Shown: one piece after another, positions 1 through 29,988 of the stretch
How positions within the stretch are numbered: the first letter of the stretch is position 1
How the letters are laid out: each line of letters opens with the position of its first letter
Assembly (NCBI GenBank): GCA_964483075.1
Contig: CAYZZO010000001.1
Coordinates: 1-29,988, forward strand
Source of the DNA: an uncultured Candidatus Saccharibacteria bacterium
GTDB taxonomy: Bacteria > Patescibacteriota > Minisyncoccia > Minisyncoccales > GWA2-38-27
Direction: 5' to 3'
DNA: 29,988 nucleotides
Program-made: the position numbers and the translations under genes
Notes under the pieces: model-generated
What the model saw: the letters and a program-made list of their open reading frames with translations, nothing else
The model's database searches: none
Told to the model about the DNA's origin: nothing

Positions 1-24
1 CCTTGAACATGTTGTCTTTTGCTT

Positions 25-2585
<2,561 letters not shown>

Positions 2586-2683
2586 ACGACGGGATAATGG
2601 AAAAATAATTCGACCCAAGTTAAGCTTGGAAGCGAAAGAATGGGTTGATTTCAATTCACCCCACTAAATTGATTTGATTCGCA

Positions 2684-3361
2684 TCATGTTCGCTTAGACA
2701 TTAATATGTGTCTATAATAAAAGGGAATATACCTAAACATCTTCAATAATTCCCAAGCGCTAAGAGCAACTCCTCTTGGCTCTCCCCTTTTTTCTTTTAT
2801 AGCCCTTATTAAATCATCTTCTGACTTGATAATGCCCGGAATCTCAAGATATCCTCTTCCGATAAATTCTGTCGAGTGGGCGTCAGAACCAGCGATAAAG
2901 CTAAAATTGTTCTCCCTGGCGAAGTTAAAAGCTTTTTTGTTTGAAGATTTCACGAAAACACTTGCGTTAAATGCTTCTACGCCGTCTGGGCGAAGAAAAC
3001 GAATATTGTCTTCTCCTCCTTTAAAATTCTCTAATGGCCAATCAAAGGGATGAGCTATCATCGCAAGTCCTCCTTGACTTCTTATCTCTTCAATTGCTCT
3101 TTCTGGGGAAAGCCCCTTTGTTATCTTTTTTTTAACATTAATGCCTAGAATATGGCCCGACTTAGTTGTTACTTCAATGCCAGGAATAATTAAAATATCT
3201 TTGTCGAAACCAAAACGTATCGCCTCAATCGCTCCTTCAGTTTCATCGTGATCGGTAATAGAAATACAATTAATGTTTTTCTCAATTGCCGCCATTACTG
3301 CTTCTTTTGGCGAAGAATGTCCATCAGAAAAAGTCGTATGAATATGTAAATCTGCTTTCAT
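2684..3361 (-). CDS. PHP-domain metal-dependent phosphoesterase (YciV/TrpH-like)
   Basis: Motifs DLHIHTTFSDG, ITDHD, PGIEVTT, GHILG, IAHP and GSDAH. Confidence 0.9.
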   Translation of the reverse strand: MKADLHIHTTFSDGHSSPKEAVMAAIEKNINCISITDHDETEGAIEAIRFGFDKDILIIPGIEVTTKSGHILGINVKKKITKGLSPERAIEEIRSQGGLAMIAHPFDWPLENFKGGEDNIRFLRPDGVEAFNASVFVKSSNKKAFNFARENNFSFIAGSDAHSTEFIGRGYLEIPGIIKSEDDLIRAIKEKRGEPRGVALSAWELLKMFRYIPFYYRHILMSKRT

Positions 3362-3815
3362 AATTATATTCTATTATTTAATCTGTTGTTGAACCGGAGC
3401 AAGTAATAGGAAAAAGAGATCAGAATAGGGTTTCTCGTTTCGCGCTATTTGCTCGTCTGAAAAAATCGCCTTGCTAAAATCCACATAACCCAGACTTAGG
3501 CGCAATCTTCCTTCTTTAACCATTATTACGCCCTCGTTAATTTCAGGTAGCGAAATAAAATATTCTACTTTTTAATATTAACACAGAGAAATAAATCTAC
3601 CAAGCCAATAAACCTAATACGTAATAATTTTTTTATAACGAAATGCAGAAATTTTGAGCGAAAGGAAGATTGTATAACAATATGCGTTGGCAAACCTTAA
3701 ATAATCTGCGGCTAAAATTTCAAGCCGTGGCAGAAAGGATTATTGCGCATTAAATTTAATAAACTACATTCCCGAGGGTGCGCAGTTTGTTGCATGGTTA
3801 GAATCTGCACAAATA

Positions 3816-3844
3816 TTGATTTTAACAACAAAGAATGTTATTAT
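3816..3844 (+). promoter_or_regulatory. sigma70-type promoter for rpsT
   Basis: TTGATT-17 nt-TATTAT with an extended -10 TG, ending 38 nt upstream of the rpsT ATG. Confidence 0.6.
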
Positions 3845-3882
3845 TAAGCTTGAGAATATAAACAGAAAAAAAATAAAAAAAT

Positions 3883-4143
3883 ATGCCAATTATTAAATCA
3901 GCAAAAAAAGCTCTTCGCAAAAACATTAAACAAAGGAAAAGAAACATTGTTCATAAAAAGAAGATCAGAGGTCTTGCTAAAAAGATAAGAACTTTGGTTT
4001 CTGAAAAAAAAATCGAGGAAGCAAAAAATCTCTTACCACAAACGTATAAAGCATTAGACAAAGCAGCGAAAACCAACGTCATTAAGAAAAATACTGCCTC
4101 GAGGAGAAAATCAAGATTAACAAAATTAATAGGAAAAAATTAG
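3883..4143 (+). CDS. rpsT: 30S ribosomal protein S20
   Basis: MPIIKSAKKALR...DKAAKTNVIKKNTASRRKSRL is the S20 signature. The stop overlaps the convergent holA stop. Confidence 0.97.
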   Translation: MPIIKSAKKALRKNIKQRKRNIVHKKKIRGLAKKIRTLVSEKKIEEAKNLLPQTYKALDKAAKTNVIKKNTASRRKSRLTKLIGKN

Positions 4144-5084
4144 ACCGAGGAAATCAATAAATCTAAAGCTGTTTGCGGTTCTACTTTGCTTGTTTTAATA
4201 TCAATATCTGCCTGAAAAATTTTCTGGTAGATTTTTTTTAATTGTAAAAGCTCAAATTTCTCTGCCCAATAATAAGTTTTCCGGACGACAAAAGGGTGAA
4301 GACCGCTCTTTTTTAAAATAACACTATAGGGTAAATGACGTTCAGCGAGATCCTTGATTATTAAAAGATTCTTAAATTGATAACTCATCATTGAAAGAAG
4401 ATATAACGGAGAATCACCTTTTTTCAGGTGACTACGTAATAGGTCTAATGCTAATTTTTTGTTTTTCTGGGCTATGGCGTCAATTGTTTTGAAAATATTT
4501 GTTTCATTTTTTTCTCTTACCATTTCTTTGACGTCTTTAGATTCAATTTTTTCTCCTACCTTAAAGATGGCCAATTTTGCAATCTCTCTACTTAATGCCC
4601 ATGAATCATTTCCAACATACTGACAAAGTAATTCCAGGGCGTTTTGGTCTATATTTGAATTACGCTCAACAAACTTTTCTTTCACCCAATTTTTTAGCTT
4701 TTTTCCCTTTAACAGTTTAAACTCCTGACATTTCGCTTTTTCTTCTAAAAATTTAAAAAATAATTCCTTCTTGTCGACCTCTCCTTCCTCATAGAATAAA
4801 ATCACATTTTTTGATTCCAAAAAAAAATCTTGCTTTTTTAGAAATGTCTCTTTAAAAAAAGAACCGGAAAAAGGATTAGCGACTAATAATAATTTCTTTT
4901 CTTTAAACATTGATGCCTGGCGCACATCTTTTTCGATCTCATCAAAAAGAGAATCATTATTTTCAAGACAATCAAAATTCTTCAGGTTTAATCCGCTTTT
5001 GTTGGCTCTTTTGTAATTCCGGACAATTTCTTTTATTTTTTCTTTTATCCTATATGTATCTTGTCCGTAGAGAAAAATAAGCAT
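4140..5084 (-). CDS. holA: DNA polymerase III delta subunit
   Basis: Starts MLIFLYGQD (ATG at 5084; the track uses TTG at 5099). Contains SMFKEKKLL, VGNDSWALSREIAKL, NIFKTIDAI and DIDIKTSK. Confidence 0.93.
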   Translation of the reverse strand: MLIFLYGQDTYRIKEKIKEIVRNYKRANKSGLNLKNFDCLENNDSLFDEIEKDVRQASMFKEKKLLLVANPFSGSFFKETFLKKQDFFLESKNVILFYEEGEVDKKELFFKFLEEKAKCQEFKLLKGKKLKNWVKEKFVERNSNIDQNALELLCQYVGNDSWALSREIAKLAIFKVGEKIESKDVKEMVREKNETNIFKTIDAIAQKNKKLALDLLRSHLKKGDSPLYLLSMMSYQFKNLLIIKDLAERHLPYSVILKKSGLHPFVVRKTYYWAEKFELLQLKKIYQKIFQADIDIKTSKVEPQTALDLLISSV

Positions 5085-5164
5085 AATGTTAGTTGTCAAT
5101 TTTCAATTATTGATTTTCAAACAATAAAAATAAATACAATAAAGTGATTTTAAAATTAAGGAGG

Positions 5165-6019
5165 TCATTTTTGGCACTTAGGGCAATAATAAACGCTTCT
5201 TCCGCTAATTTCCGCTCTCATGACAGGCGTCCCGCATCTGCTACATATTTTTCTTCGGTAGACTTTTCTCAATTTATCAAATCCACCCTTTTCCCCGGAA
5301 ACAGTCCTATAGTCGGATATACTTTCTCCTTTCAATTCAATAGCCTTCTTTAGCGTATTTTTTGTTTCGTTATAAATTCTTCTCATTTCTTTTTTAGACA
5401 ATTCTGACGCTCTTCTAAAAGGATTAATTTTTGCACGCCACAATATTTCACTTGAATAGATGTTACCGATTCCGCTAATAACTTTTTGATCCATTAAAAC
5501 TTGCTTTATTTTACTTTTTTTTACCTTCAATCTCTCTTCAAACTCGTCAAAACTAATTTTTAACGGGTCAGGTCCTAATTCCTCCAGCTCTTTTTTTATT
5601 TCTTCGCTTCTTTCAAGCTCGACTTTGGCAAATTTCCTTAAATCGGAAAGAGCTAACATTAAATCACCGCTTAGCGAAAACATTAAATGAATATAATTGT
5701 TAATAGGGTCCTCTAAGGGTCCCCTAATAAGCGAGACCCACCTTCCGGATTTAAACTTCCATCTTCCAATTAAAAGATGGCCTGTCAATTTTTGGTGGAC
5801 TAAAAGGGAATAATCCCGAGAAAGGTCAAAAATAATATTTTTTCCCTTTCTCTGAACTTTTTTAATTTTTTTTCCTTTAAGCGCTTTCTCGAATTTTTTA
5901 AAACTATCCGGTTTTTTAATTATCTTCTCAGAATCTGTCCAAACATTAAGAAAGGTCCTGCCAGGGACCTTTCTTTCTAAACCTATTATCGTTGTTTCTA
6001 CTTCCGGAAGTTCAGGCAT
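5165..6019 (-). CDS. mutM: Formamidopyrimidine-DNA glycosylase (Fpg)
   Basis: N-terminal MPELPEVET, RKGK, DLRKF, the H2TH region ISGIGNIYSSEIL and a C-terminal Zn finger CSRC...CPKCQ. Confidence 0.97.
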   Translation of the reverse strand: MPELPEVETTIIGLERKVPGRTFLNVWTDSEKIIKKPDSFKKFEKALKGKKIKKVQRKGKNIIFDLSRDYSLLVHQKLTGHLLIGRWKFKSGRWVSLIRGPLEDPINNYIHLMFSLSGDLMLALSDLRKFAKVELERSEEIKKELEELGPDPLKISFDEFEERLKVKKSKIKQVLMDQKVISGIGNIYSSEILWRAKINPFRRASELSKKEMRRIYNETKNTLKKAIELKGESISDYRTVSGEKGGFDKLRKVYRRKICSRCGTPVMRAEISGRSVYYCPKCQK

Positions 6020-6022
6020 AAA

Positions 6023-6388
6023 TTATTTGATAATTCCTCTCACTTTCTCAATGATTTCGTCTGGGGTAAAGCGAGCTTTAATTAAATAATCGGCCGCCCC
6101 CATTTTCAGTCCTTTTTCGATATCCTCTTTTCGTCCAAGATTAGACAATATAATGACAGGAATCTGGGAAGAAGAAGGATTGCTTTTTATTTTCGCCAAA
6201 ACCTCAAAACCGTCAACTTCAGGCAAAATAAGATCAAGCAAAATTAAATCTGGTTTTTCTTTGTTGACGCCTTCTATTCCTTTTTTCCCGTCAACCGCTT
6301 CAGCAACATCGTATCCTTCACTCACAATTTTTCGAGAAATAAGTTCTCTTAAAAATTTATCGTCTTCAATTACCAAAATTTTCTTCAT
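6023..6388 (-). CDS. Single-domain response regulator (CheY-like receiver) RR1
   Basis: 121 aa receiver only: IEDD, phosphoacceptor LLD, ILS, IK. No output domain. Confidence 0.95.
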   Translation of the reverse strand: MKKILVIEDDKFLRELISRKIVSEGYDVAEAVDGKKGIEGVNKEKPDLILLDLILPEVDGFEVLAKIKSNPSSSQIPVIILSNLGRKEDIEKGLKMGAADYLIKARFTPDEIIEKVRGIIK

Positions 6389-6399
6389 AAAAAAACATA

Positions 6400-6463
6400 A
6401 TCCGAATTTACGAATTATCCGAATTTACGAATTATAGTTATTCGTAAGTTGGTAGATTCGGAT
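6400..6463. repeat. 17-bp tandem repeat plus inverted copies forming a hairpin
   Basis: atccgaatttacgaatt occurs twice (6400-6433), followed by complementary attcgtaagttgg (6440-6452) and attcggat (6456-6463). Confidence 0.8.
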
Positions 6464-6468
6464 GTAAT

Positions 6469-6500
6469 CCTGTCCGCATCGCTAAAACGTTGCAGGCGGG
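6469..6500. repeat. GC-rich REP-like palindrome
   Basis: cctgtccgcatcg-ctaaaa-cgttgcaggcggg is a 13-position imperfect stem with 2 mismatches and 2 G.U pairs, in an AT-rich spacer. Confidence 0.65.
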
Positions 6501-6519
6501 TAGATTAGGATTGTATTAT

Positions 6520-6891
6520 TTATTTACCTAATTGTTTTTTAACTTTTTCGAGAACTTCCTGAGGGTCAAATTCGGTTTTAATCAACCAATCGCTTGCCCC
6601 TAATTTCTTAACTCTATCCAGCTCAACTGGCTGACCAGAATTGGAAATGATAATTATCGGAATCTTTTTCAATTTATCGTCCTTTCTCATTATCTCCATC
6701 ACCCCAAATCCCCCTAATTTAGGCATAACTATATCAAGAAGGATAAGGTCGGGATTTATTTCTCTCATCTTCAAAACCCCCTCTTCTCCGTTGCGAGCAG
6801 TTGAGACATCGTATCCCTCCATTGATAGCTTTTCTTTAAGGAGGTTCATCATAATTTCCTCGTCTTCGATTATTAGAATTTTTTTTGCCAT
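6520..6891 (-). CDS. Single-domain response regulator RR2
   Basis: 123 aa receiver only: IEDE, LLDIVMP, IISN, LIK. Confidence 0.95.
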   Translation of the reverse strand: MAKKILIIEDEEIMMNLLKEKLSMEGYDVSTARNGEEGVLKMREINPDLILLDIVMPKLGGFGVMEIMRKDDKLKKIPIIIISNSGQPVELDRVKKLGASDWLIKTEFDPQEVLEKVKKQLGK

Positions 6892-6946
6892 ATTTAATGG
6901 TAATCTCTGTGCGCCCTATTCTATAAAAGAATAAGAACTTTTACTT

Positions 6947-8515
6947 TTATTTTAATGCTTTAACCCGGGCAGTGTCAAATGGAAGATTGAAAAAAAAGGT
7001 TGTTCCCTTGCCTTCTTTGGAAATAAACCAGATTTTTCCATGATGAGCGTTAACAATGTTTTTCGTTATATAGAGACCCAACCCCGAACCGGTGGTATCA
7101 ATTTTCCTTATGTTGGTTGCTCTGAAAAATTTAGTAAATATTCTTTTTTGTTGGTCCTTCGGGATTCCTACTCCATTATCCTCAATAGAAAAATTCACTT
7201 CTTTTTTTCCCTTTTTAACAGAAATAACTATCTTGCCATTTTTTGGAGTATACTTTATGGCATTCCTCAAAAGGTTATCAATGACCATTTGTATTTTTTC
7301 TTTATCGAGCATAATTTTCGGTATTTTTTTCTTCGGTCTCTTGAATTTGACTATAATTTTTTTATCATCACTTTCTTTCTTATGGTCGATGATTGTTTTC
7401 TCTGTGATTTCTTCGATGTCAGTTGGGACTAATTCAAAAATATATCTCCCCTCCTCAATCCTTGAAACATCTAAAAGGTCATTAACCAAATTAATCATTC
7501 TTTCGTTTGACACATAAGCATCTCCTAAAAACTCTCTCTCGTCTTTATTCACCTTGCCTAAATCACCGTCTAAAACCATTTTTAGGGTCCATTTTATCGC
7601 CGAAAGAGGAGTTCTCAATTGGTGAGCAGATAATGAAACAAACTCTGTTTTCAACTTTTCGACTAATTTTTCTCTAGTAATATTATGCAGAATCAATAAA
7701 CTGCCTAACTTTTTCCTTTCCCTCTTGATAGCTACAACACTCACGTTTAAAATTAAATCTTTGTTTATTTTTAACTCTTTCCCGAAATTCTTTTTAAGCC
7801 TGCCTTTCGGTTTTTTTATTGGCAAAGACAAAGCGAGAATTTTTGGAAGTTTTGAGATAGATTTACCGATTATATCTTCTTTTTTAATTTTTAAGAAATC
7901 TTCTGCCAAGGGATTAACAAGCAAAATCTTATTTTTTTTATCAAAAACTATTAAACCATCGGTAAAATTATTAATTATTGTTAACGTCTTATCTTTTTCT
8001 TCCTCCGCTTTTTCTCTTGATTCCTCAGTATCCTCGAGCATGTTCATTAGTGCTTTCTGGCTATCTTCTAATTCTTTCGTCCTTTCTCTTACTTTTACCT
8101 CTAATCCTTCCTGTAGCCTCCTTAATTCACTAATATCGGAGATTACTAAAGAGTATCTGACAGTTCCGTCCCGATCGTCTTTCTTTGAAACGACGGAGAC
8201 ATTGGCCACTATCATTTTTTTGTTGCGCATTGATAGGTTAATGTTTTCATCTCTGGCGATTATATTTTTAAGAGAATCTCTCAAGAGGCGCCTAACTACT
8301 TCTTTATCTTTAAATAAAACACCAATCGTCTGACCTATTAAATCTTTTTTATCATAACCGGTTAGCTTTTCAGCTAACCTATTAAGGTTAATAACAATTC
8401 CTTCCGGACCAAGAATGAAAACGGGAACCGGCAAAAAATAAAAAAGATCCTTAATGTGTTCTTCGCTATATTCTAATTCTTCTTTTTTCTTTTTAAATAA
8501 ATTTTTTTCTTTCAT
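6947..8515 (-). CDS. Cytoplasmic PAS-coiled coil-PAS sensor histidine kinase HK1
   Basis: Two PAS-like segments separated by the helical linker LEVKVRERTKEL. H-box SAHQLRTPL, N-box NLLRNAIKY, G1 DNGVGIP, F FTKFFR, G2 GSGLGL. No transmembrane segment seen. Confidence 0.95.
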   Translation of the reverse strand: MKEKNLFKKKKEELEYSEEHIKDLFYFLPVPVFILGPEGIVINLNRLAEKLTGYDKKDLIGQTIGVLFKDKEVVRRLLRDSLKNIIARDENINLSMRNKKMIVANVSVVSKKDDRDGTVRYSLVISDISELRRLQEGLEVKVRERTKELEDSQKALMNMLEDTEESREKAEEEKDKTLTIINNFTDGLIVFDKKNKILLVNPLAEDFLKIKKEDIIGKSISKLPKILALSLPIKKPKGRLKKNFGKELKINKDLILNVSVVAIKRERKKLGSLLILHNITREKLVEKLKTEFVSLSAHQLRTPLSAIKWTLKMVLDGDLGKVNKDEREFLGDAYVSNERMINLVNDLLDVSRIEEGRYIFELVPTDIEEITEKTIIDHKKESDDKKIIVKFKRPKKKIPKIMLDKEKIQMVIDNLLRNAIKYTPKNGKIVISVKKGKKEVNFSIEDNGVGIPKDQQKRIFTKFFRATNIRKIDTTGSGLGLYITKNIVNAHHGKIWFISKEGKGTTFFFNLPFDTARVKALK

Positions 8516-8561
8516 TTTACTTTAGGGAGCAGGACTCGAACCGGGGCAAATTTTTTCCTTT

Positions 8562-9689
8562 TTAGTAAAACTTTCCGGTAATAAATTCCGCAAACCTCTT
8601 TTTTATAGGAAGGGTAAGATAAAAAGTTGTTCCTTTGCCTTCTTCTGAGATAAACCAAATTTTTCCTCCATGGCCATTAATAATATTTTTAGCTATATAA
8701 AGACCCAAACCCGTTCCTTCCGTCTCTTTTTGAATTATGTTGCTTCCACGAAAAAACTTAGTAAAAACTCTTCCTTGTTGTTGCTCGGGAATACCTAAAC
8801 CAGTATCGCTAATTTGAATCTTTATCTCTTTTTTATCTCTTCCTAAAAGAACTGTAATTTGTCCGCCCGACGGAGTGTACTCTACTGCATTGCTAAGAAT
8901 ATTCTCTATGGCGATTCTTATTTTCCCTTCGTTTACCATAATTTCCGGCAATTCTTCTTTTGTTTTCTTAAAATTAAATCTAATTTTTCTTTCTTTCATC
9001 TTTTTCCTGTATTTATCTATAGACGATTCCAAAATATAACCAATATTTGAAAGCTTTAAATCGGAAAAGTAGTCTTCTCCTTCTATTTGGGCAACCTCCA
9101 AAAGGTCTCCAATTAATTTTATCGCTTTATTGTTTGTCTCGTAAATCTTCCTAACAAAATCTTCTTGTTTTTTGTTTAGGCCGCCAAACTCTCCCTCCAA
9201 AAGCATTTTGAGCGACCATTTTATTGCCGAAGTCGGAGTCCATAACTCATGAGTGGCCAAATCAATAAATTCGGCTTTTACCTTACTGACAAGTTCCTTT
9301 TCGGTAATATTGTATAGAATTACAAGCGTACCTCTCTTTCCTTCTTCCGAAAATATTGGAATAATTGCAACTTCAAGAATAAGGTTGTCTTCGATTTTTA
9401 ATTTCTTTTTTCCTCCCTTGTAAATCTCCACCCCGAGAAAAGAGCCTAATTTTTTGATAGCAGGAGATTGGTTCAACTCAAAAATCGCTTTGCCGATAAG
9501 TTTCTCTTCTCTAACATTAAAAATATTTTCTATTTGAATGTTAGCAAGAGAAATTTTATTATACTCGTTAAAAATTAAAATTCCTTCTGGAAGATAATCT
9601 ATAATCTTTATTTCTTTATCGCTAAATCTTCGAATTGTTTCCCGATCAATTTTTTCTTTTTTTTCTTTTTTTCTTCCGAATAAAAACAT
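8562..9689 (-). CDS. Cytoplasmic PAS sensor histidine kinase HK2
   Basis: One PAS-like domain (IIDYLPEGILIFN). H-box ATHELWTP, NILSNAVEY, DTGLGIP, FTKFFRG, GTGLGL. No transmembrane segment seen. Confidence 0.93.
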   Translation of the reverse strand: MFLFGRKKEKKEKIDRETIRRFSDKEIKIIDYLPEGILIFNEYNKISLANIQIENIFNVREEKLIGKAIFELNQSPAIKKLGSFLGVEIYKGGKKKLKIEDNLILEVAIIPIFSEEGKRGTLVILYNITEKELVSKVKAEFIDLATHELWTPTSAIKWSLKMLLEGEFGGLNKKQEDFVRKIYETNNKAIKLIGDLLEVAQIEGEDYFSDLKLSNIGYILESSIDKYRKKMKERKIRFNFKKTKEELPEIMVNEGKIRIAIENILSNAVEYTPSGGQITVLLGRDKKEIKIQISDTGLGIPEQQQGRVFTKFFRGSNIIQKETEGTGLGLYIAKNIINGHGGKIWFISEEGKGTTFYLTLPIKKRFAEFITGKFY

Positions 9690-9733
9690 TATATCGAAAT
9701 TATGGAGGTATAATTTAAACCAAAATCTTTAAT

Positions 9734-11110
9734 TTAACTTTTTTGTTTTCTTAACTTTTTTATTTCTTTTTTCAGTTCTATCATTTTTAGCTCTCTACCG
9801 ACCGTTAATCGATGGAATCTTTCAAGGTCGTCTACTCTCTTTTGAAGTTCTTTTGTTCTTTGCTTGACTTTTTCTTCAAGGCTGTCAGCCAATTCCCTCA
9901 ACTCTTTAGTTCTGGCCTGGACCTTTATTTCAAGAACCGCCTTTGCTTCCTCCAACGCGGATTGAGATTTTCTTAAATTTTCTGTCATTTTATTAAAAGA
10001 CTCGATAAGCTTTCCTGTTTCATCCTGACGCTTTTCTTTAATTTTTTGACTAAAATCGCCATTGCTTACGGATACCATCGCTTCTATCGTCTTGTGTATA
10101 GGAACGACGATAACATGAGAAACGTAAAGAGATAATATAACTACTAAGACGATAGATATTAAAGATATCAACAATAAATCGTCCCTGGTATTGTTTTTTA
10201 TAGCTGCCATCTCTCGAACATTAGTGGATATAGCTATTGCTCCGGTTATTTTTCCTTGAATGTTTTTTAAAAAATGAAAAGCAAATAAATAGTTTTCTCC
10301 TCCAATACTTATCTTTTTAATCAGGTCTCGAGAAAAATTCTCATTGCTAATATCAAGTTCTTCTCCCAAAATGCGATTTTCTTGGCTTTTTCCAAAAGTG
10401 CTGGAAATAACTATATTTTTTTCTAAGATGTGAACATCCGCGCCAACTCCTTTCTTTATTTCCTCTGTTATTCGAGAATTATTGTTAAGAAGACTACCTA
10501 AAATAGCAGCTCCAATTAATTTATTTTCAAAATAAATAGGAACAGCCGATTTTATCATTAAGCCAGATTCTAAAATATGGCCATTTTTTTTGATACTTGC
10601 TTTTGCTAAAAGACCTTCTTTCTCCAATTCCTGCGAAGAAACAATCTCTGTCCCGATGGTTATTTTCCCTTCCGGAGACCTTAAAGCACTTCTTACTAAA
10701 GGTTTTCCCGATAAGTCATCTTCAAATAAAGAAAAATTTGTTCCCCTGGCCACTACTACTCCTTTATTATCGACAATAGTAAGAACATCGAGGTCTTTCT
10801 GCCTTAGCAGAATGCCGGAAATATAATCAGCAAGTTGTTCTCTCGGGCCTGTTTCCAAGGTTGATTTAACTATGTTTTCATTAGAAATAGACCGAGCCAA
10901 GTTTATTAGATTTTTTTCTTTGAGATCATAAAACAAAGAGGCGTTATTTAGTTTGGCCAAGAGTTTTTTAGAGAACTCATCACCTACATATTTATCAAAC
11001 GAATAAACAGCATAGGTAGTGGCTATTGCCATAGAAATCAAAGAAATAACTACAAAACCAAAAATTAGCTTTGCTTTTATGCTATATAAAAATGATTTTT
11101 TCTCGTTCAC
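9734..11110 (-). CDS. Membrane sensor (TM-Cache-like-TM-HAMP-coiled coil) with no catalytic output domain
   Basis: GTG start. Two hydrophobic helices flank a roughly 270-aa extracytoplasmic domain. HAMP (PIHKTIEAMVSVSNGDFS...DETGKLIESFNKM) follows, then a coiled coil ending GRELKMIELKKEIKKL. No HisKA, HATPase, GGDEF or MCP domain. Confidence 0.85.
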   Translation of the reverse strand: MNEKKSFLYSIKAKLIFGFVVISLISMAIATTYAVYSFDKYVGDEFSKKLLAKLNNASLFYDLKEKNLINLARSISNENIVKSTLETGPREQLADYISGILLRQKDLDVLTIVDNKGVVVARGTNFSLFEDDLSGKPLVRSALRSPEGKITIGTEIVSSQELEKEGLLAKASIKKNGHILESGLMIKSAVPIYFENKLIGAAILGSLLNNNSRITEEIKKGVGADVHILEKNIVISSTFGKSQENRILGEELDISNENFSRDLIKKISIGGENYLFAFHFLKNIQGKITGAIAISTNVREMAAIKNNTRDDLLLISLISIVLVVILSLYVSHVIVVPIHKTIEAMVSVSNGDFSQKIKEKRQDETGKLIESFNKMTENLRKSQSALEEAKAVLEIKVQARTKELRELADSLEEKVKQRTKELQKRVDDLERFHRLTVGRELKMIELKKEIKKLRKQKS

Positions 11111-11219
11111 AAAATTAAAATAACAAGAATTGCTAAGCCGATAACAACTTTTAAGTCGCCCTAATCTTTGATCGATTATTTTTAATAATAATCAATGCTT
11201 TTAAAATTAGAATTGTTTT

Positions 11220-11582
11220 TTAAAGAATATTTTTAATTTTATCAACAATTTCTCCTGGGGTAAAATGAGCTTTAATAAAATAGTCCACTGCTCCCATTCC
11301 CAACCCCTTTTCTATGTCTTCCTTATCCCCAAGATTTGATAAAATAATAACTGGAATTTCAGAGATTGAAGAACCTGCTTTCATTTTCGCCAAAACCTCA
11401 AACCCTGTCATTTCCGGCAAAACAAGATCTAATAAAACCAAATCAGGCTTCTCCTTCTTAACGGCTTTTAATCCTTTTTCCCCGTCTATCGCTTCAACCA
11501 CTTCATACCCTTCTTTTAAAAGTTTTTTACTAATGACTTTCCGAAGAAAAACATCGTCCTCAATTACTAAAATTTTTTTCAT
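11220..11582 (-). CDS. Single-domain response regulator RR3
   Basis: 120 aa receiver only (IEDD, LLD, ILS, IK). About 83/120 residues identical to RR1 by hand alignment. Confidence 0.95.
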   Translation of the reverse strand: MKKILVIEDDVFLRKVISKKLLKEGYEVVEAIDGEKGLKAVKKEKPDLVLLDLVLPEMTGFEVLAKMKAGSSISEIPVIILSNLGDKEDIEKGLGMGAVDYFIKAHFTPGEIVDKIKNIL

Positions 11583-11633
11583 AAAATACTTAATATTAAT
11601 TGCTGTTAGGCATAATCGGCATCATATTGATTT

Positions 11634-11661
11634 ATTTTACATTATTGAAGAATAAATACAA
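11634..11661 (-). promoter_or_regulatory. Putative promoter for the signalling cluster
   Basis: Minus strand TTGTAT-16 nt-TAAAAT upstream of RR3. Confidence 0.4.
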
Positions 11662-11723
11662 TTAGGGGATAGAATGCAAACCAAGGTTAATTTTGGGAAG
11701 CGGATCCTGACTTCTTTTTCACT

Positions 11724-12647
11724 TTAAGGCAAGCGAGTAAGGAGCGTTTGAAATTGGTATTTTTCAAATACTTGTTTTATTTTTGCTCTGTTGTATTCTC
11801 CCCATCTGCAATTCTTTAAGTTAAAATTAAGAGGCACATCAAAACGTATTTCGGCGAGCATCTTAGAGGTAAAAGCCTGTTTTTTCTGGCTTAGAAGATT
11901 CTCTTTCAAAGATTTTTTTAGTTCTTCAATATTTTTGCCCCTTTCCTCTAACTTCTTGTAAAGGTTTTCCAATGTTCCAAATTTTTTAATTAAAAAGATC
12001 GCTGTTTTTTCGCCTACCCCAGAAACGCCAGGGATATTGTCAGAAGGGTCGCCTCTTAATGCCTTATAATCCGATAGTTGTCCCGGATTCAATCCATCAT
12101 ACCTTTCTTTTGTTTTTTCTTCATCATAAATAATAGCGTCTTTAACCCCTCTTCTTAAGAAATAAACTTTTGTCTTTTTATTGACTAGCCGAAGCATATC
12201 CATGTCCCCAGTAATAATAAAGGTTTCTAAGTTTTTTCTTTTTGGGTCTCGCCGAAAGAGAGAGGAAGCCGGAAGTTCGGTTGCCCCCGAAGCAAGCGTG
12301 CCTATAATATCATCTGCTTCAAATCCTTTCTTCTCTATTGTGTAGACATTAAAAATCTTTAAAATCTCTTTTATCTTCGGGATTTGTTCATAGAGTTCGT
12401 CTGGCGCTTTCTTCCGTTGTGCCTTATAAAGCTCATACCTCTCTTTTCTGAAAGAGGGGGCAGGAAAATCAAAGGCAGCTACAATAAAATCCGGTTTAAA
12501 TTCCCGGATAGCCTTAAAGAATACTAATAAAAAACCATAGATAGCGTTTACCATTTCTCCCTTTTTTGTCGTTAATGGCGGAAGAGCATGAAAAGCGCGA
12601 TGAATGACAGCGTTGCTGTCAATAATGAGAAAACATTTTTGTTTCAT
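11724..12647 (-). CDS. Stand-alone 5'-3' exonuclease/flap endonuclease (PolI N-terminal domain only)
   Basis: IIDSNAVIHRAFHALP, NAIYGF, YKAQR, GFEADDIIGTL, ITGDMD and the H3TH motif LRGDPSDNIPGVSGVGEKTA. Ends at 307 aa with no Klenow domain. Confidence 0.92.
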   Translation of the reverse strand: MKQKCFLIIDSNAVIHRAFHALPPLTTKKGEMVNAIYGFLLVFFKAIREFKPDFIVAAFDFPAPSFRKERYELYKAQRKKAPDELYEQIPKIKEILKIFNVYTIEKKGFEADDIIGTLASGATELPASSLFRRDPKRKNLETFIITGDMDMLRLVNKKTKVYFLRRGVKDAIIYDEEKTKERYDGLNPGQLSDYKALRGDPSDNIPGVSGVGEKTAIFLIKKFGTLENLYKKLEERGKNIEELKKSLKENLLSQKKQAFTSKMLAEIRFDVPLNFNLKNCRWGEYNRAKIKQVFEKYQFQTLLTRLP

Positions 12648-12877
12648 TTTTCTAAAAATATATAATAAATTTAAGAGAGTAGAGTACGAACCGAGGTCAA
12701 TTTAGCGAAACGAATTTTATTCAGACCCAAGGAGTTGAAGAACGTAAGTATATAAAAACCTCCCGTTTCGCTCAAGAGCTTTTTCCCGTTAAAGCAAGTA
12801 TGGTCCTGGAATAATTAAGAACGATAAAGGAGCGACGATTGACACAGAAGATTGCCCGAGCGCGCTCGCACGCCTTT

Positions 12878-13333
12878 CTAATTTATTATAATTCTTCTTT
12901 TTCTCTTATCTATAAATTCAAATTTCAGCCAGAGAGCGCTCTTCGGAATTATTTTTTTAATTCTGTCCGCCCATTCGATAGCAACAATATTTCGAGGGTT
13001 AGAAATAATTTTTTCAAGATTCAAATCAATCAGTTCTCCAATGTTTTGTATTCTATAACAATCAATGTGATAAAAATTATTGAATTGTTTGACCGCTAAA
13101 TTGTCCAATTGAAATTTTTTCAGAATGACAAAAGTAGGGCTTGTCATCCGTTCTTTTATGCCCAACTCTTTCCCGAAACCCTGCAATAATGTCGTTTTGC
13201 CGCCTCCTAACTCGCCCTCCATAGCAACAACAATGGCCTTTTCTTTTAACGGACTTCTTATAATTTTTTTGGCTATTTCCCTGCCTATTTTTTTTGTTTC
13301 TTCTGGATTTGTTGTTAAATATTCTTTTCTCAT
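12878..13333 (-). CDS. tsaE: tRNA threonylcarbamoyladenosine biosynthesis ATPase
   Basis: GELGGGKTT P-loop, SPTFVI, YHIDCYRI, IEWAD. Confidence 0.96.
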   Translation of the reverse strand: MRKEYLTTNPEETKKIGREIAKKIIRSPLKEKAIVVAMEGELGGGKTTLLQGFGKELGIKERMTSPTFVILKKFQLDNLAVKQFNNFYHIDCYRIQNIGELIDLNLEKIISNPRNIVAIEWADRIKKIIPKSALWLKFEFIDKRKRRIIIN

Positions 13334-13383
13334 TTAATTAAAGAGGGTTATGAACCAAAGCCAATCCTGAATTCGCCGAAAGA

Positions 13384-13412
13384 TTGACTATTAAGGAAGA
13401 ATAAGATAGATT
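13384..13412 (+). promoter_or_regulatory. Putative promoter for the PilB-like ATPase gene
   Basis: TTGACT-17 nt-TAGATT. Confidence 0.5.
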
Positions 13413-13456
13413 GAAGATAAGATTATTGGTTATTGCGCGTTGAATCTAATTATAAC

Positions 13457-14767
13457 ATGGCAGAGATAAAAAAAATAACCGGCGAAGTTAAAATCCCCGA
13501 GGAAACAGTTAAAGATATCCGCTTAAGCGGCAAAAGTATCTCTGATTTTGGAACAAAAATCAGGTCGTCCTTAGGAGAAAATACGACTAAGGCTTTGGAA
13601 ATTATTTTGGCAGGAGCAATTAATCTTGATTCCTCGGATATTCATTTAGAACCCGAAGAAGAAAAAATAAAATTAAGAATTAGAATCGACGGAGTTCTCC
13701 GAGATGTAACTTTTTTTAGTCCGGAAAAATATCATTCTTTCCTTTCAAGAATAAAGCTTCTCAGCGGACTTAAATTAAATGTAACCAATAGGCCGCAAGA
13801 CGGTCGCTTTTCTATCTTAATTGGCAACACCTCCATTGAAATAAGAGTATCTTCGCTTCCCTCTGAATACGGGGAGACGGTTGTTCTTAGAATACTAAAC
13901 CCAAAAAGCTTAATCAACTTAGAAGGACTTGGACTAAGAGAAGATCTTCTTAAAACCGTTAAAAAAGAAATAAAAAAGCCAAACGGAATGATTATTGTCA
14001 CCGGACCCACCGGATCGGGAAAGACAACAACGCTTTATGCTATTCTGAAAAAAATCAATAGACCGGAAGTTAAAATTATAACTATTGAAGACCCTATCGA
14101 ATATAAACTGGAAGGAATCTCTCAAACCCAGGTTAATCCTAAGAAAGGATATGATTTTGCTAATGGGCTTAGGGCAATAATGCGCCAGGACCCTGATATA
14201 ATTTTGGTGGGAGAAATCAGAGACCTGGAAACAGCTAAAATCGCCCTTCAAGCAGCTCTAACCGGACATTTGGTTTTAAGCACTATACATACAAACGACG
14301 CCGCAGGAACAATAGCTCGGCTCCAAGCCCTGGGAGCAAAAGCAGTTAACATCGCTCCCGCTATAAATATGGCTATTGCCCAAAGACTAGTAAGAAAAGT
14401 CTGTAAAAGATGCGGCAGGCTGGAAACGATTTCAAAAGAAGAACTCAAAAAAATAAAAAAATCCCTAAAAGGTGCTCACCTTAAGGGAATAAAAATTCCG
14501 AAAATAACAGAAAAAACAAAAATTCCGAAAATAAAAGGATGTAAATACTGTAATTTCACCGGCTATAAAGGACGCCAAGCAATTTTTGAAAGTTTTTTAG
14601 TAGACGACGAAATAGAAAATTTCATCTTAAAATCCTCTTCAATCTCTTCTTTAAGAAAATTAGCCGAAAAAAAAGGAATGATCTCAATGCGCCAAGATGG
14701 ATTCCTAAAGGTCATTAAGGGAATTACTACTATGGAAGAGATAGAAAGAGTAACTCCAGAAGAATGA
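13457..14767 (+). CDS. GspE/PilB-family type IV pilus assembly ATPase, short N-terminus
   Basis: SDIHLEP, PQDGRF, Walker A GPTGSGKTTT, TIEDPIEY, Walker B ILVGEIRD, His box GHLVLSTIHTN, tetracysteine Zn site CKRC...CKYC. Likely ATG at 13457 (the track uses TTG at 13433). Confidence 0.92.
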   Translation: MAEIKKITGEVKIPEETVKDIRLSGKSISDFGTKIRSSLGENTTKALEIILAGAINLDSSDIHLEPEEEKIKLRIRIDGVLRDVTFFSPEKYHSFLSRIKLLSGLKLNVTNRPQDGRFSILIGNTSIEIRVSSLPSEYGETVVLRILNPKSLINLEGLGLREDLLKTVKKEIKKPNGMIIVTGPTGSGKTTTLYAILKKINRPEVKIITIEDPIEYKLEGISQTQVNPKKGYDFANGLRAIMRQDPDIILVGEIRDLETAKIALQAALTGHLVLSTIHTNDAAGTIARLQALGAKAVNIAPAINMAIAQRLVRKVCKRCGRLETISKEELKKIKKSLKGAHLKGIKIPKITEKTKIPKIKGCKYCNFTGYKGRQAIFESFLVDDEIENFILKSSSISSLRKLAEKKGMISMRQDGFLKVIKGITTMEEIERVTPEE

Positions 14768-14799
14768 TTACGCATTTTACGCGCCATGGACGTAAAATA

Positions 14800-14945
14800 A
14801 AAGAAGTTCTAGGGCTGGGGGCTAAATAAAACTAACTATACTGTTAAGTTTAGAATTGACGCGAGGTATAGCCTCGTCCACTAAAAGCGAACCAAGCCAC
14901 CCATCAACAGAAAATTCCAAACCCCCAGCCCTAGAACTCTTTTAT
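14800..14945 (-). ncRNA. Candidate structured ncRNA, 6S RNA-like architecture
   Basis: Perfect 17-bp inverted repeat (14805-14821/14922-14938) encloses an AU-rich bubble, an internal stem and the terminal hairpin cgagg-ctata-cctcg. A dedicated minus-strand promoter lies directly upstream. No ORF. Confidence 0.5.
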
Positions 14946-14950
14946 AACAA

Positions 14951-14979
14951 ATTATACATCATTCTTGTTTTAATTTGAA
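14951..14979 (-). promoter_or_regulatory. sigma70-type promoter driving the candidate ncRNA
   Basis: Minus strand TTCAAA-17 nt-TATAAT. The predicted start near 14944 is a few nt before the closing stem. Confidence 0.6.
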
Positions 14980-15037
14980 CATTCTGGTGTCTGTGTCAAG
15001 GAACGACTATCTATTAGTTCCATTATTTTAATACTTT

Positions 15038-16117
15038 ATGAAAAATTTGTCAAGCCCTTCGCCTTCAGACAATGACCGAAGAGAAAATTTACAAAAAGAA
15101 ACAGCTACCGTTACGCCCGAATTAAGTAAAGAAGATAGAGACCTTGATTTAACCCTAAGGCCGAAGAAATGGGATGATTACGTTGGACAAGAAAAAATCA
15201 AAAAAAATATCCAGATAATCATTAAAGCGGCGAAGAAAAGGGGCGAACCAATCGAACACCTTCTTTTTTATGGAAGCCCGGGGCTAGGGAAAACAACATT
15301 GTCTTATCTTGTTGCAAGGGAGATAGGAACAAACATTAAAACAATCACTGGACCCTCGATTGAAAACGTTGGCGACTTAGCTGCCATCTTAACTAATCTC
15401 TCAGAAGGAGACATTTTATTTTGCGATGAAATTCATAGACTAAATAAATTGATTGAAGAATTTTTGTATCCCGCCTTAGAAGATTTTAAACTAAATTTAA
15501 TTTTAGGGAAAGGGCCAATGGCAAGGACGATGGAATTAAAAATCCCTCGTTTTACTCTTATTGGGGCAACAACTCGATTAGCACTGCTATCATCTCCTCT
15601 AAGAAACCGTTTTGGAGCTATATTTCAGCTTCATTTTTACAAAAATGAAGATATCGAAAAAATTATAAAAAAATCAAGCAAGCTATTAAATATAAAGGCG
15701 GAAGAAGAGGCAATTAAACTTATCGCCAAATCTTCCCGCTTTACTCCGCGAGTAGCCAATCGCCTCCTAAAAAGAATAAGAGATTTCGCCCAGGTAAAAG
15801 GAAATGGCATAATCACTAAAAAAATTGCCGAGCAATCATTGAAATTTTTAGAAGTAGACCAGCTCGGGCTTGAGACAGAGGATAGAAAGATTTTAAAAAC
15901 GATCATTGAAAAATTTAAAGGCGGTCCTGTCGGACTCCAAGCCCTTTCTGCCGCTGCTCAGGAAGAAATAGACGCTGTCTTAGACATTTATGAGCCCTAT
16001 CTGATGCAACTTGGATTTATCGAAAGAACTCCACGAGGCAGAATCGCGACTAAAGCAGCCTACAGGCACTTAGGGATAAAGGTTTCTAAGGCAGACCATC
16101 AAAAACGCTTAATCTAA
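15038..16117 (+). CDS. ruvB: Holliday junction branch migration ATPase RuvB
   Basis: LRPKKWDDYVGQ, GSPGLGKTT, DEIHRL, IGATTR, TPRVANRLL, YEPYLMQLGFIERTPRGR. Confidence 0.98.
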   Translation: MKNLSSPSPSDNDRRENLQKETATVTPELSKEDRDLDLTLRPKKWDDYVGQEKIKKNIQIIIKAAKKRGEPIEHLLFYGSPGLGKTTLSYLVAREIGTNIKTITGPSIENVGDLAAILTNLSEGDILFCDEIHRLNKLIEEFLYPALEDFKLNLILGKGPMARTMELKIPRFTLIGATTRLALLSSPLRNRFGAIFQLHFYKNEDIEKIIKKSSKLLNIKAEEEAIKLIAKSSRFTPRVANRLLKRIRDFAQVKGNGIITKKIAEQSLKFLEVDQLGLETEDRKILKTIIEKFKGGPVGLQALSAAAQEEIDAVLDIYEPYLMQLGFIERTPRGRIATKAAYRHLGIKVSKADHQKRLI

Positions 16118-16134
16118 TAAATTCAATGTAATTT

Positions 16135-17313
16135 ATGAGGCAAGACTTAAAGTGTTTCTGTTCTTTTCTATCCTTATTGTTATTTTTGCCCCTTGTCGCC
16201 CAGGGGGCTTTTTTCCCTTTAGTTATCAATGAAATCGCCTGGATGGGAACAAAGGATTCGGCAAATAACGAATGGGTTGAAATTTATAACAAAAGCGATA
16301 AGAAGATAATCGTTGACGGTTTAATTCTCAAGTCTGTCAAAAAATCCCCAAAAATTACTCTTTCGGGTAAAATAGAGGGTAAGGGTTTTTATCTTTTAGA
16401 GAGAAGCGACGAGGAAACGGTTCCAAATATTAAAGCAGATCTTATTTATAAAGGAGCCCTAAGTAATGAAGGAGAGAAATTAACGCTTTCTGACTCTTCC
16501 GGAAATTTAATTGATGAAATTAATTGCTCTTCCGGATGGTTCGCCGGCAACAATAAAACTAAACAGACAATGGAAAGAATAAGTCCTTTTTCGTCTGGCG
16601 ATAATGCCGAAAACTGGAAAACTAGCCAGGAATCAGGCGGAACGCCAAAAGCAATAAACAGCCAACAAAAGGAAGGAGTTAAAAACGACAAAAAGAGCAA
16701 GGCTAGCTCTCAAGGGAATGCCATTTATTCGGACAAAATCATTTTCAGCGAAATACTTCCGTCTCCTAAGGGACCTGACGCAGAAAATGAATGGATTAAA
16801 ATCGGGAATAAGAACAATTTTCAAGTTGATCTTTCTGGGTGGAAAATAAAAGATAAAAAAGGAAAGATTTCTGTCTATGTTTTTCCGGTCGGCAAAAAAA
16901 TTCCTTCTTTGGGCTATTTAACACTTAAAAGATCCGTAACAAATATCGTTTTAAATAATAGCGGAGACGGTTTAGAGATTATCAACCCAGATGGAAAAAT
17001 TGTCGATTCTGTGGATTTTAACAAGGCGCCACTTAATCAATCATACGCCAGGACAAGCAAAGGTTGGAGCTGGAATTCTAGATTAACGCCCGCGGTAAAA
17101 AACGAAAAACAAAAGAGAGAAAAAACAAAAGACGGCCCTCCGATAGCTAGTAAAAAAGCGGTAAATTACATATCTAAAAAGGGTACAGCTATCGTTGGAG
17201 AAAAAATTCCAAAAACCCCTTCCTCTTTTTTCGACCTATTAGCTTCTTTGATAATTGCCGTTTCATCTGCAACAATAATTTTTTTTCTTAGAAAAGCGCT
17301 ATTTTCAAAATAA
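16135..17313 (+). CDS. Exported, C-terminally membrane-anchored protein with two lamin-tail-like domains
   Basis: N-terminal signal/hydrophobic stretch. Repeated LTD-type motifs VINEIAWMG...EWVEIYN and IFSEILPSP...EWIKIGN, each followed by L-N-G(E/D)-L-(L/I)...G..(I/V)D. C-terminal TM helix with a basic tail. Confidence 0.8.
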   Translation: MRQDLKCFCSFLSLLLFLPLVAQGAFFPLVINEIAWMGTKDSANNEWVEIYNKSDKKIIVDGLILKSVKKSPKITLSGKIEGKGFYLLERSDEETVPNIKADLIYKGALSNEGEKLTLSDSSGNLIDEINCSSGWFAGNNKTKQTMERISPFSSGDNAENWKTSQESGGTPKAINSQQKEGVKNDKKSKASSQGNAIYSDKIIFSEILPSPKGPDAENEWIKIGNKNNFQVDLSGWKIKDKKGKISVYVFPVGKKIPSLGYLTLKRSVTNIVLNNSGDGLEIINPDGKIVDSVDFNKAPLNQSYARTSKGWSWNSRLTPAVKNEKQKREKTKDGPPIASKKAVNYISKKGTAIVGEKIPKTPSSFFDLLASLIIAVSSATIIFFLRKALFSK

Positions 17314-17434
17314 AAATTATAACAAAGCAGGATAAAAAAACAGGGGACGGCCCTCTTTGGTATTGATTTTAATTCGTATTCTATTCACTAATCTCAAATT
17401 ATGCAGAAGAGACCATTGCGCATTAGATTTAATA

Positions 17435-17463
17435 TTGTTTTAAAGCGCTAAAAAGGATAGAAT
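17435..17463 (+). promoter_or_regulatory. Putative promoter for yebC-ruvC
   Basis: TTGTTT-17 nt-TAGAAT. Confidence 0.45.
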
Positions 17464-17515
17464 AAAAGAAAAACTACCAATTATTCGCTATCAACAACTA
17501 AGCATCAACTTAACC

Positions 17516-18247
17516 ATGAGCGGACACAGTCATTTTCGTTCCATAAAACATAAAAAAGAATCAGAGGACAAAAAAAAAGGCAAAGTTTTCTCTAAAATCG
17601 GCCGCCTTATTGCCATTGCCGCCAAAGAGGGAGGAGGAGACTATAAGAGCAATCCAAAATTAAGACTTGCGATTGAGCAGGCAAAATCTTTTAATATGCC
17701 CAAAGACAACATTGAAAGGGCAATAAAAAAAGGAACGGGCGAACTGGCAGGAGAGAAGTTAGAGGAAATTGTTCTCGAGGCATTTGGCCCTGGAGGCGTC
17801 GCTATCATTGTTGAAGGAATTACAAACAACAAGAACAGGACACTAAACGAAATCAAACAAATTTTGAATCAAAACAAAGGAAAATTAGCGAACGAAGGGT
17901 CGGTAAAATGGCTTTTTGAAAAAAAAGGAATAATATTGGTAAATTCCAAAAACCAAACGTCGAATATCAAAAAAGAAGATTTGGAATTAATAGCGATTGA
18001 GGCAGGAGCAGATGACATTTGCTGGCAAGAAGATATTCTCAATGTTTATACTAAGCCGGAAGAGTTAGAAAAAGTAAAAAATAATTTAGAAGAAAAAGGG
18101 CTGAAAACAGAATCGTCTTCTCTTGACTGGAAAGCCAAAGAGGAAATCGTCTTTAGCGAACAAGAGAAAGAATCGTCTCAAAAACTTTTTGAAGCACTAG
18201 ATGAAAACGATGACATACAGGACATATATTCAAATATTAAAGATTAG
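17516..18247 (+). CDS. yebC: YebC/PmpR family protein
   Basis: MSGHSH...K, NPKLRLAI, NMPKDNIERAIKKG, EAFGPGGVAIIVE, C-terminal DDIQDIYSN. Confidence 0.97.
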   Translation: MSGHSHFRSIKHKKESEDKKKGKVFSKIGRLIAIAAKEGGGDYKSNPKLRLAIEQAKSFNMPKDNIERAIKKGTGELAGEKLEEIVLEAFGPGGVAIIVEGITNNKNRTLNEIKQILNQNKGKLANEGSVKWLFEKKGIILVNSKNQTSNIKKEDLELIAIEAGADDICWQEDILNVYTKPEELEKVKNNLEEKGLKTESSSLDWKAKEEIVFSEQEKESSQKLFEALDENDDIQDIYSNIKD

Positions 18248-18267
18248 ATTTTAAATTTCTATTATTT

Positions 18268-18798
18268 ATGACAATCCTTGGCATAGACCCCGGAACAGCG
18301 ACAACCGGTTTCGGTGTTATTGAATTCCCGAAAAATAAAGACAAAAAAATGAAGGCAGTTGATTATGGGTGTATCATAACAGACAAAAACTTGTCTCCGG
18401 GGGAAAGGTTAAAAATAATAAACAACGAACTCAATAAATTGATAAAAAAACATCAGCCAAAGGCCATTGCCGTTGAAAAATTATTTTTTTTTAAAAACCT
18501 AAAAACAGTTATGCCGGTAAGCCAGGCGAAAGGAGTTATACTGCTTACTGCCGCAAAAAAGAAAATCCCCACATACGAATTTACGCCTCTCCAGGTTAAA
18601 ATGGCTGTTGTCGGCTATGGAAGAGCAGAAAAAAAACAAGTTCAAGAAATGATTAAAACGTCGTTTGGATTAGAAGAGAAGCCGAAAGACAAAAACAAAA
18701 GAAAAGATGATGCTACTGATGCCTTGGGAATAGCTCTCTGCTATGCTCTTCAGGTAAGAAGCCAATTTTTTTCCCAAGAAAAAAAATACGGGTTATAA
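18268..18798 (+). CDS. ruvC: Crossover junction endodeoxyribonuclease RuvC
   Basis: ILGIDPG, AVEKLFF, YEFTPLQVK, GYGRAEKKQV, DDATDALGIA. Confidence 0.96.
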   Translation: MTILGIDPGTATTGFGVIEFPKNKDKKMKAVDYGCIITDKNLSPGERLKIINNELNKLIKKHQPKAIAVEKLFFFKNLKTVMPVSQAKGVILLTAAKKKIPTYEFTPLQVKMAVVGYGRAEKKQVQEMIKTSFGLEEKPKDKNKRKDDATDALGIALCYALQVRSQFFSQEKKYGL

Positions 18799-18827
18799 AA
18801 AAAGGATTAGTTGCTCAATCTAATCCT
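18797..18827 (-). terminator. Intrinsic terminator between convergent ruvC and tyrS
   Basis: aggattag/ctaatcct 8-bp stem (18803-18810/18820-18827), preceded by an A-run that gives a U-tail on the minus strand. Confidence 0.55.
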
Positions 18828-18880
18828 CTGTAAAAATCTATCGAATTTTTTTCTTACCGCGTTAATTCTTAAAGGAACAT

Positions 18881-20113
18881 TTACGGTTTAGACAACTTAA
18901 CAAACTTTCTCCGGCCTACCTGGACTATCTTTCCTTTTTTGACTTCGATAGTTGCCTTCCAATCGTTTTCTGTCTTGCCGTCTATTTTAACTCCTTTTTG
19001 TTCTATCAATCTTCTCGCTTCTCCTTTTGAAGAGGCGAGTTTTGCTTTTACTAATAAGTCCAAAAGCAAAATTTCTTTTTCTTTAATTTTAAATAGAGTA
19101 ATTTTTGAAGGTGTTTTTTTTTCTTTAAAAACTCTTTTAAATTCCGCTGCTGCTTTCCGAGCAGAAGCATCGCCGTAATAAACTTTAACAATTTTTTTAG
19201 CTAATTCCGACTTTAAATCTTTAGGATTTTTCTTGCTCTTTTTAAGCTTCTTAATTTCCGACAAGGAGGCACTTGTAAGAAGTTCAAAATAATTGAAAAT
19301 AAGATTATCTGGAATAGACATAATTTTCCCATACATCTCATTGGCCGAGTCATCTATCCAGACGCAGTTTCCAGACGTTTTACTCATTTGTTTTCCGTCA
19401 ATTCCGGCAATCATTGAAAGAGTTAAAACAAACTTTTCTTTATTTTTCATTTTTCTCTCAAGTTCTCTGCCAATAAGCATATTAAAAACCTGATCGGTAC
19501 CCCCTATTTCTAGGTCAACCCCTAGGTGAACAGAATCATATCCTTGGAGAAGTGGGTATAAAACCTCATGCATCCAAACCGTATTGCCATTTTTAATTCT
19601 TCTGCGAAAACTGTCCCTTTGAAAAAGCTTCACTGCTGAAATATTAGAGGCGATGTCGATAATATCCTCTAATTTAAGCTTTAAGAGCCAATCTCCGTTA
19701 TATTTAATCTTTACTTTTGAAAAATCTAAAATTTTTTTCGCCTGCTTTTTCCATGTTTGAATATTTCTTTGAATTTCTTTTTTAGAAATTTTTTTTCTTG
19801 TTTCTTCTCTTAGAGAAGGGTCTCCAGCAAAAACTGTTCCCGTCCCAACCACTAAAAATGTTTCGCACCCTAAATCTGCGAACTCTTGGAGCTTCCTCAG
19901 TCCAATAGTATGGCCAAGATGAAGTTTAGGGGCCGTAGGATCAATCCCGAAATAAACTCGTATTTTTCTTTCTTTCATTAATTCTTTTAATTTATTCTTA
20001 TCTGGTAAAATCTGCTCTACTCCGCTCGTCAGAGTCTCTTCTATTGCTTCTTGTCTCCCGCTTGTCTGCCGAAAAAAACGGGGGTTTTTTTGTTGTCCGT
20101 CCTTTATCTTCAT
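18881..20113 (-). CDS. tyrS: Tyrosine--tRNA ligase
   Basis: YFGIDPTAPKLHLGH (HIGH-type), YPLLQGYD, GGTDQ, QMSKT (KMSKS-type), C-terminal S4 domain. Confidence 0.97.
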   Translation of the reverse strand: MKIKDGQQKNPRFFRQTSGRQEAIEETLTSGVEQILPDKNKLKELMKERKIRVYFGIDPTAPKLHLGHTIGLRKLQEFADLGCETFLVVGTGTVFAGDPSLREETRKKISKKEIQRNIQTWKKQAKKILDFSKVKIKYNGDWLLKLKLEDIIDIASNISAVKLFQRDSFRRRIKNGNTVWMHEVLYPLLQGYDSVHLGVDLEIGGTDQVFNMLIGRELERKMKNKEKFVLTLSMIAGIDGKQMSKTSGNCVWIDDSANEMYGKIMSIPDNLIFNYFELLTSASLSEIKKLKKSKKNPKDLKSELAKKIVKVYYGDASARKAAAEFKRVFKEKKTPSKITLFKIKEKEILLLDLLVKAKLASSKGEARRLIEQKGVKIDGKTENDWKATIEVKKGKIVQVGRRKFVKLSKP

Positions 20114-20157
20114 ACGTTTTTATCGTAGAATAAGAATATGAAATTGTAAAGAAAGAT

Positions 20158-22119
20158 ATGGTAAAAAGAATATATGCAAGAAAAACATATAAGGAAGGGA
20201 AGGACAAAAAAAAAGAGAAAATTTACCGAGTATTTATTTTTTTAAGTGCTCTCTTCTTTTCTTTTATAGCTTTTTTGCTACTTATGTTTCTTTACTTCGC
20301 AAAAGACCTCCCACGACCCGAAGATTTTAACGAGAGAGAGCCAATTCAGTCAACCAAAATATACGACAGAACGGGAGAAATTCTGCTTTATGAGTTATAC
20401 GGTGAAGAGAAAAGAGACATTGTATCGTTAGACAAGGTTTCCAAACGCTTAAAAGAGGCCGTAATCGCCACAGAAGACGCTAATTTTTATAAACATCACG
20501 GCATAGATATAGACGGAATCTTCCGTGCCGTTAAGCTTGACCTAAAATCAAAGAGCTTTACTTACGGCGGTTCTACTATCTCCCAGCAACTTATTCGTTC
20601 TACGTTTTTGACAAACAAAAAAACTATAAAAAGAAAAATAAGAGAAATTATTTTAACATTAGAGCTGGAAAGACGCTATTCAAAAAAGCAAATTTTAGGA
20701 TGGTATTTAAATCAAATTCCATTCGGGCCTAATATTTATGGCGTCGAGTCCGCTTCTAAAACATATTTCAACAAGTCGGCTCAGTCGCTTTCTTTAGCTG
20801 AAGCGGCAACATTAACCGCTCTAATAAAAGCGCCAAGTTATTATTCAAGCAACGGAAATGAAGACAAATTGATAGGGAGAAGAAACTACGTCCTTGATCG
20901 AATGGAAGAAGAGCACTATATAAGCAAAGAAGAGGCAGAAAAGGCAAAAAAAGAAGAATTAAATTTTAATAGAGGCCCGCAGGCAATTAAAGCTCCTCAT
21001 TTTGTCCTCTATATTGAAAATTATCTCTTTAAAAAATACGGAAAGAACTTTTTGGAACAAGGAGGATTTAAGATTTATACTTCCTTAAATTGGAACTTTC
21101 AGGAAGAGGCGGAAAAAATCGTAAAAGAAGGAGCGGAAAGAAATAAAATGTATAATGCCTACAATGCCGCTTTAGTCGCAATTAACCCAAAAACTGGTGA
21201 AATTTTAGCTATGGTTGGATCGAAGGATTGGTATGCAAAGAAGAAAGAAGGGTGCGACAAGAAAACGGGAAGGTGCAAGTTTGATCCGAAAGTTAATGTC
21301 GCCACGTATAGAATAGGAAGGCAACCCGGTTCTGCCTTTAAGCCCTTTGTTTACGCTACCGCTTTTCAAAATGGATACACGGATAAAACTATCGTTGTTG
21401 ACGAAAAAACAGATTTTGGGGTCTGGGGAGGAAAACATTATATTCCCGAGAACTATGATGGCAAGTTTAGAGGAGCAGTAACTTTAAGGCAAGCCCTAGC
21501 TCAATCGCTAAATATTCCTTCAATTAAGGTTCTAATTAATTTAGCCGGCATAGCGAAAAGTATTGAAAACGCCAGAAAATTCGGAATCACCACTCTCAAT
21601 AAACCCGATTCCTTTTACGGCCCTTCAATTGTTTTAGGAGGAGGAGAGGTTAAATTACTTGATATGGTCTCCGCTTACGGAGTTTTTCCCACCGAAGGGC
21701 TTAAAATTAATCCTGTCTCCATTTTAAAAATCGAAGATTCTAAAGGAAACATAATTGAAAAGTCTAGGGTAAACCCTAAAAGGGTGTTGGATAAAAAATC
21801 GGCGCGATTAATCAATAGTATACTTTCGGATAACAAAGCGCGAGCGCCAATGTTCGGATTCAACTCGACGCTTTATTTTAAAAACTACAAAGTAGCGGCC
21901 AAGACAGGAACGACTAATAATTTTCGCGACGCTTGGACTATTGGCTATACACCCTCGTTGGTAGTTGGGGTCTGGGCAGGAAACAATAATAACGAACCTA
22001 TGTCTAAATATCCGGCAATAACTATAGCGGGACATATCTGGAGAAGGTTTCTCTTAAAAGTTCTTCCGAAAATCCCGAAAGAAAGTTTTATTTCTCCAGA
22101 AGAATCAAAAGAAAAATAA
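20158..22119 (+). CDS. Class A penicillin-binding protein (transglycosylase/transpeptidase, PBP1A-like)
   Basis: N-terminal TM, TEDANFYKHHGID, GGSTISQQL, YLNQIPFG. Transpeptidase motifs SAFK (SxxK), SLN (SxN) and KTG. Confidence 0.96.
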   Translation: MVKRIYARKTYKEGKDKKKEKIYRVFIFLSALFFSFIAFLLLMFLYFAKDLPRPEDFNEREPIQSTKIYDRTGEILLYELYGEEKRDIVSLDKVSKRLKEAVIATEDANFYKHHGIDIDGIFRAVKLDLKSKSFTYGGSTISQQLIRSTFLTNKKTIKRKIREIILTLELERRYSKKQILGWYLNQIPFGPNIYGVESASKTYFNKSAQSLSLAEAATLTALIKAPSYYSSNGNEDKLIGRRNYVLDRMEEEHYISKEEAEKAKKEELNFNRGPQAIKAPHFVLYIENYLFKKYGKNFLEQGGFKIYTSLNWNFQEEAEKIVKEGAERNKMYNAYNAALVAINPKTGEILAMVGSKDWYAKKKEGCDKKTGRCKFDPKVNVATYRIGRQPGSAFKPFVYATAFQNGYTDKTIVVDEKTDFGVWGGKHYIPENYDGKFRGAVTLRQALAQSLNIPSIKVLINLAGIAKSIENARKFGITTLNKPDSFYGPSIVLGGGEVKLLDMVSAYGVFPTEGLKINPVSILKIEDSKGNIIEKSRVNPKRVLDKKSARLINSILSDNKARAPMFGFNSTLYFKNYKVAAKTGTTNNFRDAWTIGYTPSLVVGVWAGNNNNEPMSKYPAITIAGHIWRRFLLKVLPKIPKESFISPEESKEK

Positions 22120-22181
22120 AGAAAAATAAAGAGCCAATCCGGTTTACCGCCCCAGAACAGTTTTTATTCTTGTTTTGGCTA

Positions 22182-22190
22182 TGATATAAT
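22182..22190 (+). promoter_or_regulatory. Extended -10 promoter upstream of the PrgI/VirB4 operon
   Basis: TGaTATAAT, about 93 nt upstream of the ATG at 22284. Confidence 0.5.
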
Positions 22191-22283
22191 AAATTAAATT
22201 ATTACATTGTTGTATTGTTAACCTTCTAATAACATAACAATAAGCAAGCAAGGCAAGCGATAAACAATATAACGACGTGCTTT

Positions 22284-22706
22284 ATGCCTAAATATTCAAA
22301 AGAAGAGCTTTGGGGCTTGTACGATGGACTCCCCACAGAACTAAAACATGCTGTGTTTTCAGAAGAGATAGCAAACAATCTTTATAATATATACAAAGAA
22401 AGCGCCATAGAAGACGAAGGCAAGATGTCGCAAATCTCTGAAAATGTCGGATATGTTTTTCTCGGGTTGATTCCTCCGGAAAAATTTAAAAAAATACTAG
22501 AAAGGGAAGTTGGTCTTAAAAAAAACACCAGAGAAAAAATATATCAAAAAATAAATGATTCCATATTTTTCCCACTCAAAAAATGGTTGGATAGTCTCTA
22601 TGGTATAAAAATAAAAATAGAAGAGAAGCCAAAAATCTCTCAACCTAAAAAACCAACAGAGAAAAAATCAACAAAAAAAGATGTTTACAGGGAACCTCTT
22701 AGATAA
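22284..22706 (+). CDS. Hypothetical helical protein, first gene of the PrgI/VirB4 operon
   Basis: 140 aa ORF with clean boundaries and its own promoter. Ends with the DxYREP motif (KDVYREPLR). Function not recognisable. Confidence 0.75.
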   Translation: MPKYSKEELWGLYDGLPTELKHAVFSEEIANNLYNIYKESAIEDEGKMSQISENVGYVFLGLIPPEKFKKILEREVGLKKNTREKIYQKINDSIFFPLKKWLDSLYGIKIKIEEKPKISQPKKPTEKKSTKKDVYREPLR

Positions 22707-22775
22707 ATCTACCAAAGACCATAACCTAAACACCGACCCAATGTTTAGGTCATGGCGTTTAGTGTTGATAAATCT

Positions 22776-23201
22776 ATGCAATTTACTATCCCCCAATTTA
22801 TTGAAAAGGAACCAAAAATAATCGGACCATTCACTTTTAAGCAGTTCATTTTCATTGGCATTGCTGTCGCCATATGTATTTTTCTTTATTTTACAGTTCC
22901 TATGTTTGTGTTTGTTGTTTCGGCAATAATATTACTAGGAGGTGGATTCTCCCTAGCACTTTTAAAGGTAGAGAGAACCCCTTTGCCGACCATCATAAAA
23001 AATTCATTTCTTTTCCTCTTTAAGCCGAAACTTTATCTATGGAAAAAGAGAAATTTTACTCCAAGGGTCCTAAAAAGAGAGAGATTTCTAACCAGCCAGA
23101 AGAAAGAAGAAGAAAAAAAAGAAAAAGAGAATCCTCTTTTGAGTTTCGGGAAGGGCGGAAGATTAAAAAAATTATTTACTAATCTAGAAGTAAAAAAATA
23201 A
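22776..23201 (+). CDS. PrgI-family (VirB3-like) membrane protein
   Basis: Likely start MQFTIPQFIEKEPKIIGPFTFKQF (the track starts at 22752). Two TM helices. Lies upstream of a VirB4 ATPase. Confidence 0.8.
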   Translation: MQFTIPQFIEKEPKIIGPFTFKQFIFIGIAVAICIFLYFTVPMFVFVVSAIILLGGGFSLALLKVERTPLPTIIKNSFLFLFKPKLYLWKKRNFTPRVLKRERFLTSQKKEEEKKEKENPLLSFGKGGRLKKLFTNLEVKK

Positions 23202-23216
23202 TAAAATAGTCAATTT

Positions 23217-23849
23217 ATGGCAGGAGAATCAACTCAAAATTTTTTAGAATTCGACCAAATTAGAAACGGCGTTATCATTCTTAAAAACAAAGGTTTAAGG
23301 ATGATTCTGATGGTTTCTTCATTAAATTTTGCCTTAAAATCGGTTGAAGAACAGGACGCTATTTTATACCAATTTCAAAATTTTTTAAATTCTTTGGATT
23401 TCTCTTGTCAGATTATTGTTCAATCGAGGCGACTTAATATTACTGGATACATAGACAAATTAAAGACTATTGGGAAAAAAGAAACAAACGAACTACTTAA
23501 AGTACAAATCGAAGAATATATAAAATTCATAAATAAAATTGTCGGAGGAGGCTCAATTATGCAGAAAACTTTTTATGTGGTAGTTCCCTTTTCTATTTCC
23601 GAAATAAAAACAACTCGAGAAGGAGGACCATCCATAAATATCCCCACCTTCTCTGAAGAAATGTTTCAAAGAGCAAAGGTTCAACTTCTCCAACGAGTAG
23701 AGTTTACTTCCTTGGGTTTAAGGTCTTGCGGCCTCAGAGCTATTCCTTTAAACACGACAGAAATTATCGAGCTCTTTTGGGGGCTACACCACCAAAAAGA
23801 GGCAGAACGCGGCTATTATCCCGAATTTCCCCCAGAGTTAACGAGATAA
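23217..23849 (+). CDS. Conserved protein between PrgI and VirB4 (resembles the N-terminal partner domain of Gram-positive-type conjugation ATPases)
   Basis: 210 aa. Segments such as LNFALKSVEEQDAI...FLNSLDF..QI and its operon position. The family assignment is an inference. Confidence 0.6.
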   Translation: MAGESTQNFLEFDQIRNGVIILKNKGLRMILMVSSLNFALKSVEEQDAILYQFQNFLNSLDFSCQIIVQSRRLNITGYIDKLKTIGKKETNELLKVQIEEYIKFINKIVGGGSIMQKTFYVVVPFSISEIKTTREGGPSINIPTFSEEMFQRAKVQLLQRVEFTSLGLRSCGLRAIPLNTTEIIELFWGLHHQKEAERGYYPEFPPELTR

Positions 23850-23906
23850 ACATGGCCCCCAACCCATCTATCTACGCAATTAGATAGACATTAATGATTT
23901 AAAAAT

Positions 23907-25712
23907 ATGAAATTTCCTTCATTTAATTTCTTAAAAAGAGGTGAGAAAATCCCGGAAGTCCACAGGGAAGAACCTTTAAGGGTTGCAGATATCATTGCTC
24001 CTTCTTTTGTTCAGGTTGAACAGAACTATATTAAAGTCGGGGAACGGATTGCAAAAAGTTATTTTATTTTTTCCTACCCGAGATATTTAAGCAGCGGCTG
24101 GCTTTCTCCAATAATCAATATAAATATCCCGATGGATATTTCTTTTCACTTACACCCGGTTTCTAGTGAGAAAATTTTAAAAAAACTAAGAAGAAAGACC
24201 ACCGAAGTCCAAGCGGAGATAGAAGAAAGAGAGGAAAAAGGATTAATCAGGGACCCAACGTTAGAAGTCGCTTTTCAAGACCTGGAAACATTGAGAGATA
24301 AGCTCCAAACAGCTCAGGAAAGAATGTTTCATCTTAGTCTTTATATCACTATATATGGAAATACAGAAAAAGAATTGAACAGCGTTGAGGTCAATCTTCG
24401 TTCGATTTTAGAGTCCCGTTTAATTTATGTTAAACCGGCTATTTACCAGCAAAAAGAAGGGTTTATTTGTACTTCTCCTTACGGACTTGATGTCTTGGCA
24501 GATTCAACCCTGATGGACACCTCTCCCCTCTCAAGCACCTTCCCCTTTGTCTCATTTGATTTAAGCTCAAACGAAGGAATACTTTACGGAATCAATAAAC
24601 ACAATGAATCGCTTGTTTTGTTCGACCGTTTTAGCCTACCCAATGCCAATTCGGTAATATTCGGAACGTCCGGTGGAGGAAAAAGTTATAGCGTTAAATT
24701 AGAAGTGCTAAGATACTTAATGCTTGGCGTAGATGGAATAATCATAGACCCTGAAAATGAATATAAGTTCTTGGCAGAGGCTGTCGGCGGCTCTTTTTTT
24801 AATATTTCACTCGCCTCACCTAATCATATTAATCCTTTTGACTTACCAGCACCAAGAGAAGATGAAAAGCCAGAGGATGTTTTGAGGTCTAACATCATCA
24901 ATCTTGTCGGACTAATGAGGGTTATTCTCGACGGACTTAGCGCCGAAGAAGACGGTATTATCGATAGGGCAATTACAGAAACTTATGCCGCAAAGGACAT
25001 CACTATAAACAGCGATCCAAAGCTTTGGGGGAAGGAACTTCCTTTCCCGAGAATGTCAGACCTTGAAGATGTGCTTCTTGGAATGGAAGGAACGGAATCT
25101 TTAGTCAGGAGGATACAAAGATTCACGAAGGGAGTTTACTCAAGTTTTTTCAACCAGCCGACAAACATCGATATTAACAAAAATCTGGTTGTCTTTGGTG
25201 TCCGTGACATGGAAGACGAGCTCCGGCCAATGGCTCTCTTCATGATTCTACGTTATATATGGAATGTAGTTACCTCAAAATTAAAAAAACGACTGTTAAT
25301 CGTAGACGAAGCTTGGTGGCTAATGCAGAATGAAGATGGAGCCTCTTTTCTCTTCGGAACAGTGAAAAGAGCAAGGAAATACTGGCTCGGAGTAACCACT
25401 ATCACTCAGGATGTCGGCGATTTTATGAAATCAGAATATGGAAAACCAATAATTACTAATTCCTCGTTGGCCGTTTTATTAAAACAGAGTGCCGCCACGA
25501 TAGAAACGGTTAAAAAGACCTTTAATCTGACCGATGAAGAAAAGGTGATTTTACTAGAGACCCCAACGGGAGAAGGAATATTTTTTGCTGGGACAAAGCA
25601 TGTTCTAATTAGGGTTGTTGCGTCTAACGCCGAAAATCAGATAATAACCTCTTCACCAGAAGAGATTATGAAAATAAAAGAAGCCAAAAGAAGAGAAGAT
25701 ACAAACTATTAA
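23907..25712 (+). CDS. VirB4/TraC-like type IV secretion ATPase
   Basis: 601 aa. NANSVIFGTSGGGKS (Walker A), IIIDPENEY, INPFD, LLIVDEAWWL (Walker B), RARKY, TITQDV. Confidence 0.9.
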   Translation: MKFPSFNFLKRGEKIPEVHREEPLRVADIIAPSFVQVEQNYIKVGERIAKSYFIFSYPRYLSSGWLSPIININIPMDISFHLHPVSSEKILKKLRRKTTEVQAEIEEREEKGLIRDPTLEVAFQDLETLRDKLQTAQERMFHLSLYITIYGNTEKELNSVEVNLRSILESRLIYVKPAIYQQKEGFICTSPYGLDVLADSTLMDTSPLSSTFPFVSFDLSSNEGILYGINKHNESLVLFDRFSLPNANSVIFGTSGGGKSYSVKLEVLRYLMLGVDGIIIDPENEYKFLAEAVGGSFFNISLASPNHINPFDLPAPREDEKPEDVLRSNIINLVGLMRVILDGLSAEEDGIIDRAITETYAAKDITINSDPKLWGKELPFPRMSDLEDVLLGMEGTESLVRRIQRFTKGVYSSFFNQPTNIDINKNLVVFGVRDMEDELRPMALFMILRYIWNVVTSKLKKRLLIVDEAWWLMQNEDGASFLFGTVKRARKYWLGVTTITQDVGDFMKSEYGKPIITNSSLAVLLKQSAATIETVKKTFNLTDEEKVILLETPTGEGIFFAGTKHVLIRVVASNAENQIITSSPEEIMKIKEAKRREDTNY

Positions 25713-25737
25713 ATAGCTAAACCCAATACGTGATAAG

Positions 25738-26052
25738 ATGTCAGGAGAAAACAAAGTAAACGTTAAAGAAAAAAAGAAAAGCGGTTGGTTTCAAAAGATT
25801 CCCTCTGAGATTTTACTCTCTCCCGGAGGAGTGTTTTTAGTTATTTTCGCCCTTATAATGGAAATTATTGACATTATTCCCGTTCCCTTTGTTGACCAGC
25901 TATGGGAGATACCTATGGAAATTATTTTTATGATATTGTTGGTTGCAATAGCCAAAGTTCCCCTTAAAAGCCTTATAATTCCTTTCCTTATTGAGCGCAT
26001 CCCGATTGTAAGCGATATTGTCCCTTCATGGTTAATCCGAATGTTTATTTAA
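25738..26052 (+). CDS. Small hydrophobic membrane protein, last gene of the VirB4 operon
   Basis: 104 aa with a basic N-terminus and 2-3 hydrophobic segments. Confidence 0.7.
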   Translation: MSGENKVNVKEKKKSGWFQKIPSEILLSPGGVFLVIFALIMEIIDIIPVPFVDQLWEIPMEIIFMILLVAIAKVPLKSLIIPFLIERIPIVSDIVPSWLIRMFI

Positions 26053-26078
26053 TTATTGATTAAATCGTTGCCCAAAAT

Positions 26079-26135
26079 AAAAAAGAGCTTAAAGAATATT
26101 AAACCTATCACATGGTATTCTCTAAGCTCTTTTTT
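26079..26135. terminator. Bidirectional terminator-like hairpin between the VirB4 operon and jag
   Basis: aaaaaagagcttaaagaata / tattctctaagctctttttt: 20-nt arms with 1 mismatch and a 17-nt loop, between convergent genes. Confidence 0.7.
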
Positions 26136-26171
26136 GTTCTTTCTTAACCTTCGATTAAACTGACCGTATTG

Positions 26172-26633
26172 CTAAGATTTTGGTTTAATGACTACTTTCC
26201 TTTCTGGTTCTTGTCCAACACTCTCAGTATCGACATCCGGCCGGCCAGCTAACTCTAAATGGATAATTCTTCTCTCGTAGGACAACATTGGCTCTAAAAA
26301 TTTTTCCTTTTTTGTTATGGCAACTTCGTCCGCCAATTCGCGAGCTATTTCTTTTAGCCGCTCCGCTTTTTTCTCTTTATACCCATCAACGTCCATATCA
26401 AGAAAAAAACTATCTAAAAATTTTTTTCTTAGTATGGCTTTCAAAAGATGTTGAGTATCATTAAGCGTGTGGCCATTTTTACCGATTAAAACTTTCGGCT
26501 CTTCACTTTTCACTTTTAAAGAAATAGTTTCTTCTTTGACGAACAGGTCTTTTATCTCAACCAAAAAACCCATTTTCTCAAAGAATTCTTCAGCTGTTTT
26601 TTTTATTTCTTCTTTTTTTTCTTCTAAAGCCAT
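26172..26633 (-). CDS. jag: Jag/KhpB (EloR)-like RNA-binding protein, KH + R3H
   Basis: Likely start MALEEKK at 26633 (the track start overlaps yidC). KH motif LIGKNGHTL, R3H motif ERRIIHLEL, follows yidC. Confidence 0.88.
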   Translation of the reverse strand: MALEEKKEEIKKTAEEFFEKMGFLVEIKDLFVKEETISLKVKSEEPKVLIGKNGHTLNDTQHLLKAILRKKFLDSFFLDMDVDGYKEKKAERLKEIARELADEVAITKKEKFLEPMLSYERRIIHLELAGRPDVDTESVGQEPERKVVIKPKS

Positions 26634-26682
26634 AATAATAATTTTGGGACCAAATAAGTTTTTTTTCGGAAATTTTGTTTGG

Positions 26683-27411
26683 CTAAACCGCCTGTTCAGA
26701 TTTTTTTTCTGATTTGAAAATAAGATACTGCTGTCCAATAGTAAAAAGAGTAACTGTCACCCAATAAAGACCAATAGCTGAAGGTAGGCCGAAGAGAATT
26801 ATTACCGTAAAGACAGGCATAAAGTATTGCATCTGTTTCTGCATCTTTGCCGAAAAATCAGAATCTTTCTTAGTTCTCCCGTTTGTTTTTGGAGAAATCA
26901 TTTTTGTTTGAAAAAATTGAAAAATTCCCGCTAAAAATGCCAAGACAAGGTTCGGCTTAGCAAGGTCTATGATACCTAAAAAAAAGGTGTTAATCAAGCC
27001 CGGATCGGGAATAAAGCTATAAAGAAGAGCAGTCTGTCCTGGCTGAAACTCATTCCAAAAAACCCTGTAAAGGGCAAATAATATCGGCAGTTGAATAAGT
27101 AATGGCAAACACCCAGAGAAAGGATTTATTTTTTTCTCTTTGTAGAGAGCCATCATCGCCTTTGTCTGTTCCTCTTTATTGCCTTTGTGTTTTACCTGTA
27201 TTTCTTTTATTTTTGGTTGTAGTTCGGAAAGCGCTTTTTGCGATTTAACCCCCTGAGAGCCAAATGGGTATAAGACAAGCTTGATTAAAACCGTTAAAAC
27301 TATTATTGCTACCCCGAAGTCATGTCCAGGAAAATACTCGTAAATTAAAATCAAGCCGTTTAAAAGCGGCTGATATAGAATTACATTAAAAGCAGTAATT
27401 AGAAAAGACAT
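26683..27411 (-). CDS. yidC: Membrane protein insertase YidC (short form without large periplasmic domain)
   Basis: FGVAIIVLTVLIKLVLYP, LQPKIKEIQ, NPFSGCLPLLIQLPILFALY, LPSAIGLYW. Confidence 0.96.
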   Translation of the reverse strand: MSFLITAFNVILYQPLLNGLILIYEYFPGHDFGVAIIVLTVLIKLVLYPFGSQGVKSQKALSELQPKIKEIQVKHKGNKEEQTKAMMALYKEKKINPFSGCLPLLIQLPILFALYRVFWNEFQPGQTALLYSFIPDPGLINTFFLGIIDLAKPNLVLAFLAGIFQFFQTKMISPKTNGRTKKDSDFSAKMQKQMQYFMPVFTVIILFGLPSAIGLYWVTVTLFTIGQQYLIFKSEKKSEQAV

Positions 27412-27452
27412 GGGTTAAATTAAAGTCGAAAGTTAAAATTAAACCGATTTTG

Positions 27453-27532
27453 AAATCCAAAATCTAAAATCCTTAATTTAAACATTTGCCATTTAGGCAT
27501 TTAGTTATTTATTATTTGAGCTTTGAGTTTTT
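27453..27532. repeat. Degenerate heptamer array in the yidD-yidC spacer
   Basis: aaatcca-aaatcta-aaatcct, then catttgc-catttag-gcatttag-ttattta-ttatttg-agctttg-agttttt. Confidence 0.7.
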
Positions 27533-27533
27533 A

Positions 27534-27749
27534 CTACGGCATATCAACTCCTCCTGGATTCCAAGGATTGCACCTCAAAACTCTTTTGAATCCTTTCCAT
27601 AAACCCTTTAAAACTCCGTATTTTTTAACAGACAGATAAGAATATTGGGAACAACTTGGATAAAAACGGCAATGACTTCCTATATTCGGAGATATGAATT
27701 TTTGATAGACCTTAATGCTTTTTAGAATAAATATTTTAAGCAAATTCAT
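27534..27749 (-). CDS. yidD: Membrane protein insertion efficiency factor YidD
   Basis: YQKFISP, CRFYPSCSQY, RVLRCNPWNPGGVD. Confidence 0.96.
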   Translation of the reverse strand: MNLLKIFILKSIKVYQKFISPNIGSHCRFYPSCSQYSYLSVKKYGVLKGLWKGFKRVLRCNPWNPGGVDMP

Positions 27750-28090
27750 AAAGTTAACCCCGCTTTCCGAACAAGCGTCATTAGGAATTCATCGATGTCC
27801 CGAGGATTATCTTCAATGCCCGGCAGGGCTATTATAACCACATCAAACCCTTTTTTAATCCCAGAAAGATTATTTTTAATCGCTTCTCTCATTTTTCTTT
27901 TTATTTTATTCCTAACAACTGCTTTTTTTGAAATCTTCTTGCTTACTATAAAACCAAAACGACTTTCGGGAAAGACGTTTTTTTTTGTTCTTAAGTACGC
28001 CCTGAAAGGAGTAAACTCATATTTTTTTCCTTTTTTAAAAACAACGCCAAAGTCTTTTTTTTTAGTTAATCTGTTGGGTCCGGCAAGCAT
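27746..28090 (-). CDS. rnpA: Ribonuclease P protein component
   Basis: NRLTKKKDF, SRFGFIVSKKI, KAVVRNKIKR (RNR motif region). Synteny with rpmH and yidD. Confidence 0.95.
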   Translation of the reverse strand: MLAGPNRLTKKKDFGVVFKKGKKYEFTPFRAYLRTKKNVFPESRFGFIVSKKISKKAVVRNKIKRKMREAIKNNLSGIKKGFDVVIIALPGIEDNPRDIDEFLMTLVRKAGLTL

Positions 28091-28092
28091 AA

Positions 28093-28227
28093 TTAAACCG
28101 TAAGTTTTCTTTTTCCTTTTTTTCTCCTTTCTGATAATATTTTTCTGCCCTGTTTAGTTTTTTGCCTGGCCATAAATCCGTGAACTTTTTTCCTCTTCTT
28201 TTTTTTGGGATTATAGGTAATAGACAT
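28093..28227 (-). CDS. rpmH: 50S ribosomal protein L34 (not in the ORF track; altered central motif)
   Basis: Manual translation: MSITYNPKKKKRKKFTDLWARQKTKQGRKILSERRKKGKRKLTV*, 44 aa. Canonical position between dnaA and rnpA. Confidence 0.9.
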   Translation of the reverse strand: MSITYNPKKKKRKKVHGFMARQKTKQGRKILSERRKKGKRKLTV

Positions 28228-28263
28228 ATTTTTTTTAAAAATTATCCTTGATTCTTGATTTAT

Positions 28264-28292
28264 AGTGTAGTATTAAATTAAATATAAGTCAA
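28264..28292 (-). promoter_or_regulatory. Promoter of the rpmH-rnpA-yidD-yidC-jag operon
   Basis: Minus strand TTGACT-17 nt-TACACT. Confidence 0.65.
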
Positions 28293-28369
28293 TTTTAGTA
28301 AATTAAGAACTTAGAGGACTGATATTATTATCTTTCTATTTAGTTTATTTTTAGCTTGGCTTTATAGAA

Positions 28370-28412
28370 TAATTAACATAATATCCACAAATTATTAACA
28401 ATTTTATCCCCT
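28370..28412. other. DnaA-box cluster upstream of dnaA (oriC/dnaA autoregulation region)
   Basis: atatccaca (8/9 to TTATNCACA) at 28381, flanked by taattaaca (28370), ttattaaca (28392) and ttatcccct (28404). Confidence 0.6.
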
Positions 28413-28462
28413 TTCCTCTGTCTTTTTTACTTTTCCTTCATGGTTTTGACAGATATTACATA

Positions 28463-28471
28463 TGATATAAT
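28463..28471 (+). promoter_or_regulatory. Extended -10 promoter of dnaA (probably leaderless)
   Basis: TGaTATAAT ends 6 nt before the ATG. A TTGACA lies at 28446, but with only a 14-nt spacer. Confidence 0.6.
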
Positions 28472-28477
28472 TAAACT

Positions 28478-29833
28478 ATGACAAACGAAGAGCTTTGGCA
28501 ATCAGTCCTTGCCCGAATCCAACTAAATATATCTCAGGCAAATTTTGCAACATGGTTTAAGAATACGAAAATCGATTCTCAAAAAAAAGGGAAAGCGATT
28601 GTTTCTGTTCCAAATTCTTTTGTTAAGGAATGGTTAGAAAACAAATACAATAAAGACATCCTGAAAATAGTTTATGAAATTAATACTGATATTAAAAAAA
28701 TTGAATACGTTGTTAGGGAACAGAAAAATGAAACCCTAAAAAAAGTTCCAGACGTTCTACCTCAAACAAAAATAAACCAGCTCGATTTTCCCCAACTTAA
28801 GATTGATGGGAAAAGCAATCTCAATCCCCGCTATACTTTCGATTCATTTATCGTTGGCCCTTTTAATGAATTGCCGCACGCCGCCGCCATTGCCGTAGCA
28901 AAAAACCCTGGCTTTATTTATAATCCGTTGTTTATTTATGGTGGAACAGGGCTTGGTAAAACTCATATTTTACAAGCCGTTGGGAATGAAGTAATGAAGA
29001 ATTTTAAAAAAAAGAAAATACAATATATTCCTTCTGAAAAATTTACCTCTGAGGTGGTTTCTGCTATTAGAAACCATCAAATGGAAATATTTAAAGAAAA
29101 ATATAGGAAAGTCGATGTTTTGATTATTGACGATATTCAATTCTTAGCCGGAAAAGAAAAAACCCAAGAAGAATTCTTTCATGTTTTTAACGTTTTATAC
29201 GAAAACAATAAACAAATTGTTTTATCTTCGGATAGGCCGCCACGAGCTATCCAATCATTGGCAGAGAGATTAAAATCAAGGTTTGAAGGCGGAATGATAG
29301 CAGACATAAGCTCTCCAGACTTAGAAACGAAAATTGCTATTTTAAAAACAAAAGCTCAAGAAAAAAAAGTAGATTTCTCAAGCGATATTTATGAATATAT
29401 CGCCTCCATTATTAAAAAAAATATTAGAGAATTAGAAGGAGCGCTAAACCATTTAATTGTTTATCAAAAACTTAATGGTAAAAAACCTGACATTGAGACA
29501 GTAAAAAATATTTTTAAAGATTTATTTTCTGCGCCACGCTCTATAGTAACTCCGAAAATGATTATCCAAGAAGTGGCTAATTTTTATGAGATAAAAGAAA
29601 AAGACATTCTATCTGTTTCAAGAAAAAAAGAATTTGTCGAGCCACGTCAAATAGCAATGTATTTATTAAGAGAAGAATTAAACAGTTCTTTTCCCTCTAT
29701 TGGAAGAAAGTTTAACGGAAGAGATCATACAACCGCTATCCACTCTTATAAAAAAATTTCAGGAGAGATAATAAAAAATAAAAAACTAGAAGAAGAGATT
29801 GGTATAATTAAAGAGAAAATCTTAAATGGGTGA
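28478..29833 (+). CDS. dnaA: Chromosomal replication initiator DnaA
   Basis: NPRYTFDSFIVG, YNPLFIYGGTGLGKTH, DVLIIDDIQF, RLKSRFEGG, NIRELEGAL, domain IV RDHTTAIHS. Confidence 0.99.
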   Translation: MTNEELWQSVLARIQLNISQANFATWFKNTKIDSQKKGKAIVSVPNSFVKEWLENKYNKDILKIVYEINTDIKKIEYVVREQKNETLKKVPDVLPQTKINQLDFPQLKIDGKSNLNPRYTFDSFIVGPFNELPHAAAIAVAKNPGFIYNPLFIYGGTGLGKTHILQAVGNEVMKNFKKKKIQYIPSEKFTSEVVSAIRNHQMEIFKEKYRKVDVLIIDDIQFLAGKEKTQEEFFHVFNVLYENNKQIVLSSDRPPRAIQSLAERLKSRFEGGMIADISSPDLETKIAILKTKAQEKKVDFSSDIYEYIASIIKKNIRELEGALNHLIVYQKLNGKKPDIETVKNIFKDLFSAPRSIVTPKMIIQEVANFYEIKEKDILSVSRKKEFVEPRQIAMYLLREELNSSFPSIGRKFNGRDHTTAIHSYKKISGEIIKNKKLEEEIGIIKEKILNG

Positions 29834-29988
29834 ATAAGTTGTTATTAACTTTGTTAATTAATTGTTTCTAAAAAGGTTAAAATATTTGGAAAAATACAGG
29901 TATTGAGATATTAACCGATTATTACGTTTTTAAGAACACAATAATTAACAATTTTTGAAAGATAGTGTTGTGTATAAAAAATATTTAT
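29829..29988. other. AT-rich oriC-like region downstream of dnaA
   Basis: Perfect TTATACACA box on the minus strand (29969-29977) and ttattcacc on the minus strand (29829-29837). Several T(T/A)ATTAACA-type 9-mers. Truncated by the window end. Confidence 0.7.

What the first reader, a model, noticed from the sequence alone, without database searches (positions are those of the whole stretch)
6023..11582. Split signalling module: kinase-less membrane sensor plus soluble kinases plus three output-less receivers
Six co-oriented genes encode a complete phosphorelay parts list in unusual pieces. The only membrane protein (9734-11110) has Cache-like and HAMP input but ends in a coiled coil. Both kinases lack TM segments. 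All three regulators are bare receivers. The sensor tail has two copies of one signalling-helix motif (LEIKVQARTKEL, LEEKVKQRTKEL), and HK1 has the same motif between its PAS domains (LEVKVRERTKEL). This suggests the sensor controls the soluble kinase in trans through a heteromeric coiled coil (inference). With no DNA-binding output here, signalling is probably post-translational, which is notable for a reduced genome.
Basis: partly seen in the sequence, partly recalled or inferred. Interest (0 to 1): 0.72.

Follow-up and report, generated by a model that had tools for sequence, protein, structure and literature searches.

The report
Kinase-less sensor plugged into separate kinases
A membrane sensor that has lost its own kinase ends in a short, very conserved helical tail, and this tail marks a large unannotated family of bacterial and archaeal sensors that almost always sit just upstream of a separately encoded histidine kinase, so signal input and kinase appear to be two proteins that must find each other.

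Summary
Six co-oriented minus-strand genes encode REC / dCache-HAMP sensor without kinase / PAS-kinase / PAS-PAS-kinase / REC / REC. All catalytic residues are intact.

The shared LE.KV..RTKEL motif is real, but it is the generic S-helix "ERT" signature. It is not specific evidence for pairing.

The family-defining feature is the last ~35 residues of the sensor (ELERFhRLTVGRELKMIELKKEI, "T motif"). A T profile finds 12,494 cluster representatives. T lies within 40 residues of the C-terminus in 127 of 132 top hits, and none of them has a kinase. T follows many input types: dCache-HAMP, 7TM, PAS, GAF, PocR and REC.

In 80 species-representative loci, 47 of 64 kinase genes and 59 of 75 bare receivers lie just downstream of T genes (p about 1e-23 and 1e-32), often abutting the stop codon.

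Most partner kinases, in CPR, DPANN, Nitrospirota and Magnetococcales, carry a second conserved acidic motif (ALLNILEDxEEAR, "N motif"; HK1 has it, HK2 lacks it). Four of four N-kinases sampled from the kinase side had a T sensor upstream.

So trans control of the kinase is well supported by synteny. T docking onto N is my inference and is untested. Neither motif is in Pfam, NCBIfam, the PDB or the searched literature.

The parts
11220..11582 (-). RR-A: stand-alone receiver (120 aa). It is a paralog of RR-C (69% identity).
   Evidence: Pfam Response_reg only. Active-site residues E8/D9, D52, S82, K104 are intact. Identity to RR-C.
9734..11110 (-). Kinase-less membrane sensor (458 aa): TM1, dCache, TM2, HAMP, S-helix, S-helix, T motif, stop.
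   Evidence: Pfam, AF2, Foldseek, homolog family.
10208..10927 (-). Extracytoplasmic double-Cache domain (aa 62-301), flanked by TM1 (nt 10997-11065) and TM2 (about nt 10109-10177).
   Evidence: dCache_3 E=1.1e-10, sCache_3_3 E=2.9e-8. Foldseek hits to McpB/YvaQ, vpHK1S-Z8, KinD, DctB, PctA, Tlp3 and LuxQ ectodomains. Hydropathy.
9971..10123 (-). HAMP domain (aa 330-380).
   Evidence: Pfam HAMP E=1e-12.
9845..9934 (-). Two S-helix units, LEIKVQARTKEL (nt 9899-9934) and LEEKVKQRTKEL (nt 9845-9880), 18 residues apart.
   Evidence: ERT signature of the S-helix as described in PMC1592074.
9737..9832 (-). T motif and C-terminal basic tail (aa 427-458: DDLERFHRLTVGRELKMIELKKEIKKLRKQKS). This is the family-defining terminal module.
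   Evidence: Invariant R439, E440, L446 and near-invariant G438, M443, E445, K447 in 70 homologs. Profile A2 finds 12,494 representatives. No PDB or Pfam match.
8562..9689 (-). HK2: soluble PAS-HisKA-HATPase_c kinase (375 aa) without the N motif. It starts 44 nt after the sensor stop.
   Evidence: Pfam. His147 and N/G1/G2 boxes intact. Lacks N motif. Best relative L002_8 at 59%.
6947..8515 (-). HK1: soluble PAS-S-helix-N motif-PAS-HisKA-HATPase_c kinase (522 aa). This is the cassette-typical partner kinase.
   Evidence: Pfam. His298 and boxes intact. 45-60% identical to kinases downstream of T genes in other loci.
8069..8104 (-). S-helix unit of HK1 (LEVKVRERTKEL, aa 138-149), between PAS1 and the N motif.
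7955..8062 (-). N motif of HK1 (aa 152-187: SQKALMNMLEDTEESREKAEEEKDKTLTIINNFTDG). It is an acidic helix leading into PAS2 and is the proposed docking site for the T motif.
   Evidence: The motif is present in 45 of 66 kinase ORFs of T loci and in partner kinases of four phyla. Net charge -2.6 against +3.0 for T. No PDB match.
6520..6891 (-). RR-B: stand-alone receiver (123 aa). It belongs to the conserved first-receiver orthogroup of the cassette.
   Evidence: Pfam. 57-75% identical to the first REC after the kinase in most CPR loci. Active site intact.
6023..6388 (-). RR-C: stand-alone receiver (121 aa). It belongs to the conserved second-receiver orthogroup.
   Evidence: Pfam. 56-74% identical to the second REC in CPR loci. 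Active site intact.

Best explanation
The cluster is one copy of a conserved, widespread 'split sensor kinase' cassette.

1. Input. The dCache-HAMP membrane protein is a bona fide input module. Its transmitter (DHp plus ATPase) has been replaced by a C-terminal helical module: one to three S-helix units followed by the invariant T motif.
2. Transmission. Ligand binding outside the cell is passed through TM2, HAMP and the roughly 95-residue continuous helix to the T end.
3. Control of the kinase. The T end acts in trans on a separately encoded, soluble kinase and sets its kinase/phosphatase balance. The direct partner is most likely HK1. HK1 carries the acidic N motif (ALMNMLEDTEESREKAEEE) immediately before its core-proximal PAS domain. 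I propose that the basic T helices pack against the N helices of the kinase dimer.
4. Output. HK1 then phosphorylates the two conserved single-domain receivers RR-B and RR-C, which act through protein-protein contacts.
5. Extra pair. HK2 and RR-A are an additional kinase/receiver pair found in only one other locus of the 80 sampled (L002). They lack the N motif. They may be controlled by the sensor in another way or may sense through their own PAS domain.

Shown: domain architecture, intact catalytic sites, family conservation, terminal position of T, synteny and tight gene spacing, T/N co-occurrence in both directions, and opposite charges.

Inferred: physical contact, T-N as the interface, the sign of the regulation, and the outputs of the receivers.
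For: - Architecture and intact sites.
- Conserved family. About 350 hits share HAMP plus the tail without a kinase. The T profile gives 12,494 representatives at E<=1e-3 and 953 at E<=1e-10. In 127 of 132 top hits T is within 40 aa of the C-terminus, and none has an H-box.
- Input domains. T follows classical kinase input modules: dCache+HAMP, HisKA_7TM, GAF, PAS, PocR, SBP_bac_3 and REC.
- Synteny. 41 of 58 loci with at least 3 kb of downstream sequence have a co-oriented kinase within 6 kb. 47 of 64 kinase ORFs and 59 of 75 bare REC ORFs start in 16% of the strand-specific sequence (p=7e-24 and 2e-32). Kinase starts often lie -16 to +50 nt from the T gene's stop.
- Receiver order. The order kinase, then RR-B type, then RR-C type is fixed in CPR loci.
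- N motif. It is present in 45 of 66 kinases of these loci, both soluble CPR kinases and membrane HAMP kinases of DPANN.
- Other phyla. In Ca. Magnetobacterium, Magnetococcales and another lineage, T sensors precede sensor-less or HAMP hybrid kinases in which N abuts the DHp.
- Reverse test. 4 of 4 N-kinases found from the kinase side have a T-terminated ORF within 3.5 kb upstream, while only 25 of 120 close DHp homologs carry N.
- Charge. T averages +3.0 and N averages -2.6 per 24 aa.
- No terminator-like site inside the cluster.
Against: - No interaction data exist, and no complex prediction could be run.
- T and N are never adjacent partners by any direct test here. Their link is co-occurrence only.
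- The N motif also occurs in cis inside multi-PAS proteins that have no T sensor in the same polypeptide, so it is not exclusive to this pairing.
- HK2, the gene directly after the sensor in this window, lacks N.
- 17 of 58 loci show no kinase within 6 kb.
- The loci were selected by the presence of T, and two of the four reverse-test kinases are orthologs of a system already seen.
- AF2 confidence falls to about 60 in the T region, as expected for an unpartnered helix, so the model says nothing about how T docks.
Confidence: 0.58

Rival explanations
1. The sensor's two S-helix units pair with the identical S-helix unit between HK1's PAS domains, forming a heteromeric coiled coil that controls the kinase.
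For: The three near-identical LE.KV..RTKEL units exist. Many CPR partner kinases also have an S-helix before the N motif. In DPANN pairs the T protein and the kinase share HAMP plus an S-helix.
Against: - The motif is the general S-helix consensus, which forms parallel homodimeric coiled coils in thousands of unrelated proteins (PMC1592074).
- 19 of 80 T proteins have no ERT-type unit.
- Partner kinases in Nitrospirota and other lineages lack it.
- S-helix copy number varies from 0 to 3, whereas T is invariant.
Confidence: 0.1
2. T proteins are decoys or dominant-negative subunits. They form mixed dimers with the kinase (through HAMP/S-helix or T/N). Such a dimer has only one DHp-CA, so the kinase is silenced until a signal releases it.
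For: In DPANN loci the T protein and the adjacent membrane kinase are paralogous up to the S-helix and then diverge into T or N. Kinase-kinase hetero-association is known for RetS/GacS (PMC5992135, seen).
Against: In CPR and in this window the kinase is soluble and shares no HAMP or TM region with the sensor, so a chain-for-chain mixed dimer is geometrically awkward. Several different T sensors (membrane and PAS types) often precede one kinase, which fits input convergence better than simple titration.
Confidence: 0.12
3. The T tail does not address the kinase. It binds something else encoded nearby: the single-domain receivers (as a pseudo-DHp docking site or an output target), the V4R protein of other phyla, or an unlinked effector. 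The kinases would then sense only through their own PAS domains.
For: Bare receivers are as enriched downstream as kinases. Stand-alone receivers need protein targets. V4R genes lie between T sensors and kinases in four non-CPR loci (L081/L082, L084, L086, L089).
Against: - DPANN and several other loci have T sensors and N kinases but no bare receiver within 6 kb.
- CPR loci have no V4R.
- The only partner feature common to all lineages is a kinase, most of them (45 of 66 kinase ORFs) with the N motif.
- hhalign gives no similarity of T to DHp (probability below 1%).
- The N-terminal modules of T proteins are input domains, not effectors.
Confidence: 0.15
4. The sensor is a broken kinase gene (pseudogene, frameshift or assembly error) whose kinase half is HK2.
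For: NCBIfam aligns the sensor to WalK profile positions 77-260 and HK2 to positions 262-594, as if one gene had been cut.
Against: The gap is 44 nt with stops in all frames, and the reading frame differs. The tail after HAMP is a 78-aa module conserved at 45-75% identity in thousands of proteins that all end there. HK2 has its own start and a complete PAS. Read-level data did not cover the junction, so this argument rests on conservation.
Confidence: 0.01

Closest known systems
Chemoreceptor-CheW-CheA-CheY pathways
   Same: A kinase-less transmembrane receptor (sensor, HAMP, long coiled coil) controls a soluble histidine kinase in trans. The output goes to single-domain receivers. Several receptors can feed one kinase.
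   Different: There is no MCPsignal hairpin, no CheW and no CheA in the window. The kinases are ordinary HisKA/HATPase_c enzymes with PAS domains. The receptor ends in a single straight helix with the T motif instead of a methylatable four-helix hairpin.
Orthodox WalK/PhoR/PnpS-type kinases (sensor-TM-HAMP-PAS-DHp-CA in one chain)
   Same: Together the sensor and a kinase cover the WalK profile end to end. Unsplit relatives with HAMP, S-helix, N motif and kinase exist in the same kind of locus.
   Different: Here the chain is divided after the S-helix. The sensor half carries the T motif, and the kinase half starts with its own PAS or N motif.
Histidine kinases with auxiliary sensor proteins (three-component systems such as YycH/YycI-WalK, UhpC-UhpB, LuxP-LuxQ, BceAB-BceS; recalled from my own knowledge)
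   Same: A separate sensing protein modulates a kinase by protein-protein contact.
   Different: Those kinases keep their own membrane or sensor part, and the contacts are periplasmic or intramembrane. Here the accessory is itself a complete kinase-type input module (Cache-HAMP-S-helix), and contact must be cytoplasmic through a dedicated conserved tail.
Non-enzymatic HK-like proteins ('HisKA, no HATPase') of archaea (Galperin et al. 2018, PMC5847659)
   Same: Kinase-type sensor domains without a catalytic ATPase domain. They are commonly misannotated and their role is unknown.
   Different: Those proteins keep a HisKA domain with the conserved His. The T module has no His, no HisKA hit and no profile similarity to DHp.
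S-helix module (Anantharaman, Balaji and Aravind 2006, PMC1592074)
   Same: The repeated LE.KV..RTKEL units are S-helices with the ERT signature. In HK1 the unit sits between two PAS domains, as is typical.
   Different: [quoted passage not shown] In the sensor it is followed only by the 32-residue T tail.
Af1503 of Archaeoglobus fulgidus (HAMP receptor that ends without an output domain; recalled from memory, Hulko et al. 2006, not checked here)
   Same: A transmembrane receptor whose cytoplasmic part ends shortly after HAMP with no catalytic output.
   Different: To my recollection Af1503 ends at HAMP and has no S-helix plus T extension. I did not test whether it belongs to the T family.
Split kinases in the sense of Amin et al. 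2013 (PMC3591291), and RetS-GacS cross-talk (PMC5992135)
   Same: Kinase function or control is distributed over two polypeptides.
   Different: In split kinases DHp and CA are separated, whereas here both kinases are complete. RetS is itself a full hybrid kinase that contacts GacS through DHp.

Membership tests
Orthodox transmembrane sensor histidine kinase (WalK/PhoR-like) | Extracytoplasmic sensor flanked by two TM helices, followed by HAMP | tested here: met
   Pfam dCache_3/HAMP, AF2 topology, Foldseek dCache hits.
Orthodox transmembrane sensor histidine kinase (WalK/PhoR-like) | DHp (HisKA) with a phospho-acceptor His in the same polypeptide | tested here: not met
   No HisKA hit in the sensor. 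hhalign of T against DHp gives probability 0.4%. The sensor ends 78 aa after HAMP.
Orthodox transmembrane sensor histidine kinase (WalK/PhoR-like) | HATPase_c catalytic domain in the same polypeptide | tested here: not met
   No HATPase_c hit in the sensor. The stop is followed by 44 nt with stops in all frames.
S-helix (signalling helix) | Heptad coiled coil with a central ERT signature | tested here: met
   ARTKEL and QRTKEL in the sensor, ERTKEL in HK1. Signature as defined in PMC1592074.
S-helix (signalling helix) | Lies between two signalling domains | tested here: not met
   This is met in HK1 (PAS1-S-PAS2). In the sensor the units are followed only by the T tail and the stop.
Chemotaxis-type receptor/kinase system | MCPsignal cytoplasmic hairpin in the receptor | tested here: not met
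   No MCPsignal hit. AF2 shows a single straight helix with no hairpin.
Chemotaxis-type receptor/kinase system | CheA-type kinase and CheW adaptor encoded with it | tested here: not met
   The kinases are of HisKA type. No CheA or CheW among the window ORFs scanned.
Chemotaxis-type receptor/kinase system | Single-domain (CheY-like) receivers as output | tested here: met
   Three REC-only proteins with intact active sites.
   Sensor aa 428-447, 11 residues before the end. The same placement holds in 127 of 132 top representatives.
   HK2 lies at +45 nt and HK1 (with the N motif) is next. Family statistics.
Non-enzymatic HK-like proteins (HisKA, no HATPase) | C-terminal HisKA-like dimerisation domain with a conserved His | tested here: not met
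   No HisKA hit. The only His in the T region of this sensor (H433) is variable across the family: H 44%, Q 18%, N 18%. hhalign probability is below 1%.
Split kinase (DHp and CA on separate proteins) | Phospho-acceptor and ATP-binding domains on different polypeptides | tested here: not met
   HK1 and HK2 each have an H-box plus N, G1 and G2 boxes.
Physical sensor-kinase complex | Direct binding of the T tail to HK1 or HK2 | not testable with these tools
   Only monomer prediction is offered.

The most novel reading that the evidence does not exclude
The T motif (on sensors) and the N motif (on kinases) are a previously unrecognised, universal non-covalent connector. It lets interchangeable input modules (Cache-HAMP, 7TM, PAS, GAF, PocR, REC) plug into a shared, separately encoded histidine kinase. 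This would be a modular 'split two-component sensor' architecture spread over more than 12,000 protein clusters in CPR bacteria, DPANN archaea, Nitrospirota, Proteobacteria, Desulfobacterota and others. It would operate like receptor-CheA coupling, but with orthodox kinases and without an adaptor.
Probability: 0.4. Interest if true: 0.85.

Novelty: new variant of a known kind. Interest (0 to 1): 0.74.

Why it matters
Textbook two-component sensors carry input and kinase in one chain. The main exception is chemotaxis, which needs a special receptor tip, CheW and CheA.

If the T-tail sensors really drive orthodox kinases in trans, three consequences follow:
- Thousands of proteins now labelled 'HAMP/PAS/PocR domain-containing protein' with no output would get a function.
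- Many 'sensor-less' soluble or hybrid kinases would get their missing input.
- There would be a compact 35-residue docking module usable to rewire kinases in synthetic biology.

For CPR and DPANN organisms, which have very few regulators, the cassette (T sensor(s), N kinase, two bare receivers) is one of the few conserved signalling devices. It is therefore a good entry point to what these cells sense.

Tried and rejected
- **T as a degenerate DHp helix 1 and N as DHp helix 2.** hhalign of T against DHp, N against DHp and T against N all gave probability below 1%. Rejected for lack of support.
- **Rosetta-stone fusion.** One protein (P0129) has T, a 30-aa Pro/Gly-rich linker and N in cis. The PocR sensors have T, PocR, N, S, PAS and T. 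A homolog search with the T-linker-N segment returned only 3 hits, none with both motifs. The fusion is too rare to use as evidence.
- **Complex prediction with a Gly-Ser-linked chimera.** The structure tool returns no coordinates, so cis contacts could not be read either.
- **Solved structures.** No PDB chain matches the T or N profiles.
- **Literature.** No paper contains the motif strings, and none was found that describes HAMP or PAS sensors ending in this tail.
- **Read-level check of the sensor/HK2 junction.** The only run holding the sequence (a marine sediment metagenome) is kept as short contigs that stop at nt 9656, and part of the region was filtered. Inconclusive.
- **Heliorhodopsin link** for the multi-TM T proteins. 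Pfam shows HisKA_7TM or no hit instead.
- **Promoter scan.** Not above chance. No terminator-like sites were found.
- **RNA and origin checks.** Rfam and tRNA scans of the window were empty. DnaA boxes are not enriched.

Full report
**1. What is there**

The region holds six co-oriented genes on the minus strand: RR-A (11582..11220), a 458-aa membrane sensor (11110..9734), HK2 (9689..8562), HK1 (8515..6947), RR-B (6891..6520) and RR-C (6388..6023).

- Pfam finds only a receiver domain in each regulator.
- In the sensor, Pfam finds dCache/sCache plus HAMP and nothing after residue 380.
- HK2 is PAS-HisKA-HATPase_c and HK1 is PAS-PAS-HisKA-HATPase_c.
- NCBIfam aligns the sensor to positions 77-260 of the WalK model. 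It aligns HK2 and HK1 to positions 262-594 and 230-594. Sensor plus kinase therefore look like a WalK/PhoR-type enzyme cut in two.
- An AlphaFold2 model of the sensor, built on 70 homologs (pLDDT 87.5), shows two membrane helices, a double-Cache ectodomain and HAMP. These are followed by a single uninterrupted helix from residue 364 to 457. Confidence in that helix falls to about 60 at the end.
- Foldseek matches the ectodomain to dCache sensor domains of chemoreceptors and kinases, including McpB/YvaQ, vpHK1S-Z8, KinD, DctB, PctA, Tlp3 and LuxQ.
- Neither kinase has a membrane segment.
- The phospho-acceptor His, the N/G1/G2 boxes and the receiver active-site residues are all intact.
- Intergenic gaps are 109, 44, 46, 55 and 131 nt. 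No terminator-like site lies inside the cluster, against 4.0 expected by chance.

The flanks are housekeeping genes (fpg, holA, ligA, a 5'-3' exonuclease, tsaE, ruvB/C, tyrS, yidC, dnaA). The closest sensor relatives come from Parcubacteria-type CPR bacteria. The only public run holding the sequence is a marine sediment metagenome.

**2.

LEIKVQARTKEL, LEEKVKQRTKEL and LEVKVRERTKEL are present. They are the only matches to LE.KV..RTKEL in all six frames of the window.

They are, however, the S-helix of Anantharaman, Balaji and Aravind. That element is a parallel coiled coil with a central 'ERT' signature. It precedes about 10% of all histidine kinases and also links PAS domains (PMC1592074). 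Sharing it therefore says little about a specific partnership. What is unusual is its position. [quoted passage not shown]

**3. The tail defines a large family**

- A search with the sensor returned about 350 proteins of 290-460 aa, mostly from Patescibacteria. They match only HAMP plus the tail (45-60% identity) and none has a kinase domain.
- The conserved core is ...ELE[RK]F[HQN][RK]L[TA]VGRELKM[IV]ELKKEI..., which I call the T motif. R439, E440 and L446 are invariant. G438, M443, E445 and K447 are nearly so.
- A 39-residue profile of T, searched against 1.84 billion cluster representatives, gives 12,494 hits at E<=1e-3 and 953 at E<=1e-10. In 127 of 132 top hits T ends within 40 residues of the C-terminus, and none has an H-box.
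- The exceptions carry a second T copy or a low-complexity extension.
- T follows every kind of kinase input module. Examples are dCache+HAMP, HisKA_7TM with GAF or with Cache+HAMP, one to five PAS domains, PocR, solute-binding domains and REC-GAF-PAS arrays.
- Databases name these proteins only 'HAMP/PAS/PocR domain-containing protein'.
- Neither Pfam nor NCBIfam covers the tail, and no PDB chain matches it.
- The kinase-less sensor is therefore a conserved design, not a broken gene. The 44-nt gap with stops in all frames and the frame change before HK2 agree with this.

**4. Gene neighbourhood**

A scan of one genome per species found more than 600 pattern matches, and 484 were confirmed. 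I analysed the best 80 loci. Most are CPR. Others are DPANN archaea, Thermodesulfovibrionia, Cloacimonadota and Elusimicrobia.

- With my own ORF calls and HMMs seeded from the window proteins, 41 of 58 loci with at least 3 kb of downstream sequence have a co-oriented kinase within 6 kb.
- The kinase start often lies -16 to +50 nt from the T gene's stop.
- 47 of 64 kinase ORFs and 59 of 75 bare receiver ORFs start within the 16% of strand-specific sequence that lies downstream of T genes (binomial p = 7e-24 and 2e-32).
- Several loci have two T sensors, one membrane-bound and one PAS-only, before a single kinase.
- In CPR loci the kinase is followed by an RR-B-type and then an RR-C-type receiver. 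These are 57-75% and 56-74% identical to the window proteins.
- Nearly all receivers are 119-148 aa.
- RR-A is a paralog of RR-C (69%). HK2-type kinases occur only here and in L002. HK2 and RR-A thus look like a lineage-specific extra pair.

**5. A second motif on the kinase side**

Kinases downstream of T genes share [SK]x[KR]AL[LM]N[IM]LED[VT]EEAR..AE.E+.KT.AII.NF.DG, which I call the N motif. It is placed directly before the PAS domain that precedes the DHp. In hybrid kinases of other phyla it is placed directly before the DHp itself.

- 45 of 66 kinase ORFs in the loci match my regex, and at least one more (L001_12) has a variant that the regex missed.
- HK1 has the motif (aa 152-187). HK2 does not.
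- DPANN membrane kinases have it after HAMP and the S-helix. Their neighbouring T proteins are paralogous up to the S-helix and then carry T instead.
- In Ca. Magnetobacterium, two T sensors are followed by a V4R protein and then a sensor-less hybrid kinase. In that kinase N abuts the H-box (RLAMLNIMEDLEEARKEAEAASKAKADFLANMSHE).
- The same holds in a Magnetococcales locus and in one further locus.
- For a reverse test I searched with an N+DHp segment. Only 25 of the 120 best DHp homologs carry N.
- All four N kinases whose contigs I inspected have a T-terminated ORF within 3.5 kb upstream on the same strand. Two of the four are orthologs of a system already seen, so the sample is small.
- T is basic (+3.0 per 24 residues) and N is acidic (-2.6).
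- No PDB chain carries N.

**6. Interpretation**

It shifts the likely contact from the generic S-helix to the T tail and, on the kinase, to the N helix.

I propose the following chain of events:
1. Ligand binding to the dCache domain is relayed through HAMP and the long helix to T.
2. The two basic T helices of the sensor dimer pack on the acidic N helices of the HK1 dimer.
3. This sets HK1's kinase/phosphatase balance towards RR-B and RR-C.

The logic resembles receptor-CheA-CheY signalling. It differs in having no MCP hairpin, CheW or CheA.

Steps shown: architecture, conservation, terminal placement, synteny, T/N co-occurrence and charge complementarity. Steps inferred: binding, the interface, the sign of control, and what the receivers do. 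The absence of any DNA-binding output in the cassettes fits protein-protein outputs but does not prove them.

**7. Rivals**

- **S-helix/S-helix pairing** is weakened because S copy number ranges from 0 to 3 and many partners lack it.
- **A decoy or mixed-dimer role** is plausible for the DPANN paralog pairs. It is awkward for soluble CPR kinases.
- **A tail that binds the receivers or V4R instead of the kinase** cannot be excluded. However, the only partner feature shared by all lineages is a kinase, most of them with the N motif.
- **A pseudogene or assembly artefact** is excluded by conservation. Reads could not be used for the junction.

**8. Things that led nowhere**

- T and N show no profile similarity to DHp helices or to each other.
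- Cis T-linker-N fusions exist (P0129) but are too rare to exploit.
- Literature searches found no description of the tail, the N motif or the pairing.
- The nearest published categories are the archaeal 'HisKA, no HATPase' proteins (PMC5847659), which keep a His-bearing DHp, and the S-helix paper itself.

**9. Verdict**

The window holds a typical member, with one extra kinase/receiver pair, of a large and apparently undescribed class of split sensor-kinase cassettes. I rate it a new variant of a known kind (two-component signalling with a trans-acting sensor). Interest is 0.74. Confidence in trans control via the T tail, with HK1 as the main partner, is 0.58.

Noticed in passing
window 6397-6463 (spacer between RR-B and RR-C): A tandem 17-nt direct repeat (ATAATCCGAATTTACGA, two copies, 94% identical) lies here, with 11-15 nt inverted-repeat partners at 6440-6463. 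It could be an operator or an RNA element in front of RR-C. There is no Rfam match.
   Followed up: partly
window 13433-14767 (+), diverging from the minus-strand block that ends at tsaE (12878-13333): A PilB/GspE-type T2SSE ATPase (Pfam E=2e-120) lies about 1.9 kb from the signalling cluster. It is a possible target for the single-domain receivers, by analogy with PilG/PilH-type control. No link was tested.
   Followed up: no
window 22752-25712 (+): A PrgI-family protein and a VirB4/TraG-like P-loop ATPase indicate a type IV secretion-like or conjugation-like module. They sit between a class A penicillin-binding protein gene (PBP1) and yidC/dnaA.
   Followed up: no
window 16135-17313 (+): A 392-aa protein with two lamin-tail domains (LTD, E=1.8e-27) lies between ruvB and yebC.
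   Followed up: no
window about 13.3-15 kb: Gene orientation flips from minus to plus at 13333/13433, and the cumulative GC skew reaches its minimum there. dnaA lies 15 kb away at 28478-29833. DnaA-box matches are not enriched in the window (8 found against 6.2 expected).
   Followed up: partly
L081/L082 13012-13539, L084 12491-13018, L086 8474-9001, L089 8462-8989: Outside CPR, a 175-aa V4R-domain protein is inserted between the T-motif sensor(s) and the N-motif hybrid kinase. The non-CPR T tails also end in a further conserved ...LGxxxKYKIV or ...PPY motif that the window sensor lacks.
   Followed up: partly
T-family proteins in L001-L080 and P0001-P0120: The S-helix unit before T is repeated 0 to 3 times (19, 37, 20 and 4 proteins respectively). 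In the window sensor the two units are 18 residues apart, which is exactly five alpha-helical turns. This suggests that the length of the stalk is tuned in quantal steps.
   Followed up: partly
L016 8948-10264: One multi-TM T-motif sensor has a weak N-terminal flavodoxin-like hit (Flavodoxin_3, E=1e-7, first 40 residues only). Other 4-8 TM T sensors have no Pfam match at all, so they are uncharacterised membrane input modules.
   Followed up: no
window 3362-3882: A stretch of about 520 nt has no ORF longer than 49 aa. It lies between a PHP-domain protein gene and rpsT (3883-4143, +). There is no Rfam or tRNA hit.
   Followed up: no

Follow-up and report, generated by a model that had tools for sequence, protein, structure and literature searches.

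The window, as we call the whole 29,988-nt stretch of DNA analyzed here, carries a gene for a PilB/GspE-type ATPase (pilB) and, beyond it on the same strand, ruvB. The interval between the two holds what is almost certainly a genuine RNA gene, read from the minus strand. A yebC-ruvC pair lies near the RNA locus, and RuvA is encoded on another contig. A preliminary description of the interval had proposed that the minus strand encodes a stand-alone structured RNA, non-coding and with a promoter of its own, and the fold, the promoter and the covariation reported below all support that proposal.

Table 1 Features of the pilB-ruvB RNA locus and related genes. Positions are those of the window unless a contig is named.
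Feature	Position	Strand	Remarks
pilB, PilB/GspE-type ATPase gene	13433..14767	+	Convergent with the RNA gene; Pfam T2SSE, E = 2e-120
Extra 8-bp hairpin, attttacg/cgtaaaat	14774..14798		Between pilB stop codon and RNA 3' end; genome-specific
RNA gene, ~147 nt (about 145-150 nt)	14797..14944	-	From fold, pair map and covariance-model match (14793-14950, 122.7 bits)
P1, 3' strand (CCC-N'-CAG...)	14800..14821	-	With the following U-run, an intrinsic-terminator-like end
P3, short weak A-U-rich hairpin	14832..14847	-	3' side of the junction; weak covariation
P2, long conserved arm	14850..14920	-	Most widely matched part in the class (model positions about 31-119)
P1, 5' strand of the 22-bp closing helix	14922..14943	-	Top is the conserved CUG-N-GGG
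Proximal promoter, TTCAAA-17-TATAAT	14951..14979	-	10/12 consensus matches; usual distance (7 nt) from P1; genome-specific
Consensus promoter, TTGACA-17-TAAAAT	15025..15053	-	Ancestral position; 11/12 matches; ruvB start codon (15038) in spacer
ruvB	15038..16117	+	Divergent from the RNA gene; Pfam RuvB_N, AAA_lid_4, RuvB_C; first codons (MKNLS) overlap the RNA promoter
ruvC	18274..18660
RuvA homologue	contig C5:9632-10066	-	tblastn E = 2e-9; apart from ruvB

The perfect 17-bp arms of the preliminary description were recovered: AGTTCTAGGGCTGGGGG at 14805-14821 has its exact reverse complement at 14922-14938, and the pair occurs once in the genome. The arm pattern gave two matches in the window where 0.02 were expected by chance, and the element as a whole is single copy in this genome of 511 kb and 74 contigs. 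The folding energy of the minus strand was -66.7 kcal/mol (z = -8.1 relative to shuffled sequence) and that of the plus strand -52.3 kcal/mol. We infer that the RNA begins 7 nt downstream of the -10 box of the proximal promoter and ends in the U-run that follows the closing helix. The extra hairpin reported beyond the 3' end is present in this genome and is absent from the 3' flanks of the homologues.

The fold was derived from an alignment of 15 homologues by MAFFT and RNAalifold, which gave a 47-pair structure, with compensatory changes in 21 pairs and an alifold covariation term of -5.8 kcal/mol. The model is a three-way junction of helices P1, P2 and P3; as P3 is marginal, an asymmetric 3' bulge may stand in place of a true junction. 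In the closing helix P1 both sides have changed in 18 of the 22 pairs. The lower part covaries freely and at its base consists of A-run/U-run pairs that place a U-run on both strands, and in the upper part (CUG-N-GGG/CCC-N'-CAG) only the N-N' pair covaries. On the 5' side, P1 is joined to P2 by a linker (J1/2) of 1-6 nt.

The P2 arm, of about 22 bp plus loops, begins with an A-U-rich helix, GGAAUUUU(UC)/(GA)AAAAUUCU, which contains a G-U pair common to 35 of the 36 homologues. Above it come an internal loop around AG..GG/CC-U-C-G, a heavily covarying 6-bp helix, an invariant UGG...CGA element with a G-G mismatch and finally a 2-bp stem capped by a tetraloop that varies freely. Among the homologues the apical loop reads GAGA, UUCG, UCCG or UAAG or is replaced by an extended stem, the longer stem being the form found in this genus. 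P3 is predicted as a hairpin of at least 4 bp in 35 of the 36 homologues, but its stability is low (-0.1 to -6 kcal/mol). Most genera have UUCC in the P3 loop, this genome being an exception, and in other orders two hairpins occupy the place of P3.

This fold differs inside the closing stem from the one drawn from the single sequence. The two strands previously taken for an asymmetric U-rich bubble, GGAAUUUU and AAAAUUCU, pair with each other and covary, and are the lower P2 helix. Neither the ctgttga/ttaacag stem nor the cgagg/cctcg hairpin belongs to the conserved fold; both are peculiar to this genome. Several known motifs were also considered. A hammerhead-like core (CUG..GAUG../CGAAAC) was discarded, since its GAAAC varies with covariation and Rfam gave no match; a kink-turn in the P2 internal loop was rejected because the order of the motifs does not fit. 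Pairing of the UUCC of the P3 loop with a GGAA in P2, as a switch or pseudoknot, was dropped when no co-variation was seen in the loci where GGAA changes (L039 and L058).

Covariation across homologues, named in the preliminary description as a check, proved strong. In an alignment of 36 homologues (A5), whose fitting to the covariance model somewhat inflates pairing, standard pairs filled 94.4% of the paired-column cells and 33 of the 47 pairs had compensatory, double-sided changes. An independent MAFFT/alifold structure agrees with this model-fitted alignment. None of 500 shuffles reached the observed covariation values, and when partners were slid by 1-3 columns the paired cells fell to 38-60%. 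The lower P2 helix gives examples: columns 43 and 98 hold UA in 21 sequences and CG in 13, columns 37 and 104 hold AU in 33 and GC in 3, and at the level of the class this helix covaries wholesale. The direction of the RNA, for which G-U pairs had been cited from one sequence, is borne out by the 36 homologues, in which minus-strand reading gives 166 G-U cells versus 23 A-C cells. Covariance-model scores were 104-159 bits on the forward strand and 43-47 bits on the reverse strand.

The TTCAAA-17-TATAAT promoter given earlier is indeed present on the minus strand, reading from 14979 to 14951. Among the homologues, a promoter of the form TTGACA-17-TAnnnT with 11-12 of 12 consensus matches stands upstream of the RNA in 35 of 36 loci, and in 30 of those 35 its -10 box ends 7-20 nt before P1. 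This promoter usually overlaps the ruvB start codon, which here falls within the promoter spacer (ATGAAAAATTTGTCAAG is the reverse complement of CTTGACAAATTTTTCAT). In this genome the consensus promoter is 81 nt upstream of P1 owing to an insertion. As the TTCAAA-17-TATAAT sequence sits at the usual distance, both promoters may fire. At the other end of the gene, a U-run of at least four follows P1 in 31 of the 36 homologues. The predicted unit is a stand-alone small RNA gene that runs from a sigma-70-type promoter to an intrinsic terminator composed of the closing helix and its U-run. The insertion itself, about 75 nt, occupies 14945-15024 between the ancestral promoter and the RNA and carries the second, weaker TTCAAA-17-TATAAT promoter; two relatives in the genus (G001 and G002) also have insertions between promoter and RNA.

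Within the family, BLAST found one homologue per genome in many genera. A covariance model built from the 15-homologue alignment (model R1) matched 219 of 301 sampled genomes of the order, nearly always once per genome; a pilB orthologue was present in all 301. When 20 genomes negative with R1 were searched with filters off, 12 gave a weaker match downstream of pilB, at the same site and always convergent, hence the order-wide frequency is an underestimate. A second model (R2), built from 35 diverse members, matched 176 of 401 sampled genomes of the class, about 158 of these lying outside the order, with many of the distant matches covering the P2 arm only. In the phylum's other classes, about 376 genomes were searched with model R1, and none matched. 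Across a class of Patescibacteria, genomes retain a single copy of the predicted RNA in the pilB-ruvB interval.

The gene order around the RNA is strongly conserved. In all 36 order loci inspected pilB abuts the RNA gene tail-to-tail, with about 10 nt at most between its stop codon and P1, and the pilB-RNA-ruvB order was seen also in other orders of the class. On the promoter side, divergent ruvB adjoins the RNA gene in 22 of the 36 loci and is replaced in the other 14. The substitutes encode lamin-tail-domain surface proteins or a ComEA-like protein, and most of them start with MKNLSR or a close variant in the same place. Since most of the substitutes keep the same or nearly the same initial codons at the same position, the predicted promoter and the start codon are conserved as one unit, a clear example of the tight packing of information in these genomes. 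The first codons MKNLS/R appear to be fixed by the overlapping RNA promoter in the window (15025-15053) and at loci L037, L047, L051, L053, L054, L057 and others. Some class members have a gene of about 320 aa, co-directional with the RNA, between the RNA and pilB, and the RNA persists. At four loci from other families of the class (L119, L120, L122 and L125) the inserted gene encodes a membrane-anchored protein of about 315-340 aa. As the RNA is kept when ruvB is replaced or pilB is separated from it, neither neighbor is indispensable to it.

The RNA family is very probably new, matching none of the catalogued families. At gathering score, Rfam 15 matched no family in the window; at E <= 1 it matched none in 19 diverse homologous loci, and a local Rfam search of the RNA region returned plant-miRNA noise only. 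The literature searched gave no description of a pilB-ruvB RNA. Given its absence from Rfam 15 and from that literature, standard annotation leaves the locus as an empty intergenic gap. A new class of non-coding RNA had been the alternative offered in the preliminary description, and it fits the evidence. The reading placed ahead of it there, a minimal 6S RNA, fares worse. The Rfam 6S model (RF00013), proposed as the test, found nothing in the window at gathering score, in positions 14600-15150 or the whole genome at E <= 10, or in the 19 homologous loci at E <= 1. With no covariance-model match and with the defining two-sided central bubble missing, assignment to the 6S family was rejected.

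A signal recognition particle (SRP) RNA was sought as well. The SRP RNA model RF00169 matched none of the 39 genomes of the family, and for that reason a very divergent SRP RNA was considered for this locus; RF00169 matched neither the RNA locus nor the 19 homologous loci. The Ffh M domain (PF02978) was found in 0 of the 39 family genomes and gave no real matches in a phylum sample of 401 Patescibacteria genomes. The SRP54 GTPase domain (PF00448) gave P-loop-level matches only, and tblastn of this genome with an E. coli Ffh query returned nothing. The same SRP search was positive in 13-14 of 14 control genomes, and the only N-runs in this genome are seven gaps of 100 bases. A search of the genome for the SRP domain IV pattern was too loose to inform. 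The SRP system thus appears to be absent from this genome, the 39 family genomes and the 401 phylum genomes. One preprint lists 'Sec-SRP (secDEFGYA and yidC)' with neither ffh nor ftsY, and no statement of SRP loss in Patescibacteria was found in the literature searched.

Other stable RNAs were found in the genome, tmRNA and RNase P RNA both being present. The RNase P RNA (contig C2:28006-28506, minus strand) scored 65 bits against RF00010, the gathering score of which is 100. It spans 501 nt versus 367 model positions and is divergent, with insertions, such that standard thresholds would miss it here. A better 6S or SRP RNA candidate was sought elsewhere by a folding-energy scan of intergenic regions, with Rfam searches of the top regions, and none emerged. 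By Rfam, the regions of lowest energy were rRNA, tRNAs and RNase P RNA, together with a few unclassified GC-rich hairpin clusters. One GC-rich element (0.56, in a genome of 35% GC) at contig C19:4185-4320 is about 135 nt long, a multi-hairpin structure closed by a 20-bp stem; its folding energy is -106 kcal/mol over 241 nt, and it had no Rfam match at E <= 0.01. A GC-rich palindromic unit (GCACGCCGCCGGGGAGCGUGCAGUC...) is present three times on contig C74 (1640-1790), and a tandem repeat of 9 nt (CCCCAGAGA-like) occupies the start of contig C24 (positions 1-135).

What might such an RNA do? We judge the chances to be evenly balanced that it is a trans-acting, protein-binding RNA. It would then be the RNA component of a ribonucleoprotein acting in trans, and the protein would recognize the top of P1, the G-U pair that is invariant, the internal loop GG/CC-U-C and the G-G mismatch of UGG/CGA, while the cap above that mismatch would be left to vary. 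Helices conserved in sequence, an invariant G-U pair and G-G mismatch, and an apical loop free to change favor an RNA recognized by protein. Such features are not expected of an antisense regulator that works by base pairing, the sequence of which would be free to drift. A more specific form of this reading, that the RNA is a subunit of an unrecognized, class-wide ribonucleoprotein of Paceibacteria-type Patescibacteria, we consider possible, though less likely than not.

Cis effects of the position of the gene are almost unavoidable. P1, flanked by A-runs and U-runs, could terminate pilB transcripts that arrive from the other side. The RNA promoter would lie across the start codon of ruvB or of its substitute, and its firing should therefore interfere with read-through into ruvB. 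The fixed location, with pilB adjacent in 36 of 36 loci and the promoter interlocked with the next gene, suggests some cis role. One could go further and take the RNA to be primarily a cis-antisense or insulator module of the pilB-ruvB unit. P1 would then be a bidirectional terminator, the antisense promoter over the ruvB start would block or collide with read-through, and the RNA might pair with the pilB 3'-UTR or with read-through transcripts to give RNase III cleavage, by analogy with GadY acting on gadX. The tail-to-tail abutment of pilB, with its stop codon so close to P1, the recurrence of the same arrangement in other orders of the class, the start codon in the promoter spacer with MKNLSR kept when ruvB is replaced, and the U-runs on both strands at the P1 base are all as such a module would have them. 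However, a cis-encoded antisense RNA is complementary to its target whatever its sequence. Obligate cis pairing would not require the strand-specific conservation observed, and it leaves the strand-specific G-U covariation, the invariant mismatches and the sequence-conserved helices found across the class unexplained. Moreover, the RNA outlasts the loss or displacement of either neighbor; even the convergent pilB, abutting in every order locus, is parted from it by the ~320-aa gene in some class members. We consider this unlikely as the primary function.

The other readings give the RNA a known partner or deny that it is an RNA of its own. As a compact 6S-type RNA it would mimic a promoter, bind the sigma-70 holoenzyme and be freed by product-RNA synthesis. 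This genome has no detectable 6S RNA while its promoters are of the canonical sigma-70 type, and the strong promoter of the RNA predicts abundance. The shape is also suggestive: two helices make a long rod, in which G-C-rich pairs adjoin an irregular middle, and the 3' side bears a small hairpin. A small 3'-side hairpin is shared by the 6S RNAs of some lineages. Yet besides the failed 6S searches of the window, the genome and the 19 homologues, there is no 5' bubble (J1/2 is 1-6 nt, and the strands assigned to the bubble form a helix that covaries), the second and key position of the -10-like UAAACU on the 3' side is variable, and the rod, in which P1 (22 bp) and P2 are present and the third hairpin branches off, totals only about 145-150 nt versus about 180-200 nt for 6S RNA. 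Nothing in the tests run here favors functional analogy to 6S RNA, and we regard the compact 6S reading as distinctly improbable. Very unlikely, in our view, is a branched RNA serving as partner or decoy of the Holliday-junction machinery (RuvA/RuvB/RuvC). The interlocking of its promoter with ruvB, the nearby yebC-ruvC genes and the branched fold would suit that role, but ruvB is not adjacent in 14 of the 36 loci and RuvA is encoded elsewhere in the genome; the RuvA gene on contig C5 also disposed of the idea that the RNA replaces a missing RuvA.

That the locus is instead a DNA-level element (a MITE or a palindromic insertion) or a very divergent SRP RNA seems extremely improbable. The perfect 17-bp inverted arms are what such a DNA element would show, and the preliminary description had allowed for a MITE if the arms recurred at many loci. 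They occur once in the genome, and the element is found once per genome at the orthologous site in hundreds of genomes across the class with strand-specific covariation, so we rejected a MITE. The SRP reading draws on the lack of any SRP RNA in the family. With Ffh and FtsY undetectable, an SRP RNA would be without its protein partner, and the reading fails; the apical loop of the RNA is variable, and the features of domain IV (the GNAR tetraloop and the conserved symmetric and asymmetric loops) are missing.

Patescibacterial genomes, at 0.5-1 Mb, are pared down to the essentials. As genomes so reduced keep this gene once each throughout the class, the RNA likely does something central. If it is indeed the RNA of a class-wide ribonucleoprotein, it would constitute a new class of housekeeping RNA, of the same rank as 6S or Y RNA. 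It might then be a functional analogue of 6S RNA with a different architecture, or a regulator linked to the genes for pilus, DNA uptake and recombination that always surround it. The covariance model and the fold provide a concrete target for cultivable CPR systems or metatranscriptomes.

Among characterized RNAs, 6S RNA (ssrS; RF00013, RF01685) is likewise a stand-alone, probably abundant, housekeeping-type small RNA in which a long closing helix joins the 5' and 3' ends, a second long helix completes a rod, and an irregular region and a small 3'-side hairpin lie between the two. The pilB-ruvB RNA differs in lacking the two-sided central bubble, the adjacent strands of which pair and covary here, and in its length of ~147 nt, its intrinsic-terminator end, its fixed pilB-ruvB position and the absence of a covariance-model match. 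GadY/gadX of E. coli and SR4/bsrG of B. subtilis resemble the locus in arrangement: the RNA lies tail-to-tail with a protein gene, the 3' ends can overlap and the terminator is shared or bidirectional. Those RNAs, however, are short-range, lineage-specific regulators without deep structural conservation, whereas the pilB-ruvB RNA keeps a covarying fold and invariant motifs class-wide and survives separation from pilB. The orphan structured RNAs of the raiA motif, OLE and Bacteroidales-1 type were also defined by covariation together with promoter and terminator signals, are lineage-restricted but widespread within their lineages, had no known function at discovery and are presumed to have a protein partner. 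From these the pilB-ruvB RNA is set apart by its fold and sequence, by its confinement to one class of Patescibacteria, by an unusually rigid synteny and by a promoter that overlaps the start codon of the neighboring gene.

Follow-up and report, generated by a model that had tools for sequence, protein, structure and literature searches.

We analyzed a window of 29,988 nucleotides, which is a whole 30-kb contig of a Nealsonbacteria/Paceibacteria-type metagenome-assembled genome (MAG) from marine sediment (511 kb in 74 contigs, estimated 94.6% complete). At 22284-26052, the window contains five plus-strand open reading frames (ORFs) which are, in order, orf140, a PrgI/VirB3 gene, a TrsD-like gene, virB4 and orf104 (Table 1). 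The ORFs are separated by 45, 15, 57 and 25 nt, and this spacing suggests that they are co-transcribed. The cluster is flanked by the PBP1A gene on one side and by jag-yidC-rnpA-rpmH/dnaA on the other, with the dnaA start about 2.4 kb beyond the end of the operon. The dnaA/rpmH gene order would place oriC near the cluster; no enrichment of canonical DnaA boxes was found.

An earlier note, made from the raw sequence, had described five same-strand genes here, including those for a PrgI-like protein and VirB4, and had correctly recognized a type IV secretion system (T4SS). The five ORFs are present, and the PrgI and VirB4 profile matches exceed their cut-offs. The signals proposed around the cluster were also found. 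The extended -10 motif TGATATAAT, which occurs 6 times in the window versus 1.3 expected, is promoter-like as a motif match, and no -35 hexamer accompanies the copy before the cluster. The hairpin after the cluster (-24.8 kcal/mol, z -8.7; 0 of 200 shuffles equally stable) plausibly acts as a terminator in both directions, since it has an A-run before it, a T-run after it and a strong fold. A simple terminator scan missed this hairpin because its loop is longer than 8 nt. The GC content of the cluster (0.34-0.39) was within that of the window (0.31-0.39), showing no compositional shift, as the note had also observed. A search of sequencing runs found the cluster sequence in a DNA metagenome only, and no RNA run carries it.

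Table 1. Positions of the genes, motifs and signals of the T4SS cluster in the window
Feature	Position	Strand	Length or residues	Description
Extended -10 motif TGATATAAT	22182-22190	+		Promoter-like motif match, 94 nt 5' of the orf140 ATG
orf140	22284-22706	+	140 aa	Unannotated family travelling with the operon
PrgI/VirB3-like protein	22752-23201	+	149 aa	Inner-membrane protein, PF12666; hydrophobic hairpin at residues 23-74 by hydropathy
TrsD-like protein	23217-23849	+	210 aa	Profile matches to VirB4 N-terminal parts
VirB4 ATPase	23907-25712	+	601 aa	Middle and C-terminal ATPase domains
VirB4 Walker A	24663-24686	+	Residues 253-260	GTSGGGKS
VirB4 Walker B	25293-25310	+	Residues 463-468	LLIVDE
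orf104	25738-26052	+	104 aa	Small polytopic membrane protein, unannotated family
Hairpin terminator (plausible)	26076-26138			A-run 5', T-run 3'; would serve both the T4SS operon and the convergent jag

PrgI, the TrsD-like protein and VirB4

Homology shows that the 601-aa protein is an intact VirB4 ATPase and belongs to the type found in monoderms (FATA/CD1110). It scored 358 bits against the CD1110-family profile NF045971 (cut-off 325), and it also matched PF19044 and PF12846. Its structural matches included the VirB4 C-terminal domain in PDB 4AG5 (E 2.8e-41) and TrwK (E 3.8e-6). The PrgI protein (30.4 bits against PF12666, cut-off 27) is likewise shown by homology to be a VirB3-type membrane anchor, and its gene lies 5' of the TrsD-like gene in the loci of 74 of 80 relatives.

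The 210-aa protein, which the earlier note had called a partner of VirB4, is encoded by a real gene, and its identity can now be given. It matched positions 103-233 of NF045975 (E 4.9e-9), positions 2-129 of NF045971 (E 1.3e-4) and, weakly, the TrsD profile NF041427 (E 0.0055; 16.5 bits, cut-off 200), with every one of these NCBIfam matches far under the full-length cut-off. When the TrsD alignment was compared by hhalign with the single PrgJ sequence, the N-terminal relationship was not recovered. Judged from the profile matches, the protein is VirB4's N-terminal domain, supplied in trans by a gene of its own.

The TrsD-like ORF and virB4 are in the same frame with three stop codons between them. 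Among the 80 relatives, the TrsD-like gene adjoins virB4 in 77, and in 75 of these 77 it is a separate ORF of 202-229 aa; the remaining two loci have shorter ORFs, one of them at the locus edge. Identity among the relatives examined was 53-75% for the TrsD-like protein and 64-81% for VirB4, so that both are strongly constrained. Since the split is kept across these relatives, the split gene is not a pseudogene.

A separate TrsD directly before the VirB4 ATPase (TrsE) and after a VirB3-like TrsC is also found in the MPF_FATA systems pGO1/pSK41 Trs and pIP501 Tra. Those systems, unlike the one described here, are plasmid-borne and conjugative, with a relaxase, a linked coupling protein (T4CP) and no pilins. 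The Prg/Pcf system of Enterococcus faecalis pCF10 similarly has a PrgI-family protein followed by a CD1110-family VirB4, and VirB4 was 25% identical to residues 203-772 of PrgJ (E 4e-40). However, PrgJ is a single 796-aa protein, unlike the split TrsD/VirB4, and pCF10 encodes PcfC, a linked VirD4, as well as the relaxase PcfG, the hydrolase PrgK and the adhesin PrgB.

Conservation of the operon in the order

Of the 201 genomes from this order, 194 carry VirB4, as do 164 of 170 high-quality genomes and 146 of 151 genera, with 63-76% identity. The order orf140-PrgI-TrsD-VirB4 beside jag-yidC-rnpA-rpmH-dnaA was kept in 80 species-level relatives. The titles of the best 80 genome matches to VirB4 (64-81% identity) were nearly all Patescibacteria/CPR or unclassified MAGs, with one Pseudomonadota. 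The VirB4 distances correlated with those of DnaA, YidC and PBP1A (Mantel r 0.78, 0.67 and 0.74; each p <= 0.0005), and the mean distance of VirB4 was 0.29 versus 0.36-0.46 for the three other proteins; VirB4 evolves more slowly than DnaA. Comparative genomics thus shows that the unit is vertically inherited, near-universal in the order and fixed beside jag-yidC-rnpA-rpmH/dnaA.

The earlier note had proposed a domesticated T4SS-like core rather than an integrative and conjugative element (ICE), and the presence in 194 of 201 genomes, the synteny in 80 relatives and the co-divergence with DnaA support a domesticated, chromosomally fixed T4SS-like core. VirB4, PrgI and TrsD originate from the conjugation machinery of monoderm elements, and the two same-frame ORFs look at first sight like a nonsense-disrupted gene, as might be expected of a decaying remnant of a horizontally acquired ICE or plasmid-derived conjugation module. 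Against such a remnant stand the near-universal occurrence, the fixed position between core genes, the conserved split with strong constraint on both parts, the co-divergence with DnaA and the lack of a GC shift. No relaxase, VirD4 or integrase was found within the window, in agreement with the note, although absence from the window means little because it is a single contig of a 74-contig MAG. In the whole 511-kb MAG, there was no match to the relaxase families PF03432, PF01076, PF08751 and PF02486, the MOBC, MOBH, MOBB and MOBM types lying beyond these families. The note had named a relaxase and an integrase with patchy distribution as signs of an ICE remnant; what we found was one tyrosine recombinase gene (PF00589) in the genome, on another contig (C67), and a near-universal VirB4. 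The remnant reading is largely refuted already, and we consider it highly improbable. A conjugative T4SS or ICE, defined by a relaxase and a linked coupling protein, was likewise rejected, as the T4CP-like genes are unlinked and none of the four relaxase families matched.

The position of the PBP1A gene varies: in some relatives it is 5' of the operon, and in others it is past dnaA and inverted. Its link with the operon is one of ori-region synteny only. The suggestion that this PBP remodels the wall for assembly was not borne out: PBP1A is a wall synthase, and a LysM-CHAP hydrolase is the syntenic candidate for opening the wall. Between virB4/orf104 and jag, relatives also carry a variable cassette: 2-4 genes for pilin fusions whose extracellular domains are large and rich in Cys. 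The cassette is missing here, as in three of the relatives (L005, L010 and L047).

Other components and the function of the system

The five genes had been taken as a secretion core. They form a genuine, intact part of a T4SS rather than a self-contained system, with other components on contigs C8, C13, C2 and C43. No VirB2-like pilins were found inside the window; two are encoded at C13:7504-8430 (PF18895, 37.1 and 34.0 bits, cut-off 26.6). Pilin-fusion proteins of 809 and 437 aa with N-terminal pilin domains under the PF18895 cut-off are encoded on C8, together with the LysM-CHAP hydrolase and a 650-aa polytopic protein. The latter, cut by the contig end, is the sole match in the genome to PF04610 (TrbL/VirB6), at E 0.0017 and 16.1 bits, under the cut-off of 25.9; direct hmmscan of the protein gave no Pfam or NCBIfam match. 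Its homologues occur near virB4 in 31 of 80 relatives, and pilin/VirB6-like/LysM-CHAP modules adjoin the VirB4 operon in relatives. KsgA is encoded beside this second module. The pilin/VirB6 genes also have ComM as a neighbor, here on C8 as well as in 11 relatives. Two T4CP-like genes are located among housekeeping genes on C2 and C43.

This composition matches the Patescibacteria-clade T4SS described in 3,035 genomes by Quiñonero-Coronel et al. (2025, Microb Genom; PMC12102498), with a PrgI/VirB3-TrsD-VirB4 core, pilins of the VirB2 kind, a candidate for VirB6 (weak here), T4CP homologues unlinked from virB4, no relaxase match, adjacency to rnpA/rpmH/dnaA and KsgA by the second module. Nothing essential differs; here the pilin/VirB6/KsgA/LysM-CHAP module is on a separate contig, C8. 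In Southlakia epibionticum, T4SS genes including pilins were essential for epibiotic growth (Wang et al. 2023, Cell; PMC10633639), and PrgI, TrsD, VirB6 and the pilin array were reported essential (PMC12102498); these T4SSs have been reviewed (PMC12857230). Compared by description, the system of strain ML1 (SEML1_0006-0019; PMC10633639) is also of the Gram-positive type with predicted pilins and no recognizable relaxase, and its locus tags suggest a site close to where the numbering of the chromosome begins. However, ML1 belongs to another class (Saccharimonadia), and its T4SS genes, about 14 in number, lie together in a single contiguous cluster in which virB4 is followed by genes for peptidase and lysozyme, whereas the genes here are dispersed. 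The idea of a relaxase-free T4SS near dnaA was therefore right but not new, having been detailed in 2023-2025 for nearly all Patescibacteria (PMC12102498, PMC10633639). The locus adds no new principle, since composition, relaxase absence, vertical inheritance and dnaA vicinity were published in 2025 for thousands of genomes. It indicates that Nealsonbacteria-type genomes can carry the system in two parts, with the motor operon at the origin and the pilin/VirB6-like/hydrolase module at another site. The Patescibacteria T4SS is the first T4SS reported to be essential for its bearer, and it may let ultra-small, biosynthetically poor epibionts gain material from, or manipulate, host bacteria.

The cluster is very probably the inner-membrane motor module of this Patescibacteria-typical chromosomal T4SS, derived from monoderm MPF_FATA conjugation machinery. 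PrgI, TrsD and VirB4 would form a membrane-bound hexameric ATPase. With the weak VirB6-like candidate (C8), the ATPase could power the extraction and polymerization of VirB2-like pilins and pilin-fusion proteins (C8 and C13) as well as a translocation channel through the monoderm envelope, with the LysM-CHAP hydrolase (C8) as the likely wall-opening factor. The unlinked VirD4-like ATPases (C2 and C43) may or may not feed the system. By analogy with Tn-seq in S. epibionticum, the system probably serves an obligate host-attached lifestyle and probably not conjugation; that VirB4 acts as a pilin dislocase and that the T4SS is essential are both extrapolations from distant systems.

What such a machine moves could differ from one reading to another. 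It could be an importer, taking up DNA, nucleotides or other macromolecules from host to epibiont in the manner of Ced or ComB. The lack of a match to the four relaxase families would fit, as would ComM beside the C8 module. These organisms lack nucleotide biosynthesis, and import is favored by the authors of the 2025 survey (PMC12102498); in Southlakia, ComEC is dispensable while the T4SS is essential (PMC12857230). VirB4 also weakly matched the archaeal DNA importer CedB (NF041017, E 1e-9), but at 37.6 bits, with the cut-off at 700, this match reflects only a shared VirB4-type ATPase fold. Subunits specific to Ced or ComB were not found. We regard import as unlikely. The archaeal Ced system itself was rejected, CedD scoring 19.4 against a cut-off of 600 and no Ced partner genes being identified.

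Alternatively, the same machine could export effector proteins, or be solely an adhesive pilus, for host attachment or manipulation. The variable cassette of relatives and the pilin-fusion genes on C8 point this way, the diversity of pilin fusions resembling that of host-range adhesins, and protein export or an alternative role was proposed by Wang et al. (PMC10633639). On the other hand, no effector candidates and no shared C-terminal signal were found, the C-terminal motif of orf140 being unique in the genome; the T4CP genes are unlinked, and the Southlakia T4CP homologue was reported non-essential (PMC12102498). This reading seems to us somewhat unlikely.

The orf140 and orf104 families

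What is new here is small: two unannotated families accompany the operon. They are unnamed in the 2025 survey (PMC12102498) and may equal its unannotated "CPR profiles". Neither orf140 nor orf104 showed any relation to pCF10 PrgE, PrgF or PrgG, and neither AlphaFold2 (AF2) model had a fold match in the PDB.

In orf140, a soluble helical part of about 105 aa is followed by a disordered linker rich in K, E and P, and the C-terminus carries the conserved motif D-x-Y-R-E-P-[ILV], which is shared with no other protein of its genome. The AF2 model (pLDDT 77) has six helices, with residues 109-129 disordered; there was no consistent Pfam match. orf140 was detected in 61 of 80 related loci by an alignment-built profile (52 of 80 by tblastn) and in 32 of 301 sampled genomes of the phylum.

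orf104 has a basic N-terminus (KKKSGWFQKIP) followed by at least two transmembrane helices, and it has no Pfam match (AF2 pLDDT 78). Its profile matched in 43 of 80 loci. In 40 of these 43, the match is an ORF starting less than about 110 nt after the VirB4 stop (mostly <=20 nt); the other three have an extra gene or spacer after virB4.

The two proteins, one cytoplasmic and one in the membrane, may be lineage-specific accessory subunits, and both are candidates for missing subunits. We tentatively suggest, with somewhat less than even confidence, that both are dedicated subunits of the T4SS motor module in Paceibacteria that had so far gone unnamed. orf140, in which a flexible linker tethers the D-x-Y-R-E-P-[ILV]-E peptide, would serve the split TrsD/VirB4 ATPase as an adaptor for docking or regulation, and orf104 would be a membrane stand-in for the seemingly missing VirB8-type component.

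Organization of the operon and its signals

The MAG comprises 511 kb in 74 contigs, with an estimated completeness of 94.6% and contamination of 0.04%, and the window spans all of contig C1 (29,988 bp). Five ORFs were found at 22284-26052, all on the + strand and separated by gaps of 45, 15, 57 and 25 nt. On their 3' side lie the convergent genes jag, yidC, yidD, rnpA and rpmH, followed by divergent dnaA at 28478. The GC content of the operon is unremarkable. The five-gene layout described in the earlier note was recovered throughout, including its ORFs, -10 motif, hairpin, flanking genes and GC content.

Features of the operon and of related components on other contigs of the same MAG
Feature	Position	Strand	Remark
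Class A PBP (PBP1A)	C1:20158-22119		upstream of operon; transglycosylase and transpeptidase domains
Extended -10 motif TGATATAAT	C1:22182-22190		upstream of orf140
orf140	C1:22284-22706	+
PrgI-family protein	C1:22752-23201	+
TrsD-like protein	C1:23217-23849	+	210 aa
VirB4	C1:23907-25712	+	601 aa
orf104	C1:25738-26052	+
Hairpin	C1:26076-26138		A-run on one side, T-run on the other; -24.8 kcal/mol, z -8.7
Second T4SS module	C8:1-10605
VirD4/TrwB-like ATPase	C43:477-2894		single 805-aa protein
VirD4/TrwB-like ATPase	C2:21898-24924		549 aa; N-terminal domain is a separate 452-aa ORF; C-terminal treble-clef zinc finger (PF23477)

A scan with consensus promoters and terminators gave no signal above chance within the operon. 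The scan overlooked the terminator, whose loop is long, as well as the extended -10 motif. Both were verified by separate analyses, and TGATATAAT occurs 6 times in the window versus 1.3 expected. No Shine-Dalgarno sequence was recognisable in the 20 nt before any of the five gene starts. Among public sequencing runs, the locus was present in one only, a DNA metagenome from marine sediment. None of the RNA runs matched the operon sequence. Judged by their spacing, the five genes would form a single transcript, and the -10 promoter may be used.

The earlier note also placed the operon next to oriC. The gene order, with rpmH and dnaA on that side, agrees with this placement. However, canonical DnaA boxes (TTATCCACA, at most one mismatch) were not enriched in the window (8 versus 6.2 expected), and the placement therefore derives entirely from gene order. 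A second perfect TGATATAAT was seen at 28463-28478, ending only 7 nt 5' of the annotated dnaA ATG; either the dnaA mRNA may be leaderless, or translation may truly begin further downstream.

The identities of PrgI, the TrsD-like protein and VirB4, and the intactness of the ATPase motifs, are well supported by sequence comparison. PrgI scored above its Pfam threshold (PF12666, 30.4 versus 27 bits) and carries a hydrophobic hairpin, as expected for a VirB3-like protein. VirB4 scored 358 bits in the NCBIfam model of CD1110-family VirB4-like conjugal transfer ATPases, above the curated cut-off of 325. It also matched the solved VirB4 C-terminal domain in the PDB (4AG5, E 2.8e-41) as well as R388 TrwK, aligned with residues 203-772 of pCF10 PrgJ (E 4e-40), and retains both Walker motifs, GTSGGGKS (A) and LLIVDE (B).

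The VirB4 ORF is without the first ~200 residues of full-length VirB4. The 210-aa ORF immediately 5' of it corresponds to that N-terminal part in two VirB4 models, matching positions 103-233 of NF045975 (E 4.9e-9) and positions 2-129 of NF045971, and is weakly similar to the TrsD/TraD model. Comparison of the TrsD alignment with the single PrgJ sequence by hhalign did not recover the N-terminal homology, and a phmmer search of TrsD against the PDB gave no meaningful match. The two ORFs lie in the same frame with three stops between them (TAA, TAA and TGA). The two-ORF layout is kept in the relatives examined, with separate TrsD and VirB4 ORFs in 77 of 80, and VirB4 was therefore rejected as a recoded gene or as a pseudogene disrupted by nonsense codons. 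Together with the matches to the N-terminal models and the three stops, this layout argues for a natural split into TrsD and VirB4 rather than a broken gene. The pGO1-type systems likewise have separate TrsD and VirB4.

Conservation among relatives

Relatives were collected by a tblastn-confirmed scan with one genome per species, and the best 80 of the 379 returned were used. The VirB4 identity of these 80 is 64-81%, and their titles are nearly all Nealsonbacteria, Paceibacteria, Parcubacteria, 'Saccharibacteria' or unclassified CPR MAGs. The gene order orf140-PrgI-TrsD-VirB4 is kept across the best 80 loci, with TrsD found by tblastn in 77, PrgI in 74 and orf140 in 52 (61 by profile), and jag-yidC-(yidD)-rnpA-rpmH and then divergent dnaA follow 0-8 kb after the operon block. 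Among 201 genomes drawn evenly from the same order, VirB4 (E <= 1e-10) was present in 164 of the 170 high-quality genomes and in 146 of the 151 genera. The pairwise distances of VirB4 correlated with those of the core proteins DnaA, PBP1A and YidC (Mantel r 0.78, 0.74 and 0.67; each p <= 0.0005), and VirB4 was the slowest-evolving of the proteins compared (mean distance 0.29 versus 0.36-0.46 for DnaA, YidC and PBP1A). These comparisons indicate that the operon is under strong purifying selection and vertically inherited.

If the operon were the remnant of an ICE, a cognate relaxase and integrase and a patchy distribution would be expected. A genome-wide search for four relaxase families (PF03432 Relaxase, PF01076 Mob_Pre, PF08751 TrwC and PF02486 Rep_trans) gave no match, the only tyrosine recombinase of the genome is on another contig (C67), and VirB4 occurs in 194 of the 201 genomes. 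An ICE remnant is therefore rejected. The fixed gene order, this presence, the correlation with DnaA and the lack of a relaxase match bear out the earlier proposal of a domesticated core.

The accompanying suggestion, that the neighbouring PBP remodels the wall for T4SS assembly, was not supported. PBP1A adjoins the operon in some relatives only, and in about as many it lies beyond dnaA in inverted orientation. Since its position varies, the adjacency reflects synteny of the ori region rather than functional coupling, and a class A PBP is a peptidoglycan synthase. The syntenic LysM-CHAP hydrolase would be a more plausible VirB1-like factor than PBP1A.

Components elsewhere in the genome and published systems

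The five operon genes are part of the machine, not the whole. Sequence matches place pilins and T4CP homologues, along with a weak VirB6-like candidate, elsewhere in the genome. In the locus L003 and similar close relatives, the products of several further genes between VirB4/orf104 and jag combine a signal peptide with a two-helix, VirB2-like pilin domain and large C-terminal domains rich in Cys. Their homologues in the present genome are on C8, in the second T4SS module. In the direction of KsgA, the order in this module is ComM, LysM-LysM-CHAP hydrolase (opposite strand), KsgA, pilin-fusion protein (809 aa), Cys-rich protein (921 aa), pilin-fusion protein (437 aa) and polytopic membrane protein (650 aa), the last being cut off by the contig end. 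In both pilin-fusion proteins, a VirB2-like pilin domain at the N-terminus is combined with large C-terminal domains rich in Cys. These fusion proteins score below the PF18895 threshold, and two small pilins on C13 score above it (37.1 and 34.0 versus 26.6 bits). The sole genome-wide match to the TrbL/VirB6 model is the C8 polytopic protein, below the cut-off (16.1 versus 25.9 bits). Both VirD4/TrwB-like ATPase genes lie far from virB4, among housekeeping genes.

In many relatives, a ComM-LysM/CHAP-KsgA-(pilin)-VirB6-like block is directly upstream of orf140 (VirB6-like gene in 31, KsgA in 26 and hydrolase in 22 of the 80 loci); here and in the nearest relatives, RuvC-TyrRS-PBP1A is found instead. 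The stretch from VirB4/orf104 to jag carries, in relatives, a variable cassette of 0-8 kb with 2-4 pilin-fusion genes (L003:5926-12818, with equivalents in L004, L008, L011, L012 and L067), which is absent from the window and from L005, L010 and L047. The cassette has the look of a rapidly evolving region for host contact.

Quiñonero-Coronel et al. (2025) analyzed 3,035 Patescibacteria genomes and found VirB4 in 2,417, as a monophyletic clade nested in MPF_FATA (PMC12102498). Among the virB4-associated components TrsD was the most abundant, then PrgI/VirB3, VirB6 and VirB2-like pilins, some of the latter in arrays. About two T4CP homologues were found per genome, mostly distant from virB4, and relaxases occurred in only 103 of the genomes analyzed. 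In Paceibacteria and Microgenomatia, virB4 lies near dnaA, dnaN, rnpA, rpmH and ksgA (PMC12102498). In the Tn-seq study of Wang et al. (2023), epibiotic growth of Southlakia epibionticum required its T4SS genes, pilins included, and this T4SS is without a recognisable relaxase (PMC10633639). A 2025 review counts these systems as a new branch, already established, within the T4SS superfamily (PMC12857230). Domestication, the lack of a relaxase, origin proximity and the candidate functions are all in this literature, and the whole interpretation in the earlier note was therefore already published. Its observation is confirmed, its interpretation is essentially correct, and the locus is an unexceptional example of a system already known.

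By established T4SS biology, VirB3 would serve as the membrane anchor of VirB4, VirB4 hexamers would power machine assembly and the extraction and polymerisation of pilin, and VirB6 would be part of the channel. Extrapolation from Southlakia suggests that the system is needed for a host-attached lifestyle. It may import host DNA or macromolecules, or it may export effectors or display an adhesive pilus.

The orf140 and orf104 proteins

The descriptions of orf140 and orf104 are small additions to the known system. No Pfam or NCBIfam family was assigned to either. Their AlphaFold models, for which alignments of relatives were the input, are of moderate confidence (pLDDT 77 for orf140 and 78 for orf104), and a fold search with them found nothing in the PDB at E < 0.8. 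The orf140 protein has a ~105-aa helical domain, then a charged linker that varies and, conserved at the C-terminus, the motif D-x-Y-R-E-P-[ILV]-E; its domain occurs in 32 of 301 genomes sampled evenly across the phylum. Since this YRE motif is on no other ORF of the genome, its reading as a signal for secretion or docking that other proteins share was rejected.

For orf104, which encodes a small membrane protein, the profile matched the ORF just 3' of VirB4 in 43 of the 80 loci, and in 40 of these 43 the start is at most ~110 nt from the VirB4 stop, mostly within 20 nt. Conserved synteny makes it plausible that orf140 and orf104 are lineage-specific T4SS subunits. A VirB2-type pilin is not supported for orf104, which has no signal-peptide-like N-terminus and no PDB fold match; neither it nor 13 homologues matched PF18895 or any other Pfam family. 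Equivalence of orf140 or orf104 to pCF10 PrgE, PrgF or PrgG was rejected at this sensitivity (hhalign probabilities <1%).

In two close relatives, a ~310-aa membrane-anchored protein is encoded between VirB4 and orf104 (L003:5935-6861 and L008:8902-9645). Its homologue in the present genome is at C32:5038-5970, after a ClpB-like gene, and the protein is weakly similar to SCO4651-family lipoproteins (E 4.6e-5).
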